DNA from: Alphaproteobacteria bacterium
GTDB taxonomy: Bacteria > Pseudomonadota > Alphaproteobacteria > UBA7887
Direction of reading: 5' to 3'
DNA length: 64,000 bases
NCBI GenBank assembly: GCA_965214495.1
Contig: OZ243958.1
Span: 22,372 to 86,371 of the forward strand
In this document: positions 1 through 64,000 of the stretch, in pieces
Numbering within the stretch: position 1 is the stretch's first letter
Layout of the letters: each line of letters starts with the position of its first letter
Program-made: the position numbers and the translations under genes
The notes under the pieces: model-generated
The model's input: only the letters and a program-made list of their open reading frames with translations
Told to the model about the DNA's origin: nothing
Databases searched by the model: none

Positions 1-1243
1 GCACGCCGACGCCGATGCAGCCGAAGGGGCCCGGATCGAGCGTCGCCGGCAGGCCGACGCGGGCGAAGCTCAGGAAGTCGCCGCCATCGACGACTACGAT
101 CGCGTCGCTGCCCAGATGGTCGCGAAGCGCGCCAAGCAGGCGGTTGGGGTGCATCCGTCCGTCGCTACCGGCAGGTGCGTCCGCCATTGCCTGGCGCAGC
201 CTGTTCGCCCGCTCCCGGTGCCCACGCCGCAGTTGCGCGAGCCAGTCGCCGTCGATCGCGGGCGCCCGGTTCCCGGCGGCAGCGACGATGGCGGCGAGCG
301 CCGGCGCCGCGCTGGCCAGAATCTCGACCGCCCCGCGGCGGTTGTCGCGCAATTCTCCTGCCGTGTCGGCGATGCGGACGAACCGCGCGTTGCCGAAAAC
401 CGCTGGGGAGCCATAGGCGAGCTGGTAATCCAGGCGCCGACCGACCGTGATCACCAGATCCGCGCTGCGCATCGCCGCGCCGCGCATGGCGGCAACCGAC
501 GACGGGTGATCGTCGGGCACGAGACCGCGGCTTTCGCCGGTATCAAGACAGGCGCAACCGAGCCGGTCGAGGAACGCGCGCAATTCCGGCCCCGCGCCGC
601 GCGCCCCGCGCCCGGAGATCGCCAGCGGCCGCCGCGCTGACCAGATCAGATCGACCGCGCGGGCCACCGCCTCGGGGTCGGGATAGAGTCGCGGCTGCGC
701 CCCGGCCGCCAGATGCTCCGAGCGGTGCATCGCTGCGGGCGCCGTGGCGCGCAGCACATCGGTCGGAAATTGGACGAATGCCGGTCCCGGCTCGCCGCCC
801 TCGCCGAATGCGCACGCCACTGCCTCGTCGAGTGCCTGTGCCGCCAGCGCCGGGTCGCGCACCGTTCGCGCATATCGCGCGATCGAACCGATCAGCGCGA
901 GATGGTCGATATCCTGTAGCGCGCCGCGGTCCTCTTGCGGAGTCGGCGGTGTGCCCGACAGCACGAGCACGGGCGCGCGCGAGGCGTGCGCATTGGCGAT
1001 GCCTGTCACCGCGTTGGTCGCGCCGGGGCCCGCCGTGACCATGGCAACGCCGAGGCCGCCGGTGATTTCCGCGTGCGCCTGCGCCATATGCACCGCGGCG
1101 CGTTCGTCGCGAACGTCGACGATGGCGATGCCGGCGGCGTCGGCGGCCATCCAGATCGGCATGATATGACCGCCACACAGCGCGAAGATCCGTTCGACGC
1201 CGCGCGCCGCGAGAAGCGCAGCGACCGTTTCTGCGGTGGTCAT
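1..1243 (-). CDS. Thiamine-pyrophosphate-binding enzyme (acetolactate synthase-like), 3' end outside window
   Basis: Manual translation from ATG 1243: MTTAETVAALLAARGVERIFALCGGHIMPIW...VDVRDERAAVHMAQAHA...TAGPGATNAVTGIANA; C-terminal VVDGGDFLSFAR...DPGPFGCIGVGV; ATGA overlap with upstream gene. Confidence 0.9.
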   Translation of the reverse strand, partial: MTTAETVAALLAARGVERIFALCGGHIMPIWMAADAAGIAIVDVRDERAAVHMAQAHAEITGGLGVAMVTAGPGATNAVTGIANAHASRAPVLVLSGTPPTPQEDRGALQDIDHLALIGSIARYARTVRDPALAAQALDEAVACAFGEGGEPGPAFVQFPTDVLRATAPAAMHRSEHLAAGAQPRLYPDPEAVARAVDLIWSARRPLAISGRGARGAGPELRAFLDRLGCACLDTGESRGLVPDDHPSSVAAMRGAAMRSADLVITVGRRLDYQLAYGSPAVFGNARFVRIADTAGELRDNRRGAVEILASAAPALAAIVAAAGNRAPAIDGDWLAQLRRGHRERANRLRQAMADAPAGSDGRMHPNRLLGALRDHLGSDAIVVVDGGDFLSFARVGLPATLDPGPFGCIGVGV

Positions 1244-2178
1244 GCCGCCAGCGGCGCCACCTCGCCGGCGAACCGGTCGATCCGCGCCAGATTGTCGGGG
1301 AGATCGTCGCTCTCGAACCCTACGATCAGATGATTCAGCCCGGCGTCGCGCCAGGCTCGCGCGTCGGCGGCGATCTCGGTTGCGGCGCCGGTGAACGGCC
1401 GCGCGCGCTTGCCGCCGAGGGCATACCAGGGCACGAACAGGCCGGTGTCGAGCGCCGACGGGTCGCGGCCGGCATCGGCGGCGTAGCGGCGAATCTCGGC
1501 CAGCGCCGCCGCGTAACTCTCCGGCGTCGTCAGCGGGACGCGCGGATTGGCGATCACCGGATACCAGCCGTCACCGAGGATTCCGGCGCGGCGTCTTGCG
1601 GGTCCGCCCTCGCCGCCGACCCAGATCGGCGGATGCGGGCGCTGCACCGGTTTGGGAGCGAACAGAATATCGTCGAAGGCGATGAACTCGCCCTCGAAGC
1701 GTGGCCGGGCCTGGGTCCACAAGGTACGGAAGGCGGCGATATACTCTTCCGAGGCCTGCGCGCGACGGGCATAAGGCGGCGCGCCGAGCGCCGCCATCTC
1801 CTCGGCCATCCAGCCGATACCGACCCCCACGGTCAGCCGCCCGTTCGAGAGAACGTCTGCGGTCGCCAACATCTTGGCCGCGAGCACCGGCGCTCGATGG
1901 GGCAACACCATGACCGAGGTGAGCAGGCGTATGCGCTCGGTGACGGCGGCGACATGCGCGATCGTCATCAGTTGCTCCAGGCACGCGCCGGTGTCGGCGG
2001 CCGGCCAGACGCCGCTGTCGCTGTAGGGATAGCGCGAATCGACCGTGCCGGTGACGACCACGTGGTCGTTGAAGCCGAGCGTGGCGAGACCGGCCGCCTC
2101 GGCGCGGCGGGCGATTACCTGCAACCCCTCCGGCGTCGCGGCGGCCCCGCGAGTCCCGACGTGCAGTCCGAAATCCAT
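1240..2178 (-). CDS. LLM-class (probably F420-dependent) oxidoreductase
   Basis: GFNDHVVV, IRLLTSVMVLPHRAPVLAAKMLATADVLSNGRLTVGVGIGW, PKPVQRPHPPIWVGG; start MDFGLHV. Confidence 0.9.
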   Translation of the reverse strand: MDFGLHVGTRGAAATPEGLQVIARRAEAAGLATLGFNDHVVVTGTVDSRYPYSDSGVWPAADTGACLEQLMTIAHVAAVTERIRLLTSVMVLPHRAPVLAAKMLATADVLSNGRLTVGVGIGWMAEEMAALGAPPYARRAQASEEYIAAFRTLWTQARPRFEGEFIAFDDILFAPKPVQRPHPPIWVGGEGGPARRRAGILGDGWYPVIANPRVPLTTPESYAAALAEIRRYAADAGRDPSALDTGLFVPWYALGGKRARPFTGAATEIAADARAWRDAGLNHLIVGFESDDLPDNLARIDRFAGEVAPLAA

Positions 2179-2397
2179 CTTTGCCTCTCCTATCGACTCC
2201 CGCCGGGCCGCTACAACCGACCGGATTACCGCGATCTCGCCACACCGCACCGGGCCAAACCATTGTTGTGGACGTGATCCACGTCAACGCCCGTCATCTC
2301 GCTCGCACCACGGCCAGGATTTCGAGCGTATCGAGGGGGAGAACGGGGCAGGCGCACGACGGAAAACGGAATGCAGGACGAGAACCGCCGTTGCCGA

Positions 2398-3181
2398 TCA
2401 AGAAACCCTGATGGCGGAAACGACCACCGGAGACGGTTCGTGACTTGCCAAAAATCGAACCCGGCCCGTTTCAGGATTTGACGACACTCTTTGACCGTAG
2501 AGGCACCCTGTCGCTCGAACCCGGCGTCGATGCCGATACGCCGACACTGGCGGAGTATCTTCGGCGCACCCAGCAGAACTTCCGGCTCCGCCCCCTCCGC
2601 ATCTATCTTTATCGCACGCACTGCCCCCCCCCCCCGATACGTTCCACGACGATACTATCGAGCGTCTCCGCATCGAGCGAGATCGGCTTGGTCGAGTGCT
2701 TGAGAGAGGGGAAGATCGACCCATCCGCGTTCGTCGGTTCCGAGTAGAAGGTCACACTTCTTTGCCGATCGAGGCTCACTCTCGTGTCGATCAGCCACTT
2801 GCGCCCGGGCGGGGCATGACGCAACAGGTTCTTCGCCAAACAGCGAGCGGCCATGGGATCGGGTTCGATGGCGAGGACATTGAAGCCTTTACGTAATACA
2901 TGAAGCGCCCACTCGCCCATGTATGCGCCAACATCGATCACCCACTCACCTTCGTTTGCCGGGCGAAGATCATGCAGCCCATAGCGACGTGCGACCGCAT
3001 CCAATCGTGCATCGACACCGTGATGATACATGCGCCAGCGGCGGCGCCCCGGTGCAAGCATGATCGTGCGTTCGACTTCTATTGAAAACATATTTCCATT
3101 TCTTTTCACGCGGACTGGCTTCCGCTTTGAAAACATAAAGGAAAGAAGGAGATTCAATATCTGCTGGAAGCGCTCGATCAT
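2398..3181 (-). pseudogene. FkbM-family methyltransferase, frameshifted at a G12 tract (and probably again at a T5 tract)
   Basis: VIDVGAYMGEW and AIEPDP in ORF 2609-3181; IKIDAEGAEPEVLLGA continues in another frame after the C12 run at 2624-2635; more AT-rich than flanks. Confidence 0.8.
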
Positions 3182-3201
3182 GGAGAATTACTCATCCTCT
3201 A

Positions 3202-3765
3202 TTATCGATTTCCGCCAGGTCGCCACAACCGGTCGATACGGCCGCCGTCGTTGCACTGCCGAGCCAATACGAAAAGATGATCGGACAAACGGTTGAGATA
3301 GACGAGCGACAGCGGCGCGATCTCTTCCTGTCCGGCGAGGGCGGCGACCAGTCGTTCGGCGCGGCGCGCCACCGTGCGCGCGGCGTGCAGATGGGCCGCC
3401 GCCGCCGTTCCGCCCGGCAGGATGAACGAACTCAGCGGCGCGAGCGTTTCGTTCATCGAGTCGATCTCGGTTTCGAGGCGGTCGATTTGCGCCTGCGCGA
3501 CACGCAGGGCGCCGGCGCCGCGTCGTCCGCCGGGCGGGACGCAGAGATCGGCGCCGAGGTCGAACAGGTCGTTCTGAATGCGCGCCAGCATCTCGTCCGC
3601 CGCGCCGCTCGTGTGCAGGCGCGCGAGGCCGATCGCGGCGTTGGTCTCATCGACGGTTCCGAACGCTTCGACCCGAGGGCTGTGCTTGGCGACCCGGCCG
3701 CCGTCGCCGAGCGACGTCTGGCCGGAATCGCCGCCGCGTGTGTAGATCCTGTCGAGCTTGACCAT
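3202..3765 (-). CDS. pduO: Cob(I)alamin adenosyltransferase (PduO type)
   Basis: MVKLDRIYTRGGDSGQTSL, EAFGTVDETNA, FILPGG, ARTVARRAER, YLNRLSDHLF. Confidence 0.93.
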   Translation of the reverse strand: MVKLDRIYTRGGDSGQTSLGDGGRVAKHSPRVEAFGTVDETNAAIGLARLHTSGAADEMLARIQNDLFDLGADLCVPPGGRRGAGALRVAQAQIDRLETEIDSMNETLAPLSSFILPGGTAAAAHLHAARTVARRAERLVAALAGQEEIAPLSLVYLNRLSDHLFVLARQCNDGGRIDRLWRPGGNR

Positions 3766-3775
3766 TCCGGCGGCG

Positions 3776-5047
3776 CTACGGTCTGTGGAACGGGACCACG
3801 TAGGGGCCTTCGGGAACGAACGCAACATGCGGGTCTCCCGCTGCCGCGACGCTTCGTGCGACCGCGTCTTCCAGCGAATCGACCATCGTCACGCCGGTCA
3901 GCGCGCGTTCTTCCTCCGCAAGTCCGTCCGAGTAGAGAAACACCTCGCCACGCCGCATCGGCCTGATCTGCATTTCGCTCTGCCATTCGTCGATATCTGC
4001 ACGGCGTTTGGCGAGCAGACTGTCGCGGAAGGCGTGCGGGCCGAGTGCGATCAGTCGCTGCTGCGCGTTCGCGAATTCGGGCGAGCCGATCCCTTCCGAG
4101 CAGGCCGAGGCGACGATCAGCCGCCCGCCGGGTTCGAGAATGTCGAGTGGTGCGACCATACCCTTGATCGTCTGGTAGTAGGTGGAATCGAGTGGATAAC
4201 CCGCGGCGCTGGTGACCACGGTCGCGAAGCGGCGGGGAACGGCGACCTCGGCGTAGCGGTGAACAAAGGCCACGGCATCGAGATGGCTGGCGACGATTTC
4301 GCCGAAATTGACGAAGGACAACTGTCTTTCCTCGTCGATCACGGTGTTAAGCGCCCATGCGCCGCCGATCATCGCGACGATTTCGAGCTGGTCTTCGTGG
4401 AGCGGATTGCCGTCGAGCACGCAGTTGACGGCGTTCGCGTCTTCCATGTAGCGCGCGCTGTGGAAAGTGGCGATGGTCTCGGCGTGCGCCAGCCCGGGCG
4501 CGATCACCTTGCGCCCGCCCGACCAGCCGGCCATGAAGTGCGGCTCGACGAGACCGGTGACGATACGCAGGTCGGCTTCCACGAAACGACGGTCGAGACG
4601 CACGGTGTTGCCGCGCCCGGTGGTTCCGACATAAATGTGATCGGCATCGTCGCGCGCGAAATGATTGACCACGCGTACCGTGTCGAGCACCCACGGATCG
4701 CCGACCACCGCGCGCAATTCCGCACCTTCGTTCGGCCGGTGCAAACCGGTGGCGACGATCACGGTGATGGCGTCCGCCGGCAATCCGGCGTCGAGCAGGG
4801 CGCGGATCAGAACCGGCAGCAGAACGCCGTTCGGCACCGGCCGCGTCACGTCGCAGATGGCGATGCAGGCCGAGCGTGCGCCTGCCGCGCACGCCGCCAG
4901 CCCCGACCGCGCCAGCGCCGCCGCCACCGCGTCCGCAGGTGCTTCGAGCACCGGCATCCGGGGTTTGCGGACCACCGTCGCGCACCACTCGTCGGCCAAG
5001 CGCACCGCGACCTCGCCGCGGCCATACAGCAACCCGACCTCTGTCAT
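3776..5047 (-). CDS. larA: Nickel-pincer-dependent lactate racemase family protein
   Basis: CDVTRPVPN, ATGLHR, VEPHFMAGWSGGRK, YQTIKG motifs; downstream of larB/E/C. Confidence 0.88.
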   Translation of the reverse strand: MTEVGLLYGRGEVAVRLADEWCATVVRKPRMPVLEAPADAVAAALARSGLAACAAGARSACIAICDVTRPVPNGVLLPVLIRALLDAGLPADAITVIVATGLHRPNEGAELRAVVGDPWVLDTVRVVNHFARDDADHIYVGTTGRGNTVRLDRRFVEADLRIVTGLVEPHFMAGWSGGRKVIAPGLAHAETIATFHSARYMEDANAVNCVLDGNPLHEDQLEIVAMIGGAWALNTVIDEERQLSFVNFGEIVASHLDAVAFVHRYAEVAVPRRFATVVTSAAGYPLDSTYYQTIKGMVAPLDILEPGGRLIVASACSEGIGSPEFANAQQRLIALGPHAFRDSLLAKRRADIDEWQSEMQIRPMRRGEVFLYSDGLAEEERALTGVTMVDSLEDAVARSVAAAGDPHVAFVPEGPYVVPFHRP

Positions 5048-5120
5048 GCGCCAACCTCTCCAGCTCGCAACAGGAACGCAGTGTTCAGAGTTCGCTCCCA
5101 TGCCGCCATCGGCGCCGTGT

Positions 5121-5198
5121 GATCGCTTCATTCTCCCGCTCCGTGTTGCGCCGCCGCGGCGCGGACACCAGCGTCGCATCGACGATCTGGCCGCCCAT
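5121..5198 (-). mobile_element. Tiny IS5-family transposase remnant
   Basis: Intergenic larB-larA sequence translates to MGGQIVDATLVSAPRRRNTERENEAI, resembling the first DDE motif region of IS5-group transposases. Confidence 0.6.
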
Positions 5199-5869
5199 CA
5201 TCCCACCGGCCCCGTCCGGAGAATACGCAGCGCTGCGCAGGCTGCGCCGTAGCCGTTGTCGATGTTGACCGCGACCACTCCGGGGCTGCAGCTCGCTAGA
5301 ATGCTGTGCAGCGCCGCCGCGCCGCCGGCCGCAACGCCATAGCCCGTGCTGCACGGCACAGCTACGATCGGGCACGACACCAGGCCGGCGACGACGCTGA
5401 CCAGCGCCGCATCCATGCCGGCAACCACGATCAGCACCCGCATCGCGCGCAACCGCTCGACCTGATCCAGCAGGCGCCACAGCCCGGCGACCCCCACGTC
5501 GAGCACCGTCTCGGTCGCGACCCCGGCAAAGGCGAGCGTGCGCGCCGCCTCGCGCGCCGGCGGCGCGTCCGAGGTTCCCGCACCCACCACCGCCACCACC
5601 GCCGGCCCCTCGACCGCGACCGGCGCGCCGAAGAACCCGGTGCGCGAGACCGGATCGTAATCGATCGCCGCCCGCCACGGAGCGGCGAGGGCGGCGAGAG
5701 CGTCCGCTTCGAGTCGGGTCAGGAGAATGGCGCGCCCGGCGTCGCGAACTTCCGACAGGATGGTTTCGATCTGGGTCGTGGTCTTGCGGCTGCACAACAC
5801 CGCTTCGTCGATGCCGATGCGCGCGCCCCGCTTCAGGTCGAGACGAACCTCAGGCGCCTCGCTGCTCAT
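5198..5869 (-). CDS. larB: Nickel pincer cofactor biosynthesis protein LarB
   Basis: AGTSD, DVGVAGLWRL, VVAGMDAALVSVVAGL, STGYG, VNIDNGYGAA. Confidence 0.92.
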   Translation of the reverse strand: MSSEAPEVRLDLKRGARIGIDEAVLCSRKTTTQIETILSEVRDAGRAILLTRLEADALAALAAPWRAAIDYDPVSRTGFFGAPVAVEGPAVVAVVGAGTSDAPPAREAARTLAFAGVATETVLDVGVAGLWRLLDQVERLRAMRVLIVVAGMDAALVSVVAGLVSCPIVAVPCSTGYGVAAGGAAALHSILASCSPGVVAVNIDNGYGAACAALRILRTGPVG

Positions 5870-6681
5870 CGCGGGTGAGGATGGAGAAACGCGCTGCCGC
5901 GGCGATAGGCTTCGAAGCGAACAGGCGCCGCTGCGCCGTCGAAGCCGGCGCGCGCGAACATCGCAGCGACGGCGGCCGACAGGCGCGCCCGGTCTTCCAG
6001 CGCCAGGCCGTCGAGAGCCGCGGCGTCGAGTTCGACCGCGACGCCGCCCGCGCGCACACGGCAGCGCACGGTCCTTGCACCAAGCCGACGACGAACGTGA
6101 CGCTCGGCCGCGTCGATCGCCCCGAGAACGTCCCCCTCGATGGCGATGCCGGTCTCGACCCGGCTCGACAGGCATGGCGATCCGGGCAGGTCAGCTACGT
6201 CATCGAGCCCCAGCGTTCGCGCGATCCGGCGCACTTCCGCCTTGTCGATCCCGGCCTCGATCCAGGGATGACGCACCTGCCACTCGCGGGCGGCGTCGAG
6301 CCCGGGCCGATAGTCGCCCAGATCGTCGAGATTGGCGCCGGAGACGATGACCGCGCCGGCGCGTGCGTCGACGGCGCGATACAGGTTCGTCTTGCAGAAA
6401 TAGCAGCGGTTGGCCGGGTTCCGGAGATAGTCGGGGTCGGAGAACTCGCCCGCCTCGACGACGTCCAGCGCCCAGCCGTCGTGGTCGGCGCGCTGGCGGA
6501 CTCGCGCGGTCGCCGTCGCCGGCACTGCGGGCGATACGGCGTGAACCATCCGGGTCGTTCGCGGATCGCGGGCGTGGGCGAGCGCCGCGAGGGTCATGCT
6601 GTCCACCCCGCCGCTGACCGCCACCGTGAGCGGCCCGATCGCCTCCAGCACGTCACCGATCCGTTCAATCGCCGCCGTCAC
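5866..6681 (-). CDS. larE: ATP-dependent sulfur transferase LarE
   Basis: PP-loop SGGVDS, NPANRCYFCK, GANLDDLGDYRPG, SPCLSSR; GTG start approximate. Confidence 0.9.
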   Translation of the reverse strand: MTAAIERIGDVLEAIGPLTVAVSGGVDSMTLAALAHARDPRTTRMVHAVSPAVPATATARVRQRADHDGWALDVVEAGEFSDPDYLRNPANRCYFCKTNLYRAVDARAGAVIVSGANLDDLGDYRPGLDAAREWQVRHPWIEAGIDKAEVRRIARTLGLDDVADLPGSPCLSSRVETGIAIEGDVLGAIDAAERHVRRRLGARTVRCRVRAGGVAVELDAAALDGLALEDRARLSAAVAAMFARAGFDGAAAPVRFEAYRRGSAFLHPHPR

Positions 6682-7858
6682 GTTCCCCGTCCGTAAGCGC
6701 CTGGCGCTCCGCCTCGCCGCGCCGTTCGGCGCGCGCGCCGTGGCCGTCGGCCGCTTCGACATCGGCGATTTCGGTCTTCGCCGTGCGCCGGCCGCCGGGG
6801 CGCGCCGCCACCTTTACCCGAACCGCACCGCAAAGGCTATCGACGCGCATCGTATCCCGGTCGAGGACCAGTCGATCGACGAGTTGGCGACGCAGGCCGA
6901 GCGTCGTCGTTTCGACGAAGCAGCGTTCGGCGACCGCATCCGCCGCTTCGGGCCGCGCGAGCAACTCGACACGCGCGGCCAGCCGACCGTTCTTGCCGAT
7001 CAACGGATGCTGCACGACGTCGATGACGCCGGGCGCGGCGCGCAGCCGCTCCAGCGCGACGGCGAGATCTTCCGGCGTCTGATCGTCGATATCGAAGCTT
7101 AGCTGCGCCACACGGTCGGCCGACATCGACTCCGCGGCATCGCGGTAGAGCGAAATGCGCAGCACATTGCTGCGACCGACCAGTTTGCGTGAGCCGAAGC
7201 CGTGGCCCGAGGCGATCAAACGCCGCGGTGTGGGGTCGGGTGCCTGCGACGGCGCCACGTGGCGCAGAATCGCGGCGCCGGTCGGTGTGACTCGTTCGCC
7301 TTCGAGACCGTCATCGATCAGGACCCAGTTCTCCAGCAGCGTGAGGACCGCCGGCGCGGGCAGCGGTAGAGCGCCGTGAGCGGTTTCGACCTCGCCGCGA
7401 CCGCGCGGCAGCGCGCCGCACGACCAGCTCGACGCGCCGAGAGCGTGGATAGCGGCCGCAGCGGCGGTGAAATCCACCAGCGTGTCCCATCCGCCGAGTT
7501 CGTGAAACCTGACCTCGGCGACCGGCACGTCGTGCACGGCGGCTTCAGCCGCGGCCACGATACGCAGCATGTCCCGCGCCCGCCTGCGCACCGGCTCCGC
7601 GAGACGCGCCTCGGCGAGCTTCGCGTCGAGCGTCGATACGGCCGTCGCGTGCGCCGGCTCCGGCCCCGAGACGATGAAACGGCGCCCGGCGAGAACCCCG
7701 TCATCGTGCGGCCGGAATTGGTGGGCGATCCCGGGCGGCAGGTCAAGCGCGGCGAGTGCGGCGCGGACAGGTTCCGCCAGTGTCGGGCGGGCATCGACCA
7801 GCGCGGCGGCGAACATGTCGCCGGCAACGCCGCCCGGCGCGTCGAGATGAACGTGCAT
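6665..7858 (-). CDS. larC: Nickel insertion protein LarC
   Basis: GGVAGDMF, FHELGGWDTLVD, AHGALPLPAPA, ERVTPTGAAIL, ETTTLGLR. Confidence 0.92.
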   Translation of the reverse strand: MHVHLDAPGGVAGDMFAAALVDARPTLAEPVRAALAALDLPPGIAHQFRPHDDGVLAGRRFIVSGPEPAHATAVSTLDAKLAEARLAEPVRRRARDMLRIVAAAEAAVHDVPVAEVRFHELGGWDTLVDFTAAAAAIHALGASSWSCGALPRGRGEVETAHGALPLPAPAVLTLLENWVLIDDGLEGERVTPTGAAILRHVAPSQAPDPTPRRLIASGHGFGSRKLVGRSNVLRISLYRDAAESMSADRVAQLSFDIDDQTPEDLAVALERLRAAPGVIDVVQHPLIGKNGRLAARVELLARPEAADAVAERCFVETTTLGLRRQLVDRLVLDRDTMRVDSLCGAVRVKVAARPGGRRTAKTEIADVEAADGHGARAERRGEAERQALTDGERDGGD

Positions 7859-7861
7859 TCC

Positions 7862-8857
7862 TCAGACCGGATCGCGCGGGACCAGCGCTGCGGCGGCGCG
7901 CAGAACCTCCGCCCCGGCGCCCGCCCGAGGCGCGTGCCGGCTCAGATGCCGCCGCCACGCGCGCCCGCCCCGGCGGCCGCGAAACAACCCCAGCATATGC
8001 CGGGCGATGCTCTTCATGGGCACCCCCCGCCGGCCCTCGCGCGCAACGTAAGGCGTCATGGCGGCGACGATCTCGTGGCGACCCGGCGGTGCCGCATCGT
8101 CTGCGAAGATCGCGCGGTCGGCGTCCGCCAGCATGTAGGGGTCCTCATACGCCGCCCGGCCGATCATCACCCCATCGACATGGCGCAGATGCACCTGCGC
8201 TTCCGCCAGGCTCGCGACGCCGCCGTTGATCACGATTTCAAGCGCCGGATAGTCGCGCTTCAGCCGATAGACGCGGCCGTGGTCGAGCGGCGGGATTTGT
8301 CGATTCTGCTTCGGGCTGAGACCGGTCAGAATCGCCTTGCGTGCGTGGACGATGAAGGTCCCGCAGCCGGCAGCGGCGACCGTTTCCGCGAACCGCCGCA
8401 GGAAGTCGTAATCGTCGCGGTCGTCGATGCCGATGCGCGTCTTCACGGTCACCGGCAACCCGGACTCGCCGGCCATCGCACGCACGCAGGCGCCGACCAG
8501 CGCCGGCTCGGCCATCAGGCACGCACCGAAGCGCCGATCCTGCACCCGCGCGCTGGGGCAGCCCACATTGAGATTCACTTCGTCGTAGCTCCAGGCCGCC
8601 GCGAGTGCCGCCGCACGCCCCAGATCGTCGGGGTCGCCGCCGCCGAGTTGCAGGGCGACCGGATGCTCGGCCGGGTCGAAGCGCAGATGGCGCGCCGCGT
8701 CGCCGTGCAGCAGCGCACCGGTCGGGATCATCTCGCTGTAGAGCAGCGTGCGGCGAGTCAGTTGGCGCAGGAAGAACCGGTCGTGGCGGTCGGTCCGCGC
8801 CATCATCGGCGCCACGCAGAGGCGGTGATCGAGGGCGAGGCCGTTTTCGGGGAGCAT
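7862..8857 (-). CDS. dusA: tRNA-dihydrouridine(20/20a) synthase
   Basis: VAPMMARTDRH, EHPVALQLGG, NLNVGCPSARVQ, HARKAILTGLSPKQNR; start approximate. Confidence 0.93.
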   Translation of the reverse strand: MLPENGLALDHRLCVAPMMARTDRHDRFFLRQLTRRTLLYSEMIPTGALLHGDAARHLRFDPAEHPVALQLGGGDPDDLGRAAALAAAWSYDEVNLNVGCPSARVQDRRFGACLMAEPALVGACVRAMAGESGLPVTVKTRIGIDDRDDYDFLRRFAETVAAAGCGTFIVHARKAILTGLSPKQNRQIPPLDHGRVYRLKRDYPALEIVINGGVASLAEAQVHLRHVDGVMIGRAAYEDPYMLADADRAIFADDAAPPGRHEIVAAMTPYVAREGRRGVPMKSIARHMLGLFRGRRGGRAWRRHLSRHAPRAGAGAEVLRAAAALVPRDPV

Positions 8858-8900
8858 TCTTTCGGAATGCGCACGATTGCCGTCCCGCCGTTCCGAGTGC

Positions 8901-9584
8901 TTATGCGCCACGGGTTTCGTTTCCCCAGAGCGTCCATCCCTTCGCCTTCTCGCCGCGGGCGAAGAGCTCGATCTTGCGCAGGGACGGAAACATGTCCTCG
9001 ATTCGCCGCCGCACTTCCTCCGGCTTTCGCGAATGCACCGCTCGCCGGGCGCTCACAAGCTGCCGCACGTTACGCGCTCCCCTCGGTCCCGGTATCTTGC
9101 CGCGCTTGAAAGCGAGGCAGAGTTCGCACTGGCTCATCGTATAGAAACCCGGATTGACCCGCTTCTTGTCCCAGACGAAGGCCACGGTAGCCCATTTGAA
9201 TCCCCAAGCCTTGCCCAGGTCGATGGCCTGATCCAGATGCGGGTTGGTGGACCAGAGAAACAGGAGACAGTTTTCAGCGGCGATCTCGTCGACTTTTAGT
9301 TGCTTGAGTTCTCCGAGTGGAACGGTGCGGTAGTGGCGAATCGCGCCTCCGGTGTCTTTGCTTCCCTCGCCCGCATGTTGCAGTTGGCCCTTGTAGTCCC
9401 ACGGCGGATCGGCGTAGATGATGTCGAAATGCTGCCCGGGCAGAGCGGGGAAACGGACCGACAGGCCCGGTTTCGGACCTCTCGACTCGTCATTCACATG
9501 CCCGGCGCCTCCGGCCCCGGTCATCGATCGCATACCGGGACGGCGAATCGGCCATTCCGAATCATTGCGTCCGACCGTCGTCAC
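8901..9584 (-). CDS. MT-A70-family adenine methyltransferase (orphan)
   Basis: IIYADPPW, LFLWSTNPHL, FVWDK, HSRKPEEV, KIELFAR; start uncertain. Confidence 0.88.
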   Translation of the reverse strand: MTTVGRNDSEWPIRRPGMRSMTGAGGAGHVNDESRGPKPGLSVRFPALPGQHFDIIYADPPWDYKGQLQHAGEGSKDTGGAIRHYRTVPLGELKQLKVDEIAAENCLLFLWSTNPHLDQAIDLGKAWGFKWATVAFVWDKKRVNPGFYTMSQCELCLAFKRGKIPGPRGARNVRQLVSARRAVHSRKPEEVRRRIEDMFPSLRKIELFARGEKAKGWTLWGNETRGA

Positions 9585-10270
9585 GTCGGCGGGCAGGTCG
9601 TGCCGGAAACCCGTCCGTCGCGATACAGACTGACCTCGCCGCGCTCGATGACGTAGAGGCGGTCGAGCAGATCCGCCGAATGGGTGGAATCGGATTCCGA
9701 CAGCAGGATCGAAAGACCGCGGTTCTTGAGTTCCGACAAGACTTCGGCGAGACGCGCGGCGAGCGCTGGAGCGACGCCTTCGAACGGCTCGTCGAGCAAC
9801 ACCAGCTCGTTGCCGGCCATCAGGGCGCGGGCCAGCGCCACCAGTTTCTGTTGGCCCCCGGATAGTTGCAGCGCCCGCCGGTCGGCGAACCCCGCGACTT
9901 CGGGCATGAGCTCGTGGATGGTTTCGAGCCGCGCCGCGACATCGGCCCGCTGCGTTGCCCAGGCCGGCATGAGAATGTTCTCACGCACCAGGAGGCGGGG
10001 AACGAGGCGCCGGTCTTCGGGCATGTAGCCGATGCCGAGGCCGGCGCGCCTGTGCGCGGCCAGACGCGCGAGATCGGTCTCGCCGAAGAGGATGGCGCCG
10101 GCGCGGATGCGGACCAGACCCATGACCGCGCGCATGAAGGTGGTCTTGCCGGCGCCGTTGCGCCCCATCAGGCCGCACAGGCTGCCGCGGGGAACTTTCA
10201 GCGACACGCCTTCGAGAATCGTCGCCCCCGCGATCGAGACGCCGAGTCCGGTAACCGTCAACGCCGCCAT
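9581..10270 (-). CDS. Branched-chain amino acid-type ABC transporter ATP-binding protein (LivF-like)
   Basis: GRNGAGKTT, YMPEDRR, LSGGQQK, LLDEP. Confidence 0.9.
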   Translation of the reverse strand: MAALTVTGLGVSIAGATILEGVSLKVPRGSLCGLMGRNGAGKTTFMRAVMGLVRIRAGAILFGETDLARLAAHRRAGLGIGYMPEDRRLVPRLLVRENILMPAWATQRADVAARLETIHELMPEVAGFADRRALQLSGGQQKLVALARALMAGNELVLLDEPFEGVAPALAARLAEVLSELKNRGLSILLSESDSTHSADLLDRLYVIERGEVSLYRDGRVSGTTCPPT

Positions 10271-10271
10271 G

Positions 10272-11030
10272 TCAGGCGTGCCGATGCAGTTCGGGGCCGA
10301 TGACGTGGGTGCGCACGTCGGCGTCGGCGAGCACGCCGGCGGTGGGGCCGTCGGCGATGACGCGGCCGTCATAGAACGCGACGACGCGCTCGGCGTAACG
10401 CTCCACCACTTCCATGTCGTGCTCGACGAAGAGCACCGTGACCGACTCGGCCGCGAGCGCACCGGCGAGGGTGTCCATAACCGTGCCTTTCTCGTCCGTG
10501 CTGATGCCGCTCGTCGGTTCGTCGAGCAGCAGCAGAGTAGTCCGGCCGGCCAGCGCCATGGCGATGTCGAGCAGTTTGCGCACGCCTTGCGGGAGCTTGC
10601 CGGCGATCTGGTGCGCGTAAGCGTCGATGCCGAAGCGGGCGAGCGCCGAATGGACCTCTTCCGTGATCCCGGCGTCGCGTAGCGGACGCCACACGGTTGC
10701 CTGTTCCCGCGCGGCGATGCCGATCGCCACCATCATGTTGTCGAACACGGTGAGCTCGGCAAAAAGTTGCGGAATCTGAAACGACCGGTGGATGCCCAGC
10801 CGGCTGATCCGGCGCGGGGCGTAGCCGGTGATGAGGCGCCCTTCGTAGCGGATCGCTCCCCTGTCCGGCTTGAGATAGCCGGTGACCATGTTGACGAAAG
10901 TGGTCTTGCCGGCGCCGTTGGCGCCGATGATGCCGACTCGCTCGCCGGTTTCGACCCGCACGTCCACCGCCGCTGCGGCCACGACGGCGCCGAACCGCTT
11001 GTCGAGGCCGCTCGCTTCGAGCACCGTCAT
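10272..11030 (-). CDS. ABC transporter ATP-binding protein (LivG-like)
   Basis: GANGAGKTT, RSFQIPQLF, LLLDEPTSG, VEHDM. Confidence 0.9.
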   Translation of the reverse strand: MTVLEASGLDKRFGAVVAAAAVDVRVETGERVGIIGANGAGKTTFVNMVTGYLKPDRGAIRYEGRLITGYAPRRISRLGIHRSFQIPQLFAELTVFDNMMVAIGIAAREQATVWRPLRDAGITEEVHSALARFGIDAYAHQIAGKLPQGVRKLLDIAMALAGRTTLLLLDEPTSGISTDEKGTVMDTLAGALAAESVTVLFVEHDMEVVERYAERVVAFYDGRVIADGPTAGVLADADVRTHVIGPELHRHA

Positions 11031-11031
11031 G

Positions 11032-11976
11032 TCAGCCGCGCCGCCGCGCCGCGCGGAATGCCGACCACAGACCGCCTGGCAGGAACAGGATCACGAGCAG
11101 CAGCGTGCTACCGAGCAGAATCTGCCAGAAATCCGGGGCGTATTGCAGCGCGTAGCTGCGCACCAGCTCGAAGATCAACGATCCAACGAACGGCGCCGCG
11201 ACATTCCCGGTGCCCGACAGGATCGCGACGAACACGAACTCGCCCGACTTGGTCCAGTAGGCGAAGTCTTCGGGCGTGACATGGCCGATGAGCAGCGCCG
11301 TCAACACGCCGCCGAGCCCCGACGACGCGGCGGCAAGCACGTATTTCAGATGGATCGCGCGGCGAACCGAGGTCCCGAGATAGGAGACGCGCACCTCGTT
11401 CTCGCGGATCGCCTCGCCGATATAGCCCATTGTGGAATTGAGATAGCGGTGGGCGGCGAACGCGACGGCGAAAGCCAGCGCCGCCACGAGCGCGAAAAGG
11501 AAGACGGTCAGACGGGCGTTATCCGCCGGCGCGAAGAAGAGGAAGGTCGGCGCCGGCACGCTGAACCCGTCGGTGCTGCCCAGTGTCGCACTGTTGGTCA
11601 GCACCCCGAACAGGATCATGGAGAAGGCGAGACTCAACATGGCGAAGAAAATGCCGCGATAGCGCGCGAGGAGAAAACCGAGCACGAACGCAACTCCCCC
11701 CGACACCGCGACGCCGGCGGCGAGCATGACGAACACGTCCGTCACGCCGGCGAAATGGCCGAGCATCGCCGCCGCATAGGCGCCGAGACCGTAGTACAGC
11801 GCCTGGCCGAAGGAGACGAGGCCGGCGCGGATCTGGATCATCAGTCCCAGAACCACGAGCCCGTTGGCGAGCGCCAGCGCCAGCATGTTCGCCGCCCAGC
11901 CGGGCAGCCACCACCACGCCGACAGGATGGCGAGCACTGCCGCGACCAGACCGGGAGTCGTGTAGTCGCGGTGCAT
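11032..11976 (-). CDS. ABC transporter permease (LivM-like)
   Basis: GLVSFGQALYYGLGAYA, FFAMLSLAFS, AIRENE; hydrophobic. Confidence 0.88.
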   Translation of the reverse strand: MHRDYTTPGLVAAVLAILSAWWWLPGWAANMLALALANGLVVLGLMIQIRAGLVSFGQALYYGLGAYAAAMLGHFAGVTDVFVMLAAGVAVSGGVAFVLGFLLARYRGIFFAMLSLAFSMILFGVLTNSATLGSTDGFSVPAPTFLFFAPADNARLTVFLFALVAALAFAVAFAAHRYLNSTMGYIGEAIRENEVRVSYLGTSVRRAIHLKYVLAAASSGLGGVLTALLIGHVTPEDFAYWTKSGEFVFVAILSGTGNVAAPFVGSLIFELVRSYALQYAPDFWQILLGSTLLLVILFLPGGLWSAFRAARRRG

Positions 11977-11981
11977 CGGCG

Positions 11982-12878
11982 TCAGATCTTGCGCGCCTCG
12001 GCGCGTCCGAACAGACCCTGCGGGCGCGCGATCAGGACCAGTGCCATCACGCCGTACACCACGAACAGTTCGAGTTCCGGCATGGCGTTGACCGCAAGGG
12101 TGCGGCCGATGCCGACGAGCAGGGCGCCGATCGCCGCCCCCTCGATGCTGCCCAGGCCGCCGATCACGACCACCGCGAACGCAAGCACGATGACCTCCAC
12201 ACCGATGCCGGGAACGACCGAGATCATCGGCGCTGTGAAAGCGCCGCCCACCGCGCCGAGCACTGCGCCGATCGTGAAAGTGACGACGAACATCCGCTGC
12301 ACGTCGATGCCGAGTGCGAGACTGATCTCCCGATCGTGGATCACCGCCTGGAGCAGCTTGCCGGTTCGCGTGCGGTTGAGGCCGAACCACACCAGTGCGC
12401 CGACGACAACGGACAGCGCCACAAGGCCGAAATCGTAAACCGGGAACGGAATGCCGCCGACCTCGACGAAACCCGGTGCGACGTAGGGCTGATAGGGCAG
12501 GTAGGACTCGACGCCGAAGACCAGCTTGATCGCGTCCTCCAGAATCAGGAACAGCGCGAACGTGGCGAGCACGATGACGATCTCGTCCCGTTCATACAGC
12601 CAGCGCAGCACGCCGCGCTCGATCAGCGGCCCAAAGGAAAGGCCCACCGCCAGCGCGGCGGCCGGCAACAGGAGGTAGGCAACGGCGATCTGGCCGCCGG
12701 TGGCGGCGTACTCGCCGACCGCCCAGGCGGCGGTATAGGCGCCGAGCGCATAGAGGCTGCCGTGCGCGACGTTGAGGATGTTCATCACGCCGTAGATGAG
12801 CGTCAGCCCGACGGCGACGAGAAACAGCCACGAGGCGTAGGTGACGCCGTTGACGAGGATCAGGGTCGGATCGAGCAT
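11982..12878 (-). CDS. ABC transporter permease (LivH-like)
   Basis: AVGLTLIYGVMNILNVAHGSLY, FAVVVIGGLGS, RPQGLFG. Confidence 0.9.
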   Translation of the reverse strand: MLDPTLILVNGVTYASWLFLVAVGLTLIYGVMNILNVAHGSLYALGAYTAAWAVGEYAATGGQIAVAYLLLPAAALAVGLSFGPLIERGVLRWLYERDEIVIVLATFALFLILEDAIKLVFGVESYLPYQPYVAPGFVEVGGIPFPVYDFGLVALSVVVGALVWFGLNRTRTGKLLQAVIHDREISLALGIDVQRMFVVTFTIGAVLGAVGGAFTAPMISVVPGIGVEVIVLAFAVVVIGGLGSIEGAAIGALLVGIGRTLAVNAMPELELFVVYGVMALVLIARPQGLFGRAEARKI

Positions 12879-13051
12879 CGGCCGGCGCGGCGGGGTTTGT
12901 ACGGGGAGAAAGACGATGACGGGGCAGTGTAGGCAGTGCGCACCATAGCTTCCCGGCGCGCCGGGCGGAAGCGGCGCGACAGCCGCCCACGGAGCATGTA
13001 TATGACGCCGGTTCGGCCGCCGCCGCGGCCCGTGTCCGGTCAGGAGACCGC

Positions 13052-14413
13052 ATGGCCGTCACGACAGAGCGCGCCGCGCCGATCGCCGACAAGGCGGAGT
13101 TGGTCGCCTGGCTCGAATCGGGATGCAAGCCCGAGGCGGCCTGGCGCATCGGTACCGAACACGAGAAGATCGGCTACCATCGCGAAGATCTGACCCCGCT
13201 AGCCTATCGCGGCGCGCGCGGCATCCGTGCCGTCTTCGAGCGCCTTATGGGGCATGGCTGGCGCCCGGTATATGAAGGCGGCGACGTGATCGCGCTCACG
13301 TCCGGGCGCCAGTCGATCACGCTCGAACCGGGTGGACAGTTGGAGCTGTCGGGCGCGCCGCTCGAAACGGTGCATCAGACCTGCGACGAGGTGAACGGCC
13401 ATCTCGCCCAGCTGCGGCCGGTGGGCGAGGAACTCGGAATCGGATTCCTCGGGATCGGAATGCAGCCGAAATGGCGGCGCGAAGACATCCCGGTCATGCC
13501 GAAACGCCGCTACGACATCATGCGCGCCTACATGCCCCGAAAGGGCGCGCTCGGCCTCGACATGATGCTGCGGACCTGCACCGTGCAGACCAATCTCGAT
13601 TTCGAGTCCGAAGCCGACATGGTGCGCAAGTTCCGCGTGTCGCTCGCCTTGCAGCCGGTCGCCACCGCCCTGTTCGCCAACTCGCCGTTCACCGACGGCA
13701 AACCCAACGGTTTCCTGAGTTACCGCACCCATGTGTGGTCGGACACCGACCCCGACCGCTGCGGCGTGCCCGCTTTCGTGTTCGAGGACGGCATGGGGTT
13801 CGAGGCGTATGCGGACTACGCGCTCGACGTGCCGATGTATTTCGTCCACCGCGACGGCCGCTACGTCGATGTGGCAGGGCGGTCGTTCCGCGACTTCCTC
13901 GCCGGCAAGCTCCCCGAACTGCCGGGAGACCGACCCACCGGGGCCGACTGGGAACACCATCTGACTACCATCTTTACGGAAGTACGCCTGAAGCGTTACC
14001 TGGAGATGCGCGGCGCCGACGGCGGTCCATGGCACATGTTGTGCGCCTTGCCGGCGCTCTGGGTGGGTTTGCTATACGACCGGGACGCTCTGGCCGAAGC
14101 GGAGGCGCTGGTCGCCGGTTGGACCCACGCGGACGTGGCGCGATTGCGCGCGGCGACGGCGCGGCGCGGTCTGGAGGCGACTCACGCCGGGCGCCCGGTG
14201 CGCGACATCGCCCGCGACGTTCTCGCGATCGCCCGCCGCGGTCTGCGGCGCCGCGCGCGTCTCGACCGCGGCGGCGCCGACGAGACCGGCTTTCTGACCC
14301 TGCTGGACGGGATCGTCGAAAGCGGCCGCTGTCCCGCTCGTGCCCTTCTGGACGCCTGGCATGGCGAGTGGGGCGAGTGCATCGACCCCGTATTCGAGGC
14401 CTGCGCTTACTGA
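13052..14413 (+). CDS. gshA: Glutamate--cysteine ligase (alphaproteobacterial/plant type)
   Basis: RIGTEHEK, LEPGGQLELSG, MPKRRY, TCTVQTNLD, FANSPF, YLEMRGADGG. Confidence 0.95.
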   Translation: MAVTTERAAPIADKAELVAWLESGCKPEAAWRIGTEHEKIGYHREDLTPLAYRGARGIRAVFERLMGHGWRPVYEGGDVIALTSGRQSITLEPGGQLELSGAPLETVHQTCDEVNGHLAQLRPVGEELGIGFLGIGMQPKWRREDIPVMPKRRYDIMRAYMPRKGALGLDMMLRTCTVQTNLDFESEADMVRKFRVSLALQPVATALFANSPFTDGKPNGFLSYRTHVWSDTDPDRCGVPAFVFEDGMGFEAYADYALDVPMYFVHRDGRYVDVAGRSFRDFLAGKLPELPGDRPTGADWEHHLTTIFTEVRLKRYLEMRGADGGPWHMLCALPALWVGLLYDRDALAEAEALVAGWTHADVARLRAATARRGLEATHAGRPVRDIARDVLAIARRGLRRRARLDRGGADETGFLTLLDGIVESGRCPARALLDAWHGEWGECIDPVFEACAY

Positions 14414-14500
14414 GGCGGCGGTTCTTCCCGATAACCGGCAGTATCCCCGTTTGCCCTTCTTCTCCTCACACCGGGAACAAGTCCGGGCGCGACCGTTGGA

Positions 14501-15160
14501 GTGGCCGACCCGGAGGGCTGCACGCCTGAACCGGGGTCGCACGAGCTTCACAAACCGGGATGCCACTACCCGTTCGTCCTCGTTGACCAGGAGACGGGAC
14601 CGGGCTACGGTCCGCTGAATGGAGTGTTTTCATTCGCGGCGAGAGCGATGACCGATCTGACGGGTGCCGATTACAATGTCGAAAGGCAGAAAGACGGGCC
14701 ATTTTCATTCTGGTTTTCCAGGGTGAAAGTCAACCCGGGTTCGACCCTGACTCGCGAGAGCATTCTGTTCAACGATCCGGCATGTCCGGTCGGTATCCAG
14801 TCCAACAGAACAAAAATAGTCTATAGGAATGGCGAGTTGCGATTCGCCGCCCGGATATCGGTGAGAACAAACAGAGCGGTTGCGGCGATACAAACGAAGC
14901 TTCGGCTTTTCGACGTGTTCGGGCAGCGGATGCAGGACCTTGTGACAACCGAGTCCAGAGATTTCCATCCCGGCCATTTCACGATACTCGGAGAATGGCG
15001 CTTGTGTGAAGGCAACGCAGAACAAATTCTGACGACCGCCGCATGTGTGACCAGGGTACGTTTGGACGATGGCCGCCAATGGGTATTCAACAAAGATAAT
15101 TTCGAACTTGCCCTGAACGTTTTGGACTTGGAGCGGGAGATGGAGGACGACAAAACATGA
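14501..15160 (+). CDS. Hypothetical protein (lower-GC islet)
   Basis: 219-aa ORF with protein-like composition in an AT-richer segment; start uncertain. Confidence 0.6.
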   Translation: MADPEGCTPEPGSHELHKPGCHYPFVLVDQETGPGYGPLNGVFSFAARAMTDLTGADYNVERQKDGPFSFWFSRVKVNPGSTLTRESILFNDPACPVGIQSNRTKIVYRNGELRFAARISVRTNRAVAAIQTKLRLFDVFGQRMQDLVTTESRDFHPGHFTILGEWRLCEGNAEQILTTAACVTRVRLDDGRQWVFNKDNFELALNVLDLEREMEDDKT

Positions 15161-15308
15161 TGTGCTTCCGTTCAGTTCAATTCGCCGATCATATGTATGA
15201 CGAACCCGCTGACCCCCGGGGTGCCCCGGCGTGTCGGCCGTATGCCGACACGCCAAAAGGGGCGGGCGGGCGGGCCGCGCGCGATCCCGCCAGACTCGCG
15301 AATTGCGA

Positions 15309-16030
15309 ATGGAATCTCCGATCGTACCGCGTCTTGGCCAATTGAAGCGGTTCTACGCTCTGTTGAGTTCGATCGAGGGACGGTTGAAGGGAACGCGCCG
15401 GCTGTCCGATTGCTCCGGTCGTATGCCGTGGCCCAAACGGGGCGTTTATTTCTTTTTCGAACCCGGTGAAGTCCGCACCGACAGCGGCGGCGGGCCGCGC
15501 GAGTGGTGCGGGTAGGTACACATGCCCTGAAGGCCGGCTCCGGCGCCACGCTCTGGGATCGTCTGTCGCAACACCGGGGACATGCGGGTAGCGGCGGTGG
15601 CAACCATCGCGGATCGATATTCAGGCTTATTGCAGGAACCGTACTGATGGGGAGGGACGGCCTCGATTGCCCGACCTGGGACAACGGTCTCGGGACCGCG
15701 CGGCCCGACGTTCGAGGCCGCGAGAAGCGTCTGGAGAGGGCCGTCAGCAAAGTGATCGGTGACATGCCGTTTCTATGGCTCGCCGTCGGGGACGACCCGG
15801 GTCCGGGCAGTCTGCGCGGATATATCGAGAGAAACGCGATCGCGCTCCTCAGTAACTACGGGAAACGAACCATCGACCCTCCCTCGCGTTTGTGGCTTGG
15901 CCGCCATTGCGACCGCGAGAAGGTGAGAGCTGCCGGGATGTGGAATTCCAACCATGTCGATGAGGGCTGCGATACGGCGTTCCTCGACACATTGGAGCGT
16001 TCGATTCAGCGAGTGGGGGAGACGAAATGA
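15309..16030 (+). pseudogene. GIY-YIG-like protein, frameshifted near 15500
   Basis: RGVYFFFEPGE (ORF 15231-15515) continues as VVRVGTHAL...TLWDRLSQHRG...NHRGSIFR...YIERNAIALL (ORF 15503-16030); shift inside ccgcgcgag. Confidence 0.65.
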
Positions 16031-16659
16031 AAGTTGTCATCCAATGCGCCGCGAGGAAGCGAAGCAATGCGGGTCGCCTTCGCACGCGCGACGGCCGGAG
16101 CGTCGTGTTCGTCGCCGACCCCGAGTCTGCGCCGCGCAGAGGCGGGCATCTTTATGCCCGCCCGGACGATATTTCCGACCGCGGGATTTCCTGGCGCGCC
16201 GTTCTTCAAGAATACAATGAAGCCCCAGGGGACAACCCACTCCGCTTGCTCTCTGCGTGGAGACTCTACAAGCCTCCGGTGTACGAAAAACTGACGAAGT
16301 ATTGCGGTATGGACAACTTCTATATCCTCTCGGCGGGATGGGGGTTATTGCGTGCGGAGTTCCTCACGCCGGATTACGACATAACGTTTAGCCAAGCGAG
16401 AAACGTGGAACGCTTCAAGCGCAGGCGTCATGGAGAAACATATAGAGATTTCTCGATGTTGCCGCCGAATACGGTGGAGCCTGTTACCTTCTTCGGTGGA
16501 AAGGACTATATTGGCCTTTTCTGCAGGTTGTCCGAGAGCGTCGGGGGACCACGGATCGTTTGGTATAATTCCGAAATAGCGCCGCGCGTGCCGAAGTGTG
16601 AGGTCAAGCGGTTTCATACGACAACCAGAACAAACTGGCAGTACGAATGCGTTCGTTGA
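16027..16659 (+). CDS. DUF6884/YaaA-like protein
   Basis: VVIQCAARK, AWRLY, FYILSAGWGLL, FFGGKDY; ATGA overlap with upstream gene. Confidence 0.65.
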   Translation: MKVVIQCAARKRSNAGRLRTRDGRSVVFVADPESAPRRGGHLYARPDDISDRGISWRAVLQEYNEAPGDNPLRLLSAWRLYKPPVYEKLTKYCGMDNFYILSAGWGLLRAEFLTPDYDITFSQARNVERFKRRRHGETYRDFSMLPPNTVEPVTFFGGKDYIGLFCRLSESVGGPRIVWYNSEIAPRVPKCEVKRFHTTTRTNWQYECVR

Positions 16660-16882
16660 AGGAAAGCTCCAGTTCGGGAGGGCATGACGCATGACGATGC
16701 CGGTGCCGCCAGGAAGGGGGCGCAGTGGAGTCGTTCGGTCATGATGCGGATCCGGCCTCGGCGAGCGTCTCCATCGGGTGCGATGGTTGGGCCAGGACGA
16801 GGAGAGCTTTCGCTCGCGCGCCGCAGACGGTCGCCATGATACGATGCCGAGGCGGACGCGCGGCCAGCCCGGAGCCATCCCC

Positions 16883-17056
16883 ATGCCGATCCCTCTGAAA
16901 TTGCTGTTGTCGGTGGTGGTGGCCGGTGGCGGCGCGGTCATGCTGTTTCTGGAGCGCGAGGCGGGTGCTCCGGCCGTGGGATGGGCGTCCGTCGCCCTCG
17001 CCGCGTTGATGATTTTCGGCGTCTGGCTGTTTCCCGACACCCGCCGCGGCGGGTGA
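16883..17056 (+). CDS. Small membrane protein with two predicted TM helices
   Basis: MPIPLKLLLSVVVAGGGAVMLFL...VGWASVALAALMIFGVWLFP; GGAG upstream. Confidence 0.6.
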   Translation: MPIPLKLLLSVVVAGGGAVMLFLEREAGAPAVGWASVALAALMIFGVWLFPDTRRGG

Positions 17057-17066
17057 CGCAACGCGG

Positions 17067-17771
17067 TCAGCCGCAGGCGGCGGCGAACGCGGCGAGGGTT
17101 TCGAAACGGGCGTTGTAGCGCGCGCCGGCCCCCGGCGGTTTCGTCGCGCCGCCCGCCTGCCCGCTGCGGCGATCGATCCAGACGCTCTTCAATCCTGCCG
17201 CCCGGGCGGGTTCGTGGTCGTGATAGAGGCTCTGCGCGACGTGCAGGACGCGCGCCGCAGCGATGCCGCGCCCGGCCAGCGCGTCCAGCATGTGGCGGAA
17301 AGGGCGCGGATCCGGCTTCCAGGCGCCGACGTCCTCGGCCGTGAAGACGTCGTCGAAGGCGACGCCCAGGCGGTCGGCGGATCGCGCGAAACTCGCCCGA
17401 TCGACGTTCGACAGGATGCACAGTCGGTATTTCCGTTTCAGCGCGGCGAGCGCCGGCGTGCTGTCGGGAAAGGCCGGCCAGTCGCCGACCGACGCCCCGA
17501 ACGCGGCGCATTCGGCCGCCGAAGCCGGCGCGCCAAACTCGCCCGAGATCGCTTCCAGCACCGCCGCCAGCACCTCGGGATAGAGCGCTCGCGGCCGCGC
17601 CTGCTGGATTGCGGTCTCGAAGCGACCGAAGGCGGCGAGCAGACTGTCGTCGTCGGCGTCCACGCCGGAACGCGACAGCCACGGGCGCAGGGCCGCCAGC
17701 AACCCGGTCTCCCAGTCGATCAGCGTGCCGTAGCAGTCGAACGACAGGACGTCGAAACCGTCGTAGCGCAT
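17067..17771 (-). CDS. HAD-superfamily hydrolase (type II haloacid dehalogenase-like)
   Basis: SFDCYGTLIDWE, ILSNVD, AWKPDP, HVAQSLYHD. Confidence 0.92.
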   Translation of the reverse strand: MRYDGFDVLSFDCYGTLIDWETGLLAALRPWLSRSGVDADDDSLLAAFGRFETAIQQARPRALYPEVLAAVLEAISGEFGAPASAAECAAFGASVGDWPAFPDSTPALAALKRKYRLCILSNVDRASFARSADRLGVAFDDVFTAEDVGAWKPDPRPFRHMLDALAGRGIAAARVLHVAQSLYHDHEPARAAGLKSVWIDRRSGQAGGATKPPGAGARYNARFETLAAFAAACG

Positions 17772-17776
17772 GGGTG

Positions 17777-19303
17777 TCACTCCCGGCGGGCGGCGGCGAA
17801 GTCGCGCAGTGCATCGAACAGCGCCGCGTCGTTGATCACCCGAGGCACCTTGTTCTGGCCGCCGAGTTTCCCGCGGCGGCGCATCCAGGCGGTGAACCCG
17901 CCGGGCGGCATCGCCGCGACGCGCGGCGCGTCCAGGCCGAAACCGCCGGCGCGGTGGGCGGCGTAGTCGTCATTGAGGCCCTGCAACGTCGAATCGAGGC
18001 GGTCGGCGAAGCGCGCCAGCCGGCCGGGGTCGATCCCGGCTTCGGCGAACTCGACGATGTAGAGATGGCCGCCGCGGGCGCCGGTGCGGTCGGAGAACAG
18101 GCTGCCCACGGCGAAATCGCTCACTGTCGTCGCGATCGTCCGCGCCGCGTCCGCGACCGCCCGTTCGAGTTCGATCCCGATCACATGTTCGCCGAACGCC
18201 GACAGCATGTAACCCGTGCGCCCGGTAACGAGAACGCGCGGCGGGTCGCGGTCGATCACCGTCACCGTGTCGCCGACGACGTAGCGCCACAACCCGGCGC
18301 AGGTCGTGACGACGAGGGCATAATCGACCCCGGGTTCGACGTCGCCGATCCAGTGGCAGACCGGGTCCGCCCGATCGAGTTCCTCGCGCGGAACGAACTC
18401 GTAGAAGATCCCGTTGTCGAGGAGAAGCCTCAGCCCGGCGCCGCCCGCCCGGTCGGCGACGGCAAAGAAGCCCTCGCTCGCCGGATACACCTCGCGCGTC
18501 TCGGCGTGGCAGCCTTCGAGCACGGCGGCGAAGCGGTCGCGGTAGGGCGGCCACGCCACTCCGCCATGCACCAGCAGTTCGAGATCGGGATAGACGTCGG
18601 CGACACGCGCGCCGGCGGTTTCCGTCAGCCGGTCGAAATAGAGCAGCAGCCAGCTCGGCGTTCCGGCGATGGCGCGGATGTCTTCGTCCAGCGAGCGCTC
18701 GGCAAAGCGGCCGATCTTGACCTCCCAGTCGGCGATCCTTTCGAGATCGCGGGGCGGGAAATGGCGCCACCGCGCCCAGGGTGGCATCGTCGCCGCGGCA
18801 ATACCGCTGAGATCGCCGCTGAAAACGCCGGGTGCCTTGCGGGCCAGGCCGGTCGAGCCGCCGAGCATGAAGATCCGCCCGGCGGATATCCGGCTTCGTG
18901 GCCGCGCGGCGAGGTGGTGGACCAGAACATCGACGGCGGCGCGGGTGTTGGCCCGGTTCGTCTCGCGGCTGACGGGAATGAACTTGCTGGCGCCCCGCGT
19001 GGTCCCCGATGATGCGGCGAAATAAGGGATGCGCCCGCGCCACGTGCAATCGATCAGGCGCGGGAACGGGTCGCGCCAGTAGTCGTCCCAGAATGCCTCG
19101 TAGTCGCGCAGCGGCACGCGGGCGCGATAGTCGTCGAGCCCGCGAATGCCGGCAAAGCCGTGGTGAAGGCCGAACCGGGTCCCTTGCGCGCGTCCGACCA
19201 GCGACAACAAGACGCCGCGCTGGGTTTCCTGCGGGTCGAGCCGCGCCAGACGGGCGAGACGCCGGCGTGCATGGATCCGGAGCAGCCAAGTGAAGTCGTA
19301 CAC
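17777..19303 (-). CDS. GH3-family acyl-acid amido synthetase
   Basis: FAASSGTTRGASKFIPVS, GDLSGI, EVYPASEGFFA, GLWRYVVGDTV, LGGQNKVPR. Confidence 0.92.
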   Translation of the reverse strand: MYDFTWLLRIHARRRLARLARLDPQETQRGVLLSLVGRAQGTRFGLHHGFAGIRGLDDYRARVPLRDYEAFWDDYWRDPFPRLIDCTWRGRIPYFAASSGTTRGASKFIPVSRETNRANTRAAVDVLVHHLAARPRSRISAGRIFMLGGSTGLARKAPGVFSGDLSGIAAATMPPWARWRHFPPRDLERIADWEVKIGRFAERSLDEDIRAIAGTPSWLLLYFDRLTETAGARVADVYPDLELLVHGGVAWPPYRDRFAAVLEGCHAETREVYPASEGFFAVADRAGGAGLRLLLDNGIFYEFVPREELDRADPVCHWIGDVEPGVDYALVVTTCAGLWRYVVGDTVTVIDRDPPRVLVTGRTGYMLSAFGEHVIGIELERAVADAARTIATTVSDFAVGSLFSDRTGARGGHLYIVEFAEAGIDPGRLARFADRLDSTLQGLNDDYAAHRAGGFGLDAPRVAAMPPGGFTAWMRRRGKLGGQNKVPRVINDAALFDALRDFAAARRE

Positions 19304-19306
19304 ACC

Positions 19307-21577
19307 TCAGTTTCCAAGCGTGAGCACGTGCGGAAAGCTCTCGCGAACCGCGCCGAGCGTCAGCGGCACTCGCACATAGTCGCCGTCGCGCCAGAGTGCC
19401 CACTGGTCGAGCAGGGTCGAACTGTTGAGCCAGCCGTCCTGTCCGCCCAGCAGGACGAACCAGTTGGCGTCCGGGTCCGTCATGTCGGAGATGTGGCGGG
19501 CGTTGGCACCGTAACGCACGGTGTGCTGCCCGGCGGAGGAGTCGTGCGCCGTCTTCATCAGCGTTTCGGAACTGCCGCCGACCCCGTATTCGGCGAAGCG
19601 GTAGCGACTGCCGATGACTGGCACCAGGGAGAGCGGGTGGTTCAGTTGCAGGCGGTGCATGTCGGCCCAGTTGTCGAATGCGGCGACGCCGGCCGCCGCT
19701 GCGTCGAGACCGGCAGCCAGCGCTGCGCGGACCGTCTCTTCACTGGCGGTTTCGATATCCTCGCGCAACAGCGTCTCGACGCGCCCGGGATCGGCGTAAG
19801 CCTGCCCGTCGGTCTCGCCGAAGGCGCGCGCGAAGAAGGCGGCGAAGAAGCCGTGGCGGAACTGCTCGAAACTGACCGCTCCGACCGAATCGGGCCGGTA
19901 ATGCCCATCCCAGTCGCGCATCCGCCGCACCGCCTCGTCGCGGGCCGGGTCGGTGGGCGCGCCGAGGCCGGCCGCATCGAGTTTCGCGACGAACAGGTCA
20001 CGCAGCTCGACCGACGAACGCGCATGCACGTCGCGCTGTATCGCCGCGACCGCCTCGACGCCGAGCGGAGTCTCCGCTTCGATCAACGCCGCGATGCGCC
20101 GCACCCGGTCGTCGCGGGAAAAGAAGAATCCTACCGGCATCCCGACGGCGCTGGGCCGGTTGTTGGCCGATGCCAGGAACCCGGACTCGGGATTGAGGCT
20201 GAACGGTAGTTCGCCGGCGGAGCGTATCTCCGTCCATGCGTCGTCGGACACCTCCCTGTCGAGGACGATGTCGGCGGGCGCTCCGTCCCGGCGCGGCAGC
20301 TGGGCCGCCATCACCTGGCCGATGTTCCCCTCGATGTCGGCGTAGAGCATGTTCTGGGCGGGGACGGCGAAACTGTCGAACGCGCGTCGGAACGAGTCGA
20401 AATCCCGCGCTCCGCACACGGCGCGCATGGCGCCGATCTCGTCGCTCGCGCGGTGCCCGATCCATCGCAACGCCGCTGGCGGCAGGTTGACGTTCGCGAG
20501 TTGCGGCGCGTCGGTGAGGATCGGACCCCAGCGGGTCTCGCGCACGGCCGCGTCCGCTTCCAGCCACCAGCGAACCGCGATCGGTTCCGTGCGCCTGGTT
20601 ATCTCCGACTCCGGCAGGTCGCTCACGTCGTAGAGGTCGCTCGAGGCCGCGCGCATATTGGTGCCGCCCCAGGCGATATAGGGGTTGCGTCCGATCGCGA
20701 AGAGAGGGAAGCCGGGGACCATCAGCCCCACCGCATGGCAGGACGGCGATCTGACCCCGGCGATCAACCACATGTTGGGGATGACGATTCCGATATGCGG
20801 ATCGTTGGCGAGAATGGCGCCGCCGGTGGTGGTGTGGCGCGGCGCCAGCGCCACGCTGTTGCTGCCGGAGCGCGCGAGGCCGCCGAGCCACGCTTGCTGG
20901 CCGGCGGCCGCGTCGCCGTCGAAACTCGGCGCCGAGGCAGTCCCTTTCTCGACCAGCCGCGCCCACAGTTCGGGCCAGTCCTGCCGCCCGCGCAGCGGCA
21001 GCAGGTCCGCCCAGACCAGCCAGTTGACGTCGGTGCCGGACAGGCGGCCCACGGTGAGCAGGTCGGCGACCGTCCACGGCTCGCGCTCCAGTCCGAGAAC
21101 CCGGAATTCGTGCGGCAGTTCGGCGGCGGCGTTCTGGTAGTGGTTGATGCCGTCCACGAAGCGCTGAACCCAGCGCCGCGTCGATTCGTCCATCGCGCGT
21201 TCGGTGTCGGCGGCGGCGCGTCCATAGGAGAGGATGCGCAGACCGCGGTCGATATCGATGGCCATGGGGCCAGCCATTTCCGACAGGCGGCCTTGGGCGA
21301 CCATGCGCATCATTACCATCTGGCCGAGCCGCAGGTGGGCGTGGACCAGGCCCAGCGCGAAAGCAGCGTCGTCGTCGGTGGCAGCGTCGATGAACGGGAT
21401 CTGCCGTTCGTTCCAGAACACCGTTACCGGCTCGCGCAGTGGCAAGCCGCGAGTCGGAAACGCCGCCAGGCGCTCGGCAAGACCGGCCGGCTTCGGCAGC
21501 GGTGACAGGAGCGCGCAGCCCGCGAGCAAGCTGCCGGCGACACCGAGACCGAGCCAGCTTGCGATACCATGCGCCAT
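19307..21577 (-). CDS. Penicillin acylase family Ntn-hydrolase with lipoprotein-like signal
   Basis: LLAGC lipobox, GSNSVAL nucleophile motif, ILANDPH, QNMLYAD, LASANNRP. Confidence 0.9.
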   Translation of the reverse strand: MAHGIASWLGLGVAGSLLAGCALLSPLPKPAGLAERLAAFPTRGLPLREPVTVFWNERQIPFIDAATDDDAAFALGLVHAHLRLGQMVMMRMVAQGRLSEMAGPMAIDIDRGLRILSYGRAAADTERAMDESTRRWVQRFVDGINHYQNAAAELPHEFRVLGLEREPWTVADLLTVGRLSGTDVNWLVWADLLPLRGRQDWPELWARLVEKGTASAPSFDGDAAAGQQAWLGGLARSGSNSVALAPRHTTTGGAILANDPHIGIVIPNMWLIAGVRSPSCHAVGLMVPGFPLFAIGRNPYIAWGGTNMRAASSDLYDVSDLPESEITRRTEPIAVRWWLEADAAVRETRWGPILTDAPQLANVNLPPAALRWIGHRASDEIGAMRAVCGARDFDSFRRAFDSFAVPAQNMLYADIEGNIGQVMAAQLPRRDGAPADIVLDREVSDDAWTEIRSAGELPFSLNPESGFLASANNRPSAVGMPVGFFFSRDDRVRRIAALIEAETPLGVEAVAAIQRDVHARSSVELRDLFVAKLDAAGLGAPTDPARDEAVRRMRDWDGHYRPDSVGAVSFEQFRHGFFAAFFARAFGETDGQAYADPGRVETLLREDIETASEETVRAALAAGLDAAAAGVAAFDNWADMHRLQLNHPLSLVPVIGSRYRFAEYGVGGSSETLMKTAHDSSAGQHTVRYGANARHISDMTDPDANWFVLLGGQDGWLNSSTLLDQWALWRDGDYVRVPLTLGAVRESFPHVLTLGN

Positions 21578-21772
21578 GGACCTCTCCCGGGGGCCGGTGA
21601 TTCTTGCCGTGAGTGGCAGCGTATCATACCGTGGCCGATGCATCGTGGCCGGCGCGAAAACGGCGCCACCCAAGGGCGTGTTTACCGGGAAACGGTGCCG
21701 TCGATACGGATGAGCCGCTCGCGACGGATGAACGTCATGACCGGGCGGAATTGAAAATGTTTCCGAGGGTGA

Positions 21773-21802
21773 TTGACGCGCCGCCGGGGGTGGCCGTAGA
21801 GT
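21773..21802 (+). promoter_or_regulatory. Putative sigma70 promoter for HU/tRNA-Val
   Basis: TTGACG-N18-TAGAGT upstream of hup. Confidence 0.45.
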
Positions 21803-21884
21803 CGCGATAGGGCCACGCCGCGGCGCTGGACCTAAGGCGTCTTGTCGTCTCGCGTTTCCCCAACCATCGCAAGGAGTTCGGATT

Positions 21885-22157
21885 TTGAACAAGCAGGACC
21901 TTGTGGCCGCCGTCGCCGAAACGGCAAGTTTGGCGAAGACCGACGCGAGCGCCGCCGTCGATGCGGTATTCAATACCATCACGCACGTTCTCAAGGAGCA
22001 GGGCGAGGTCCGCCTCGTCGGCTTCGGCTCCTTCAGCGTGACCCATCGCCCGGAATCGGAGGGGCGCAATCCGCGTACCGGAGAGAAGATCACGATCAGG
22101 GAATCGTATCTGCCTAAATTCAAGGCAGGCAGGGCTCTGAAGGACGCCATCAACTGA
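21885..22157 (+). CDS. hup: HU DNA-binding protein
   Basis: MNKQDLV, VRLVGFGSF, GRNPRTGE, PKFKAGRALKDAIN; AAGGAG RBS. Confidence 0.95.
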   Translation: MNKQDLVAAVAETASLAKTDASAAVDAVFNTITHVLKEQGEVRLVGFGSFSVTHRPESEGRNPRTGEKITIRESYLPKFKAGRALKDAIN

Positions 22158-22183
22158 GCCGCGTTCGCGCGCAACCCGGCCGG

Positions 22184-22259
22184 GGGCGATTAGCTCAGCT
22201 GGGAGAGCGTCTCGTTTACACCGAGAAGGCCGGCGGTTCGAACCCGTCATCGCCCACCA
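22184..22259 (+). tRNA. tRNA-Val(TAC)
   Basis: GGGCGAT/ATCGCCC acceptor stem, anticodon arm TCTCG-TTTACAC-CGAGA, GGTTCGAACCC T-arm, encoded CCA. Confidence 0.96.
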
Positions 22260-22281
22260 GCTCGGGGTCGCGGTCGTGGTC

Positions 22282-24132
22282 TCAGAACCCGGGATCGTCG
22301 CTCGCGAGGTAAGCGATTTCTTCGGGAGTGCTGTCGCGGCCGAGAATCGCGTTGCGATGCGGGAAGCGGCCGAAGCGGGCGATGATCTCGCGGTGACGCC
22401 GCGCGTAGTCCGCCACCGTGTCGCCGGACAGGCGCTCGACCGCGAGAGCCAGACAACGGTCCTGGTCGGCCATCTTTTCCGAGTGCATGAACGGCATATA
22501 GAAGAACTGCCGCCATTCGTCGGTGAACGTGGCGTCGCGGTCGAAGCCCCACGCCGTCGCATGCGCCGCTAACGCGCGCGCGCGCGCGTCAGCGGCGAAC
22601 GAACGCGCATCGCCGCGATAGATGTTCCGGGGCGCCTGATCGAGCAGGATGATCAGGGCCAGACAGCCGCGTGCGTTGTCGCGCCAGTCCTCCAGCGTGC
22701 CCGCCGCGGCCCGTTCGCTCGCCGCGCCGAGGCGGTCGCGGACCAGCGCGTCGAAGCCCGGGTCTTTCCCGTACCAGCGTGCCGGCCCCGCTTCGTCGAA
22801 CCAGAACGCCAGCACTTCCTCGACCGTCGCTGCTGCGTCGCCGAAGACCCGGCGGAACAGCGTATCGACATGTTTCAGGTGGTGGTCGAGATCGAACAGG
22901 CCGTCGAGTGCGGCCGCGTCGAGGCGGCGCGAGATCTCCGCGTCCTCGCCGAGTGCGGTGCGAAAGTCCGTTCCTTCCTCGCGCCACACCCGCATGGCGT
23001 TGCGCTGGACCGCGGCGTAGGCGGACTCGCGGCTCATGCCGGCCTGGGTCAGCGCCAGCAACGCGCGCTGCGAGTGCACCAGCCCGCCGAGCAGGTCCAG
23101 GTTCCGACGCATCGCGTCCGGATACACCAGCAGCCTGTCGATCACCCCGGTCAGACGCACCAGCGCGAAGTCGAGCGTGGTCGTGGCGTCGGGCCCGATG
23201 CCGCGTTCGACCGATGAATGCGAGATGTCGCGCTCGTGCCAGAGCGCGACGTTTTCGAGCGCCGGGGCCACCGCCGCCCGCACCAGACGCGCGAGTCCCG
23301 TGAGGTTCTCCGAAAGCACCGGGTTGCGCTTGTGCGGCATGGCCGAAGACCCCTTCTGCCCTTCGGAGAAGAACTCTTCCGCCTCGCGCAGTTCGGTGCG
23401 CTGCAAATGCCGGATCTCGGTCGCCACGCGCTCGATCGATGCTGCGACGACACCGAGCGTGGCGAAGAACATCGCGTGCCGGTCTCGCGGAATCACCTGG
23501 GTCGAAATCGGCTCCACCGCGAGTCCGAAGGAGCGCGCGACATGGGCTTCCACCGCCGGGTCGATATCGGCGAAGGTCCCCACCGCCCCGGATATGGCGC
23601 AGGTAGCGATTTCCGCGCGCGCCGCCGCCAGGCGTTCCCGGTGGCGCGCGAATTCCGCCCATGCCTGGGCCAGTTTGAGGCCGAAGGTCGTCGGCTCGGC
23701 GTGAATGCCGTGGCTGCGGCCGATGCACGGCGTGCGTTGGTGCTCGCGTGCGCGCCGTTCCAACACGGTCAGCAGGGCGTCGATATCGGCAAGAAGGATA
23801 TCGGCGGCGCGGGTCAACTGAACGGCGAAACAGGTATCGAGCACGTCGGACGAGGTCATGCCCTGGTGCATGAACCGCGCTTCATCGCCGACATGCTCGG
23901 CGACGTTCGTCAGGAAGGCGATGACGTCGTGCCGGACCTCGCGCTCGATGGCGTCGATGCGCGCGATCTCGAAGCGGCCCCGTTCGGCGAGCGCGGCGGC
24001 GACGCCGGCGGGGATCGCGCCGAGCATCTCTTGTGCCTCGCAGGCATGGCGTTCGATGTCAAGCCAGATGCGGAACCGCGTTTCCGGCGCCCAGATCGCC
24101 GCCATTTCGGGGCGGGTGTAGCGGGGGATCAT
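22282..24132 (-). CDS. purB: Adenylosuccinate lyase fused in frame to a C-terminal DUF924 domain
   Basis: MIPRY, GRSHGIHAEP, GSSAMPHKRNP, WHERDISHSS; after the usual PurB end (FRRVFG) reads on into VLAFWF, LDQAPRNIYR, FYMPFMHSE, FGRFPHRNAILGR. Confidence 0.93.
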   Translation of the reverse strand: MIPRYTRPEMAAIWAPETRFRIWLDIERHACEAQEMLGAIPAGVAAALAERGRFEIARIDAIEREVRHDVIAFLTNVAEHVGDEARFMHQGMTSSDVLDTCFAVQLTRAADILLADIDALLTVLERRAREHQRTPCIGRSHGIHAEPTTFGLKLAQAWAEFARHRERLAAARAEIATCAISGAVGTFADIDPAVEAHVARSFGLAVEPISTQVIPRDRHAMFFATLGVVAASIERVATEIRHLQRTELREAEEFFSEGQKGSSAMPHKRNPVLSENLTGLARLVRAAVAPALENVALWHERDISHSSVERGIGPDATTTLDFALVRLTGVIDRLLVYPDAMRRNLDLLGGLVHSQRALLALTQAGMSRESAYAAVQRNAMRVWREEGTDFRTALGEDAEISRRLDAAALDGLFDLDHHLKHVDTLFRRVFGDAAATVEEVLAFWFDEAGPARWYGKDPGFDALVRDRLGAASERAAAGTLEDWRDNARGCLALIILLDQAPRNIYRGDARSFAADARARALAAHATAWGFDRDATFTDEWRQFFYMPFMHSEKMADQDRCLALAVERLSGDTVADYARRHREIIARFGRFPHRNAILGRDSTPEEIAYLASDDPGF

Positions 24133-24135
24133 CGT

Positions 24136-26172
24136 TCAGCGTAACGCCGCGGCAATGTTGCCGCCATCGACCGTGAGCACCGCGCCGGTCGTCCCGCGGG
24201 CGAGCGCAAGGTGCACGAAAGCCTGCGCGACGTCTTCGGCTGTCACTTCGCGGCCGAGCAGGTTGCCGGTCATGTATTCGCGCGCCTCGATCCCGCGCGC
24301 CGCGGCGCGACGGGCGATCATGTCGGCGGTCAGCAAGCCGCCGCGAACGCGGTCGGCGTTGACCGCATTCGCGCGAATGCCCTCGTCGCCGTAATCGAGC
24401 GCGTATTGCCGGCTGAGGAACAGCGTCGCCGCCTTGGGCAGGCCATAAGGACCGAAGTCGCGCCCCGGATTCACCGCCTGCTTCGAAGCGTTGAACAGCA
24501 GGCATCCACCCGTGCCCTGCGCGCGCATCACCCGAACCGCGTTTCGGGCGACGCTCTGATGAGCGAAGAAATTGAGTTCGAAACTCGCACGCAACGCCGC
24601 GTCCCCGACTTCGCCGATACGCCCTTCCCATGCCGCGCCGGCGTTCGAGACCACGATGTCGATACCGCCGAAGGTCTCGCACACCGTATCGAAGGCAGCG
24701 CGCACCGCGTCTGCGTCGGTCACGTCGCACGCAATCCCGAGCTCGGCGGCAGCCTCTGCCGCGTCGCCGTCGAGATCGAGAGCGGCCACGGCGGCGCCCG
24801 CTTCGGCGAATGCGGCGGCGCACGCCCGCCCGATCGTGCCCGCGCCGCCGGTGACGACGACCACTTGACGTGCGAGCGGCGTCTCGACCGTCTTGCCCAG
24901 CTTGGCTTGTTCGAGCGACCAGTATTCGACATCGAACAGGTCGCTCTCGTCGATGCTTTCGAAACGGCCAAGCGCTTCGGCGTCGCCGATGACCTGTATG
25001 GTGGTCTCGGCGAGATCGGCGGCAACGCGCGCCTCCGCGACCGTTTTACCGAGTCCGAACGCCCCGACTCCTGGAACCAGAATCACCCGGGGCACCGGAT
25101 CGAGCGGGATCTTCGGCACGCGCCGCTCAGCGTTATGGCGCGAGAAATAAGCCCGGTAGTCGGTCGCGAAACGCTTGAACGCCGCTTCGGCGGCAGCGCG
25201 AAAACCGGCGAGATCGCCGCTATCGGGCGCCGGCGCCAGCAGGGGCCGGCCCTTGGTGCGGATGACGTGATCCGGCGTGACGACACCGACCTGACTATAC
25301 CGCGCAACGTCCGCACCGTTGACGTAGGCCATGACGTCCGGCCCGCCGCGGTGATCGAGCAGCCACCGCTGCGGTTCGTCGCCGGTCGGTTCCGCGGCGA
25401 GTCCGCGCAGGATGGGTGCGACGTCGGCGGCCCGTGCGTGAGGGCGCGGGTGGCGCATCGTGACGATGGTTCGCGGCGCCCGCGCGATGCGTGCCTCGGC
25501 GAGGGTCACCAGGTCGATCATCCGGGCGTAGGCTTCCGCGGCACTGCCACCGAACGAGAACACGCCGTGCTTGAGCAGGATCAGGCCCTCGACGCCGGGG
25601 TTGGCGTCATACGCCGCCCGCGCCCGTTTGGCGAGGGCGAAGCCCGGCATAACGTAGGGCACGATGGCGGCGCGGTCGCCGTAAACCTCGGCGGCGCGTT
25701 GACTGCCGTCGGGCTGGCAGGTCAGCGCCAGGACCGCCCAGGCATGGGTATGATCGATGAATTTATGGGGCAGGAAGGCGTGGAGCAGGGCTTCGACCGA
25801 GGGCGTCGGCGCCGTGCTGTCGAGCAGGCTCAACCGGTGCGCGTTGACCATGTCTTCGTCGGACAGTGCGTCGCGCGCAACCAGCGGGCGGACCGCGTCG
25901 AGTCGCATCGCCGGCAGGCCGGGCGGCTCGATCGACGCCATGTCCCAGCCGGAACCCTTGACGCACATCGCCTCGACCGGGTCGCCGCCCAGGTCGGGCA
26001 GGACGGTCTTGACCGAAGTGTTGCCGCCGCCGTGCTGTACCAGCCGGGGCTCGCCGCCGAGCAGGCGGGTGGTATAGACGCGCAACGCCACGTCGGCGCT
26101 GACCCCTTGCGCGCCGTAACGCGCTGTCATGGCCGCGGCGTCGCGATCCGACCAGAGATTGTCCATGCTCAT
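24136..26172 (-). CDS. Bifunctional class II aldolase / short-chain dehydrogenase (RhaD-like)
   Basis: HGGGNTSVK, PSVEALLHA, DHTHA, TPDHVIRTK, EYWSLEQAKL, TGGAGTIG, YGLPK. Confidence 0.92.
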   Translation of the reverse strand: MSMDNLWSDRDAAAMTARYGAQGVSADVALRVYTTRLLGGEPRLVQHGGGNTSVKTVLPDLGGDPVEAMCVKGSGWDMASIEPPGLPAMRLDAVRPLVARDALSDEDMVNAHRLSLLDSTAPTPSVEALLHAFLPHKFIDHTHAWAVLALTCQPDGSQRAAEVYGDRAAIVPYVMPGFALAKRARAAYDANPGVEGLILLKHGVFSFGGSAAEAYARMIDLVTLAEARIARAPRTIVTMRHPRPHARAADVAPILRGLAAEPTGDEPQRWLLDHRGGPDVMAYVNGADVARYSQVGVVTPDHVIRTKGRPLLAPAPDSGDLAGFRAAAEAAFKRFATDYRAYFSRHNAERRVPKIPLDPVPRVILVPGVGAFGLGKTVAEARVAADLAETTIQVIGDAEALGRFESIDESDLFDVEYWSLEQAKLGKTVETPLARQVVVVTGGAGTIGRACAAAFAEAGAAVAALDLDGDAAEAAAELGIACDVTDADAVRAAFDTVCETFGGIDIVVSNAGAAWEGRIGEVGDAALRASFELNFFAHQSVARNAVRVMRAQGTGGCLLFNASKQAVNPGRDFGPYGLPKAATLFLSRQYALDYGDEGIRANAVNADRVRGGLLTADMIARRAAARGIEAREYMTGNLLGREVTAEDVAQAFVHLALARGTTGAVLTVDGGNIAAALR

Positions 26173-26233
26173 TCTCGCGCGGCGACGGACCCTGAATAGG
26201 GGCGCGCCCGACAGCGGTCAAGCGGAGCCGGCG

Positions 26234-26259
26234 AAAAGGGGCCGCCGTCAGGCGGCCCC
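26234..26259 (-). terminator. Probable intrinsic terminator after glnA
   Basis: 9-bp stem GGGGCCGCC/GGCGGCCCC with 4-nt loop, followed on the minus strand by TTTT. Confidence 0.6.
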
Positions 26260-26299
26260 CGGGGAGGATAAGCGGAAGGAAAGGGGAGGGCGACCGTGC

Positions 26300-27709
26300 T
26301 CAGACCGAGTAGTACATGCTGAATTCGATCGGATGCGGCGCGTGCTCGAAAGTATAGACCTCCTCCCATTTGAGATCCATGTAACCTTCGAGTTGGTCCC
26401 TGGAGAACACGTCGCCCTGGGTCAGGAAATCGTGGTCCGCTTCCAGCGCGTTCAGCGCGTTGCGCAGGCTGTGGCAAACCGTCGGCACGTCGGTGATTTC
26501 CTCGGGCGGCAGGTCGTAGAGATTCTTGTCGATGGCTTCGCCCGGATCGATGCGGTTCTGGATTCCGTCGAGGCCGGCCATGAGCATTGCCGAGAAAGCG
26601 AGATAGGGGTTGGCCGAAGGGTCGGGGAAGCGCACCTCCACCCGTTTGCCCTTCGGACCCGACGCATAGGGGATACGGCAGGCGGCGGAGCGGTTGCGCG
26701 CCGAGTAGGCGAGCAGCACCGGCGCTTCGAAGCCCGGCACCACGCGCTTGTAGCTGTTGGTCGTCGGGTTGGTGAACGCGTTCAGCGCCTGCGCGTGCCG
26801 GATGATGCCGCCGATATAGTGCAGCGCCGTGTCGGACAGTTCCGCATAGCCCGAGCCGGCGAACAGCGGCGCTCCTTCTTTCCACACCGACTGGTGGCAG
26901 TGCATGCCCGAGCCGTTGTCCTCGACCACGGGCTTCGGCATGAAGGTCGCGGTCTTGCCGTAGGAATGGGCGACCTGGTGCACGCAGTATTTGTAGATCT
27001 GCACCGCGTCGGCGCACTGTTTCAGCGGCAGATAACCGAAGCCGAGTTCGTTCTGGCTCGGCGCGACCTCGTGGTGATGCTTCTCCATCGCCAGCCCCAT
27101 TTCCATCATGGTGCTGACCATTTCCGAACGCAGGTCCATCATCGAGTCCACCGGCGGCACCGGAAAGTAGCCGCCCTTCGGCGGCGGACGGTGGCCGATA
27201 TTGCCGTCTTCGACCACGGCGTCGGAATTGTAGGGGCCTTCCTCGTGGTCGATGCTGTAGGCGGTGCGGTTCTGCGAGACCTGCCAGCGCACGTCGTCGA
27301 AGACGAAGAATTCGAGCTCTGGCCCGAAATACGCGGTGTCGCCGACATCGGACGCCTTCAGATAGGCTTCCGCCTTGCCGGCGGTCGAGCGCGGATCGCG
27401 CAGATAGGGCTGGCCAGTCTGCGGTTCGAGAATGTCGCAGAACAGGACCAGGGTCGGCTGCGCGGTGAACGGGTCGAGCACGGCCGTGGACAGATCCGGC
27501 ATGATGTTCATGTCGGACTCGTGAATCGACTTCCAGCCGGCGATGGACGAGCCGTCGAACATGACGCCGTCCTCGAGCACGTCTTCATCGACCGAGTCGG
27601 CGGTCTGCGCGGTGTGCTGCCATTTGCCGCGCGGATCGGTGAAACGAAAATCGACGATCGCGACCTCGTTTTCCTTGATCATCTCGAGAACGGTGTTGGC
27701 GTCGGACAT
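26300..27709 (-). CDS. glnA: Type I glutamine synthetase
   Basis: [50 protein letters not shown] adenylylation site. Confidence 0.98.
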
Positions 27710-27762
27710 GGTGCTGCTTTCTGCTGGACTGTGCGTTGGGGTTGGGGGCGCGCCGGGAGAAG

Positions 27763-28263
<501 letters not shown>

Positions 28264-28362
28264 ATCAGCGACGCTGTTGACACGCGGTACCGATCCTCAG
28301 AAAAGTATGTCCGACGTGGTGCCAAATCTCGCCCCGGAACTTCGCACGCGGCTCATGAATTC

Positions 28363-30955
28363 ATGACTCCCGGTTTCCAAGTCGATTGGGAACAGTTGCT
28401 GCTGGTCTTTCTGCACGATCCGATCGACAAGGCGCTCGACATCAGGGGGCACGAGGCGCGCGCCGCGCGCTACGCCTCGACGGCGCTGGGGCGGACGGTT
28501 CGCCGCGAGGAGATGAAATCGACCGCGGCGCTCGCCGATCAATTGGCGGCGATCGCCGAACGGGTGCCGATGCCAACCGCGGGGGTTGGAGGTCGGCGCG
28601 CGGTTGCGCCCGCGAACGGAACGCTGACGGTCAACCATCCCGTCAGCGGAGAAGCGGGCGAGATCGATTGCCAACCCGTTGACGAAGCACGGATCGACCG
28701 GGCGGTCGCGGGGATCGTCGACGGGTGCGACACCCCCAGGCAACGCTTTCTCGCCCTCTGGCGTCTCCTGCCGGAGCGCGTCGAGGAGGCGTTCGGCGCC
28801 TGGATAACCCGGTTGCCGGCAGATACGCGGGTTCCGGACCACTCGCTCGTCAGCCATGCCGATATTGCCGCCGGGATCTGGGCCAGCCGCCAAAGCGTTC
28901 ACGGCGGGGCCTACCTTCTCTTTCGCGTTGGGGCCGGTGCAGACGTTCATCGAAGCCGCCCGTTCGGTGCGCGATCTGTGGACAGGCAGCGCCATCCTGT
29001 CGTGGCTCGCCTTCACGGCAATGCGACCGGTCATCGATTCGCTCGGTCCGACCTCGTTTGTCTACCCGTCGTTGAGCGGCAACCCGACGATGGATCTGTG
29101 GTTGCGGAGAGTTGCGGGAATCGACGGCGTTCCGATGCCGGAGCTGGAGGCACGCAAAAGCCCCTCGCTGCCGAACCGCTTCATCGCGGTGGTTCCCTGG
29201 GGAGCGAACGGCACCGATGCCAAGCGGTTGGCCGAGCAATGCGAGCGCTCGGTGCGGGAAGCCTGGAAGACGTCGGTCGCCGCCGTGCGCGGAGAACTCG
29301 CGCCGGAGCTGGCGGCAATCTGCCCGGACTGGGACCGGTTGTGGTCCGCGCAGACGGCCGATTTCTTCGAGGTCAGGACGACGGTGGTGCCGGAGCGCGC
29401 CCTCGACGACGAAACGATGGCGCGGTTGATCGGCGGCCGACCGTTCGACGAGGTCTGGCCCGACGCTGCCGCGATTCGGGCCCTTTCAAGCGCGATCCCG
29501 AGCGCCGACCGACCGTCCTACCGGCAAGACGCTGCCGGGCAGTGGCAGGCGCAATTGGAACTATCAGCCCGCGTCATGGACGCGAATCGCGCGATCCGCA
29601 AGGTGCCGGCAAACGGGGGAGGTGGCGATACGAGTGCGATGTCGCCGCCCAAATGCAGCCTGTTCGGCTCCTGGGAGCAGATGGGCCCGGCGAGTCTTCG
29701 AGAATCCGCATCGTTCTGGGACAACGCCGCCTCCCGGCTGAACGTGGACGGCGTGAGGCTGCGGACAGGGGAGCGTCTATGCGCTGTCGCGCTGGCAAAG
29801 CGGTTTGCGGGGCCCGCGTTCCTCGCCGGCGAGTTCGCTCTCGACCGCGCAAGTATGCGCTTCCCGGACACCGCGACGGTCTCGGCTGCGACATGGCTGC
29901 GCGAAGCGGGCATCGATCCCGACGCCGTTCGATCGACCTCTGGCGGGCGTTGGAGCGGGCGGTGGCTTCACGGTTCCGATGGCGAGGAGGAGCCCCCGCC
30001 GCGCGGTGTTGCGGCGAGGATCGAGGAGGCCGTGCGGGATCGAGGCAGACCGCCATCGTATTTCGCCGTTCTGAAGATGGACGGCGACGATATCGGCAGC
30101 TGGCTGCGCGGCGAGCGGTCTCCGCCGCTGAAGGAGGTGATGCATCCCGGGATCGTTACCTGGTTCCAGGGCATTGGCGGGACGGCGGTCGAAGCCGCCC
30201 TGGCCGCGCGCCGGCCCGTCGGTCCGGCCCTGCACGCGTCGATCAGCGAGATGCTCGGCGCGTTCGCGGCGCGCATTGCGCCGGAGATCGTGCGGCAGCA
30301 CGACGGGACGGTGATCTATTCCGGCGGCGACGACCTGCTCGCCTTGCTGCCCTCGGCGCGCGCCGTCGCCTGTGCGCAGGCGCTGAGGCAGGCGTTCCGC
30401 AGCGGGGCCGATGGCACCGCCTGGTGCGGGATGGGAACCCGCGCCACCGTATCGGCGGGCATCGCCTATGTACATCACATGGAGGATCTGCGCCTTGCGC
30501 TCCGGGCGGCGCGAGAGGCTGAAGCCCGGGCCAAGGCGGAAGGCAAGGACGCACTGCATCTGTACTTCATGCGCCGTTCGGGCGAAAATGCAGGCGCGAC
30601 CGTCGACTGGCCGCTGACGCCATGGTTCACCGAACTGACCGAGTTGTTCGCCTGCGACGCCAGCAGCCGCTGGACCTATCGGCTGCGGTCCGAGCAACCG
30701 GTTCTCGCAGGCCCGCATCTCCCTCCCGAGGCGGTCTCCGCAGAGATCCGCCGGCTGGGTGACCGCATCGATGATCGGCGTTGGGACGAACACGCTCTTC
30801 GCGCCGGCTGTTCCGCCGGCGAACTGATCCGGCGGTGGTGGGAACGCTACCGCGACGCCTTGCGCCGGCGGACGGCGATCGACGACGATTCGCTGCGCTC
30901 GTTCGTTACTCTCTGCCAGGGCGCAGCGTTCGTCGCCAGAGGCGGCGATGGATAG
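28363..30955 (+). pseudogene. cas10: Type III-B Cas10/Cmr2, frameshifted near 28915-28925
   Basis: N-part VFLHDPIDKAL...LPADTRVPDHS...AYLL; C-part in another frame SFALGPVQTFIEAARSVRDLWTGS, PSLPNRF, LKMDGDDIG, IYSGGDDLL (GGDD intact). Confidence 0.92.
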
Positions 30956-32036
30956 GTCGAACGGGACGGCGGCCGCGCCCGCGAACCGCCTGTTTCTCCA
31001 TATCGAGCCGCTCGATACGCTGTTCTTCCGCGACGCCCGCCCGTTCGATCCGGCGTCCCGGGCGGCGTCGGGCCTGCCGAGGCCGCAAACCCTCGCCGGC
31101 GCGCTACGCACCGCGATGCTCCGCGAGGCCGGAGTCGATCTGGACGCCGTGGCCGGGGGCGTGCGTCAGGGGCGGGGTTTCCAGGACGCCGCCGCGGCCG
31201 CGGGCGCCCTCGGCGGTGCCATCGGCGCGGTCCGGTTTGCCGGGCCCTGGTTCGCCCGGGACGAAAAACCCTTGTTTCCGGCCCCGGCGACGCTCAAACG
31301 GGAGCGGGAGAGCAAGGCCATCGTCCGCCTCGATCCCCTGAACAGCGCGTTGCCGGGGTGGGCCGCGCCGCAAGACGGCATGGTACCGTTGTGGCGCACC
31401 GGCCGCGGGCGCCTCGAGAACGCTGCGGGTTATCTCACATCGGACGGCATGACGCGGTTCCTGGACGGCGGTGTCCCCAACGAGATCGTTCCGGGTTCCG
31501 AGCTATTCGGCCATGACGACCGGACGGGCATCGCCGTGGACCCCGGCCGCGCAACCGCTGCGGAGGGCATGATCTATGCGGTCCGCATGCTGGCCCTGCG
31601 CCCCGGCGTGCGCCTGTGCGCCGAGCTTGCCGGGCCGGCCGAAGCATTGGACCTTTTCCCGTCGTTAGGCGCCCTCGTCGCGCTCGGCGGGGAGGGGCGG
31701 CGCGCGGTGGCGGTGCCGGCCGGGAAGCCGCCGACATTGCCGTCCGCCGATGCAGCGGACCGACGGCTGCTGGTGCTGACCGCGCCGGCGCCGCTCGACG
31801 GCTGGCTCCCGCGCGGACTGGCGCTCGCGGCGGCGGCCGTGCCCGGCCACGAAGCCGTGTCGGGTTGGGACCTCGCCCGCGGCGGACCCAAGCCTAACCG
31901 TTTCATGGTGCCGGCCGGGACGGTGTACTTTCTCAAGCCCGGCGCTGTTCTCCCGGATTCGCGATTGCCTGTCGATCCCGACGATCGCGCGCTCGGCTGG
32001 GGCAGCTATCTGGAGGGAAGCTGGACATATGCCTGA
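30948..32036 (+). CDS. cmr3: Type III-B Cas5-group protein Cmr3
   Basis: IEPLDTLFFRDARPF, PRPQTLAGALR, LGGEGR, SGWDLARGGPKP, VPAGTVYF, LGWG. Confidence 0.93.
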   Translation: MDRSNGTAAAPANRLFLHIEPLDTLFFRDARPFDPASRAASGLPRPQTLAGALRTAMLREAGVDLDAVAGGVRQGRGFQDAAAAAGALGGAIGAVRFAGPWFARDEKPLFPAPATLKRERESKAIVRLDPLNSALPGWAAPQDGMVPLWRTGRGRLENAAGYLTSDGMTRFLDGGVPNEIVPGSELFGHDDRTGIAVDPGRATAAEGMIYAVRMLALRPGVRLCAELAGPAEALDLFPSLGALVALGGEGRRAVAVPAGKPPTLPSADAADRRLLVLTAPAPLDGWLPRGLALAAAAVPGHEAVSGWDLARGGPKPNRFMVPAGTVYFLKPGAVLPDSRLPVDPDDRALGWGSYLEGSWTYA

Positions 32037-32622
32037 CTCCGCGTTGTTGTTCATTCACTGCCTGACCGGCCTGCACCCCGGCAGCGGCACGGCACTCGGC
32101 GTCGTCGACCTGCCAGTGCAGCGCGAGCGCCACACCCGGTGGCCGATCGTTCCGGGTTCGTCGCTCAAAGGCGTGTTGGAGGACAGCTTGCTGCGCGGCT
32201 ATCGGGTGCTGGAGCTCGTGGGACAGTTTCGTCTGTTCGACCGGCGCATCGACAGCGGCTCGATCGACCCGGAGGTGCCGGCCGTCGTCGCCTTGCGTGA
32301 GCGGCTTGGGACCAGTAGCGACTTCGGTATCGACCCGAAAAGCAAGCGTCTGACGGCGCCGCGAGAACTGGCAGCCCGCCTGCTCAACGAACTGGGCGAC
32401 CCGGTGGGCCGACAACTGCTCGGATTCGACGGCTCGGGTGACCGGATCCGCGCAAGGACGCGGAATCACAGCATCCTGATCCACGGCTTCGAGGCGTCGG
32501 CGCCGTCGGACGCCCCTTCCCTCGAAGCGCTATACGACGATCTAGAGCGCTTGCTTTGCGCGGCCGCGCCCGAAGCGGAGGAAATGCTTCTCCAAGCCAA
32601 GCGTCTCTCTTTTGACGGCTGA
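32029..32622 (+). CDS. Chimera: Cmr4 N-terminus (~50 aa) fused in frame to a HEPN RNase C-terminus (TIGR02710-like)
   Basis: LHPGSGTALGVVDLPVQRERHTRWPIVPGSSLKGVL is the Cmr4 start; at ~32179 it switches to DSLLRGYRVLELVGQFRL...RNHSILIHGF (HEPN-type RN..H motif). Confidence 0.8.
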   Translation: MPDSALLFIHCLTGLHPGSGTALGVVDLPVQRERHTRWPIVPGSSLKGVLEDSLLRGYRVLELVGQFRLFDRRIDSGSIDPEVPAVVALRERLGTSSDFGIDPKSKRLTAPRELAARLLNELGDPVGRQLLGFDGSGDRIRARTRNHSILIHGFEASAPSDAPSLEALYDDLERLLCAAAPEAEEMLLQAKRLSFDG

Positions 32623-32627
32623 CGGGA

Positions 32628-33665
32628 ATGCCGACCCTCTATGTGACCGAGCCGGGTGCCGTGGTGCGCCGCCGGGCGGGGTCGATCGTCGTCACCCTGG
32701 ACGAGGATCCCGACGGACCTGGGCCGTTGCCGAAAGGTCGGCGGCGCCTGATCGAGGTGGAGCCGCATCGACTGGAAATGATTGGCCTGATGGGCCGGGC
32801 GCACATCACCGCCGACGCGACGCGGCTCTGCCTGGAACAGGGGATCGCGGTGTCGTGGTTCACGCGTGGCGGCGACTTTCTCGGACGGCTGGTGCCGGAA
32901 CTGTCGCGAACGGCGGACCTTCGTCTGCGTCAGTTCCGGCTTGCCGACAACCCGGAGGCGGCGCTCGACCTTGCGCGCGCGTTCATCGACGCCAAGCTGC
33001 GAAACGCGGCCGCGATGATCCGCACCGTCCGGTCGAACCGCCCGCGAGAGGAGCGTTTCGCCGAGGTCATCGCCCGCCTGCCGCGCTTGCGGGAACAGCT
33101 TGCCGGCGCCCGGGCGCGCGACACGGTCATGGGGATCGAAGGCGACGGCACGCGGCGCTACTTCTCGGTCCTCGGGCTTGCGTTTTCCGGCCCGGTGGGT
33201 TTCGAGTCGCGGCAGCGGCGGCCGCCGCCGGACCCCGCCAACGCGCTTCTCTCGCTCGGCTACGTCCTGCTGGCGAACGCCTTGGCGAGCTTGCTCGAGG
33301 CGCGCGGTTTCGATCCCTATCTGGGATTCCTCCACACGGTCCGGTCGGGAAGGCCGAGCCTGGCGCTCGACCTGATGGAGGAACTGCGTCATCCGGTCGT
33401 GGATCGGTTCGTGCTTCGTCTCTGCAATCGGCGGCAGTTGACGCCGGAGCATTTCGAGGCCGACGTCGAGCGGGGCGGGATACGCCTGGTGCGGGACGGC
33501 TTTCGGCGCTTCCTCCGCGAATGGGAGCGCTATCTGGACGCGCCGATGGCGGGGATCGGCGGCGGATTGACGGTTGAACGGGCGATCGCGCGGCAGGCGG
33601 ATCGGCTCGCCGCGCGGGTTCGCGGCAAGGACGCATACGAGCCGCTCCTGTTGAACGGCGCGTGA
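32628..33665 (+). CDS. cas1: CRISPR-associated endonuclease Cas1
   Basis: MPTLYVTEPGA, MGIEG...RYF, RRPPPDPANALLSLGY, DPYLGFLH, SLALDLMEELR (catalytic E, H, D/E present). Confidence 0.96.
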   Translation: MPTLYVTEPGAVVRRRAGSIVVTLDEDPDGPGPLPKGRRRLIEVEPHRLEMIGLMGRAHITADATRLCLEQGIAVSWFTRGGDFLGRLVPELSRTADLRLRQFRLADNPEAALDLARAFIDAKLRNAAAMIRTVRSNRPREERFAEVIARLPRLREQLAGARARDTVMGIEGDGTRRYFSVLGLAFSGPVGFESRQRRPPPDPANALLSLGYVLLANALASLLEARGFDPYLGFLHTVRSGRPSLALDLMEELRHPVVDRFVLRLCNRRQLTPEHFEADVERGGIRLVRDGFRRFLREWERYLDAPMAGIGGGLTVERAIARQADRLAARVRGKDAYEPLLLNGA

Positions 33666-33674
33666 GGAGATGCG

Positions 33675-33959
33675 GTGGCAAGGTTCGTGGTCTGCTACGA
33701 CGTTTCGGACGACCGGCGACGGCGAAAGATTGCCGAGGTGCTCGACGCCTATGGCGACCGCGTCCAGGAAAGCGTGTTCGAGCTTCCGGTCGACGGCGTC
33801 TTGATGGACGAATGCGTGGCCGAGCTTGCGCAGGCGATTGGCCGCGACGATCATCTGGCGATATATCGGCTCTGTAAGGCGTGCGACGGCGCGCGACGTT
33901 ATCTCGGGGCGGCCGCCGACGTGCCGCGCATCGGCGAGGAGGAGGTTTTCATCGTTTGA
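33675..33959 (+). CDS. cas2: CRISPR-associated Cas2
   Basis: VVCYDVSDDRRRRKIAEVL, RVQESVFE, YRLCKAC; GAGGAG RBS. Confidence 0.95.
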   Translation: MARFVVCYDVSDDRRRRKIAEVLDAYGDRVQESVFELPVDGVLMDECVAELAQAIGRDDHLAIYRLCKACDGARRYLGAAADVPRIGEEEVFIV

Positions 33960-34156
33960 CCGGTGTATCGTATCCGCCGAGTGTCGATAACGCGGGGGAG
34001 GGTTACGACTCGACATTGGGCGTTGATTGGTCTAGAAAATCCGGGATACAGGCTGCTCCCGGCGAAGACGGTTCCGGCTTTTCCGGGGATCGCGCGGCGA
34101 GGTTACGACGGAGAAGGAGACAACACCTTGATATGACAGTCGGTTTTACGACCGCA
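33960..34156 (+). promoter_or_regulatory. CRISPR leader
   Basis: Non-coding ~200 bp between cas2 and the first perfect repeat; degenerate repeat is at the far end of the array. Confidence 0.7.
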
Positions 34157-37100
34157 GCCGAGCACGCCGCCCCGAAAAGGAGGGGATTGAAACTCGTTCG
34201 CGGCGATGCGGTCGTCGGCTACCTGTTCTCGCCGAGCACGCCGCCCCGAAAAGGAGGGGATTGAAACTCCGTGCAGATAGCGCCCGCGAGGAAGCGGATG
34301 CGGCGGCGCCGAGCACGCCGCCCCGAAAAGGAGGGGATTGAAACGCGGCAAATCGCCGCGCGGAGGATTTGCGGGAGAGGGTGCCGAGCACGCCGCCCCG
34401 AAAAGGAGGGGATTGAAACGCCGTTGAGCGTGGACCCGGCAGCGGACGGGTTGCTCGCGCCGAGCACGCCGCCCCGAAAAGGAGGGGATTGAAACTGGAG
34501 GGTCTTGAGGCCGGGATCATACAGCATCTCGATATCGCCGAGCACGCCGCCCCGAAAAGGAGGGGATTGAAACGACGGCCTCGCCAGCGTCCAGGCCGGC
34601 GGCTGATGGCCGAAGCCGAGCACGCCGCCCCGAAAAGGAGGGGATTGAAACCTTGCGGCGCCCTCGGTTGTGCCGTCGGCGGCGTTCACCTGCCGAGCAC
34701 GCCGCCCCGAAAAGGAGGGGATTGAAACCAAGCCCCGCCTGGCCCCGCCTCGCCAGGCCTCGCCGCGATGCCGAGCACGCCGCCCCGAAAAGGAGGGGAT
34801 TGAAACATCAGTCCTTTCTGCGACCCTCCGACCGCGACGTCCACCCGCCGAGCACGCCGCCCCGAAAAGGAGGGGATTGAAACTCGCGGCCCAGTTCATT
34901 GCCGAGCTGCCGAATCGCCTCCAGGCCGAGCACGCCGCCCCGAAAAGGAGGGGATTGAAACCCGGCGTCGATCACGACGTCCCCGCCAGCGGTCAGCGTG
35001 AGCCGAGCACGCCGCCCCGAAAAGGAGGGGATTGAAACCCGGCGTCGATCACGACGTCCCCGCCAGCGGTCAGCGTGAGCCGAGCACGCCGCCCCGAAAA
35101 GGAGGGGATTGAAACCCGGAAAAATCGACGAACTGCCGCGGCCGCGGCCAATGGTGCCGAGCACGCCGCCCCGAAAAGGAGGGGATTGAAACGGCATGCC
35201 GATCAGCTGCCCCTGCGGGGTCTGCGCGTCCAGGCCGAGCACGCCGCCCCGAAAAGGAGGGGATTGAAACGAATGGAGCGCTCGGACACGTCATAGGCGG
35301 TTGCGCTGTGCCGAGCACGCCGCCCCGAAAAGGAGGGGATTGAAACGCGCAACAACTGCCTGCGCGGCGCGAAAGAGTATGAGGAGCCGAGCACGCCGCC
35401 CCGAAAAGGAGGGGATTGAAACCGCAGCGCGCACGCGGCGCGCCAGGCCACGGTCGGTCGTCGCCGAGCACGCCGCCCCGAAAAGGAGGGGATTGAAACA
35501 TGAAGCGCAGGCCCGTCGTCAGCGAGTCGTAGTTGACGGCCGAGCACGCCGCCCCGAAAAGGAGGGGATTGAAACCACGCTGACCGCCGGCGGGGACGTC
35601 GTGATCGACGCCGGGGCCGAGCACGCCGCCCCGAAAAGGAGGGGATTGAAACCGGTTGCCCGCCGGGTCGTTCGGGAGGCTGTCCTTGCGGGCCGAGCAC
35701 GCCGCCCCGAAAAGGAGGGGATTGAAACGCCGAAGACGGCGCCGACGCCGCCCGCGCGCGAGTGGACGGCCGAGCACGCCGCCCCGAAAAGGAGGGGATT
35801 GAAACCCGATGAATTTCAGCGCGGTCGAGATCGAGGGCGTGCCCATGCCGAGCACGCCGCCCCGAAAAGGAGGGGATTGAAACAGCTCCAATTTCGGCGT
35901 CACCCTCGAGCTGCGCCATGCGCCGAGCACGCCGCCCCGAAAAGGAGGGGATTGAAACATGTTCGATCCTGCGCCGGGCCGGGCGCAACCTCGTCCGCCG
36001 AGCACGCCGCCCCGAAAAGGAGGGGATTGAAACATTCGAGGACTGACGCCATGGCCACTCTCGTCGACCTCTAGCCGAGCACGCCGCCCCGAAAAGGAGG
36101 GGATTGAAACGCCGAAGAACCGCTCGCGGTAACGGTCGCGCAGGGCCACGAGGCCGAGCACGCCGCCCCGAAAAGGAGGGGATTGAAACGGCGGATTCGG
36201 CCTATGCCGGCGCCCTGCGGGATCGGCGCGCCGAGCACGCCGCCCCGAAAAGGAGGGGATTGAAACGTCCAACGCGCCTATGCCCGCACCCAGCGGGTTG
36301 GTATGGCGCCGAGCACGCCGCCCCGAAAAGGAGGGGATTGAAACGTATCAGGTGCCGGATTCTGGGCACGTTCCGAGCTTGCCGAGGCCGAGCACGCCGC
36401 CCCGAAAAGGAGGGGATTGAAACATCGACCTGCGCTTGCGAGAGGCCCGCTGCGTTCCCCAGGCCGAGCACGCCGCCCCGAAAAGGAGGGGATTGAAACC
36501 GGCGTCACCCGCCAGATCGAAACCGACGAACGCACGCTGGGCCGAGCACGCCGCCCCGAAAAGGAGGGGATTGAAACTTCAGGCATCACCCGGGCGGCGC
36601 TGTCGGCTCTTCTGAACGGCCGAGCACGCCGCCCCGAAAAGGAGGGGATTGAAACCCTTCGAACTGCACGTCCACCACGGCCCCGATGACCTGGGCCGAG
36701 CACGCCGCCCCGAAAAGGAGGGGATTGAAACCGGTGCCGGGCAGAACGACGGTGACGACAACCGCAGTCGCCGAGCACGCCGCCCCGAAAAGGAGGGGAT
36801 TGAAACCCTTTCGCGGCCTCGGCCTCCTCGCCGACATCGAGCGCGGCCGCCGAGCACGCCGCCCCGAAAAGGAGGGGATTGAAACGCGCGTTCGCGTCAG
36901 CCCCTGCATCCAGCAACGCCGTGCCGAGCACGCCGCCCCGAAAAGGAGGGGATTGAAACGTCACGCTCAGCGGCGAGGATATGCGCGAAGGGCTCACCTG
37001 TGCCGAGCACGCCGCCCCGAAAAGGAGGGGATTGAAACCTCGATTCTCTTGTTCGTGTTGAAATTCATGGACGAAAGAATGAGCCGAGCACGCCGCCCCG

Positions 37101-37504
37101 AAAAGGAGGGGATTGAAACCGCCGGGGAAATGGTCACGGTCCGATCCGCCGGATCGTCACGCCGAGCACGCCGCCCCGAAAAGGAGGGGATTGAAACGCG
37201 ACGCTGAACTCGTCCTGACCGCGCCACGGGTAGGACGCCGAGCACGCCGCCCCGAAAAGGAGGGGATTGAAACCGCCACCGCAGCGCGGCCTTGTGCGTG
37301 GAAAGGGTGATGCCGAGCACGCCGCCCCGAAAAGGACGGGATTGAAACACCTCGAAGCCGTTGACGCGCATGATGTATTTGCTCGTGACCGCCGAGCACG
37401 CCGCCCCGAAAAGGAGGGGATTGAAACGTCGTGACGTAATGCTCGCGCGGCCCCGGCAGGACCCCGAGCCGAGCACGCCGCCTCGAAATGGAGGGGATCG
37501 GAGT
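34157..37504 (+). CRISPR. CRISPR array: 44 repeats of 37 bp (GCCGAGCACGCCGCCCCGAAAAGGAGGGGATTGAAAC), 43 spacers of ~37-44 bp
   Basis: Counted by hand; 3' ATTGAAAC handle, CCCC/GGGG hairpin, one SNP repeat (37312-37348), degenerate terminal repeat 37468-37504. Confidence 0.98.
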
Positions 37505-37688
37505 GAACGGCGCCGTCCAACTTCACGGTAGGATTGCAGGGCTCGTCGAGCTTGCCCCCCCCCCCCCTCCCCAGATCGAGGGGGTTAAACGCGACACGGC
37601 CGTTGCCGCGGCACGGACGCGACGATCCGAGTGAACGTCTCGGTCGGCGTCGCTTTTGCGCGGACGGTGCGGTTGTCCCTGCCGACGG

Positions 37689-38642
37689 TTACGGCGAGGT
37701 GATTTCGATTTGCCCGAGACCGAAGACGGTTCCCTTGCCCACATGGAGCCAATGGCCGGCGACAACGAGCGGCCACAACTCGCCCGCACCCTCCGGCAGG
37801 TCGAGAGAGCCGGCGACGCCGTGCATGTCGATCTCCCGGCGCTGGGTGCCGGACCAGCGGACGAAATCGCTCTGACCGCCCCGCCAGGCGGCGCAGGGGA
37901 CACGCGCCGCCGAAGCGAGAACCGCGTCAACCAGCATGCGCGCCCCGTCGATTTCGTCCCCGCCTCCCAGAGCGACGAGGCGGCGCACCGCCGCCAGGGC
38001 AATGTCGGCGAACGTCGGCCGATCGATCAGTCGGCCCCGCCTGAGAAGCCTGAGAGGGACTCTGAAATGCAGTCGAGCGCCGCCTTTCGTCAACGTTTCC
38101 CGGCGAATGGCATCGGCGGCCGCGCGCAGCGGCCAACGCCGTTCTTCGGACACGGCGGCCGAACGGCTGTCGAGCCAAAGCGTTCGTCTGACCCGGAACG
38201 GCTCCCGAACCGGCCCCAAACCCATGCCCGATGCGACGTCCCAGGCTTGGACGAGCACCTCCTCGAAACGTCGTGCCGGGCCGATCAGGAACCAATCCAG
38301 CGCAGGCGCGAATTTCGGATCCACGGGGGCGGGCCGGATCAGATATAACGGCGTGCGCTCCACGCCGCGCGGTGCTGCTCGTCTTCGACCCTCGAACACC
38401 CGTGCATATGCCTCCGTGTCGAGGTGCTTCAACGCCCGGCCCCAGATGCCCCGGAGCATCGGCGCGGTGGCTCGGACACCGCCCGTGTCGAGCACCAGAC
38501 GGCGCGGAGCAAGTTCGATCCGGTCGAGCAAACACAGGAGCCGCTGTTCCAGGCTCGGCGGCGATGCTGTTCCCCGATCGGCGTCGGCTTCGTCTCCGCT
38601 ACCTGATAGGACTTCCTTACCCATCCCGGGGTTATCCGGCAT
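37689..38642 (-). CDS. cas6: Cas6 crRNA-processing endoribonuclease
   Basis: MLRGIWGRAL, FRVPLRL, RWSGTQ, C-terminal G-rich loop HVGKGTVFGLG; convergent on the array; start uncertain. Confidence 0.88.
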   Translation of the reverse strand: MPDNPGMGKEVLSGSGDEADADRGTASPPSLEQRLLCLLDRIELAPRRLVLDTGGVRATAPMLRGIWGRALKHLDTEAYARVFEGRRRAAPRGVERTPLYLIRPAPVDPKFAPALDWFLIGPARRFEEVLVQAWDVASGMGLGPVREPFRVRRTLWLDSRSAAVSEERRWPLRAAADAIRRETLTKGGARLHFRVPLRLLRRGRLIDRPTFADIALAAVRRLVALGGGDEIDGARMLVDAVLASAARVPCAAWRGGQSDFVRWSGTQRREIDMHGVAGSLDLPEGAGELWPLVVAGHWLHVGKGTVFGLGQIEITSP

Positions 38643-39007
38643 TGCGCTTGCTCACGCGCAACGGGCCGGGACCGTTTCCATGCGGACGGCGGGGAAGCTG
38701 GATACACATCGGCAACCTCGGTCGCGTCCCGAGCCGTGGGTGCAAGATCCCGGCATCGCTTCGCGGTGTCTGGCGGCGTGGGTGCCTTGGACCGCTCGTT
38801 CGTCATTCAGCCTGACGAGGGCAGCGTCGATCGCCATGGCGCCGGAAACTCGAACAGGTTGCAGAAAGTATACGCCGCCGCTCGGCGGAGGAATATGGAT
38901 CCGTGGATCGAGTCTCGCTCGCCGACTGACCCCGTTCGACCAGATGAGGAACGCGGGGTTCGAAGTCGGGGTGACCCACCCGGCGGCGCGAGGACGGCGG
39001 CAGCCCG

Positions 39008-40213
<1,206 letters not shown>

Positions 40214-40349
40214 GGCAACCACAAGGGTTGCTCCAACGGAGACAAGGTCGTCGTGCCCCCGACACACGGCCGCCGAACCGACGCGGCCGGCCGGTCCCGA
40301 CCCGAGAACAACCCCGATTTCAGAATCGCCCGCCCGAGCCAGGCCCTGC

Positions 40350-40378
40350 TTGACGGTCGAACGGCAAAGCCCTATCGA
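40350..40378 (+). promoter_or_regulatory. Putative sigma70 promoter of tRNA-His
   Basis: TTGACG-N17-TATCGA ending 11 bp before the tRNA. Confidence 0.5.
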
Positions 40379-40389
40379 AATGCCGTCGT

Positions 40390-40467
40390 GGCGAGTGTAG
40401 CTCAGTTGGTCAGAGCGCCTGACTGTGACTCAGGAGGTCGTCGGTTCGAGACCGATCACTCGCCCCA
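40390..40467 (+). tRNA. tRNA-His(GTG)
   Basis: G-1 plus GCGAGTG/CACTCGC stem, C73, CCA; anticodon arm CCTGA-CTGTGAC-TCAGG. Confidence 0.95.
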
Positions 40468-40505
40468 TCGACGGGCGCCGGCACGAACGCACACGGGAGG
40501 ACGGC

Positions 40506-41273
40506 ATGACGGGACGGCTTGACGGCAAGGTGGCGGTCGTCACCGGCGCCGGTTCGGGCTTCGGCGAAGGCATCGCCAGGCGTTATGCGCGCGAAGGTGC
40601 GCGGGTGGTGGTGGCCGAGATCGACGAGCGCAACGGCCGGCGGGTCGCCGACGACATCGCCGCGTCCGGCGGCGCGGCAGTGTTCGTGGCCACCGACGTC
40701 GCCGAAGAGGCCGCCAACGAAGCCATGATCGCCGCTGCCCGCGACTCCTGGGGCGGGATCGATACGGTCGTTCTCAACGCCGGGCTGGGCATGGCGCCGC
40801 GGCCGCTCGCCGATACCGAGGTGGCGTTCTTCGACCGGGTGTTCCGGGTCAACGTGCGCAGTGTTTTTCTTGGCGCGAAGCACGCGGTCCGGGCGATGCA
40901 AGCTCAGGGCCGCGGCGGTTCGATCGTCGTCACTGCGTCCACCGCCGCGTTGCGGCCGCGGCCGAACCTTGCCGTGTATAACGCGACCAAAGGCGCGCTG
41001 GTGCCGATGTGCAAGGCGCTGGCGCTGGAAGTGGCGGGCGACGGGATTCGCGTCAACGGCATTTGCCCGGTCGCCGGCGAAACCGCCATGCTGACGGATT
41101 TTCTCGGCGATTCCGACCCGACCGAGGGGCGCGCGCGGTTCGTCGCCACCGTGCCCATGGGCCGTCTGTCGACGCCGGAGGACATCGCCGCCGCCGCAGT
41201 ATTCTTCGCCGAAGACGACTCGGCTTTCATCACAGGCGCCATGCTCGAGGTGGATGGCGGGCGCTGTATCTGA
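40506..41273 (+). CDS. Short-chain dehydrogenase/reductase
   Basis: TGAGSGFG, LNAG, YNATK, VDGGR. Confidence 0.92.
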   Translation: MTGRLDGKVAVVTGAGSGFGEGIARRYAREGARVVVAEIDERNGRRVADDIAASGGAAVFVATDVAEEAANEAMIAAARDSWGGIDTVVLNAGLGMAPRPLADTEVAFFDRVFRVNVRSVFLGAKHAVRAMQAQGRGGSIVVTASTAALRPRPNLAVYNATKGALVPMCKALALEVAGDGIRVNGICPVAGETAMLTDFLGDSDPTEGRARFVATVPMGRLSTPEDIAAAAVFFAEDDSAFITGAMLEVDGGRCI

Positions 41274-41476
41274 CCGGGACGGTTGGTCAAGGAGGCAATA
41301 TATCTGCCCGTGCCGGCGCACGGGCGGTTCGGCCGGGCCCGGCATCGCGGCGCCTGTCGAGCCGCCGCTGAAGCCATGACGCGAATTGTCGCTATCGAGG
41401 CCGTCCGATTGACAGCGCGACGGCCGAAGCCGAAATTACGGGCGGTGAAGTGCCGGATCGGCGGAGGCGAGGAGTC

Positions 41477-41836
41477 ATGACCGGAATCGTAAGCGGATCG
41501 ACGGCGGAGTACGACTTGTATATGACCGAGGCGGCCGCGCGCCGCGTCAAGGCCATCGCCACCGCAGAAGAGGGCGACGCTTTCGTCCGCGTCGCCGTTC
41601 TCGGCGGCGGCTGTTCGGGATTCCAGTATCGGTTCTTGATCGACCAGGCCGAGAACGACGACGACCTGCGTATCGAACGCGACGGCGCGGTGATCCTGGT
41701 GGACGATGTTTCGGTAGGCTTGTTGCAGGGTTCCGAGATCGATTTCTACGAAGGGCTCGAAGGGTCGATGTTCATGGTAAGCAATCCCAACGCCACCGCG
41801 TCGTGCGGCTGCGGCACCTCGTTCTCGATCGGCTGA
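41477..41836 (+). CDS. erpA: A-type Fe-S cluster carrier (ErpA/HesB family)
   Basis: GGGCSGFQY, NPNATASCGCGTSF; upstream of xth. Confidence 0.88.
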   Translation: MTGIVSGSTAEYDLYMTEAAARRVKAIATAEEGDAFVRVAVLGGGCSGFQYRFLIDQAENDDDLRIERDGAVILVDDVSVGLLQGSEIDFYEGLEGSMFMVSNPNATASCGCGTSFSIG

Positions 41837-41879
41837 ACCGGCCGCGGCGGCCCGACCCCGCCGGCGCAAGACCCGCACC

Positions 41880-42665
41880 GTGAGAATCGCGACCTGGAAC
41901 GTCAATTCGATCAGGGCGCGGCTCGCCAACGCGCTAGCCTGGCTCGACAGCGCGGCGCCCGACGTCGTGTTGCTGCAGGAGATCAAGACCACGCAAGACG
42001 CGTTCCCGCGGCTGGAGATCGAAGAGCGCGGCTATCGCTGCGCCGTGGTTGGGCAGAAGAGCTACAACGGCGTCGCCATTCTGTCGAAATACCCGATCGA
42101 CAACGTGGTGACGGCCTTGCCCGGCGATGCTTCGGACGACCAAGCGCGCTATGTCGAAGCGTGGATCGACGCCGGCAATGCCGGCCTGCGCGCGGCGTCG
42201 CTCTATTTGCCCAACGGCAACCCGGTCGAAAGCGATAAATACCCCTACAAGCTGGCCTGGATGGAGCGCCTCACGCGCCACGCCGAGAAACTGCTCACGG
42301 AGGAAGAGCCGGTGGTGCTGGGGGGCGACTATAACGTGATCCCGGCGCCGCAAGACGTGTACGACCCGGCCGCGTGGGCCGACGACGCCCTGTTCCGCCT
42401 GGAAACGCGGCGTCGGTTCCGCATGTTGCTGAACCTGGGCTACACCGAGGCGTTCCGCGCGCTGCACCGCGAATCTGGCCGCTACAGTTTCTGGGATTAC
42501 CAGGGCCGCGCCTTCGAAGCCGACCACGGCCTGCGCATCGACCATCTGCTTTTGTCGCCACAAGCGGCCGACCGCCTCGAGGCGTGCGACATCGACATAG
42601 CGCCGCGCGGGAAGACGAAAGCCTCGGACCACACGCCGGTGTGGTGCGAACTCGGCGACCGGTAG
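41880..42665 (+). CDS. xth: Exodeoxyribonuclease III
   Basis: IATWNVNSIRAR, LQEIK, YNGVA, YLPNGN, GDYN, GLRIDH, SDH. Confidence 0.96.
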   Translation: MRIATWNVNSIRARLANALAWLDSAAPDVVLLQEIKTTQDAFPRLEIEERGYRCAVVGQKSYNGVAILSKYPIDNVVTALPGDASDDQARYVEAWIDAGNAGLRAASLYLPNGNPVESDKYPYKLAWMERLTRHAEKLLTEEEPVVLGGDYNVIPAPQDVYDPAAWADDALFRLETRRRFRMLLNLGYTEAFRALHRESGRYSFWDYQGRAFEADHGLRIDHLLLSPQAADRLEACDIDIAPRGKTKASDHTPVWCELGDR

Positions 42666-42697
42666 CCACGCGGTCCGGCGGCGCCGGCGCGACCCGC

Positions 42698-43468
42698 GTG
42701 TCGACGGAACGCCATCCGGCACACGGAGACGCGGGCTCGCCGCCGGGGATCGTCGTCCGGTCGGCGCGCCTCGTTCATGAATCGACGGTCCTGTTCGAAG
42801 ATCTGTCGCTAGAGGTCGCCGCCGGACGGATCACCTGCCTGCTGGGGCCGAGCGGCGTCGGCAAGACCAGCCTGCTGCGCCTGATCGCCGGCCTGACCGC
42901 GGGCGGACATGGCGGGCAGGTCGTGGGCACCGACTCGATGCCGGTGGCGGGGCGCGTCGCCTGGATGGCGCAATCCGACTTGCTCCTGCCATGGTTGAGC
43001 GCGCTCGACAACGTCGCGCTGGGGCCGCGGCTCCGTGGCGAGCGCGGCAGGCGCGGCGTGGCGCGGGCCTTGCTCGCCGACGTCGGTCTCGCCGGCGCCG
43101 AGGCGCTGCGTCCGGCGGCGTTGTCGGGCGGGATGCGTCAGCGCGTGGCGCTCGCACGCACCCTGCTCGAGGACCGGCCGATCGTGCTCATGGACGAGCC
43201 GTTCGCAGCGCTTGACGCGATCACTCGCGCCCGGCTTCAGGAACTCGCCGTAGCCCGGCTCGGCGGGCGGACGGTGCTGATGGTGACCCACGACCCCCTG
43301 GAAGCGATCCGCATCGCCGATCGCATCGCCGTGATGGCGGGGCGTCCCGCGCGTCTCGGCGAACCCTTGACCCCGCCGGGCCGGGCGCCGCGCGATCCCT
43401 CGATACCCGCGCTCGCCGCGCTTTACGGCCGGCTCATGGGTTCGCTGACCGCAGCCGGGGCGGCGTGA
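42698..43468 (+). CDS. NitT/TauT-family ABC ATP-binding protein (ThiZ-like)
   Basis: GPSGVGKT, LLLPWL, LSGGMRQR, LMDEPF, VTHD; start approximate. Confidence 0.88.
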   Translation: MSTERHPAHGDAGSPPGIVVRSARLVHESTVLFEDLSLEVAAGRITCLLGPSGVGKTSLLRLIAGLTAGGHGGQVVGTDSMPVAGRVAWMAQSDLLLPWLSALDNVALGPRLRGERGRRGVARALLADVGLAGAEALRPAALSGGMRQRVALARTLLEDRPIVLMDEPFAALDAITRARLQELAVARLGGRTVLMVTHDPLEAIRIADRIAVMAGRPARLGEPLTPPGRAPRDPSIPALAALYGRLMGSLTAAGAA

Positions 43469-44235
43469 ACGCCCCCGCCTGGCTGCGCGCCGTCGTCGTC
43501 GCGGGCGGGCTGACGGGGGTGTGGGCGGCGATCGCCCACGGTTTCGCGCTGCCGCCGTATATCCTGCCCGGACCCGAGCTCGTCGTTGCGGCATGGTGGC
43601 GGCGCGCGCCGCTGATCCTCGATCACGCCGCTGTGACGCTGGCCGAAATTCTCCTCGGCCTCGGGATCGGCGGGATGATCGGCGCTGCCAGCGCGCTGAG
43701 TCTGGCATTTTTCCGGCCTGCGCGGGCCTGGTTGATGCCGGTTCTGGTGGTTTCGCAGGCGGTTCCAGTGTTCGCGCTGGCGCCGATTCTGGTGCTTTGG
43801 CTCGGCTACGGCATGGCCTCGAAAGTGGCGATGGCGGTCCTGATCATCTATTTCCCGGTCACGGCGACGTTCTACGACGGGCTGCGGCGTACCGATCCCG
43901 GCTGGCTCGACCTCGCGGCGACCATGGGCGCGTCGCGGCGTGCGGCCCTGCTGCGGATCCGTGTGCCGGCGGCGCTGCCGGCCTTCGCCTCGGGTCTGCG
44001 TGTCGCGGCCGCCGCCGCGCCCATCGGCGCGGTGGTCGGCGAATGGGTGGGCGCCAGCGCCGGTCTCGGCTATCTGATGATGCACGCCAACGGGCGGATG
44101 CAGATCGACCTGATGTTCGCCGCCCTGTTGACGTTGGCGGCCATCGCGTTGACGCTTTACGCGGTCGTCGATCGGGCGTCGCGCCGATTGTTGCCCTGGC
44201 AACCGGATTCGGTACCTGAAGATCGACCGGATTGA
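43465..44235 (+). CDS. NitT/TauT-family ABC permease (ThiX-like)
   Basis: SQAVPVFALAPILVLWLGYG, PIGAVVGEWVGASAGLG. Confidence 0.9.
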   Translation: MNAPAWLRAVVVAGGLTGVWAAIAHGFALPPYILPGPELVVAAWWRRAPLILDHAAVTLAEILLGLGIGGMIGAASALSLAFFRPARAWLMPVLVVSQAVPVFALAPILVLWLGYGMASKVAMAVLIIYFPVTATFYDGLRRTDPGWLDLAATMGASRRAALLRIRVPAALPAFASGLRVAAAAAPIGAVVGEWVGASAGLGYLMMHANGRMQIDLMFAALLTLAAIALTLYAVVDRASRRLLPWQPDSVPEDRPD

Positions 44236-44488
44236 GGTAGTCGGTCATTTCGTTCGGGAGCGGCAGAGACGCGCATCACGCGCCCCGGACGGTAATCGTG
44301 CGGTCGCCAACCCGTTCGTTGCGGCGGAAGACCTTGTCGTTCCAGGATTTGTCCGCACCGCCGTCGAAGATCGCCAAATGACCGGCGTGCGCGGCGCATC
44401 AGACCCGCCTCGCTTGAACCAATACGGTCAAGATGGGATAAGAGCGAGGCTTGAGCTTTGCGAACTGTGCAATCGGGAGGAATCGTCC

Positions 44489-44731
44489 GTGAACGGGGCT
44501 CGAATCGAGTCTCAGATGGGCGTGCGGGTCGATGTTCGCGAGGACGAGGTGGGCTGCATCTCGTACTGTCCGGCGCTGGATGTGCGCAGCCAAGGCGACA
44601 CTGAACAGGAGGCGCTTGACAATCTGAGCGAGGCCCTGCGGCTGTTCATATTGTCCTATTTCGAACGCGGCAGGCTGGAGCGGGTTCTCAAGGACCGAGG
44701 TTTCGAAGCGCGAGACGCGCGCGCCCCTTGA
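44489..44731 (+). CDS. HicB-like antitoxin
   Basis: ISYCPALDVRSQGDTEQEALDNLSEALRLF; GGGAGG RBS. Confidence 0.8.
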   Translation: MNGARIESQMGVRVDVREDEVGCISYCPALDVRSQGDTEQEALDNLSEALRLFILSYFERGRLERVLKDRGFEARDARAP

Positions 44732-45067
44732 CGGCGACCGCGTCCTCCACGTTCTGTTGCCGCTCGTCGCCGGCAATGCCCAAGCTCACGCCGTTTGAGC
44801 GGCGGAGTTCGTCGCTGCCGTTCGGCACGCCGCGCAGTGCGAGCCGGGGGAGGTCTCGCCGGCCTGTCGTGGCGCGTGCAGGACGGAATATTTCTTCTGC
44901 CGATGAGGCCGGTCAGGTCGTCGAGATCGACACGCTCCAATGGTCGTCGGGACGGATGGGGCCGGCGGTGTTGAAGAAGCGCATGGCGACCCGTACGACA
45001 TGTTGGCGGTGGGCCATCGCGCGTTCTCTTGCGATCGCACCGTGCATGGAATGCGGATGAGGACGCG

Positions 45068-46094
45068 ATGGACACTCGGGATCGTTGCCGCGGCGCACTT
45101 GTCGGCCTCGCGGTCGGCAATTTGCTGGGCGTTCGCCAAGAGGGCTGGTCCCGGGGCCGCATTCTGTCCCGCTATCCGAACGGCATCCGCGAGATCGAAG
45201 CCGATCCCGGCGAACCCGACGACGACGATCTCGCACAAGCGATCGTCCTCGCCGAAGCGTGCCTGGAAAAAGACTCTCTTGACGCCGACGATCTCGCCCG
45301 GCGGTTCTGGGTGTGGGGCGAAGAAAACGGTCTGGGCATCGGCATTCTGACGGCGGCGGTGCTGGCGCGTTACGGCGGCCGTCATCCCCGATGCGCCGGT
45401 GGCCGAGGCGTCGCGTCGCGACTTCCGGCGGGACGTCCGGCTCTCGAGGCGGCGCGTGAAGTTTGGGAAGACTCCGGCCGTAACCGCCGCCGGCAACGGT
45501 GCGGTCATGCGTTGCGCCCCTCTCGCGATTCGCTGGATGAACGACGACGGCACACTGGTCCGCAACAGCGTTGTCAGCGCCGGTGTGACCCATTGGGACC
45601 CGCGCTGTATCTGGTCCACCGTGTTGGTGAACCTCGCGACCGCCTCACTGCTTCGGGATGGGGCTGTCGAGGAAGCGGGTCTCGCCGAGCGTATGAACGA
45701 GACGGTGTCGGCGCGCCGCGGCGAGCTGGCGCAACTCGGGATCGACCTCGCCGCGGTCGCGCCGTCGGCGGTGGTCGAAGCCCTGTCGGTCGCAAAGGGG
45801 TCGTCTCCCGACGATGTCGTCAACGACGGCCAGGGCATCGGCTACACCCTGAAGGCGATGCGGGTTGCGTTGTGGTGCGCGTGGCGGGCGCGGGATTTTG
45901 AAGAGGCCCTGATAGCCGTGGTCAGTGCCGGCGGCGACACGGATACGAATGGCGCCATTGCCGGCGCGGTGCTTGGCGCGCGGTTCGGCCTCGGTACGAT
46001 TCCGGCGCGATGGCGCCATTGCGTCTCCGCGCTGCGAAGCGGTCGCACGGCCATCGAAGTTTGGGCCGATCGCTTGCTCGCGGTTGCCGCCTGA
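45068..46094 (+). pseudogene. ADP-ribosylglycohydrolase, frameshifted near 45484
   Basis: RGALVGLAVGNLLG, DDDLAQ in one frame; AGNGAVMRCAP, THWDP, GGDTDTNGAIAGAVLGA in the next. Confidence 0.85.
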
Positions 46095-46417
46095 CCCCCC
46101 CTTCGCCACCAGATCCCTGCATGTGCCTCCAGCGAAATCGCCGTCTTCGACACGGTCGTCTTCCTCGCCTGGCGCCCTGCTTTACTCGGCCATGGTGTTT
46201 CGGCGTCGCCCGGTCGGCAGGGAAATGGTCTCATGCGCAGCGATCGAAAGCGGATGATGAACGAGACGCCGGTCCGCGGTGAAGAGCCTGAGACCCTCTT
46301 CCTGGGCATGGACCAACAGAAGTTCGTCGAACGGCTCCTCCTTGTGATCGAGCGGCGCGATCCCGGCTCGATGGGCCGCTCGCTCACGACCTCCCTCCGA
46401 TCGTCCGCCAGCCGCGT

Positions 46418-47512
46418 TCAGCGCCGACGCATTCGTGCGAGGCGCGCTCCCGCGGCGATATGGCGGCTTTCCGGGTTGTAGAAATTGCGAAAGGCCGGAT
46501 ACCGGTTCTCTCGCTCCGTATAACGACTGGAGCCTCGCAACACCGAATGTCGCCCATCGAACCACGGCGTCGAATATTCGCGGTAAGGGCGCCAGCGGAA
46601 GCCCGGATAAGGGTGAAACCGGTTCGCGCACCACTCCCAGGCTGCGCCCGCGCCCTCGACCGCGCCGAGCCGGGCGGCCCGCTCCCATTCATATTCGTGC
46701 GGCAGCCGCGCCCCGGCCCAGCGGGCGAAGGCCGCCGCCTCCGACAGGCTGATTCCGGCGACCGCCTCGTCCGGGTCGAGGTCGTGCGGGCCGTCGGCGG
46801 TCACGGCATACCAGGCGTCCGCCGGGTCGCGCCGCCAACCGAACGGTGCTGCGGACCCCGAATCTTCCATGAAGGCGAGATATGTCGCGTTGGAAACCGG
46901 CCGCGCCGCGATTTCGAAAGCCGGGAGACGGATGTGAAAAGGCGGCGCCTCGTTGTCATGCGCGAAGCCGCCCGCCGCGCCGATGTCGCACCCGCCTGCC
47001 GGAATCGACCGCCAGCGCGGCGCGCCCCGCACCGGCACCGGCGGGCGCGAAACCCGCCACGGCGCCGCCGCGCGCAAGTGCCACGCGGCGCGCGCGAGCC
47101 GCACCGTCTCCAGATGCTGGCCGATATGCGCGATGAGGAACGCACGCAGATAACCGCCTTCGGTCAGCGGATGGCCGGGGGCCGAGTCGAGCAGCGCGCG
47201 GTTCTCGGTCATCGTCGCGCGCGCCCATGCGACGAGTTCCTCGCAAGGCGGCAGGGCCGCCGCGCGGCCGCCTTTCGGGGCCTGCTCGGGCAGGCACGAC
47301 CCGGCCAGCGGCGCGGTCAGCCGGTCGTCGCCGAGCACGCGCTCGCGGATCCACAGCGCTTCGACGAACACGCAATGGCGCAAATGCCAGCCGACCGGGC
47401 TGAGCGCCGGGTCAGGGCGCGCGCGACAAGCCGCGTCGTCAAGGCCGGCGACGATGTCGCACAGCGCTGCCTGGAGGACGGCCAGTCGGTCTTCGCGCGC
47501 GGTCTCGCTCAC
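46418..47512 (-). CDS. egtB: EgtB-type non-heme iron sulfoxide synthase (DinB_2 + FGE-sulfatase)
   Basis: SPVGWHLRH, HIGQHLET, RLPHEYEWE, AWEWC, YPGF, EYSTPWF, FRNFY; overlaps egtC stop. Confidence 0.8.
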   Translation of the reverse strand: MSETAREDRLAVLQAALCDIVAGLDDAACRARPDPALSPVGWHLRHCVFVEALWIRERVLGDDRLTAPLAGSCLPEQAPKGGRAAALPPCEELVAWARATMTENRALLDSAPGHPLTEGGYLRAFLIAHIGQHLETVRLARAAWHLRAAAPWRVSRPPVPVRGAPRWRSIPAGGCDIGAAGGFAHDNEAPPFHIRLPAFEIAARPVSNATYLAFMEDSGSAAPFGWRRDPADAWYAVTADGPHDLDPDEAVAGISLSEAAAFARWAGARLPHEYEWERAARLGAVEGAGAAWEWCANRFHPYPGFRWRPYREYSTPWFDGRHSVLRGSSRYTERENRYPAFRNFYNPESRHIAAGARLARMRRR

Positions 47513-48279
47513 AGCGGTTCGACTCGCGGCGGCCGCTCCGACTCGATGACCACGAGATGATGATCGGGAACAGGCTGCCATTCCGGGGAGGCGCTCAGCG
47601 GTTCCGAGGCGATCAGCCAACCCTCGCCGAACAGCGCCGCGTCGCGGCCGACATAGAGCGACGGCGACACGTGGCGCAGCGCATGGCGGGTGGCGTAAAC
47701 GCGCTCGCCATCGCCGAGCATCAGATTGAGGAGCGCGTGATTCCCGCCCAGCCAGCCGTCGAGCCGGGCGAAGACCGCGCGCAGGGCTTGCGGCGCCGGT
47801 TTCTCCGCCATTTCCTGGCGCAACAGGGCGAACAGGTATTCCGAGTCGGTGCTGCCGCGGATCGCCGATTCGTAGGCCGGTTGCAGCGCTTCGCGCAGGG
47901 CCGCACGCACCGCGGCGGTGAAATCCTCGATGAAACCGTTATGCGAGAACAGGAGGCGTCCAACCAGAAACGGGTGCGTGTTCGCCTGGTTGACCGGCAG
48001 TCCCCGTGTTGCGCTGCGCACGTTGGCGAGCCAGAGGCGGCTGGTCAGCGCCTTGCCGAGATGGTCGAGATTGATGTCCGACCAGATCGGCATCGGGTTG
48101 GTATAGACCCCCGCTGTGCCGTCCCCGAGATACCAGCCGATGCCGTAGCCGTCCGCGTTGATCGTCGCCGACACCATCTCGCGGGGCCGGAAAGCCTGTT
48201 CGATCAGGCTGTGCGGCGGATGCAGCAGGAACCGGCCCAACGGCAGGGGCGGCCCGACATAGGCGGCGTGGCGGCACAT
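47509..48279 (-). CDS. egtC: Ergothioneine biosynthesis amidohydrolase EgtC
   Basis: MCRHAAY Ntn start, PPHSL, NADGYGIGWY, VRSAT, SHNG, GSTDSE, IASEPL. Confidence 0.88.
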   Translation of the reverse strand: MCRHAAYVGPPLPLGRFLLHPPHSLIEQAFRPREMVSATINADGYGIGWYLGDGTAGVYTNPMPIWSDINLDHLGKALTSRLWLANVRSATRGLPVNQANTHPFLVGRLLFSHNGFIEDFTAAVRAALREALQPAYESAIRGSTDSEYLFALLRQEMAEKPAPQALRAVFARLDGWLGGNHALLNLMLGDGERVYATRHALRHVSPSLYVGRDAALFGEGWLIASEPLSASPEWQPVPDHHLVVIESERPPRVEPL

Positions 48280-48410
48280 CGGCGGCACCTTTTGGGGGAG
48301 GCGGCAGGCGGGAAATCGCCGGGGCTTGTTTCCCGTAAACGAAATGGTAGCCTGCCGCCGCTCGAGAGACTAGGACCGGCGGCCCGGTGATCGTCGGCGG
48401 AGACTGAACG

Positions 48411-49433
48411 ATGACGTCCGTTGCCGGGACCGTCGAAGCGCATGATCGAGTCGATCGGAAGGTCGTTCCGCAAGCCCGCGCTGTGCCCGTGTTCGAGGAT
48501 GACGTTGTCGCGGGGTTGCTGACCCGACCGTTCGAACTGCCGCCGAAGTATTTTTACGACGAGCGCGGCTCGCAGCTATTCGACCTGATCTGCAAGACCC
48601 CCGAATATTATCTGTCCCGTGCGGAAGACTCGCTTCTGGGTGCGAGCGCCGGGGCCATCATCGACGCGGTTGCGCCGGACGATATTTTCGAGTTCGGCAG
48701 CGGCATGTCGCACAAGACCCGGCGGCTGCTCGACGCCTGCGCCTCCGGCGGGTGCTACCCCAGCTATTCCGCGTTCGACATTTCGGAGCCGGCGCTGAAC
48801 GAAGCGGCGCGCGGCCTGGTGGCCGACTACGACTGGTTGCGTGTGAACTTGCTGGTCGGCGATTACGACGGCGGACTGGCGCATCTGCCGCGCACTGGGG
48901 GGCGGCGGCTGTATTGCTTTCTGGGCAGCACGATCGGCAATTTCTCCCATGCTCGCGCAGTGCGCTTTCTCGGCGAGATCAGGGACCGGATGGCGCCGCA
49001 CGACTACCTTCTTCTCGGCGCCGACCGGCTGAAGGAAGAACGGATCCTCCACGCGGCCTACAACGACAGCCATGGGCTGACCGCGGCGTTCAACCTGAAC
49101 CTGCTCAACGTGCTGAACGACGGTGTCGGCGCCGACTTCGACCTCGACAATTTCGCTCACCGCGCCACGTTCAATGCGCCGGAAAGCCGCATCGAGATGC
49201 GGCTGGTTTCGCTCGCCGACCAAGTCGTGCGGCTGGCGGCGCTCGACTCCGAGTTCGAAGTGGTGCACGGCGACAGTATCCTGACCGAGATCAGCCGCAA
49301 ATTCACTTTGCCGGATCTCTCATCTTTGCTCGACGATGCCGGTTTCGACATCGCCGCTCACTACACGCCCGGCGACGAATGTTTTTCGCTGGTGCTGGCG
49401 CAACCCCACACTCACGGAGACCGTCTTGGCTGA
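48411..49433 (+). CDS. egtD: L-histidine N-alpha-methyltransferase
   Basis: LPPKYFYDERGSQLFD, TPEYY, EFGSG, FLGSTIGNF, AAYNDS, TEISRKF. Confidence 0.93.
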   Translation: MTSVAGTVEAHDRVDRKVVPQARAVPVFEDDVVAGLLTRPFELPPKYFYDERGSQLFDLICKTPEYYLSRAEDSLLGASAGAIIDAVAPDDIFEFGSGMSHKTRRLLDACASGGCYPSYSAFDISEPALNEAARGLVADYDWLRVNLLVGDYDGGLAHLPRTGGRRLYCFLGSTIGNFSHARAVRFLGEIRDRMAPHDYLLLGADRLKEERILHAAYNDSHGLTAAFNLNLLNVLNDGVGADFDLDNFAHRATFNAPESRIEMRLVSLADQVVRLAALDSEFEVVHGDSILTEISRKFTLPDLSSLLDDAGFDIAAHYTPGDECFSLVLAQPHTHGDRLG

Positions 49434-50370
49434 GTTCGCACGCCTTTCGGCAGCGTTTATCCTCGGAATCACGCTCGCCTCGGCCGCGTCGGCGGCCGAC
49501 AAAGTGGTCGTATTGCTCGACTGGTTCGTCAATCCGGACCATGGTCCGCTGATCGTTGCCGACGAGCTCGGCTATTTCGCCGACGAGGGGCTGGAGGTCG
49601 AACTGATCGCGCCCGCGAATCCCGACGATCCGCCGAAGCTGGTCGCGGCCGGGCAGGCCGACGTGGCGGTGTCCTATCAACCGCAACTGCACATCCAGGT
49701 CGCCGAGGGCCTGCCGCTCAAGCGTTTCGCCACCCTCGTGGCGACACCGCTCAATTGTCTCGTGGTGCTGGACGACAGCCCGATCCGGAGCATCGCCGAT
49801 CTCGCGGGGCGCAAGGTCGGGTTCTCGGTCGGCGGTTTCGAAGACGCGCTGCTGGGCGCCATGCTGGCGGGTCACGGCCTCGGCCTCGACGACGTGACGC
49901 TGATCAACGTCAACTTCTCGCTGTCGCCGTCGGTCGTCTCGGGTCGGGTCGACGCGGTGATCGGTGCGTTCCGCAACTTCGAACTCAACCAGATGGCTCT
50001 TTCCGGCAATCCGGGGCGCGCCTTCTACGTCGAAGAGCACGGCGTCCCGGCTTATGACGAACTGATCATGGTCGCCAACGCCGAACTGGCGGACAGCCCT
50101 CGGCTGGCGGCGCTGACCCGGGCGGTGGAGCGCGGGGTGCAGTATCTCGTCAACCATCCGGGGGAAGGCTGGGCGCTGTTCGTCGGCGCGCATCCCGATC
50201 TCGATGACGAACTCAACCGTCTCGCCTGGCGCGATACTCTGCCGCGCTTCGCCTTGCGGCCCGCGGCGCTCGACCGCGGGCGCTACGCGCGTTTCGCCCG
50301 CTTCCTGGCCGAACAGGACCTGATACCGGAGGCGTTGCCGGTCGAAGCCTACGCCGTCGCCTTCAAGTAA
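49426..50370 (+). CDS. NMT1/THI5-family ABC substrate-binding protein (ThiY-like)
   Basis: Signal peptide, LDWFVNPDH, VSYQPQL, GAFRNFE, YDEL, AWRDTLPRFA; start approximate, overlaps egtD end. Confidence 0.88.
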   Translation: MAEFARLSAAFILGITLASAASAADKVVVLLDWFVNPDHGPLIVADELGYFADEGLEVELIAPANPDDPPKLVAAGQADVAVSYQPQLHIQVAEGLPLKRFATLVATPLNCLVVLDDSPIRSIADLAGRKVGFSVGGFEDALLGAMLAGHGLGLDDVTLINVNFSLSPSVVSGRVDAVIGAFRNFELNQMALSGNPGRAFYVEEHGVPAYDELIMVANAELADSPRLAALTRAVERGVQYLVNHPGEGWALFVGAHPDLDDELNRLAWRDTLPRFALRPAALDRGRYARFARFLAEQDLIPEALPVEAYAVAFK

Positions 50371-50386
50371 CCGGGGCCGCGCCGAC

Positions 50387-50851
50387 ATGCCTCATGGTCT
50401 GTTCCTATCGGTCGCTCTGGCGGCGGTGTGGCTGCTGCTGTCGGGTCACTACGACGCCCTGTTTCTGACCTTCGGGGCCTTGTCATGCGCGTTCGCGATG
50501 TTGCTGGCCCGACGATTCGACGTCATCGACCACGAGAACGTCCCGCTGCACCTGTTTCGCCGCCTGCCAGGCTATTGGCTATGGCTGTTGCTTGAGATCG
50601 CCAGGGCGAATATCGACGTCGCGCGCCGCATCCTCGACCCGCGGCTGCCGATCGACCCGCGCCTGTTCGAGGTCCCGACCCGCCAGCGCAGCGATCTCCG
50701 ACGGGTGATCTTCGCGAACTCCATCACGCTCACGCCGGGCACCATCTCGATCGACCTGCGCGGCGAGTCGATCCTCGTCCACGCCCTCACCGCAGAGGGG
50801 CAGGCAGCCCTCGAAACGGGCGAGATGGACGCCAGGGTAGCCGCACTTTAA
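50387..50851 (+). CDS. mnhE: Mrp/Mnh Na+/H+ antiporter subunit E
   Basis: WLLLSGHY, FANSITLTPGT, VHAL. Confidence 0.92.
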   Translation: MPHGLFLSVALAAVWLLLSGHYDALFLTFGALSCAFAMLLARRFDVIDHENVPLHLFRRLPGYWLWLLLEIARANIDVARRILDPRLPIDPRLFEVPTRQRSDLRRVIFANSITLTPGTISIDLRGESILVHALTAEGQAALETGEMDARVAAL

Positions 50852-50858
50852 AGGCACG

Positions 50859-51143
50859 ATGGAACTCCAGTTCGCCGTCGCGGCGGCCGCGCTGCTGGTC
50901 ACCATGGCGCTTGCCGTCGTGCGCGCCGCCGCCGGGCCGACGATCTTCGACCGTATTCTGGCGGTCAATACCTTCGGCACCAAGACGGTGTTGCTGATTG
51001 CCGTTCTCGGCTTTCTGTCGGGCCGGCCCGATTTTCTCGACCTGGGTCTGGTGTATGCGCTGATAAACTTCGTCGGCGTGATCGCGGCGCTGAGATATTT
51101 CAAACTGCGCGCCTTCGGCGACAGCCGCGGGAAAACCTCGTGA
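50859..51143 (+). CDS. mnhF: Mrp/Mnh subunit F
   Basis: GPTIFDRILAVN, LVYALINF. Confidence 0.92.
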   Translation: MELQFAVAAAALLVTMALAVVRAAAGPTIFDRILAVNTFGTKTVLLIAVLGFLSGRPDFLDLGLVYALINFVGVIAALRYFKLRAFGDSRGKTS

Positions 51144-51475
51144 GCGCGGTCGTGGATATCGTCTCCTGGACCTGTGTGCTGCTCGGATCGGTGATCGTGC
51201 TGACCGGCGGAATCGGTCTGATCCGATTGCCCGATCTCTATTCGCGGGGCCATGCGGCGGGCATGACCGACACGCTGGGCGCAGGGTTGATCGTTCTCGG
51301 CATGATGGTCGAAGCAGGGTGGTCGCTGGACTTGGCGCGGCTGGCGTTCATCATGCTCTTCCTCCTGTTCACCAGCCCTGCGGCGAGCCATGCGCTCGCC
51401 TTCGCCGCGTTCTCCGCCGGCGTCGAACCGTGGTCGCGCGAGGGGTCGCGCCGGCGGCCCACCCGGGACGGCTGA
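51140..51475 (+). CDS. mnhG: Mrp/Mnh subunit G
   Basis: GLIRLPDLYSRGHAA, TSPAASHALA. Confidence 0.92.
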   Translation: MSAVVDIVSWTCVLLGSVIVLTGGIGLIRLPDLYSRGHAAGMTDTLGAGLIVLGMMVEAGWSLDLARLAFIMLFLLFTSPAASHALAFAAFSAGVEPWSREGSRRRPTRDG

Positions 51476-51478
51476 CCG

Positions 51479-52015
51479 GTGGAAGCGGCGGTTCATCTGG
51501 CGTTGCTGTTCCTGCTCGCGGCAACGGCGCTGACCATCGCGTTCATGCGGTCCATCCTCCCGATGATCATGCTCGGCGGCATCTACAGTTTCCTGATGGC
51601 GAGCGTCTTTCTGGTGCTCGACGCGGCGGACGTAGCGTTCACCGAGGCGGCCGTCGGCGCCGGAGTCTTCACCGTGCTCGGCCTTGTCGCGCTGTCGCAT
51701 ACCGGGGACCGGGAGAGTGCGCCGGGACGCAAGCGGTATCTGGCGCTCGGCGTGGTGACGGTGGCCGGCATCGCGCTGCTTTATGCGACAGCGGACATGC
51801 CGGCGATCGGCGACCCCGAGGCGCCCGTGCACCGCCACGTCGCGCCGCGCTACATCGACGAAACGCCCGAGGCGATCGGCATCCCGAACGTCGTTACCGC
51901 CGTGCTGGCCGACTATCGCGGTTTCGACACGCTGGGAGAGGTGGCGGTGATCTTCACCGCCGGAGTCGGCGTGCTGTTGCTGCTCGGGCGCCGCCGGCGC
52001 GGAGGGCGCCGATGA
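51479..52015 (+). CDS. Mrp subunit B-related protein (DUF4040)
   Basis: DVAFTEAAVGAG, NVVTAVLADYRGFDTLGE. Confidence 0.9.
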   Translation: MEAAVHLALLFLLAATALTIAFMRSILPMIMLGGIYSFLMASVFLVLDAADVAFTEAAVGAGVFTVLGLVALSHTGDRESAPGRKRYLALGVVTVAGIALLYATADMPAIGDPEAPVHRHVAPRYIDETPEAIGIPNVVTAVLADYRGFDTLGEVAVIFTAGVGVLLLLGRRRRGGRR

Positions 52016-52440
52016 GCGATCTGCCGATCCTCCGCGTCATCGCGAAATTCCTGATCCCCTTCATCATGCTGTTCGGCCTCTACGTCCAGTTCCACGGCGA
52101 TTACGGTCCCGGCGGCGGCTTTCAGGCGGGGGTCATCTTCGCTGCGGGATGCATCCTCTACGGCGTCGTGTTCGGCCTCGCGCCGCTGCGACAGGCGATC
52201 CCGCCCGACATACTGCCGTTTCTGGCGGCTGCGGGACTGGCGATCTATGCCGGCACGGGCGTCGTCACCGTGCTGCTGGGCGGCGTGTATCTCGACTATG
52301 CGTGCCTCGCCGGCGATCCCGTTCACGGCCACCACTACGGCATTCTGATCGTCGAGTTCGGCGTCGGCGTGACGGTGGCGGCCACCATGCTCGCGATCTT
52401 CGACGCCTTCGCCGGGCGCGGCGAGACGGGAGCCGATTGA
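52012..52440 (+). CDS. mnhB: Mrp/Mnh subunit B
   Basis: FHGDYGPGGGFQAG, EFGVGVTV. Confidence 0.92.
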   Translation: MSDLPILRVIAKFLIPFIMLFGLYVQFHGDYGPGGGFQAGVIFAAGCILYGVVFGLAPLRQAIPPDILPFLAAAGLAIYAGTGVVTVLLGGVYLDYACLAGDPVHGHHYGILIVEFGVGVTVAATMLAIFDAFAGRGETGAD

Positions 52441-52442
52441 AC

Positions 52443-52808
52443 GTGGACGGGTTCGGCCAGTATGGCTATTGGGTCGTCGTGCTCGTGATGATGATCGGCC
52501 TGTACATCGTTATCGCGCGCGGGAACCTGCTGAAGAAGCTGATCGGGCTGAACATCTTCCAGACCGCCGTGTTCCTGCTCTACATCTCGGCGGGGAAGGT
52601 CTCCGGCGGCACCGCGCCGATCCTGCATGACGGCGGCGGTCCCTATTCCAACCCGCTGCCGCACGTGCTGATCCTCACCGCGATCGTGGTCGGCGTGGCG
52701 ACTCTGTCGCTGGGCCTGGCGCTGGCGGTGCGTATCCGGGAAGCCTGGGGCACGATCGACGAAGACGAGATACGGGCGATCGAGCGCGGCGAGAGCGACG
52801 CGGCGTGA
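52443..52808 (+). CDS. mnhC: Mrp/Mnh subunit C
   Basis: NLLKKLIGL, NPLPHVLILTAIVVG. Confidence 0.92.
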   Translation: MDGFGQYGYWVVVLVMMIGLYIVIARGNLLKKLIGLNIFQTAVFLLYISAGKVSGGTAPILHDGGGPYSNPLPHVLILTAIVVGVATLSLGLALAVRIREAWGTIDEDEIRAIERGESDAA

Positions 52809-54286
52809 TCGCGCTCAATCTACCTGCCTTCCAGGTCGTGGTGCCGTTGTTCGGCGCACCCCTTTGCACGCTGCTCGGCGGCCGTGGCGCACGCGCTTGG
52901 GCGCTCGCGACCGCAGTTACCTGGACCGCCTTCGCGATCGCGGTCGCGCTGCTGGTACGCGTGCTCGACACCGGGCCCGCCAGCTACGCGTTCGGCGACT
53001 GGCCGGCGCCGTGGGGTATCGAATATCGCGTCGATCTCCTGTCGGGCTTCGTGCTGCTCTTCGTGACCGGAGTCGCCTCGGTCGTGATGCCGTTCGCGTA
53101 TCACAGCGTGCGCGACGAGATTCCCGCCGAGCGCCACGGCCTGTTCTACACCGCCTATCTGCTCGTCCTCGCCGGCCTGCTCGGCCAGACGATCACCGGC
53201 GACGCGTTCAACGCCTTCGTCTTCCTGGAGATCGCGTCGCTCGCCGGTTACGCGCTGATCGGCCTCGGCCGCGATCGCCGCGCCCTGCTCGCGAGCTATC
53301 GCTACCTGCTTCTCGGCACCATCGGTGCAACCTTCTTCGTGATCGGGGTCGGCCTGCTGTACATGGTGACCGGAACCCTCAACATGGCAGATCTGGCGGA
53401 GCGCCTGCCGCCGCTCGGCGACGACCTGACCGTGCTCGCTGCCTTCGCGTTCGTCGTCGTCGGCTTGAGCCTCAAGCTGGCGCTGTTTCCCCTGCACGTG
53501 TGGCTGCCCGACGCCTACACCCACGCGCCGTCGATGATCTCGGCGCTGCTCGCGGCGACGGCGACGAAGGTCGGCGTCTATCTGCTGCTGCGCTTCATGT
53601 TCACCGTGTTCGGCGCGGGGTTCTCCACCGAAACCTACCCGGTTGCAGCCGTACTGCTGCCGTTTGCAGCGGTCGCGGCGCTCAGCGGCTCGCTCGCCGC
53701 TATCGGGCAGGCCGATGTCAAGCGGCTGCTCGCCTGGTCGTCGGTTGCGCAGATCGGTTACGTCATGATCGGCGTCGGGCTGGCGAACGCGACCGGCCTG
53801 ACCGGCGCGATCGTGCATCTGTTCAATCATGCGCTGATGAAGGGCGCGATGTTTCTCGCGCTCGGCTGCGTCGCGTTGCGGCTCGGCGGCACGGACCTCG
53901 ACCGGATCAAGGGTCTCGGCAGACGAATGCCGCTGACGATGGCCGCGTTCGCCGTGGCGGGCCTCAGTCTGATCGGTCTGCCCGGCACGGTCGGGTTCGT
54001 CGGCAAGTGGTATCTGGTGCTCGGCGCGCTCGAGCAGGGGCTGTGGCCGCTCGCGGTCGTGGTTCTCGCGGCCTCGCTGATGGCGGTGGTCTATGTCTGG
54101 CGTGTCGTCGAGGCGGCGTATTTCGCCGCTCCGGACGGCGGAACGGAGGTGCCGGAAGCACCGTGGCCGATGGTCGGCGCGTGCTGGGTGCTGGCCGGAG
54201 CCTGCATCGTATTCGGATTGACCACGGACCTCACGGTCGGCATCGCCGGGCGTGCGGCGGCGATGTTGCTCGGGGTCGGAGGATGA
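52805..54286 (+). CDS. mnhD: Mrp/Mnh subunit D-family antiporter module
   Basis: GDAFNAFVFLE, LFPLHVWLPDAY, KRLLAWSS, NHALMKG. Confidence 0.9.
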   Translation: MIALNLPAFQVVVPLFGAPLCTLLGGRGARAWALATAVTWTAFAIAVALLVRVLDTGPASYAFGDWPAPWGIEYRVDLLSGFVLLFVTGVASVVMPFAYHSVRDEIPAERHGLFYTAYLLVLAGLLGQTITGDAFNAFVFLEIASLAGYALIGLGRDRRALLASYRYLLLGTIGATFFVIGVGLLYMVTGTLNMADLAERLPPLGDDLTVLAAFAFVVVGLSLKLALFPLHVWLPDAYTHAPSMISALLAATATKVGVYLLLRFMFTVFGAGFSTETYPVAAVLLPFAAVAALSGSLAAIGQADVKRLLAWSSVAQIGYVMIGVGLANATGLTGAIVHLFNHALMKGAMFLALGCVALRLGGTDLDRIKGLGRRMPLTMAAFAVAGLSLIGLPGTVGFVGKWYLVLGALEQGLWPLAVVVLAASLMAVVYVWRVVEAAYFAAPDGGTEVPEAPWPMVGACWVLAGACIVFGLTTDLTVGIAGRAAAMLLGVGG

Positions 54287-55734
54287 CCCTGGTCGCGGTC
54301 ACACCGTTCATTCCGCTGGCCGGCGCGGTGCTGATCGCGCTCACCGGATCGCGGCCCAATCTTCGCGAAGCGGTGACTCTGGCGGCGGCGCTCGCGCTGT
54401 TCGGCGCTGTCGCGTCTTTCGCGCCGGCTGTCCTCGACGGCGAACGTCCGGCCGCATCGCTCTGGGAGCTCGCGCCCGGCCTGGCGATCGCCTTCGAGAT
54501 CGAACCGCTCGGCATGTTGTTCGGGCTGATCGCGGCTTTTCTGTGGATCCCCAACTCGATCTATTCGATCGGCTACATGCGGGCGCACCACGAACGCCAC
54601 CAGACGCGATTCTATGCCTGTTTCGCGGTCGCGCTGTGCGGAGCGACGGGAGTCGCGTTCGCCGGCAACATGTTCACGCTGTTTCTGTTCTACGAACTGT
54701 TGACGATTTCCACCTATCCGTTGGTCGTCCATTCGGGTTCGGAGGAGGCGCGGCGATCGGGGCGCGTCTATCTCGGCATCCTGCTCGGCACGTCGATCGG
54801 CTTTCAGCTGCTCGCGGTGGCGCTCACCTGGATACTGGCGGGCACGCTCGACTTCCGGGCCGGCGGAATCCTCGCGGGCAAGGCCGAACCGCTGGCGACC
54901 GCCGTGCTGTTCGCGCTCTATATGTTCGGAATCGGCAAGGCTGCGATCATGCCGTTCCACCGTTGGCTGCCCGCAGCGATGGTCGCGCCGACCCCCGTCA
55001 GCGCCCTGTTGCACGCGGTGGCGGTGGTCAAGGCCGGCGTGTTTACGGTGCTCAAGGTGGTGATCTATGTCTTCGGACTCGATCTCATGCGAGACGCGCA
55101 TCCCGGTCTCTGGTTGCCGTGGCTCGCCGCCTTCACCCTGGTCGCCGCGTCGCTGGTCGCGCTGACCCGCAACAACCTGAAGGCGCGGCTGGCCTACTCG
55201 ACGGTGAGCCAGCTTGCCTACATCGTTCTCGGCGCCGCGCTCGCCACGCCGGGTGCCATCGTCGGCGGGGGCTTGCACATGTTGATGCACGCCTTCGGGA
55301 AGATCACGTTGTTCTTTTGCGCCGGCGCGATCATCGTCACCGCGCACAAGGAGAACGTGAGCGATATGCGCGGTATCGGGCGTGCGATGCCGCTGACCAT
55401 GGCCGCCTTTCTCATCGGCGCGCTCAGCGTCATCGGCCTGCCTCCGTTCGGCGGCGCGTGGAGCAAATGGTATCTCGGCCTCGGCGCGGTCGAGGCGGGT
55501 GGGCTGGTCTTCGTCGCCGCGCTGATGGTTTCGAGCTTGCTCAATGTCGGTTATTTCATGCCGGTGGCGGTGCGCGCGTTCTTTCCGGGGCCGCGGCCGA
55601 CCGAATTCGACGGCGGGGTCAAGGAGGCGCCGCTGGCCTGTCTGGCGCCGATGCTGTTCACTGCCGCGGCCTGCCTGCTCCTCTTTCTCTTCCCCGACCC
55701 GGCTTTTCGGCTGTTGGCGCAGCTGACGCGGTGA
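54283..55734 (+). CDS. Second Mrp D/A-family module
   Basis: LFYELLT, PFHRWLPAAMVAPTPVSALLHA, KARLAYSTVSQL. Confidence 0.9.
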   Translation: MTLVAVTPFIPLAGAVLIALTGSRPNLREAVTLAAALALFGAVASFAPAVLDGERPAASLWELAPGLAIAFEIEPLGMLFGLIAAFLWIPNSIYSIGYMRAHHERHQTRFYACFAVALCGATGVAFAGNMFTLFLFYELLTISTYPLVVHSGSEEARRSGRVYLGILLGTSIGFQLLAVALTWILAGTLDFRAGGILAGKAEPLATAVLFALYMFGIGKAAIMPFHRWLPAAMVAPTPVSALLHAVAVVKAGVFTVLKVVIYVFGLDLMRDAHPGLWLPWLAAFTLVAASLVALTRNNLKARLAYSTVSQLAYIVLGAALATPGAIVGGGLHMLMHAFGKITLFFCAGAIIVTAHKENVSDMRGIGRAMPLTMAAFLIGALSVIGLPPFGGAWSKWYLGLGAVEAGGLVFVAALMVSSLLNVGYFMPVAVRAFFPGPRPTEFDGGVKEAPLACLAPMLFTAAACLLLFLFPDPAFRLLAQLTR

Positions 55735-55736
55735 CC

Positions 55737-56015
55737 ATGAGAGACCCCGAAACCCCGCGATACTGGCTCGACGACCGGCGCAACGTGCGCAAGCTGCTGT
55801 TTGCGCTCTATGCCGCCTGCGCACTGCTCTTCGCCGCCGACCTTCTGTATCACAAGCACGCCGAGATCGGCTTCGACGGCTGGTTCGGCTTCTACGGTGT
55901 CTGGGGGTTCGTCGCCTGCGTGGTGCTGGTGCTCGCGGCGAAGGAACTGCGCAAACTGGTGTCCCGCCCACCGGACTATTACGGCGACGATCCGCCCGGC
56001 GGCGAACGGCGATGA
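55737..56015 (+). CDS. Small membrane protein of the Mrp operon
   Basis: WLDDRRNVRKL...GFYGVWGFVACVVLVLAAK...RPPDYY; coupled to both neighbours. Confidence 0.75.
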   Translation: MRDPETPRYWLDDRRNVRKLLFALYAACALLFAADLLYHKHAEIGFDGWFGFYGVWGFVACVVLVLAAKELRKLVSRPPDYYGDDPPGGERR

Positions 56016-57703
56016 CCGCCGGCCTGCCGCCGTTTCTGATCTTCGCCATCGGCGCGCTGATCCTGCCATTGCTGGCGGAACGCTGGCGCCCGGCATGGAC
56101 GCTGTTCGTGCCGGTCGTCGGATTTGTGAACCTCTTGCCGATCGAACCCGGCCTGTATTGGACGGTCGGTCTTTTCGACTACGAACTGATCTTCGGGCGC
56201 GTCGACAAACTGAGTTCCCTGTTCGCGCTGCTGTTCCATATCGCGGCCGTTCTCGGCGCGATCTTTGCCCTGCATGTTCGCGACGCCATACAGCAAGTCA
56301 GCGCGCTTCTCTACGCCGGCGGCGCGCTCGGAGCCGTGTTCGCCGGCGATCTGCTCAGCCTCTTCGTGTTCTGGGAGGTAATGGCGGTCGCGAGCGTATT
56401 CCTGATCTGGGCGCGCCGCACCGAGCGCGCCGGACGCGCCGGAATGCGTTACCTGGTTGCACAGATCGCCTCCGGCGTGTTGCTGCTCGCCGGCGCCATG
56501 GTGCATTACGGCGAGACCGGCAGCCTGGCGTTCGGCGCCCTGTCGCTCGACGGGCTCGGGCCCAAGCTGATCTTCCTCGCTTTCGGCATCAAGTGCGCTT
56601 GGCCGTTCCTGCATAGCTGGCTGACCGACGCTTATCCGGAGGCCACCCCGGCCGGCACCGTCTTCCTGAGCGCGTTCACCACCAAAGTCGCGGTCTATGC
56701 GCTCGCGCGCTCGTTTGCCGGCACTGAAATGTTGATCTGGATCGGCGCCGCGATGGCCATGTTCCCGATCTTCTACGCCGTGATCGAGAACGACCTGCGT
56801 CGGGTGCTGGCCTACAGCCTGATCAACCAGGTCGGTTTCATGGTTGTGGGCATCGGCCTGGGCACCACCCTCGGACTCAACGGTGCGGTGAGCCACGCCT
56901 TCAACGACGTGGTGTTCAAAGGCCTGTTGTTCATGAGCATGGGTGCGGTGCTGCACATGACCGGTCGCATCGACGGCTCCGATCTGGGCGGGCTCTACAA
57001 GTCCATGCCGTGGACGACCACCTTCTGCCTCGTCGGAGCGGCGTCGATCTCGGCCTTTCCACTGTTCTCCGGTTTCGTGTCGAAGTCGATGGTGATGGCG
57101 TCGGCGGCGGAGGAAGGCCATGTGGTGGTCTTTCTGTGCCTGTTGTTCGCCAGCGCCGGGGTCTTTCATCACGCAGGCATCAAGATTCCCTATTTCGCGT
57201 TCTTCGCGCACGATTCGGGAATTCGCACCTCCGATCCGCCGTTCAACATGCTGTTCGCCATGGGTCTGGCGGCAGCGATCTGCATCTTCAACGGTTCCTG
57301 GCCGTGGCTGCTCTACGACCTTCTGCCCTGGCAGGCGGACTACGCGCCCTATACGGCGACGCATGTGATCACGCAGTTGCAGCTTCTGTTCTTCTCGGCG
57401 CTGGCCTTTGCGCTGTTGATGATCTCCGGGATCTATCCTCCCGAGCTCAGGCTGGTGAACCTCGATTCCGACTGGCTGTGGTGCCATGCCGCACGCCGCC
57501 TCGCCCTGCGCGCCGGATATGCGGTGACGGGGCTGTGGGCCGGCGGCCTGGAAATTGCGCGCGCGATGTCGGAGCGGCTTTGGCGTCCTCTTTACCGAGC
57601 GCACGGGCCGACCGGCGTTCTGTCGCGCAGTTGGCCGACCGGTACAGCGGCGATGGCGATCGTCGGCCTCCTGGCCGTTTACCTGCTGGTCGCTTACGCC
57701 TGA
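56012..57703 (+). CDS. Third Mrp D/A-family module
   Basis: LFVFWE, HSWLTDAYPEAT, FTTK, RRVLAYSLINQVG, FKGLLFM. Confidence 0.9.
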   Translation: MTAGLPPFLIFAIGALILPLLAERWRPAWTLFVPVVGFVNLLPIEPGLYWTVGLFDYELIFGRVDKLSSLFALLFHIAAVLGAIFALHVRDAIQQVSALLYAGGALGAVFAGDLLSLFVFWEVMAVASVFLIWARRTERAGRAGMRYLVAQIASGVLLLAGAMVHYGETGSLAFGALSLDGLGPKLIFLAFGIKCAWPFLHSWLTDAYPEATPAGTVFLSAFTTKVAVYALARSFAGTEMLIWIGAAMAMFPIFYAVIENDLRRVLAYSLINQVGFMVVGIGLGTTLGLNGAVSHAFNDVVFKGLLFMSMGAVLHMTGRIDGSDLGGLYKSMPWTTTFCLVGAASISAFPLFSGFVSKSMVMASAAEEGHVVVFLCLLFASAGVFHHAGIKIPYFAFFAHDSGIRTSDPPFNMLFAMGLAAAICIFNGSWPWLLYDLLPWQADYAPYTATHVITQLQLLFFSALAFALLMISGIYPPELRLVNLDSDWLWCHAARRLALRAGYAVTGLWAGGLEIARAMSERLWRPLYRAHGPTGVLSRSWPTGTAAMAIVGLLAVYLLVAYA

Positions 57704-57842
57704 GCGAACCGGCGTCTCGCGCCCGGTCCCCAGGAACGAGGTCCGGAGAGAAACAGGGCCGGCGGTCCGTTCAGGATCGCCGGTCCCGATGGGGAATCGG
57801 TGCCGCGCCGCGACATCGCGCGGAACCGTGGGGCGGACTCGC

Positions 57843-59264
57843 CTACCACGTCACCTGCGCACGAAGACCGTAGATATCGAACTCGTCCTCGCCCGCTCCG
57901 TCTTCCACATTGACGCTGATGTAGTTGAATTTGAAGGCTACCCAGTTGTTCACCCACCAGTTCAGACCGATGGTGTAGTTGGTCTGCACGCCGCCCGGGA
58001 ACACCGCGTCGTCCAGATCGGCGTGGCTGTAGCGCCCGACCAGTTCGAACGCGCCCGTGCCCGCCGGACCCTTGCCCAGCGGATTGGCGGGTTTGACGCC
58101 GCTCCACGCTGCCTTGCTCATGCTGTAGGGCCGGCCTTCGCCGGTGAGCACCCAGCCCGCCTGCGCATACATCGCATCGTAAGTCGCGTCCCCGGTCGTG
58201 CGGCCGCCGGCGGCCCCATGCCCGTCGAAGCCGAACCGGGTGTATTCTCCGGCGAACCACATCGGCTTGAACCAGGCGGCGAACTCCGCGCCGACGCCGT
58301 GGCAGCGTTCGACGCCGTCCTCGGCGCTCCTGGCGTCGATCCAGCGCGAATCGTCGACGCGGAATTCCGGCCGGTCTCGGAAGCGGCACCGGGTGGGCAC
58401 GGTTTTTTCATCGTCGTCATCGTAAACCTCGCCCGGCTCGGGCATGATCCAGGCGTTGGCGCCCACGTGAATCCCGTGCGCCTTCTCCCTGATCGGCGCG
58501 AACGCCACGCGACCCGAATAGGACAGATGTTCGTCCGCACGGTTGCTGTCATCGACGCCGAGTTTCTCGCCGAAGACACCTGCGCCGACCCACCACATGT
58601 CGCCATGCGCGATCGCGCTCAGCCCCATCCGCTTGCCGCCGGTCTGACCGACGAAGAGGTTGGTGCTCAGACTGCGCTCGATGAACGGAATGTCGTTCGA
58701 GCTGGTGCGATCCTCGAGGGTCAGCGGCGCCTTGTGCTGGCCGAGAGTCACCGTCAACGGCTTCAGCCCGTTCCACGAGACGAAGGCGGTATCGATATCG
58801 ACGTCATCGGCCGCCGAGTCGCCGCCGTCGAGGACGATTTCGTAGCCCCAGTCCTTCATGATCCTGCCTTTGACGCCGAGCCGGGCGCGGCGCAGGTTGG
58901 AGCCGTCGTTGAGGTCGGAGTCGGTGCCGGATTCGTCATAGATGCCCATGTCCCAGTGCACTCGGCCGGTGACCGCGAGGGTGAAGTCGCCGTCGGCCGA
59001 GGAGAAGGTGGGCGCCGGCCCCTTCATCTTCACCGTCGGGCCGTCGTCGGCCGCCGCTGAGCTCGCGGCCTCGGCCGCGTCCCTGTTGCGCTCGATCTGT
59101 GCCTCGAGCTGGCGCCGCAGCAATTGCAGTTCCTGCTCGAGTTCATGCACCCTGCCGGCGAGTTCCTCCGTCGTCTGCGCGAGCGCCGGGGGGGCGGCGA
59201 CCGAGGTCGCCAGAAGGGCGCCGGCGACCCATCCGGCGCAATTGCCAATCGTTCGGGGTTTCAT
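57843..59264 (-). CDS. OprO/OprP-family phosphate-selective porin
   Basis: Signal peptide, coiled coil, RRARLGVKG, SSNDIPFIERS, GWVLTGE, GAFELVGRYS, C-terminal W. Confidence 0.88.
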   Translation of the reverse strand: MKPRTIGNCAGWVAGALLATSVAAPPALAQTTEELAGRVHELEQELQLLRRQLEAQIERNRDAAEAASSAAADDGPTVKMKGPAPTFSSADGDFTLAVTGRVHWDMGIYDESGTDSDLNDGSNLRRARLGVKGRIMKDWGYEIVLDGGDSAADDVDIDTAFVSWNGLKPLTVTLGQHKAPLTLEDRTSSNDIPFIERSLSTNLFVGQTGGKRMGLSAIAHGDMWWVGAGVFGEKLGVDDSNRADEHLSYSGRVAFAPIREKAHGIHVGANAWIMPEPGEVYDDDDEKTVPTRCRFRDRPEFRVDDSRWIDARSAEDGVERCHGVGAEFAAWFKPMWFAGEYTRFGFDGHGAAGGRTTGDATYDAMYAQAGWVLTGEGRPYSMSKAAWSGVKPANPLGKGPAGTGAFELVGRYSHADLDDAVFPGGVQTNYTIGLNWWVNNWVAFKFNYISVNVEDGAGEDEFDIYGLRAQVTW

Positions 59265-59384
59265 CGGTCCTTGCCTTTCACTGCGTGAGCGGTGGCGCGA
59301 CTCGCCCCCGCGTAGCCGCCGAGGCTAGGTCCCGCGTGTTACAATTAGCGCGACGGTATTGTTGCGATCGCGTGATGGCGAGCC

Positions 59385-60845
59385 ATGGACGGGAATGGCG
59401 GCGAGGTGCTTTCGGTCGCGCAGACCTACCGTGCCGACGCGGCGGCGATCGCTGCGGGAACCCCCGGAATCGTGCTGATGGAGCACGCTTGCGCGGCGAT
59501 CGTCCGCGCCATCCGGCGGCGCTGGACACCCCGCCCCACACTGGTGCTGTGCGGCCCTGGCAACAATGGCGGCGACGGCTTCGGCGCCGCTATCGGCCTT
59601 GCGGCGGCCGGTTGGCCGGTCGATGTCGCCCTGCTCGGCGCGCGCGAGGCGTTGCGGGGCGACGCCGCGATCATGGCACGGCGCTGGCCGGGTGCGGTGT
59701 CCGCGCTGGATCCGAGCGCCGCCGTCGGTTACGCGCTCGTCGTCGATGCGTTGTTCGGCGCCGGTCTGGCGCGACCGGTGACGGGCGGCGCGGCCGAAAT
59801 CCTCGCGGCGGTCGCGGCGTCCGGCGCGCCGGTGGTCGCCGTGGACGTGCCGAGCGGCGTCGCCGGCGATACCGGCGCGGCGACGGGAACCGTAGCGCCG
59901 GCAGACCTCACGGTGACCTTCTGCCGGCCCAAACCCGCCCATCTGCTGATGCCCGGACGCGCGCTGTGCGGCGAGGTCGAGATCGCCGACATCGGTATCG
60001 GATCTGATATCGTCGCCGAAGCAGGCCATGTCGCGACCGTCAACCGCCCGGCCTCGTGGCGCGCTCGTCTGCCGCTGCCGGCACCCGGCGGGCACAAATA
60101 CCATCGCGGTCACGCGGTAATCGTCGGCGGCCCGCTGATCACCGGCGCCGCTCGCCTCGCCGCCCGCGCCGCGCTGCGCGCCGGGGCCGGTCTCGTTACC
60201 GTGGTGGCGCCCGAATCGGCGCTGCCTGCATATCAGGGCGCGCTGACCGCGGTGATGACCCGGCCCCTGGGCGCCTGGCCCGATTTACTGGCCGACGCGC
60301 GCATCAGCGCCGTTCTCGTCGGTCCGGGCAACGGGGTCGACCGCAACACGCGCGCTCGCAGCCTCGCGGCGCTCGCGGCCGGCAAGGCGGCGGTGCTGGA
60401 CGCAGACGCACTGACCGCGTTCGCCCCCGATCCCGAGCCGTTGTTCGAGGCCGTACGCGGTCGACCATGCGTGTTGACGCCCCATGACGGCGAACACGCC
60501 CGCCTCTTCGGCGACGGCGGCGACCGGCTGAGCCGGGCGCGCGCGGCGGCGGAACGCTGCGGCGCCGTGGTCATGCTCAAGGGGCCGGAAACGGTGATCG
60601 CCGACCCCGGCGGGCGCGCCGTCATCAGCATCGATGGACCGCCGGAACTCGCGACGGCAGGAACCGGCGACGTTCTCGCCGGCATCGTCACCGGCCTGCT
60701 GGCGGCGGGTGCGGCGCCGTTCGACGCCGCCTGCATGGCTGCGTGGTTACATGGAACCGCGGCGCGCGGCGGCCCCGGCCTGATCGCCGAAGATCTGCCC
60801 GACCGCCTGCCGGCAGTCCTTGTCCGGGTGGCGCGTGCAGGGTAA
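59385..60845 (+). CDS. nnr: Bifunctional NAD(P)HX epimerase/dehydratase
   Basis: LMEHA, CGPGNNGGDG, VDALFGAGL, VDVPSG, HKYHRG, LTPHDGE, LATAGTGDVLAG. Confidence 0.94.
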   Translation: MDGNGGEVLSVAQTYRADAAAIAAGTPGIVLMEHACAAIVRAIRRRWTPRPTLVLCGPGNNGGDGFGAAIGLAAAGWPVDVALLGAREALRGDAAIMARRWPGAVSALDPSAAVGYALVVDALFGAGLARPVTGGAAEILAAVAASGAPVVAVDVPSGVAGDTGAATGTVAPADLTVTFCRPKPAHLLMPGRALCGEVEIADIGIGSDIVAEAGHVATVNRPASWRARLPLPAPGGHKYHRGHAVIVGGPLITGAARLAARAALRAGAGLVTVVAPESALPAYQGALTAVMTRPLGAWPDLLADARISAVLVGPGNGVDRNTRARSLAALAAGKAAVLDADALTAFAPDPEPLFEAVRGRPCVLTPHDGEHARLFGDGGDRLSRARAAAERCGAVVMLKGPETVIADPGGRAVISIDGPPELATAGTGDVLAGIVTGLLAAGAAPFDAACMAAWLHGTAARGGPGLIAEDLPDRLPAVLVRVARAG

Positions 60846-60854
60846 AGGCGCGCC

Positions 60855-62231
60855 ATGGGCGAAGCCGACAGTTTCATCGATCGGACTCTGCGGCGTCTGC
60901 GCAGCGCATGGCGCGATCTCGCGGGCCGGCGTCACGCCCCGTCCGGCGAATCGTTCGGCGTCACGCTGGCGGACGGCGACACGGCGCGGCTGCGCGCGGT
61001 GATCGACGATTGTCTCGCCGAGCGCGGCGGGGCGGTGTCGGCGCTCGCCCGGACGGCGGCGATCGGCGACGCCTATCTTCGCTTCGACCCGGCGAGCCGA
61101 GCCCGCTTTCTCCTGCTGCTCGCCGAGCGTTACGGCCCCGACCGGGACGGGGTGGACGCCGCCGCCCGCGCGATGCTCGGCGCCGCACCGGCGACACGTT
61201 TCGAGGCCGAACGCACGCTGGCCGCCGCCCTTACCCCGCCGCGTGGTGTCCTGTTCCGCAAACTCGGCGCTCTGCCGGAGGGCATCAAATTCCTGGTCGA
61301 TCTGCGCGCCGAGATGCGGCAGCTCGACCTCCCCCACGACGCGCGCCGGCGGCTCGACCTCGATCTTCGCGCGCTGCTCGTATCATGGTTTGATCCCGGT
61401 TTTCTCCAACTCAGACGGATCACTTGGGAATCGCCGGCCGGCCTGCTCGAACGCCTGATCGCCTATGAGGCGGTGCACGAGATCCGGTCCTGGTCCGACC
61501 TCAAAAACCGGCTCGATTCCGACCGCCGCTGCTTCGCGTTCTTCCATCCGCGGATGCCGGAAGAGCCGTTGATCTTCGTCGAGGTTGCGCTCGTCGCCGG
61601 GATGGCGGGCAGCATTCAGTCGCTGCTTGACGAGGCGGCGCCGGCGATCGACCCGCACGCCGCCGACACCGCGATCTTCTATTCGATCTCCAACGCACAG
61701 CGCGGCCTCGACGGGATCGGTTTCGGCGACTTCCTCATCAAGCGCGTTGTCGATCTGCTGCGCGCCGAATTTCCGAACCTGAAGACCTTCGGCACCCTCT
61801 CGCCCTTGCCTCGCTTCCGACGCTGGCTCGACCGGGGCCTGGAAAGCGATCCCGACACGGTCGCGGCCTTGGCGGCCCCGGAAGCGGCATCGGCGTTGCG
61901 TGCGGCGTTCGACCAGCGCGACCCGCACGACGCCGCCGCGGCGGCGCGGTTGAAGGCGCCGCTGCTCAGACTCGCGGCCCACTATCTGTTGCGCGAGACC
62001 TGGAAGGGGAGGGCCGCCGACCCGGTGGCGCATTTCCATCTGACCAACGGCGCCCGGGTGGAGCGACTCAACTATCCCGGCGACGTCTCGAAGAAAGGCC
62101 GGACCGAATCCGCCACCGTCATGGTCAACTATCTCTATGCGCTCGACGACATCGAGAGCAATCACGAAGCCTACCGCGGCGACGGCCGCATCGCCGCGTC
62201 GACGCAGGTTCGCGCCTTGCTCGAGGGTTGA
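60855..62231 (+). CDS. Malonyl-CoA decarboxylase
   Basis: YEAVHEI, DRRCFAFFHP, EPLIFVEVAL, FYSISNAQ, TLSP, DPVAHFHLTNGA, MVNYLY. Confidence 0.93.
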   Translation: MGEADSFIDRTLRRLRSAWRDLAGRRHAPSGESFGVTLADGDTARLRAVIDDCLAERGGAVSALARTAAIGDAYLRFDPASRARFLLLLAERYGPDRDGVDAAARAMLGAAPATRFEAERTLAAALTPPRGVLFRKLGALPEGIKFLVDLRAEMRQLDLPHDARRRLDLDLRALLVSWFDPGFLQLRRITWESPAGLLERLIAYEAVHEIRSWSDLKNRLDSDRRCFAFFHPRMPEEPLIFVEVALVAGMAGSIQSLLDEAAPAIDPHAADTAIFYSISNAQRGLDGIGFGDFLIKRVVDLLRAEFPNLKTFGTLSPLPRFRRWLDRGLESDPDTVAALAAPEAASALRAAFDQRDPHDAAAAARLKAPLLRLAAHYLLRETWKGRAADPVAHFHLTNGARVERLNYPGDVSKKGRTESATVMVNYLYALDDIESNHEAYRGDGRIAASTQVRALLEG

Positions 62232-62258
62232 ACCGGCGCCTCGAACGGGAGCGCACGC

Positions 62259-63035
62259 ATGAATGACGAAACTGTCATGATCCGTATCGACGGCCCGACC
62301 GCCGTCGTGACCATGAACCGGCCCACGAAACGCAACGCCCTGTCCAAACGACTGCGCGTCGAACTGCGTCGAGCGGCGGAAACGCTCGACGCGCGAGACG
62401 ATCTGTCATGCGTGATCCTGACCGGCGCCGGGTCGGCGTTCTCCGCCGGTGCCGATCTGTCGGAACCCGATATTTTCGGCGACGGCGTGCCCATCGCGCA
62501 GGCGCGCCGCATCGCGCGGCTCGGCGCCGACATGTGCGCCGCATGGGAACGGCTGTGCCCCCTGACCGTTGCCGCGGTCAACGGCGCCGCGGTAGGCGGC
62601 GGACTGTCGCTCGCCGTCGCCTGCGATTTTCGCGTCATGGCGCCCGGCGCGTTCTTCCACGCGCCGGAGGTCGATCTCGGGCTCAATTACACCTGGAACA
62701 CCCTGCCGCGCCTGGGCAATCTGATCGGCCCCGCGCGAACCAAGCTGATCGGCGCGCTGGCCAGGCGCATCGACGCCGCTACCGCGCTCGCATGGGGGTT
62801 GTGCGAAACCGTCGCCGACGACGCCGTAGCGGCGGCGCGCGACCTTGCCGCCGAAATCGGCGAGCGCCCGCGCATCGCCCAGCAGATGGTCAAGGAGTCG
62901 GTCAACCGCCACTTCGCGATGCCGAACTCGCTCTATCTCGACCAGGATCAGATCGTATTGATGAGCACGAGACCCGAGACCCGCGAGCGCGTGGAGGCGG
63001 TCAGAGCGCGCCTGAAGAAGGCGAAACGCGGCTGA
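62259..63035 (+). CDS. Enoyl-CoA hydratase/isomerase family protein
   Basis: NRPTKRNAL, FSAGADL, AVNGAAVGGG, ACDFRV, PEV. Confidence 0.92.
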   Translation: MNDETVMIRIDGPTAVVTMNRPTKRNALSKRLRVELRRAAETLDARDDLSCVILTGAGSAFSAGADLSEPDIFGDGVPIAQARRIARLGADMCAAWERLCPLTVAAVNGAAVGGGLSLAVACDFRVMAPGAFFHAPEVDLGLNYTWNTLPRLGNLIGPARTKLIGALARRIDAATALAWGLCETVADDAVAAARDLAAEIGERPRIAQQMVKESVNRHFAMPNSLYLDQDQIVLMSTRPETRERVEAVRARLKKAKRG

Positions 63036-63101
63036 CCGCCCCGTTCGGGCCGAAACGCGGCCGTGATACTCTGGGCGCCTTTCCGAAATACGGAGCAAAA
63101 C

Positions 63102-64000
63102 ATGGCCCACGGCCTTGACTCGACAGCTGCGATCCATCCTTCGACGTCCTCGATCGGGCAACGCGACCTGGCGAGGCTTTCGGCGCTCGAACGCCGGATC
63201 GCATGGCTCTCGGCATGGACCGTCCATCACGCGAACCATGTCCGGCCTTCGCGCGACGGACTCAAGGTCGGCGGCCATCAGGCGTCGTCCGCCTCGATGG
63301 TGACCTTGCTGACCGCGCTCTACTTCCATGCCCTGCGGCCCGAAGACCGGGTGGCCGTCAAGCCGCACGCGAGTCCCGTCTTCCATGCGATCCAGTATCT
63401 CTTCGGCCACCAGACGCGCGAGAATCTGGAGAATTTCCGCGCCTTCGGCGGCGCACAGGCCTATCCGTCGCGCACCAAGGACAGCGACGATGTCGATTTC
63501 TCCACCGGCTCCGTCGGCCTCGGCGGCGCGATGACCGTCTTCGCATCGATGGTGCAGGACTACCTCCGCTTCCACCGAATCGGCGACGCCGACCGGCCGA
63601 CCGGGCGGATGATCGCCATGTTCGGCGACGCCGAGCTCGACGAGGGCAACGTTTACGAAGCGTTGCTCGAAAGCTGGAAGCACGACGTGCGCAACGTCTG
63701 GTGGGTGATCGACTACAACCGCCAGAGCCTTGACAGCGTCGTGAGCGATCGCCTGTTCGCCCGCCTGGACGGGTTGTTCGAGTCGATGAACTGGCGCGTG
63801 CGCACGATCAAATACGGCAAGCTGCTGGAGGCGCAGGCGCACGAACCCGGCGGCGCGGCACTGCTCGACTGGATCGATCGATGCCCCAACCAGCTTTACG
63901 CCGCCCTCACCTTCAAGGGCGGCGCGGCGTGGCGGCGGCATCTCCAGCGCGATCTCGGCGACAGTGCCGGCATTCGCGGTCTGCTCGATTCTCACGACGA
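63102..64000 (+). CDS. Pyruvate dehydrogenase E1 / transketolase-like protein (AceE-like), truncated by window end
   Basis: Manual translation: GLKVGGHQASSAS, VKPHASP, STGSVGLG, GDAELDEG, DYNRQSLD. Confidence 0.9.
   Translation, partial: MAHGLDSTAAIHPSTSSIGQRDLARLSALERRIAWLSAWTVHHANHVRPSRDGLKVGGHQASSASMVTLLTALYFHALRPEDRVAVKPHASPVFHAIQYLFGHQTRENLENFRAFGGAQAYPSRTKDSDDVDFSTGSVGLGGAMTVFASMVQDYLRFHRIGDADRPTGRMIAMFGDAELDEGNVYEALLESWKHDVRNVWWVIDYNRQSLDSVVSDRLFARLDGLFESMNWRVRTIKYGKLLEAQAHEPGGAALLDWIDRCPNQLYAALTFKGGAAWRRHLQRDLGDSAGIRGLLDSHD

Follow-up and report, generated by a model that had tools for sequence, protein, structure and literature searches.

Host-chromosome spacers in a type III-B CRISPR array adjoining an effector-deleted cmr operon

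The type III-B CRISPR array described here, carried by an alphaproteobacterium, is rich in spacers that match the chromosome of its own host. Indeed, 15 of its 43 spacers (1, 9, 10, 13, 17, 26, 27, 29 and 31-37) match, at 100% identity and from end to end, sites of the same genome lying outside CRISPR arrays, and are thus self-targeting spacers. The locus itself has lost its effector through a deletion of ~4.1 kb, with Cas1, Cas2, the leader, the array and Cas6 remaining. We consider it probable that these self spacers entered the array through indiscriminate acquisition and that, the effector having been lost, the cell tolerated them. The components of the locus are listed below with their positions in the window, i.e. 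the whole stretch of 64,000 nucleotides that was analysed.

28363..30955, + strand: Cas10/Cmr2, split over two frames; TIGR02577 matches its C-terminal part (E = 1.5e-62)
30948..32036, + strand: Cmr3, frame open and without decay (TIGR01888, E = 3.8e-33)
32029..32622, + strand: Cmr4-CARF chimera of 197 aa, the deletion scar (TIGR02580 and TIGR02710 matches)
32628..33665, + strand: Cas1, 345 aa, matched end to end by TIGR00287 (E = 1e-75)
33675..33959, + strand: Cas2, 94 aa (TIGR01573, E = 2e-15)
33960..34156, + strand: leader, assigned by position as the interval from cas2 to the first repeat
34157..37504, + strand: type III-B CRISPR array, 44 repeats of 37 nt ending ATTGAAAC and 43 spacers
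37689..38642, - strand: Cas6, 317 aa (PF10040, E = 2.5e-10)

The direct repeats are regular and near-identical (the terminal one is degenerate and copy 42 carries one change) and all 43 spacers measure 37-44 nt and are unique, apart from a sole duplicated pair (spacer 11 = spacer 12). The crRNA strand is the + strand, spacer 1 being the newest. In related loci the array follows cas2 in the matching place and orientation, which supports the assignment of the leader; a sigma-70 consensus was not found in this interval, a result that is uninformative here. The repeat belongs to a 37-nt family (GCCCCG-N7-AGGGGATTGAAAC) common to this array and to those of eight related Cmr loci, and this family membership together with the adjoining cas1 and cas2 places the array in type III-B. 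Immediately 5' of the 8-nt tag AUUGAAAC, the repeat holds a CCCC/GGGG stem of 4 bp, a hairpin at which cleavage by the Cas6 of the locus is predicted. This Cas6, 39-60% identical to the Cas6 of related loci, is the only PF10040 match in the genome, and the repeat occurs in no second array.

The 15 self spacers, with their genomic matches and the orientation of the crRNA relative to the target gene, are as follows.

34194..34230, + strand: spacer 1; genome 2731584-2731620, NosR/NirI-like gene (FMN_bind + Fer4_5), sense; junction unitigs in runs X3 and X4
34807..34846, + strand: spacer 9; genome 3053336-3053375, class-V aminotransferase (PF00266), antisense
34884..34924, + strand: spacer 10; genome 1010675-1010715, CTP synthase pyrG, antisense; unitig with the next repeat in run X2
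35116..35155, + strand: spacer 13; genome 714985-715024, NAD-specific glutamate dehydrogenase, sense
35423..35462, + strand: spacer 17; genome 1356052-1356091, PD-(D/E)XK nuclease of 1054 aa (AddB-like), antisense
36111..36152, + strand: spacer 26; genome 1253432-1253473, 379-aa middle gene between those for OEP and AcrB in an efflux operon, antisense (gene strand inferred from operon context and codon GC)
36190..36229, + strand: spacer 27; genome 3183951-3183990, junction of a LAB_N gene and a PMT_2 (ArnT-like) glycosyltransferase gene, antisense
36345..36386, + strand: spacer 29; genome 1716631-1716672, DUF87/HerA-like ATPase, a lower-GC gene, sense
36500..36540, + strand: spacer 31; genome 1972904-1972944, unassigned ORF adjoining an IS110 transposase, left out of the orientation count
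36578..36618, + strand: spacer 32; genome 2167656-2167696, XRE-type HTH gene 2.4 kb from the spacer 33 site, sense
36656..36694, + strand: spacer 33; genome 2170033-2170071, ATP synthase beta atpD (PF00006, PF02874), antisense
36732..36769, + strand: spacer 34; genome 681081-681118, MMPL transporter, antisense; junction unitig in run X3
36807..36848, + strand: spacer 35; genome 216134-216175, dihydroorotate dehydrogenase pyrD, sense
36886..36922, + strand: spacer 36; genome 103506-103542, ankyrin-repeat protein gene, antisense; junction unitig in run X3
36960..37001, + strand: spacer 37, the oldest self spacer; genome 315549-315590, gyrB (PF00204, PF00986, Toprim), sense; junction unitig in run X3

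All of these sites lie on a chromosome of 3.26 Mb, and a second tool returned the identical set. Each perfect match has a BLAST E-value of 1e-15 to 1e-18 against the own genome which, with the contrast offered by the other arrays (see below), indicates that the matches are not due to chance; the best matches of the remaining 28 spacers extend over 13-19 nt, the chance level. The absence of any mismatch in 602 nt of self spacer limits the divergence of the donor to less than 0.5% (95% confidence), and identity to the self spacers in other species of the genus is only 84-98% (93-98% for spacer 33). The first-pass annotation had read three spacers (33, 37 and 9) as coming from atpD, gyrB and a class-V aminotransferase. 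Their coordinates were exact, the peptides can be read from the spacers, and all three are perfect full-length matches on the own chromosome within genes whose Pfam domains agree, so that a chromosomal rather than phage or plasmid origin is upheld by nucleotide-perfect copies of the host's own housekeeping genes. The search of the own genome, which that annotation had suggested, brought to light a self content well beyond these cases, among ordinary chromosomal genes such as atpD, gyrB, pyrG, pyrD and those for NAD-specific glutamate dehydrogenase, the class-V aminotransferase, efflux and an ArnT-like enzyme. For the neighbouring-cell DNA that the first-pass annotation also named as a source, two other spacers offer no more than hints: a protospacer of non-self spacer 23 occurs on a different element, a non-array contig, in the same samples, and spacer 28 resembles a homologue of self spacer 27.

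Examination of the effector operon reveals how the interference module in cis was disrupted. The 197-aa chimera joins in frame residues ~1-55 of Cmr4 to the C-terminal part of a TIGR02710 CARF protein, whose HEPN-like tail carries RNHSILIHG: residues 6-55 match TIGR02580 (model positions 2-52 of 283), residues 51-156 match TIGR02710 (263-364 of 384), and the junction lies near 32176-32190. These two parts, fused here, are ~4.1 kb apart in eight of nine related loci, and in one of them (L050) the intervening stretch encodes Cmr4, Cmr5, a Cmr6-Cmr1 fusion and the CARF protein. This comparison shows that ~4.1 kb were deleted, and with them the larger part of Cmr4, Cmr5 and Cmr6/Cmr1 in full, and the CARF domain; with Cmr5 and Cmr6/Cmr1 absent, a complete Cmr2/3/4/5/6/1 effector is not encoded in cis. 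Cmr2 retains an N-terminal HD motif (FLHDPIDK) and the GGDD cyclase motif, and a reading in three frames traces its frameshift to one extra base near 28920-28925, where six relatives read GGAYL(T/S)FALGPVQ in a single frame. This frameshift may be an assembly artefact, since the assembly contains at least one homopolymer-length error elsewhere, at 37555. Cmr3 deviates at one of 73 columns invariant in eight relatives, within the relatives' own range. Cas1 keeps 103 of the 106 columns invariant in nine relatives, the three changes being conservative, Cas2 keeps 34 of 34, and neither a reverse-transcriptase nor a Cas4 domain was found in Cas1. Cas1, Cas2 and Cas6 therefore look intact, and the earlier description of intact cas1, cas2 and cas6 next to a broken Cmr module is borne out by profile matches, kept columns and the deletion. 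Decay of the remnant Cmr2 and Cmr3 does not exceed that of their counterparts in intact relatives, a finding that, together with the perfect spacer identity, suggests that the effector was lost recently. In loci L050-L056 and L058, from diverse metagenome-assembled genomes, the order Cmr2-Cmr3-Cmr4-Cmr5-Cmr6/1-CARF(TIGR02710)-Cas1-Cas2-array plus a PF10040 Cas6 is the same, Cas1 is 53-79% identical and the 37-nt repeat family ending ATTGAAAC is shared, whereas here ~4.1 kb of the effector operon is missing and Cmr2 is frameshifted.

The other arrays of the same genome, which carries six (two I-E arrays being counted separately), serve as internal controls. No perfect self spacer was found among the 261 spacers of I-G, the 69 of I-E and the 34 of II-C, where one weak match (26/30) occurs; the self fraction of 15/43 versus 0/364 yields a Fisher p of 2e-16. 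The type IV-A-like array holds 10 perfect self spacers (18%), and systems of this kind are described in 10.1101/2023.06.23.546257 as being without nuclease. Moreover, three relatives with intact modules contain 0/47, 1/46 and 0/18 perfect self spacers, i.e. 1/111 against the self-rich array here, and the same search, run as a positive control on the genome of the present array, recovered all 15 of its self spacers. The lone self spacer of the relatives lies in cobT in the sense, hence harmless, orientation.

The first-pass annotation had also called for scoring strand bias and flanking motifs, and neither was found among the self spacers. Eight crRNAs are antisense, including those against atpD and pyrG, and six are sense. 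From these 14 spacers, two of which had their gene strand called from context only, the probability of at least 8/14 antisense is 3e-4 under the ~15% antisense of interference-proficient Streptococcus thermophilus and 0.31 under the 47% of its delta-csm1-6 strain. A conserved flanking motif was not found at the 15 protospacers, their 5' flanks bear no likeness to the crRNA tag, and the 15 sites show no visible preference for rRNA genes, tRNA genes or the starts of genes. The distribution of the sites along the chromosome is uniform (KS p = 0.92), and three pairs of protospacers lie less than 2.5 kb apart (0.39 expected, p = 0.007). Along the array, the six oldest spacers (38-43) are non-self and are followed by a block with 10 self spacers out of 12 (permutation p = 0.002), the contrast between the oldest six and the rest being weak by itself (Fisher p = 0.08). 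The newest spacer is self, so that the earlier statement that self hits occur at both ends of the array holds for the young end and fails for the old one. Prophage-linked primed amplification, as in PMC7708048, was considered as well and does not fit these data: the spread is uniform, both strands are used, the flanks show no motif and the targets are housekeeping genes.

We propose that Cas1-Cas2 of this class would capture any available DNA, including the own chromosome, free of any motif and in either orientation. Normally, type III autoimmunity would purge the cells whose new crRNA pairs with their own transcript. Once the effector was gone, self spacers would be neutral and pile up because nothing would act on their crRNAs. 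Self acquisition would have taken place after, or together with, effector loss, and the source of the spacers would presumably be DNA and not RNA. The donor could be sibling cells, as the genome appears to derive from community samples.

The interference module is dead in cis, as had been noted, and this does not extend to the whole genome. A second Cmr module, found at ~2.11 Mb and ~2 Mb away from the locus, comprises complete Cmr1-6 and CARF genes with all frames open and the GGDD motif present; it is without HD domain and has no array, Cas6 or Cas1 of its own. Its identity to the Cmr2 and Cmr3 encoded beside the array is 28-29%. The first-pass annotation had pointed to a search for another Cmr locus using the same repeat; this divergent module was what emerged, and no other array with the repeat accompanied it. 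A complete module being present in trans, the description of the locus as an acquisition-only recorder was stated too firmly and therefore becomes presumptive. Related modules are array-less at four of five loci. Where an array and Cas6 adjoin, the repeats are 37 nt long and end with AUAGAAAC or GAUUAAAC, one of them having a tag equal to that of the III-B array at 7/8 positions, and Cas6 belongs to the PF10040 type; judged by these features, such arrays and Cas6 are of the same class as those of the III-B locus. Because of this shared class and of the single PF10040 Cas6 in the genome, it is plausible that the 2.11-Mb Cmr could use the III-B crRNAs in trans. A stronger version, in which this HD-less module depends on the III-B array and its Cas6, the sole members of their class in the genome, and is loaded with the eight antisense crRNAs as live guides, seems improbable to us. 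Such guides would tune housekeeping mRNAs, as the first-pass annotation suggested for atpD and the aminotransferase, or cause an autoimmunity restrained by an inhibitor, a ring nuclease or low expression. The 8:6 ratio, with antisense guides to atpD and pyrG, fits unselected recording and argues against regulators; the targets and their positions look random rather than chosen, the identity to the array's own proteins is low, and the I-G array of 262 repeats, whose repeat ends with ATTGAAG, could serve the module just as well. We infer that the 2.11-Mb module does not act on the III-B crRNAs. If the crRNAs were nevertheless live guides, the locus would be a natural multi-gene type III knock-down circuit on housekeeping mRNAs (atpD, pyrG, efflux and envelope genes) or, alternatively, a case of standing autoimmunity survived through a brake on cyclic-oligoadenylate signalling.

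Among the other readings, the one we hold to be the least unlikely leads to the same end state as indiscriminate acquisition with tolerance, in the reverse order: an intact locus would have gained a harmful self spacer (e.g. 36, 34 or 33), Cmr4-6 deletants would have survived, and later self spacers would have accumulated. Loss of cas genes is described as an escape from self-targeting in PMC7708048, self acquisition does occur in intact systems as the sense spacer of the intact relative shows, and the oldest self spacer (37, gyrB) is sense and harmless, those that follow including the antisense 36, 34 and 33. However, the deletion is undated by sequence relative to spacers 33-37, and continued accumulation requires tolerance either way. 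Somewhat less likely still is that the captured DNA came from lysed clonal or conspecific neighbours and not from the own chromosome. Other organisms are present in the runs holding the locus, where the protospacer of spacer 23 sits on a non-array contig, and the three close protospacer pairs fit capture from discrete DNA fragments; on the other hand, the perfect identity over 602 nt, compared with 84-98% in other species of the genus, counts against this reading; own and clonal-sibling DNA are indistinguishable by sequence.

Copying from RNA by a reverse transcriptase, with expressed genes favoured as in RT-Cas1 type III-B systems, is very doubtful. Most targets are indeed expressed housekeeping genes and both orientations occur, as reported for the Marinomonas type III-B system in PMC5576922, but the 345-aa Cas1 follows a plain Cas1 model from end to end, a search of the locus found no reverse-transcriptase domain fused to Cas1 or encoded alongside, and all ORFs between Cmr2 and the array are accounted for. 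Moreover, an AddB-like nuclease, an XRE regulator and a HerA-like ATPase are unlikely as abundant transcripts. Hardly credible at all is a mis-stitching of chromosomal fragments into the array during assembly. The homopolymer error at 37555 attests that the assembly is imperfect, yet every self spacer has a normal length and perfect repeats on both sides, and unitigs from short reads of several runs join repeats to self spacers 1, 10, 34, 36 and 37, these runs being possibly the source of the assembly and hence not independent support.

Self spacers acquired indiscriminately and tolerated would make this locus a natural, internally controlled counterpart of the laboratory type III adaptation result. 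Within one genome, self spacers number 0/364 in the arrays with DNA-cutting effectors and make up 18% of the type IV-A-like array and 35% of the effector-deleted III-B array. These figures favour a picture in which adaptation modules draw heavily on the host chromosome and the sorting of self from non-self falls mostly to interference rather than to acquisition. The array would furthermore be an unselected natural record of type III-B Cas1-Cas2 captures, with no motif, either orientation and sites over the whole genome. It also is a warning for pipelines linking hosts and viruses through spacers, since spacers can match housekeeping genes perfectly. With an intact Cmr in trans, the locus is suited to the study of the rules of crRNA-effector specificity or of a natural inhibitor of type III signalling.

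The closest parallel is the S. thermophilus type III-A delta-csm1-6 strain (Zhang et al., NAR 2021, PMC8860593), for which that report describes Cas1-Cas2 as sufficient for acquisition, with no PAM, in either orientation, and with the majority of new spacers taken from the host genome, the coding/template ratio being 53/47 without interference and ~85/15 with it. Both cases share motif-free, strand-unbiased and genome-wide self acquisition with interference lost. In the former, a type III-A effector was deleted in the laboratory and transient populations were followed by deep sequencing; in the present one, a type III-B effector was deleted in nature and the self spacers are fixed in the assembly. 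An association of self spacers with CRISPR-Cas loci that are degraded or incomplete has likewise been described (Stern et al. 2010, as cited in PMC6990116; Nobrega et al. 2020, PMC7708048), in cases that have in common with ours perfect own-genome spacers along with cas gene loss, loss of interference being the proposed escape. In the surveys reported there, self spacers make up 0.4% of all spacers, affected genomes carry a mean of 2.5, and 63% lie within or close to prophages; the extremes, with 85 and 162 self spacers, are ascribed to type I-C acquisition around prophages that is primed and strand-biased. Here, by contrast, 35% of one type III-B array is self, from housekeeping sites over the whole genome and with no strand bias. 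Finally, the RT-Cas1 type III-B system of Marinomonas mediterranea (PMC5576922) likewise is reported to hold spacers in either orientation, including some from host genes, whereas the locus described here has a plain 345-aa Cas1 and no reverse transcriptase.

The array at window 34157-37504 consists of 44 copies of a 37-nt repeat, GCCGAGCACGCCGCCCCGAAAAGGAGGGGATTGAAAC, separated by 43 spacers of 37-44 nt; repeat copy 42 carries one change and the final copy is degenerate. The presence of cas2 upstream and of the degenerate repeat at the far end indicates that the crRNA strand is + and that spacer 1 is the newest. The repeat terminates at its 3' end in the 8 bases ATTGAAAC, immediately 5' of which lies a 4-bp CCCC/GGGG stem; the folding energy of the repeat is no better than that of shuffled sequences, and the argument from this stem uses its conserved position alone. 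The leader shows no sigma-70 promoter consensus, an absence that is uninformative for this organism. The repeat is absent from the rest of the host genome (one contig of 3,261,019 bp, of which the window is bases 22372-86371) and from the 22 other genomes of the family searched with up to 3 mismatches allowed, while an exact 24-mer of it gave 0 matches in the genome-contig collection, as did its 24-nt core in metagenome contigs.

The first-pass annotation had read fragments of atpD, gyrB and an aminotransferase gene in three spacers, which were located exactly where it placed them and from which the quoted peptides can indeed be read. This observation of housekeeping-gene spacers is borne out and considerably enlarged: when each of the 43 spacers was compared with the own genome by short-query BLASTN, 15, far more than had been claimed, proved 100% identical from end to end to chromosomal sequence beyond the array and are termed self spacers here, and the best own-genome matches of the remaining 28 span only 13-19 nt. 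A separate search, in which the entire array was the query, recovered the same 15 sites. The 15 matches total 602 nt with 0 mismatches, so that the divergence between donor and own genome is less than 0.5% (95% confidence); other species of the genus and family match these spacers at only 84-98%, the atpD spacer 33 at 98, 95 and 93%.

Self spacers, the feature at each protospacer (Pfam on the ORF covering it) and the orientation to the mRNA, assuming + strand transcription of the array
Spacer 1: NosR/NirI-like protein; sense
Spacer 9: class-V aminotransferase; antisense
Spacer 10: CTP synthase; antisense
Spacer 13: NAD-glutamate dehydrogenase; sense
Spacer 17: AddB-like PD-(D/E)XK nuclease; antisense
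Spacer 26: OEP/AcrB efflux operon, middle gene; antisense
Spacer 27: boundary between a LAB_N gene and an ArnT-like glycosyltransferase gene; antisense
Spacer 29: HerA-like ATPase; sense
Spacer 31: ORF without family, adjoining an IS110 transposase; no call
Spacer 32: XRE regulator; sense
Spacer 33: ATP synthase beta; antisense
Spacer 34: MMPL transporter; antisense
Spacer 35: dihydroorotate dehydrogenase; sense
Spacer 36: ankyrin-repeat protein; antisense
Spacer 37: GyrB; sense

The protospacers are evenly distributed round the chromosome (KS p = 0.92). Inspection of all 15 revealed no conserved flanking motif, and no likeness or complementarity to the crRNA tag was seen in their 5' flanks. 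Eight are antisense and six sense to the mRNA, a split that transcription from the opposite strand would invert. Read from spacer 1 to spacer 43, with 1 for self, the array is 1000000011001000100000000110101111111000000. Spacers 26-37 form a block with 10 of 12 self (permutation p = 0.002), the other five (17, 13, 10, 9 and 1, the newest of all) are dispersed in the newer part, and the six oldest (38-43) are all non-self, a contrast with spacers 1-37 that is not significant alone (p = 0.08).

Other arrays of the same genome, found by k-mer scan, and arrays of related loci served as controls. One 96-nt interval was removed from one array (A2) before counting, and a candidate at genome 1439087 with a 51-nt period proved not to be CRISPR and was excluded from the counts.

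Arrays of the host genome and their perfect self spacers
This array: type III-B remnant; 43 spacers; 15 perfect self
262-repeat array, genome 1287280-1306384: I-G (Cas3g, Cas8g2, Cas7g, Cas4g/Cas1g); 261 spacers; 0 self, no match at all
Two arrays: 29-nt repeats of I-E type, close to Cas3 and Cas1 matches; 69 spacers; 0 perfect self
Array after Cas9-Cas1: II-C; 34 spacers; 0 perfect self, one weak 26/30 match
36-nt-repeat array: type IV-A-like operon (DinG/Csf4, Csf2, Cas6-like, Csf3); 57 spacers; 10 perfect self and 2 partial

Both self-rich arrays differ from the pooled 0/364 by Fisher test, this one with p = 2e-16 and the type IV-A-like one with p = 1e-9. Self spacers are likewise rare in three related type III-B loci with intact modules, by a search that, as a positive control, recovers each of the 15 self sites of the own genome: there are 0/47 in the closest relative, L050 (one partial 30/41 match), 1/46 in L055 (two partial matches at one place) and 0/18 in L058, hence 15/43 here versus a pooled 1/111 (p = 8e-9). 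The lone perfect case, in L055, lies in cobT in the sense orientation and is thus harmless.

The second self-rich array (genome 979093-983020, outside the window) has 36-nt repeats and 30-nt spacers and lies 155 bp from its DinG/Csf4-Csf2-Cas6-like-Csf3 operon, which is devoid of cas1; one of its spacers, 34, has its protospacer inside the window, at 15546-15576. GCAC occurs within 7 nt of the 3' flank at 8 of its 10 perfect self sites (background 1.9%, p = 8e-13), spacer length and GCAC offset adding up to a constant of ~32 nt. Furthermore, a II-C locus (genome 2699104-2705886) encodes Cas9 (5.7e-155) and Cas1 beside an array whose repeat and spacer lengths equal those of the type IV-A-like array, and one identical spacer is common to both (genome 2704371-2704400). 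The 3' GCAC motif (RYAC-like) presumably resembles a Cas9 PAM. Taken together, the equal lengths, the shared spacer and this motif suggest that the II-C adaptation module supplies the type IV-A-like array with spacers. Feeding of a VI-B array by II-C machinery has already been published, as far as the available text of PMC8092290 goes, and our literature search found no case combining type IV and II-C. When both self-rich arrays are pooled, 3 close pairs of protospacers (2.5 kb apart or less) are observed versus 0.39 expected (p = 0.007), which hints that spacers were drawn from discrete DNA fragments or from local breakage.

cas genes at the array
Upstream, + strand: Cas10/Cmr2 (TIGR02577, 1.5e-62), with HD motif and GGDD, split over two frames
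Upstream, + strand: Cmr3 (E = 3.8e-33)
Upstream, + strand: 197-aa ORF, its first ~55 residues the Cmr4 start, residues 51-156 matching TIGR02710 CARF positions 263-364
Upstream, + strand: Cas1, 345 aa, without RT or Cas4 domain (1e-75)
Upstream, + strand: Cas2 (2e-15)
Just downstream of the array, - strand: Cas6 (PF10040)

Nine loci whose Cas1 is related to the one here (53-79% identity) were compared, and eight of them have the order Cmr2-Cmr3-Cmr4, ~4.1 kb, CARF tail, Cas1, Cas2 and array, with repeats of the same family (GCCCCG-N7-AGGGGATTGAAAC). In L050, these ~4.1 kb encode Cmr4 (295 aa), Cmr5, a Cmr6-Cmr1 fusion (747 aa) and a CARF protein. The interval being absent here, the window has lost ~4.1 kb, with the breakpoints joined in frame. 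This deletion is independent of the Cmr2 frameshift, at which six relatives remain in a single frame, implying a putative extra base near 28920-28925 in the window. At window 37555, unitigs of three sequencing runs are one C short of the assembly in a long C-run, so that homopolymer indel errors do exist in it. The Cmr2 of L058 (1368-4047), another metagenome-assembled genome, is also in two frames, its break lying no more than a few codons from that in the window; this shared place could be a coincidence, a common error-prone site or a true hotspot. Cas1 and Cas2 keep 103/106 and 34/34 of the columns invariant among relatives. In the Cmr3 and Cmr2 that remain, 1/73 and 6/168 invariant columns are altered, inside the range of intact relatives; being no more decayed than these, the two make the loss look recent.

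The locus was also compared with unitigs of four short-read runs of one study (X1-X4), which contain 44-56% of its sampled words and both flanks. Unitigs join repeats to self spacers 1 (X3, X4), 10 (X2), 34, 36 and 37 (X3), which rules out a stitching artefact, and no base differences were seen; since the assembly may have been built from these runs, they are not independent replication. The parts of the array at window 34455-34625 and 37191-37361 are without unitig cover in all four runs, and 34284-34454 in three.

A phage or plasmid origin was set aside, blastn of the whole array giving one chance-level match among 50,697 phage records (E = 7e-3) and one among 72,556 plasmid records (E = 2e-3). 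In exact scans, IMG/VR had 0 matches to spacer 23 in full or to the core of spacer 38, 11 or 42. Nor do the non-self spacers appear as diverged own genes, tblastx against the own genome yielding a best E of 0.02 and mostly arginine-rich out-of-frame noise. In runs X1-X3, a contig that is not part of an array contains the sequence of spacer 23 (window 35884-35921; loose ends 35885 and 35923), so that at least one non-self spacer has a co-occurring target; spacer 23 had 0 matches in metagenome contigs. Spacer 6 (window 34574-34614) matches four related genomes over 27-34 nt at 85-93% and its own over at most 16 nt, and a conserved gene in some related organism may be its source. The adjacent spacers 27 (self, 36190-36229) and 28 (non-self, 36267-36307) have by eye the common core CCTATGCC..GC.CCC.GCGGG and look as though they had been captured from homologous genes, each in a different genome. 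Spacers 11 and 12 are identical (window 34962-35001 and 35039-35078) and spacer 19 (35576-35615) is their reverse complement with a 1-base shift and one mismatch, indicating that one foreign site was captured repeatedly and in both orientations.

In the most probable reading, Cas1-Cas2 continued to add spacers once the effector had gone, and the self spacers persist because nothing acts on them. The first-pass annotation, which proposed an acquisition-only recorder beside a broken Cmr module, was largely right in this respect, but overlooked an intact Cmr module in trans. Indeed, a complete Cmr1-2-3-4-5-6 operon with a TIGR02710 CARF gene is found at genome ~2111100-2118860 (locus L042, 5116-12855, - strand), adjoining an IS66 fragment and without array, Cas6 or Cas1. 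Its Cmr2 has GGDD and is without HD domain, and the module is not a recent copy, given 28-29% identity to the Cmr2 and Cmr3 of the array. A third, broken Cmr locus (genome ~1394900-1400000; L043, 6889-11994), 52-54% identical to the complete module, comprises a 165-aa Cmr4 fragment, ORFs of 373 and 438 aa without family, an IS4 transposase and a 266-aa Cmr6 fragment.

To judge from sequence comparison, the complete module could plausibly draw on this array and on its Cas6, the only PF10040 Cas6 of the genome. Relatives of the module occur in 4 of 400 other sampled genomes of the class, and four of five relative loci have no array within ~17 kb; what makes use in trans plausible is that one is flanked by arrays with 37-nt repeats ending in GATTAAAC and that in another a PF10040 Cas6 is found next to the module, along with a 37-nt repeat whose end, ATAGAAAC, is identical to the tag of this array at 7 of 8 positions. 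The absence of strand bias among 14 spacers, together with the guides antisense to atpD and pyrG, argues that any such use would be without toxic effect. The proposed recording by Cas1-Cas2 after effector loss has a close laboratory counterpart. According to the available text of Zhang et al. (PMC8860593), Cas1 and Cas2 suffice for type III-A adaptation in S. thermophilus, spacers are integrated in either orientation without a PAM, and the host genome is the source of most new spacers. With interference intact, ~85% of the surviving new spacers are coding-strand and hence non-functional, versus a 53/47 split in the delta-csm1-6 strain, a difference taken by its authors as counter-selection of self-targeting cells. 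If 15% antisense were expected, finding at least 8 out of 14 would have p = 3e-4; for 47% the value is p = 0.31, and in this the present array resembles the interference-null case. The duplication of repeat-spacer units also reported there fits the identical spacers 11 and 12.

Self-targeting spacers have been estimated at 0.4% of spacers and in 18% of genomes (Stern et al. 2010, as cited in PMC6990116). The available text of Nobrega et al. (PMC7708048) gives a mean of 2.5 self spacers per affected genome, 63% of them prophage-linked, with extreme cases arising from type I-C priming at prophages and with incomplete or no cas genes in 12% of affected genomes. Our literature search, which covered selected passages, found no like natural case, and the per-genome counts of PMC7708048 might include other type III-B genomes rich in self spacers. 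As far as these sources go, the present case belongs to the known self-targeting spacers and follows the laboratory mechanism of PMC8860593; it is unusual in that 35% of the array is self, in its genome-wide housekeeping targets, in being a type III-B system without reverse transcriptase and in having controls within the same genome.

Follow-up and report, generated by a model that had tools for sequence, protein, structure and literature searches.

In the S. thermophilus type III-A system, Cas1 and Cas2 are enough for adaptation, spacers are taken up independently of a PAM and of orientation, and the host genome is the source of most new spacers (PMC8860593). A strand bias arises there solely when interference operates; in a csm1-6 deletion strain, the two orientations account for 53 and 47% of the new spacers (PMC8860593). 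Perfect self matches have also been described beside lost interference genes. L. acidophilus NCFM carries six genome-targeting spacers and its cas cassette is deleted, and the survey of Stern et al. 2010, as quoted in PMC6990116, found that 0.4% of all spacers were self-targeting, with non-mobile chromosomal genes among the targets. In the RT-Cas1 system of Marinomonas mediterranea, which is of type III-B, spacers are acquired in either orientation (eLife 2017, PMC5576922).

In this study we analysed a type III-B (Cmr) locus in a 64,000-nucleotide stretch of alphaproteobacterial DNA (the window; contig OZ243958.1). Its effector module is broken, most of the interference part having been lost, and 15 of the 43 spacers in its array match the chromosome of the same bacterium perfectly. 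A self-spacer array beside lost interference is of a kind already known, and the present locus is an unusually clear natural case of it. It resembles the csm1-6 deletion strain of S. thermophilus JIM8232 (NAR 2021, PMC8860593) in the apparent sufficiency of Cas1–Cas2, the lack of a PAM, the use of both orientations without strand bias when interference is missing, the host chromosome as a major source and the broad range of spacer lengths (32–42 bp in JIM8232, 37–44 bp here). However, JIM8232 carried a laboratory deletion and was followed by deep sequencing of populations, whereas the present case is a natural III-B deletion in an alphaproteobacterium, read from a fixed record of 43 spacers. 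The preference for structured DNA reported for JIM8232 (PMC8860593) was not seen at the 15 sites found here in an underpowered comparison of 80-nt DNA folding energies with 1500 random sites (p 0.28). Like L. acidophilus NCFM and the cases of Stern et al. 2010 (PMC6990116), the locus combines perfect self matches, probably with non-mobile chromosomal genes among their targets, with lost interference genes; unlike NCFM, which has no cas cassette, it has lost the effector core alone, and its youngest spacer is a self spacer. Self spacers make up 35% of the array, compared with the 0.4% of the 2010 survey (PMC6990116). The locus also differs from that of M. mediterranea (PMC5576922) in having no reverse-transcriptase domain; none was detected in Cas1 or in the other ORFs covered by our scan from 28856 to 40522.

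The full operon, cmr2-3-4-5-6/1-CARF-cas1-cas2-array, is present in G001, a genome of the same genus, and in eight of nine other related loci (the MAG loci L064–L070 and L072). The locus under study shares with this intact family the gene order, the Cas6, the leader motifs and the 37-nt repeat family (…CCCCG-N8-GGGGATTGAAAC). In the intact loci, cmr4, cmr5, a fused cmr6/cmr1 gene and a complete CARF-HEPN gene are all retained, unlike in the locus in the window. Here, Cmr2 (61% identical to G001 Cmr2 over 692 aa) has a GGDD cyclase motif at residue 490 and no detected HD domain, and Cmr3 is 57% identical to its G001 counterpart. Behind cmr3 lies a deletion scar, an open frame that begins with ~50 aa of the Cmr4 N-terminus and continues with the C-terminal HEPN part of a TIGR02710/Csx1-type CARF protein. 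This fusion protein matches positions 2–52 of 283 of TIGR02580 (Cmr4) and 263–364 of 384 of TIGR02710, and PADLOC assigns it to Cmr4 (2–52 of 283) and Csx1 (244–354 of 365). Its residues 1–50 are 92% identical to G001 Cmr4, while residues 48–172 are 42% identical to residues 352–476 of the G001 CARF protein, with the HEPN motif RNxSIxxHG retained. By comparison with intact relatives, the deletion spans ~4 kb; it starts at cmr4 codon ~51, extends to CARF codon ~350 and has removed the rest of cmr4 (the backbone RAMP and target RNase), cmr5, cmr6/cmr1 and the CARF domain; profile searches found no cmr5, cmr6 or cmr1 ORF between cmr3 and cas1. A first-pass annotation, made from the sequence alone, had described a dead interference module beside intact cas1, cas2 and cas6, and both descriptions are borne out, by the scar and by the full length of the three genes.

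Cas1 is 80% identical to G001 Cas1. With full-length Cas1 and Cas2 beside the leader and the array, the adaptation module is complete and predicted to be functional. Cas6 aligns over residues ~31–317 to its homologues in G001 and the eight related loci; it was the single tblastn match in the genome, and is thus the sole copy of that Cas6. It is accompanied by repeats with a hairpin and an 8-nt tag, the predicted crRNA 5' tag being ATTGAAAC. The array ends at its trailer side in a degenerate repeat with six mismatches, and repeat 42 has one mismatch. The positions of these features and of the self spacers are given in the table. Part of the window was also present as short contigs in four sequencing runs of one study, one contig being identical over 31900–34186; no RNA run was among those listed as containing it. 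The assembly may have been built from these four runs, which lend it no independent support, and array stretches uncovered there carry no meaning.

Table. Features of the type III-B locus and self spacers of its array, in window coordinates; targets are given in genome coordinates, with the orientation of the spacer relative to the target gene.
Feature	Position	Strand	Description
cmr2 (cas10)	28856..30955	+	699 aa, open; PF22335, PF12469; TIGR02577 E 1.5e-62
cmr3	30948..32036	+	362 aa, open, full length; PF09700 E 1.4e-60, profile positions 2-367/367
deletion scar	32029..32622	+	197-aa in-frame fusion, Cmr4 start and CARF-protein HEPN tail
cas1	32628..33665	+	345 aa; PF01867 E 1.7e-87; TIGR00287 positions 1-327/327
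cas2	33675..33959	+	94 aa; PF09827, TIGR01573
leader	33960..34156	+	two GTTACGA motifs kept, common to leaders of the locus family (alignment of 10 leaders)
CRISPR array	34157..37504	+	44 repeats of 37 nt (GCCGAGCACGCCGCCCCGAAAAGGAGGGGATTGAAAC), 43 spacers of 37-44 nt
cas6	37689..38642	-	317 aa, full length; PF10040; PADLOC Cas6 E 2.6e-51, positions 24-279/281
spacer 1 (youngest)	34194..34230	+	100% to 2731584-2731620, nosR-like gene, sense
spacer 9	34807..34846	+	100% to 3053336-3053375, BhcA-like class-V aminotransferase, antisense
spacer 10	34884..34924	+	100% to 1010675-1010715, pyrG (CTP synthase), antisense
spacer 13	35116..35155	+	100% to 714985-715024, large NAD-glutamate dehydrogenase, sense
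spacer 17	35423..35462	+	100% to 1356052-1356091, addB, antisense
spacer 26	36111..36152	+	100% to 1253432-1253473, gene for a probable efflux adaptor subunit (family match weak), antisense
spacer 27	36190..36229	+	100% to 3183951-3183990, 3' end of LAB_N-domain gene and bases downstream, antisense
spacer 29	36345..36386	+	100% to 1716631-1716672, HerA-like ATPase gene, sense
spacer 31	36500..36540	+	100% to 1972904-1972944
spacer 32	36578..36618	+	100% to 2167656-2167696, higA antitoxin gene, sense
spacer 33	36656..36694	+	100% to 2170033-2170071, near atpD 5' end, antisense
spacer 34	36732..36769	+	100% to 681081-681118, RND/MMPL-type transporter gene, antisense
spacer 35	36807..36848	+	100% to 216134-216175, pyrD, sense
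spacer 36	36886..36922	+	100% to 103506-103542, ankyrin-repeat protein gene, antisense
spacer 37 (oldest self)	36960..37001	+	100% to 315549-315590, gyrB, sense

The 15 self spacers match the chromosome outside the array over their full length (blastn-short), with E-values of 1e-15 to 1e-18 each, which exclude chance matches, and a second independent search recovered the same 15/15. Their targets, all unmutated, are scattered over the chromosome from 0.10 to 3.18 Mb; the gene and strand assignments come from protein-family searches in the six reading frames. The annotation had traced three spacers to atpD, gyrB and a class-V aminotransferase gene from the translations of the reverse complement of spacer 33 (QVIGAVVDVQFE), the forward strand of spacer 37 (VTLSGEDMREGLTC) and the reverse complement of spacer 9 (VDVAVGGSQKGL). 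We reproduced these translations, and all three origins hold at the nucleotide level as full-length 100% matches; the family scores of the genes are E 1.9e-247 for atpD (TIGR01039), E 0 for gyrB (NF011501) and E 8.7e-131 for the BhcA-like aminotransferase (NF045640). At least 10 of the 15 targets are metabolic or housekeeping genes (atpD, gyrB, pyrG, pyrD, addB and those for glutamate dehydrogenase, the aminotransferase, the nosR-like protein, the RND transporter and the LAB_N protein). Possibly accessory targets are the HerA-like, higA and ankyrin genes and the spacer-31 site, at which three overlapping frames gave no family match.

Eight self spacers are antisense, six are sense and one is without assignment (binomial p 0.79 for the 14 assignable). 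There is hence no bias against spacers complementary to presumed transcripts, and the antisense ones include those against atpD, pyrG and addB, the transcription of which we presume. No PAM was found in the 12 nt on either side of the self protospacers (n = 15), and the upstream flanks showed no match to the 8-nt tag, the best agreement being 5/8. The annotation had placed self matches at both the old and the young end of the array, and they do occur from position 37 through position 1, which indicates that uptake went on without effective interference. The six oldest spacers (38–43) are all non-self, the next seven (37–31) are all self, and antisense spacers appear from spacer 36; the antisense spacers against atpD, pyrG and addB are older than 8–32 other spacers. 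Self spacers fill 10 of the 12 positions 26–37 (scan permutation p 0.004, post hoc), whereas a rank test of their position along the array was not significant (p 0.31), so that significance comes from the post-hoc scan test alone. This clustering suggests that uptake was episodic.

The same genome also holds type I-E, I-G, II-C and IV-A systems, which serve as internal controls. When a self match was defined as at least 80% coverage and at least 85% identity to the genome, the nuclease-served arrays contained none (I-G 0/261, I-E 0/69, II-C 0/34; 0/364 in total), against 15/43 in the III-B array (Fisher p 1.8e-16). The type IV-A array, which is nuclease-free, contained 10 self spacers among 57 (18%). 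Three pairs of protospacers lie less than 3 kb apart among the 23 single-copy targets of the III-B and IV-A arrays (p 0.012). As external controls, genomes of related loci were searched by the same method that had recovered 15/15 here. G001, with an intact locus and ~50 spacers, gave no perfect self match and one 36-nt match at 97%, and G422 (intact, 46 spacers) gave one perfect and two imperfect matches. G421, whose locus was the third intact one tested, had no perfect self match among the matches listed, which is weak evidence because most of its 40 scored candidates came from a repeated element just outside the array segment used as query.

The 28 non-self spacers were compared with several collections. 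Whole-array blastn gave nothing usable: one weak match of spacer length or slightly longer among 50,697 phage records (85.7% identity) and another among 72,556 plasmid records (80.7% identity), which leaves the alternative raised in the annotation, that the spacers derive from phage or plasmid copies, without support. Exact 26–30-nt cores of five of the 28 (spacers 11, 38, 5, 25 and 42) had no matches in viral contigs, nor did exact cores of two (11 and 38) in metagenome contigs; exact-core matching overlooks diverged targets. No non-self spacer was convincingly matched in five genomes of the same genus (best 40 candidates per genome) or in 60 relatives (best four candidates per genome). In the five same-genus genomes, the self targets were present solely as orthologues with at most 98% identity (best 40 candidates per genome). 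The annotation had spoken of self or neighbouring-cell DNA; the self part stands, with 100% identity here, while a source in another species is contradicted by these congeners. A gene transfer agent was also considered as a carrier of clonal-sibling DNA, and the RcGTA markers PF09343 and PF09931 had no matches in the genome, with Caulobacter positive as a control.

After the deletion in the III-B effector, Cas1–Cas2 probably kept writing spacers without interference, leaving self spacers unpurged. One internal deletion disabled the effector, sparing cas1 and cas2 as well as the leader, the array and cas6. Cas1–Cas2 would capture 37–44-bp DNA fragments in either orientation and without a PAM, and the bacterium's own chromosome would form a large share of the DNA that they sample. 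In a cell with an active type III system, gaining a spacer against an expressed transcript of its own would lead to loss of that cell, whereas the crRNAs of the broken locus would be used by no effector and the self spacers would persist. That uptake continued after the deletion is suggested by the age of the atpD, pyrG and addB antisense spacers relative to the others, provided that integration is polarised at the leader end, an assumption on which the order of events depends. Spacers 11 and 12 are identical, which indicates that the array rearranges too and weighs against a strict reading of that order. The episodes of uptake are not predicted by the simple model, and the 28 of 43 non-self spacers count against it since unbiased uptake should give a stronger dominance of self. 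The annotation had called the locus an acquisition-only recorder: continued uptake without effective interference agrees with our results, but what it called recording would be a by-product and not a demonstrated function.

Solely in the cause of the deletion does another explanation differ, namely that autoimmunity came first: an intact system would have taken up a self spacer with a crRNA pairing to one of the cell's transcripts, survivors would have deleted the cmr4–CARF segment, and later self spacers would have been neutral. The change from the six oldest, non-self spacers to an unbroken run of self spacers fits this order, as do cas mutations as an escape from type III-A self-targeting and the deleted cas cassette of L. 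acidophilus NCFM (PMC6990116). However, the sequence by itself does not show whether the deletion preceded or followed spacers 37–33, a deletion that came first fits equally, and dropping one spacer by repeat recombination would be a cheaper escape; we regard autoimmunity as a possible but tentative cause. The source of the spacers, which was probably DNA within the cell, could alternatively have been linear DNA that came from clonal siblings, either lysed or acting as donors, and arrived by transformation, conjugation or transduction. Clonal-sibling DNA would be indistinguishable from in-cell DNA by its sequence, and adaptation in type I and II systems prefers free DNA ends as substrates (PMC8860593). 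The adjacent spacers 32 and 33, whose targets lie 2.4 kb apart in the same orientation, would fit one fragment sampled twice, and the three close protospacer pairs point the same way. A local double-strand break in the bacterium's own chromosome explains neighbouring protospacers equally, though, and a donor would need full identity at 15 sites at which congeners lack it; together with the missing RcGTA-type markers, this makes sibling DNA an unlikely source.

Whether the self crRNAs are put to use is a separate matter. A complete effector elsewhere in the genome, for which the annotation had advised a search, does exist: an array-less Cmr1-6 and CARF-HEPN module lies at 2.111–2.119 Mb, 2 Mb from the III-B array, with seven open genes, GGDD in Cas10, the conserved Cmr4 N-terminal motif and no array, cas6 or cas1/2 within the 20-kb stretch examined. 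Cas6-processed crRNAs of the III-B array might serve this module in regulation, conditional arrest or induced suicide, and the two tags, ATTGAAAC in the III-B array and ATTGAAGG in the I-G array, differ in their last two bases only. Nevertheless, the Cmr proteins of the module are just 27–37% identical to the III-B locus family and so belong to a different lineage, and the closest relative found (G296, 38–52% identity) is part of a type I-G operon and has the array in common with it, the repeat of that array resembling the I-G repeat of the genome studied here. Moreover, the 8 of 14 assignable crRNAs that would be complementary to own mRNAs have unmutated targets and show no strand bias, whereas an active type III effector counter-selects such spacers (PMC8860593). 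It therefore appears that no effector acting in trans loads the crRNAs of this array, and use by the 2.11-Mb module is improbable. An equally improbable variant is that the truncated locus supplies guides to that module and its self crRNAs form a poised abortive switch, silent until induction; induction by infection or stress would then bring cOA signalling and growth arrest, and the array would be a built-in switch and not junk memory. Mature crRNAs acting without any effector as antisense regulators of atpD, the aminotransferase gene and others, as the annotation had proposed, could in principle be produced from the intact cas6 and repeats. This proposal found no support: the target set looks random and has no functional theme, six of the 14 assignable spacers are sense, there is no sign of individual spacers having been selected and genomes with intact related loci are nearly free of self spacers, all of which makes it very improbable. 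Reverse transcription can be set aside almost entirely. RT-Cas1 takes up spacers from RNA in some type III-B loci, a route that would favour highly expressed genes, and atpD and gyrB, which are probably well expressed, are among the targets; but the present Cas1 fits a plain Cas1 model from end to end, and the targets include low-profile genes as well as a gene end with downstream bases.

Under natural conditions, the uptake of self versus non-self DNA is usually hidden, as is the autoimmune cost of CRISPR, for cells that take up self spacers die. Here, one genome provides a natural read-out with built-in controls, with self shares of 35% in the III-B array and 18% in the IV-A array and 0/364 in the I-E, I-G and II-C arrays. 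These shares suggest that cells often take up their own DNA and that normal arrays stay clean through purging and not through discrimination during uptake. The genome is also a tractable system for examining possible guide borrowing by an array-less Cmr module, possible bursts of self uptake and the identity of the adaptation module that feeds a IV-A array.

All 43 spacers of the type III-B array were compared with the 3,261,019-bp single-contig genome by blastn-short, and 15 of them matched the chromosome outside the array with 100% identity over their full length; a second, separate search gave the same 15/15. The first-pass annotation had read housekeeping genes in several spacers, and its three peptide readings were reproduced exactly. 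The observation is real and stronger than had been stated. The 15 target sites are scattered over 0.10–3.18 Mb of the genome. Target genes were assigned from NCBIfam and Pfam searches with all six frames across every site; these replaced an automatic gene call that gave the wrong strand for two spacers. Six spacers are in the sense orientation: spacers 1 (nosR-like), 13 (large NAD-glutamate dehydrogenase), 29 (HerA-like ATPase), 32 (higA), 35 (pyrD) and 37 (gyrB). Eight are antisense and would yield crRNAs complementary to the target mRNAs: spacers 9 (BhcA-like aminotransferase), 10 (pyrG), 17 (addB), 26 (probable efflux adaptor), 27 (3' end of a LAB_N gene), 33 (atpD), 34 (RND/MMPL transporter) and 36 (ankyrin-repeat protein). 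The gene and orientation of spacer 31 were not assigned, and orientation is unbiased overall (p 0.79). Ordinary metabolic or housekeeping functions account for at least 10 of the 15 targets; the HerA-like, higA, ankyrin-repeat and unassigned ones may be accessory. Five same-genus genomes offer no better match than divergent orthologues (atpD, 93–98%; spacer-26 target, 89–92%; addB, 79–86%; pyrG, 85%), and the spacers therefore derive from the cell's own lineage or identical siblings. The 28 non-self spacers have a mean GC of 0.68, equal to that of the genome, and matched neither isolate phages and plasmids nor the five congeners; a few exact cores of these spacers had no match in viral and metagenome contigs.

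The repeat is 37 nt long and the spacers are 37–44 nt (mean 40). Mismatches are limited to repeat 42 (one) and the last repeat (six), repeats 1–41 and 43 being identical; this places the trailer at the far end of the array (37504) and the leader upstream of the first repeat. The repeat consists of a CCCC/GGGG hairpin followed by ATTGAAAC, which we take to be the 8-nt crRNA tag typical of repeats processed by Cas6. No base was enriched in the 12 nt on each side of the 15 protospacers, and none of the 15 upstream flanks resembled the tag (best, 5/8); thus, the protospacers have neither a PAM nor tag-based protection. Spacers 11 and 12 are identical, and spacer 19 is their reverse complement with a 1-nt shift and one mismatch. 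The corresponding site is absent from this genome. Their opposite sense indicates that one foreign site was captured in both orientations and, hence, that integration is orientation-free.

From trailer to leader, six non-self spacers (43–38) are followed by seven consecutive self spacers (37–31). Self spacers occupy 10 of the 12 positions 26–37 and 5 of the 25 younger positions, including the youngest, spacer 1. This clustering exceeds chance in a post hoc scan permutation (p 0.004), and a simple rank test of position was not significant (p 0.31). Adjacent spacers 32 and 33 have targets of the same orientation, separated by 2.4 kb. When this array and the type IV-A array of the genome were considered together, three target pairs within 3 kb were observed versus 0.46 expected (p 0.012), which may point to local hot spots or to one fragment sampled twice.

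Features of the type III-B locus, the other type III-B regions and the further arrays (window, position in the 64,000-nt stretch; C1, the single contig of this genome; L040–L042, stretches extracted from it; self, spacers matching the genome)
Feature	Position	Strand	Evidence or content
Lyase–DUF924 ORF	window 22282-24132	-	single ORF
cmr2/cas10	window 28856-30955	+	family search
cmr3	window 30948-32036	+	family search
197-aa fusion ORF	window 32029-32622	+	Cmr4 and CARF/HEPN matches
cas1	window 32628-33665	+	family search
cas2	window 33675-33959	+	family search
Leader	window 33960-34156		
CRISPR array	window 34157-37504	+	44 repeats, 43 spacers
Spacer 11	window 34962-35001		
Spacer 12	window 35039-35078		
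Spacer 19	window 35576-35615		
cas6	window 37689-38642	-	family search
Protospacer of type IV-A spacer 34	window 15546-15576 (genome 37917-37947)		perfect match
Degraded type III-B remnant	C1:1394873-1399994 (L041:6877-11994)		Cmr4 fragment with internal stop, IS4 transposase, Cmr6
Complete orphan type III-B module	C1:~2111113-2118855 (L042:7113-14855)	-	cmr1-cmr6 and CARF-HEPN
51-nt periodic stretch	C1:1439000-1441000		21 copies
Type I-G array	1287280-1306385		262 repeats; cas3g, cas8g2, cas7g, cas4/cas1, cas2; self 0/261
Type I-E arrays (two)	1.81 Mb		52 and 19 repeats; self 0/69
Type II-C array	2.70 Mb		35 repeats; Cas9; self 0/34
Type IV-A array	979093-983020		59 repeats; DinG, Cas7, Cas5, Cas6; without cas1/cas2; self 10/57
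Type IV-A cas genes	L040:275-4991	-	DinG/Csf4, Cas6, Csf2, Csf3

The claim that Cmr is broken beside intact cas1, cas2 and cas6 was upheld by the gene content of the locus, which lies downstream of glnB and glnA. Residues 1–50 of the fusion ORF correspond to positions 2–52 of the 283-position Cmr4 model; the Cmr4 N-terminus encoded by G001, a same-genus genome with an intact type III-B locus, shares 92% identity with them. Residues 48–172 correspond to the C-terminal HEPN part of a TIGR02710/Csx1-type CARF protein (42% identity to G001 CARF residues 352–476). The ORF is a deletion scar; the HEPN catalytic motif RNxSIxxHG is retained and the CARF sensor domain is lost. Approximately 4.2 kb is missing relative to G001, as computed from the alignment ends. 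The full operon, cmr2-cmr3-cmr4-cmr5-cmr6/cmr1 fusion-CARF/HEPN-cas1-cas2-array, is present in G001 and in eight of nine more distant loci found with Cas1. Cas1 (345 aa, 80% identical to G001 Cas1) covers its model end to end and lacks a reverse transcriptase. Full-length Cas2 and Cas6 are also encoded, and Cmr2 retains GGDD. The repeat family, Cas6 and two GTTACGA leader motifs are shared with the intact relatives. The motifs, found in the leaders of nine loci of the III-B family (L025, L064–L070 and L072) ~45–50 nt and ~145–150 nt upstream of the first repeat, are candidate leader-recognition elements. Elsewhere in the window, a single ORF encodes an adenylosuccinate-lyase-type lyase (Lyase_1, ADSL_C) with a DUF924 domain.

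Five further arrays in the genome served as controls, with a self match defined as ≥80% coverage and ≥85% identity. The I-G, I-E and II-C arrays gave 0/364 self spacers versus 15/43 here (Fisher p = 1.8e-16); one weak 26-nt match of a II-C spacer fell under the two-limit threshold. In this genome, self spacers are thus confined to arrays with a broken or a non-nuclease effector. Relatives with intact loci were checked by the same search that recovers 15/15 in the window array. G001 (~50 spacers) had no perfect self match and one 36-nt match at 97%, G422 (46 spacers, all 21 candidates scored) had one perfect and two imperfect self matches, and G421, a weak control, had no perfect self match in the tested part.

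We favor, as a likely explanation, that an internal deletion killed the Cmr effector and that the intact Cas1-Cas2 and leader went on taking up spacers, so that self spacers would not be purged. Whether another effector uses the array bears on this explanation. A further Cmr locus, a possibility raised by the first-pass annotation, does exist: RAMP and family searches returned two other type III-B regions, of which the one at ~2.111–2.119 Mb is complete, but with no array, cas6 or cas1/2 nearby. All of its genes are open, with GGDD in cmr2 and a full CARF-HEPN gene, and IS66 fragments adjoin it; the 1.39-Mb remnant is 52–54% identical to it. Its proteins are only 27–37% identical to the family of the window locus. 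Relatives of its Cmr4 occur in five genomes among 400 of the class, and in the closest, G296, cmr1-6 lies within a type I-G operon (cas3g-cas8g-cas7g-cmr1..6-cas4/cas1-cas2-array) and shares the array of that operon, the repeat of which is very similar to that of the I-G array here. This one example suggests that the orphan module may be supplied with guides by the I-G array and not by the window array. The stronger argument against its use of the latter is that antisense spacers are not depleted and that none of the self-spacer targets is mutated; the transcripts of atpD, pyrG and addB would be encountered by any active type III effector that carried these crRNAs. A simple repeat scan also returned the 51-nt periodic stretch and small 66- or 72-nt periodic repeats at about ten genome places, which probably represent tandem repeats of coding or intergenic sequence rather than CRISPR.

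The pattern of uptake into the window array is the one predicted by laboratory work. In a type III laboratory system, uptake was reported to be PAM- and orientation-independent with the host chromosome as the main spacer source, and a bias against transcript-complementary spacers was described for the wild type and was absent from a csm1-6 deletion strain, whose split was 53%/47% (PMC8860593). The window array resembles that deletion strain in having no PAM, both orientations and no strand bias. Self-targeting spacers beside lost cas genes have been recognized since the work of Stern et al. 2010, whose figures, as relayed in PMC6990116, are 0.4% of all spacers and 18% of genomes; the same source describes six genome-targeting spacers without a cas cassette in L. 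acidophilus NCFM. Many self-targeting spacers are linked to prophages according to PMC7708048, a picture that seems not to apply to the predominantly metabolic or housekeeping targets (at least 10/15) found here. A limited literature search, too thin for a first-report claim, met no natural type III array with a similar proportion of self spacers. Events of this kind are already known, and the within-genome controls make the window locus an unusually clean natural experiment.

The type IV-A array, which belongs to a chromosomal locus, has perfect self matches for 10 of its 57 spacers. Among the genes matched are a parE/gyrB-like gene, tpiA, dnaJ, a 2-oxoacid:ferredoxin oxidoreductase (two spacers) and a multi-copy DDE transposase, and a flank close to NNGCAC is common to its protospacers on the 3' side. 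Type IV-A systems are described as lacking an acquisition module and having DinG in place of a nuclease; spacer acquisition in trans is reported to be possible (bioRxiv 10.1101/2023.06.23.546257), as is suppression of expression without a nuclease (PMC11519345). The type IV-A spacers (29–31 nt) have the same length as the II-C spacers of this genome, which raises the question of whether II-C adaptation genes feed the type IV-A array in trans. ORFs overlapping the window protospacer of type IV-A spacer 34 had no Pfam match; the protospacer itself is perfect.
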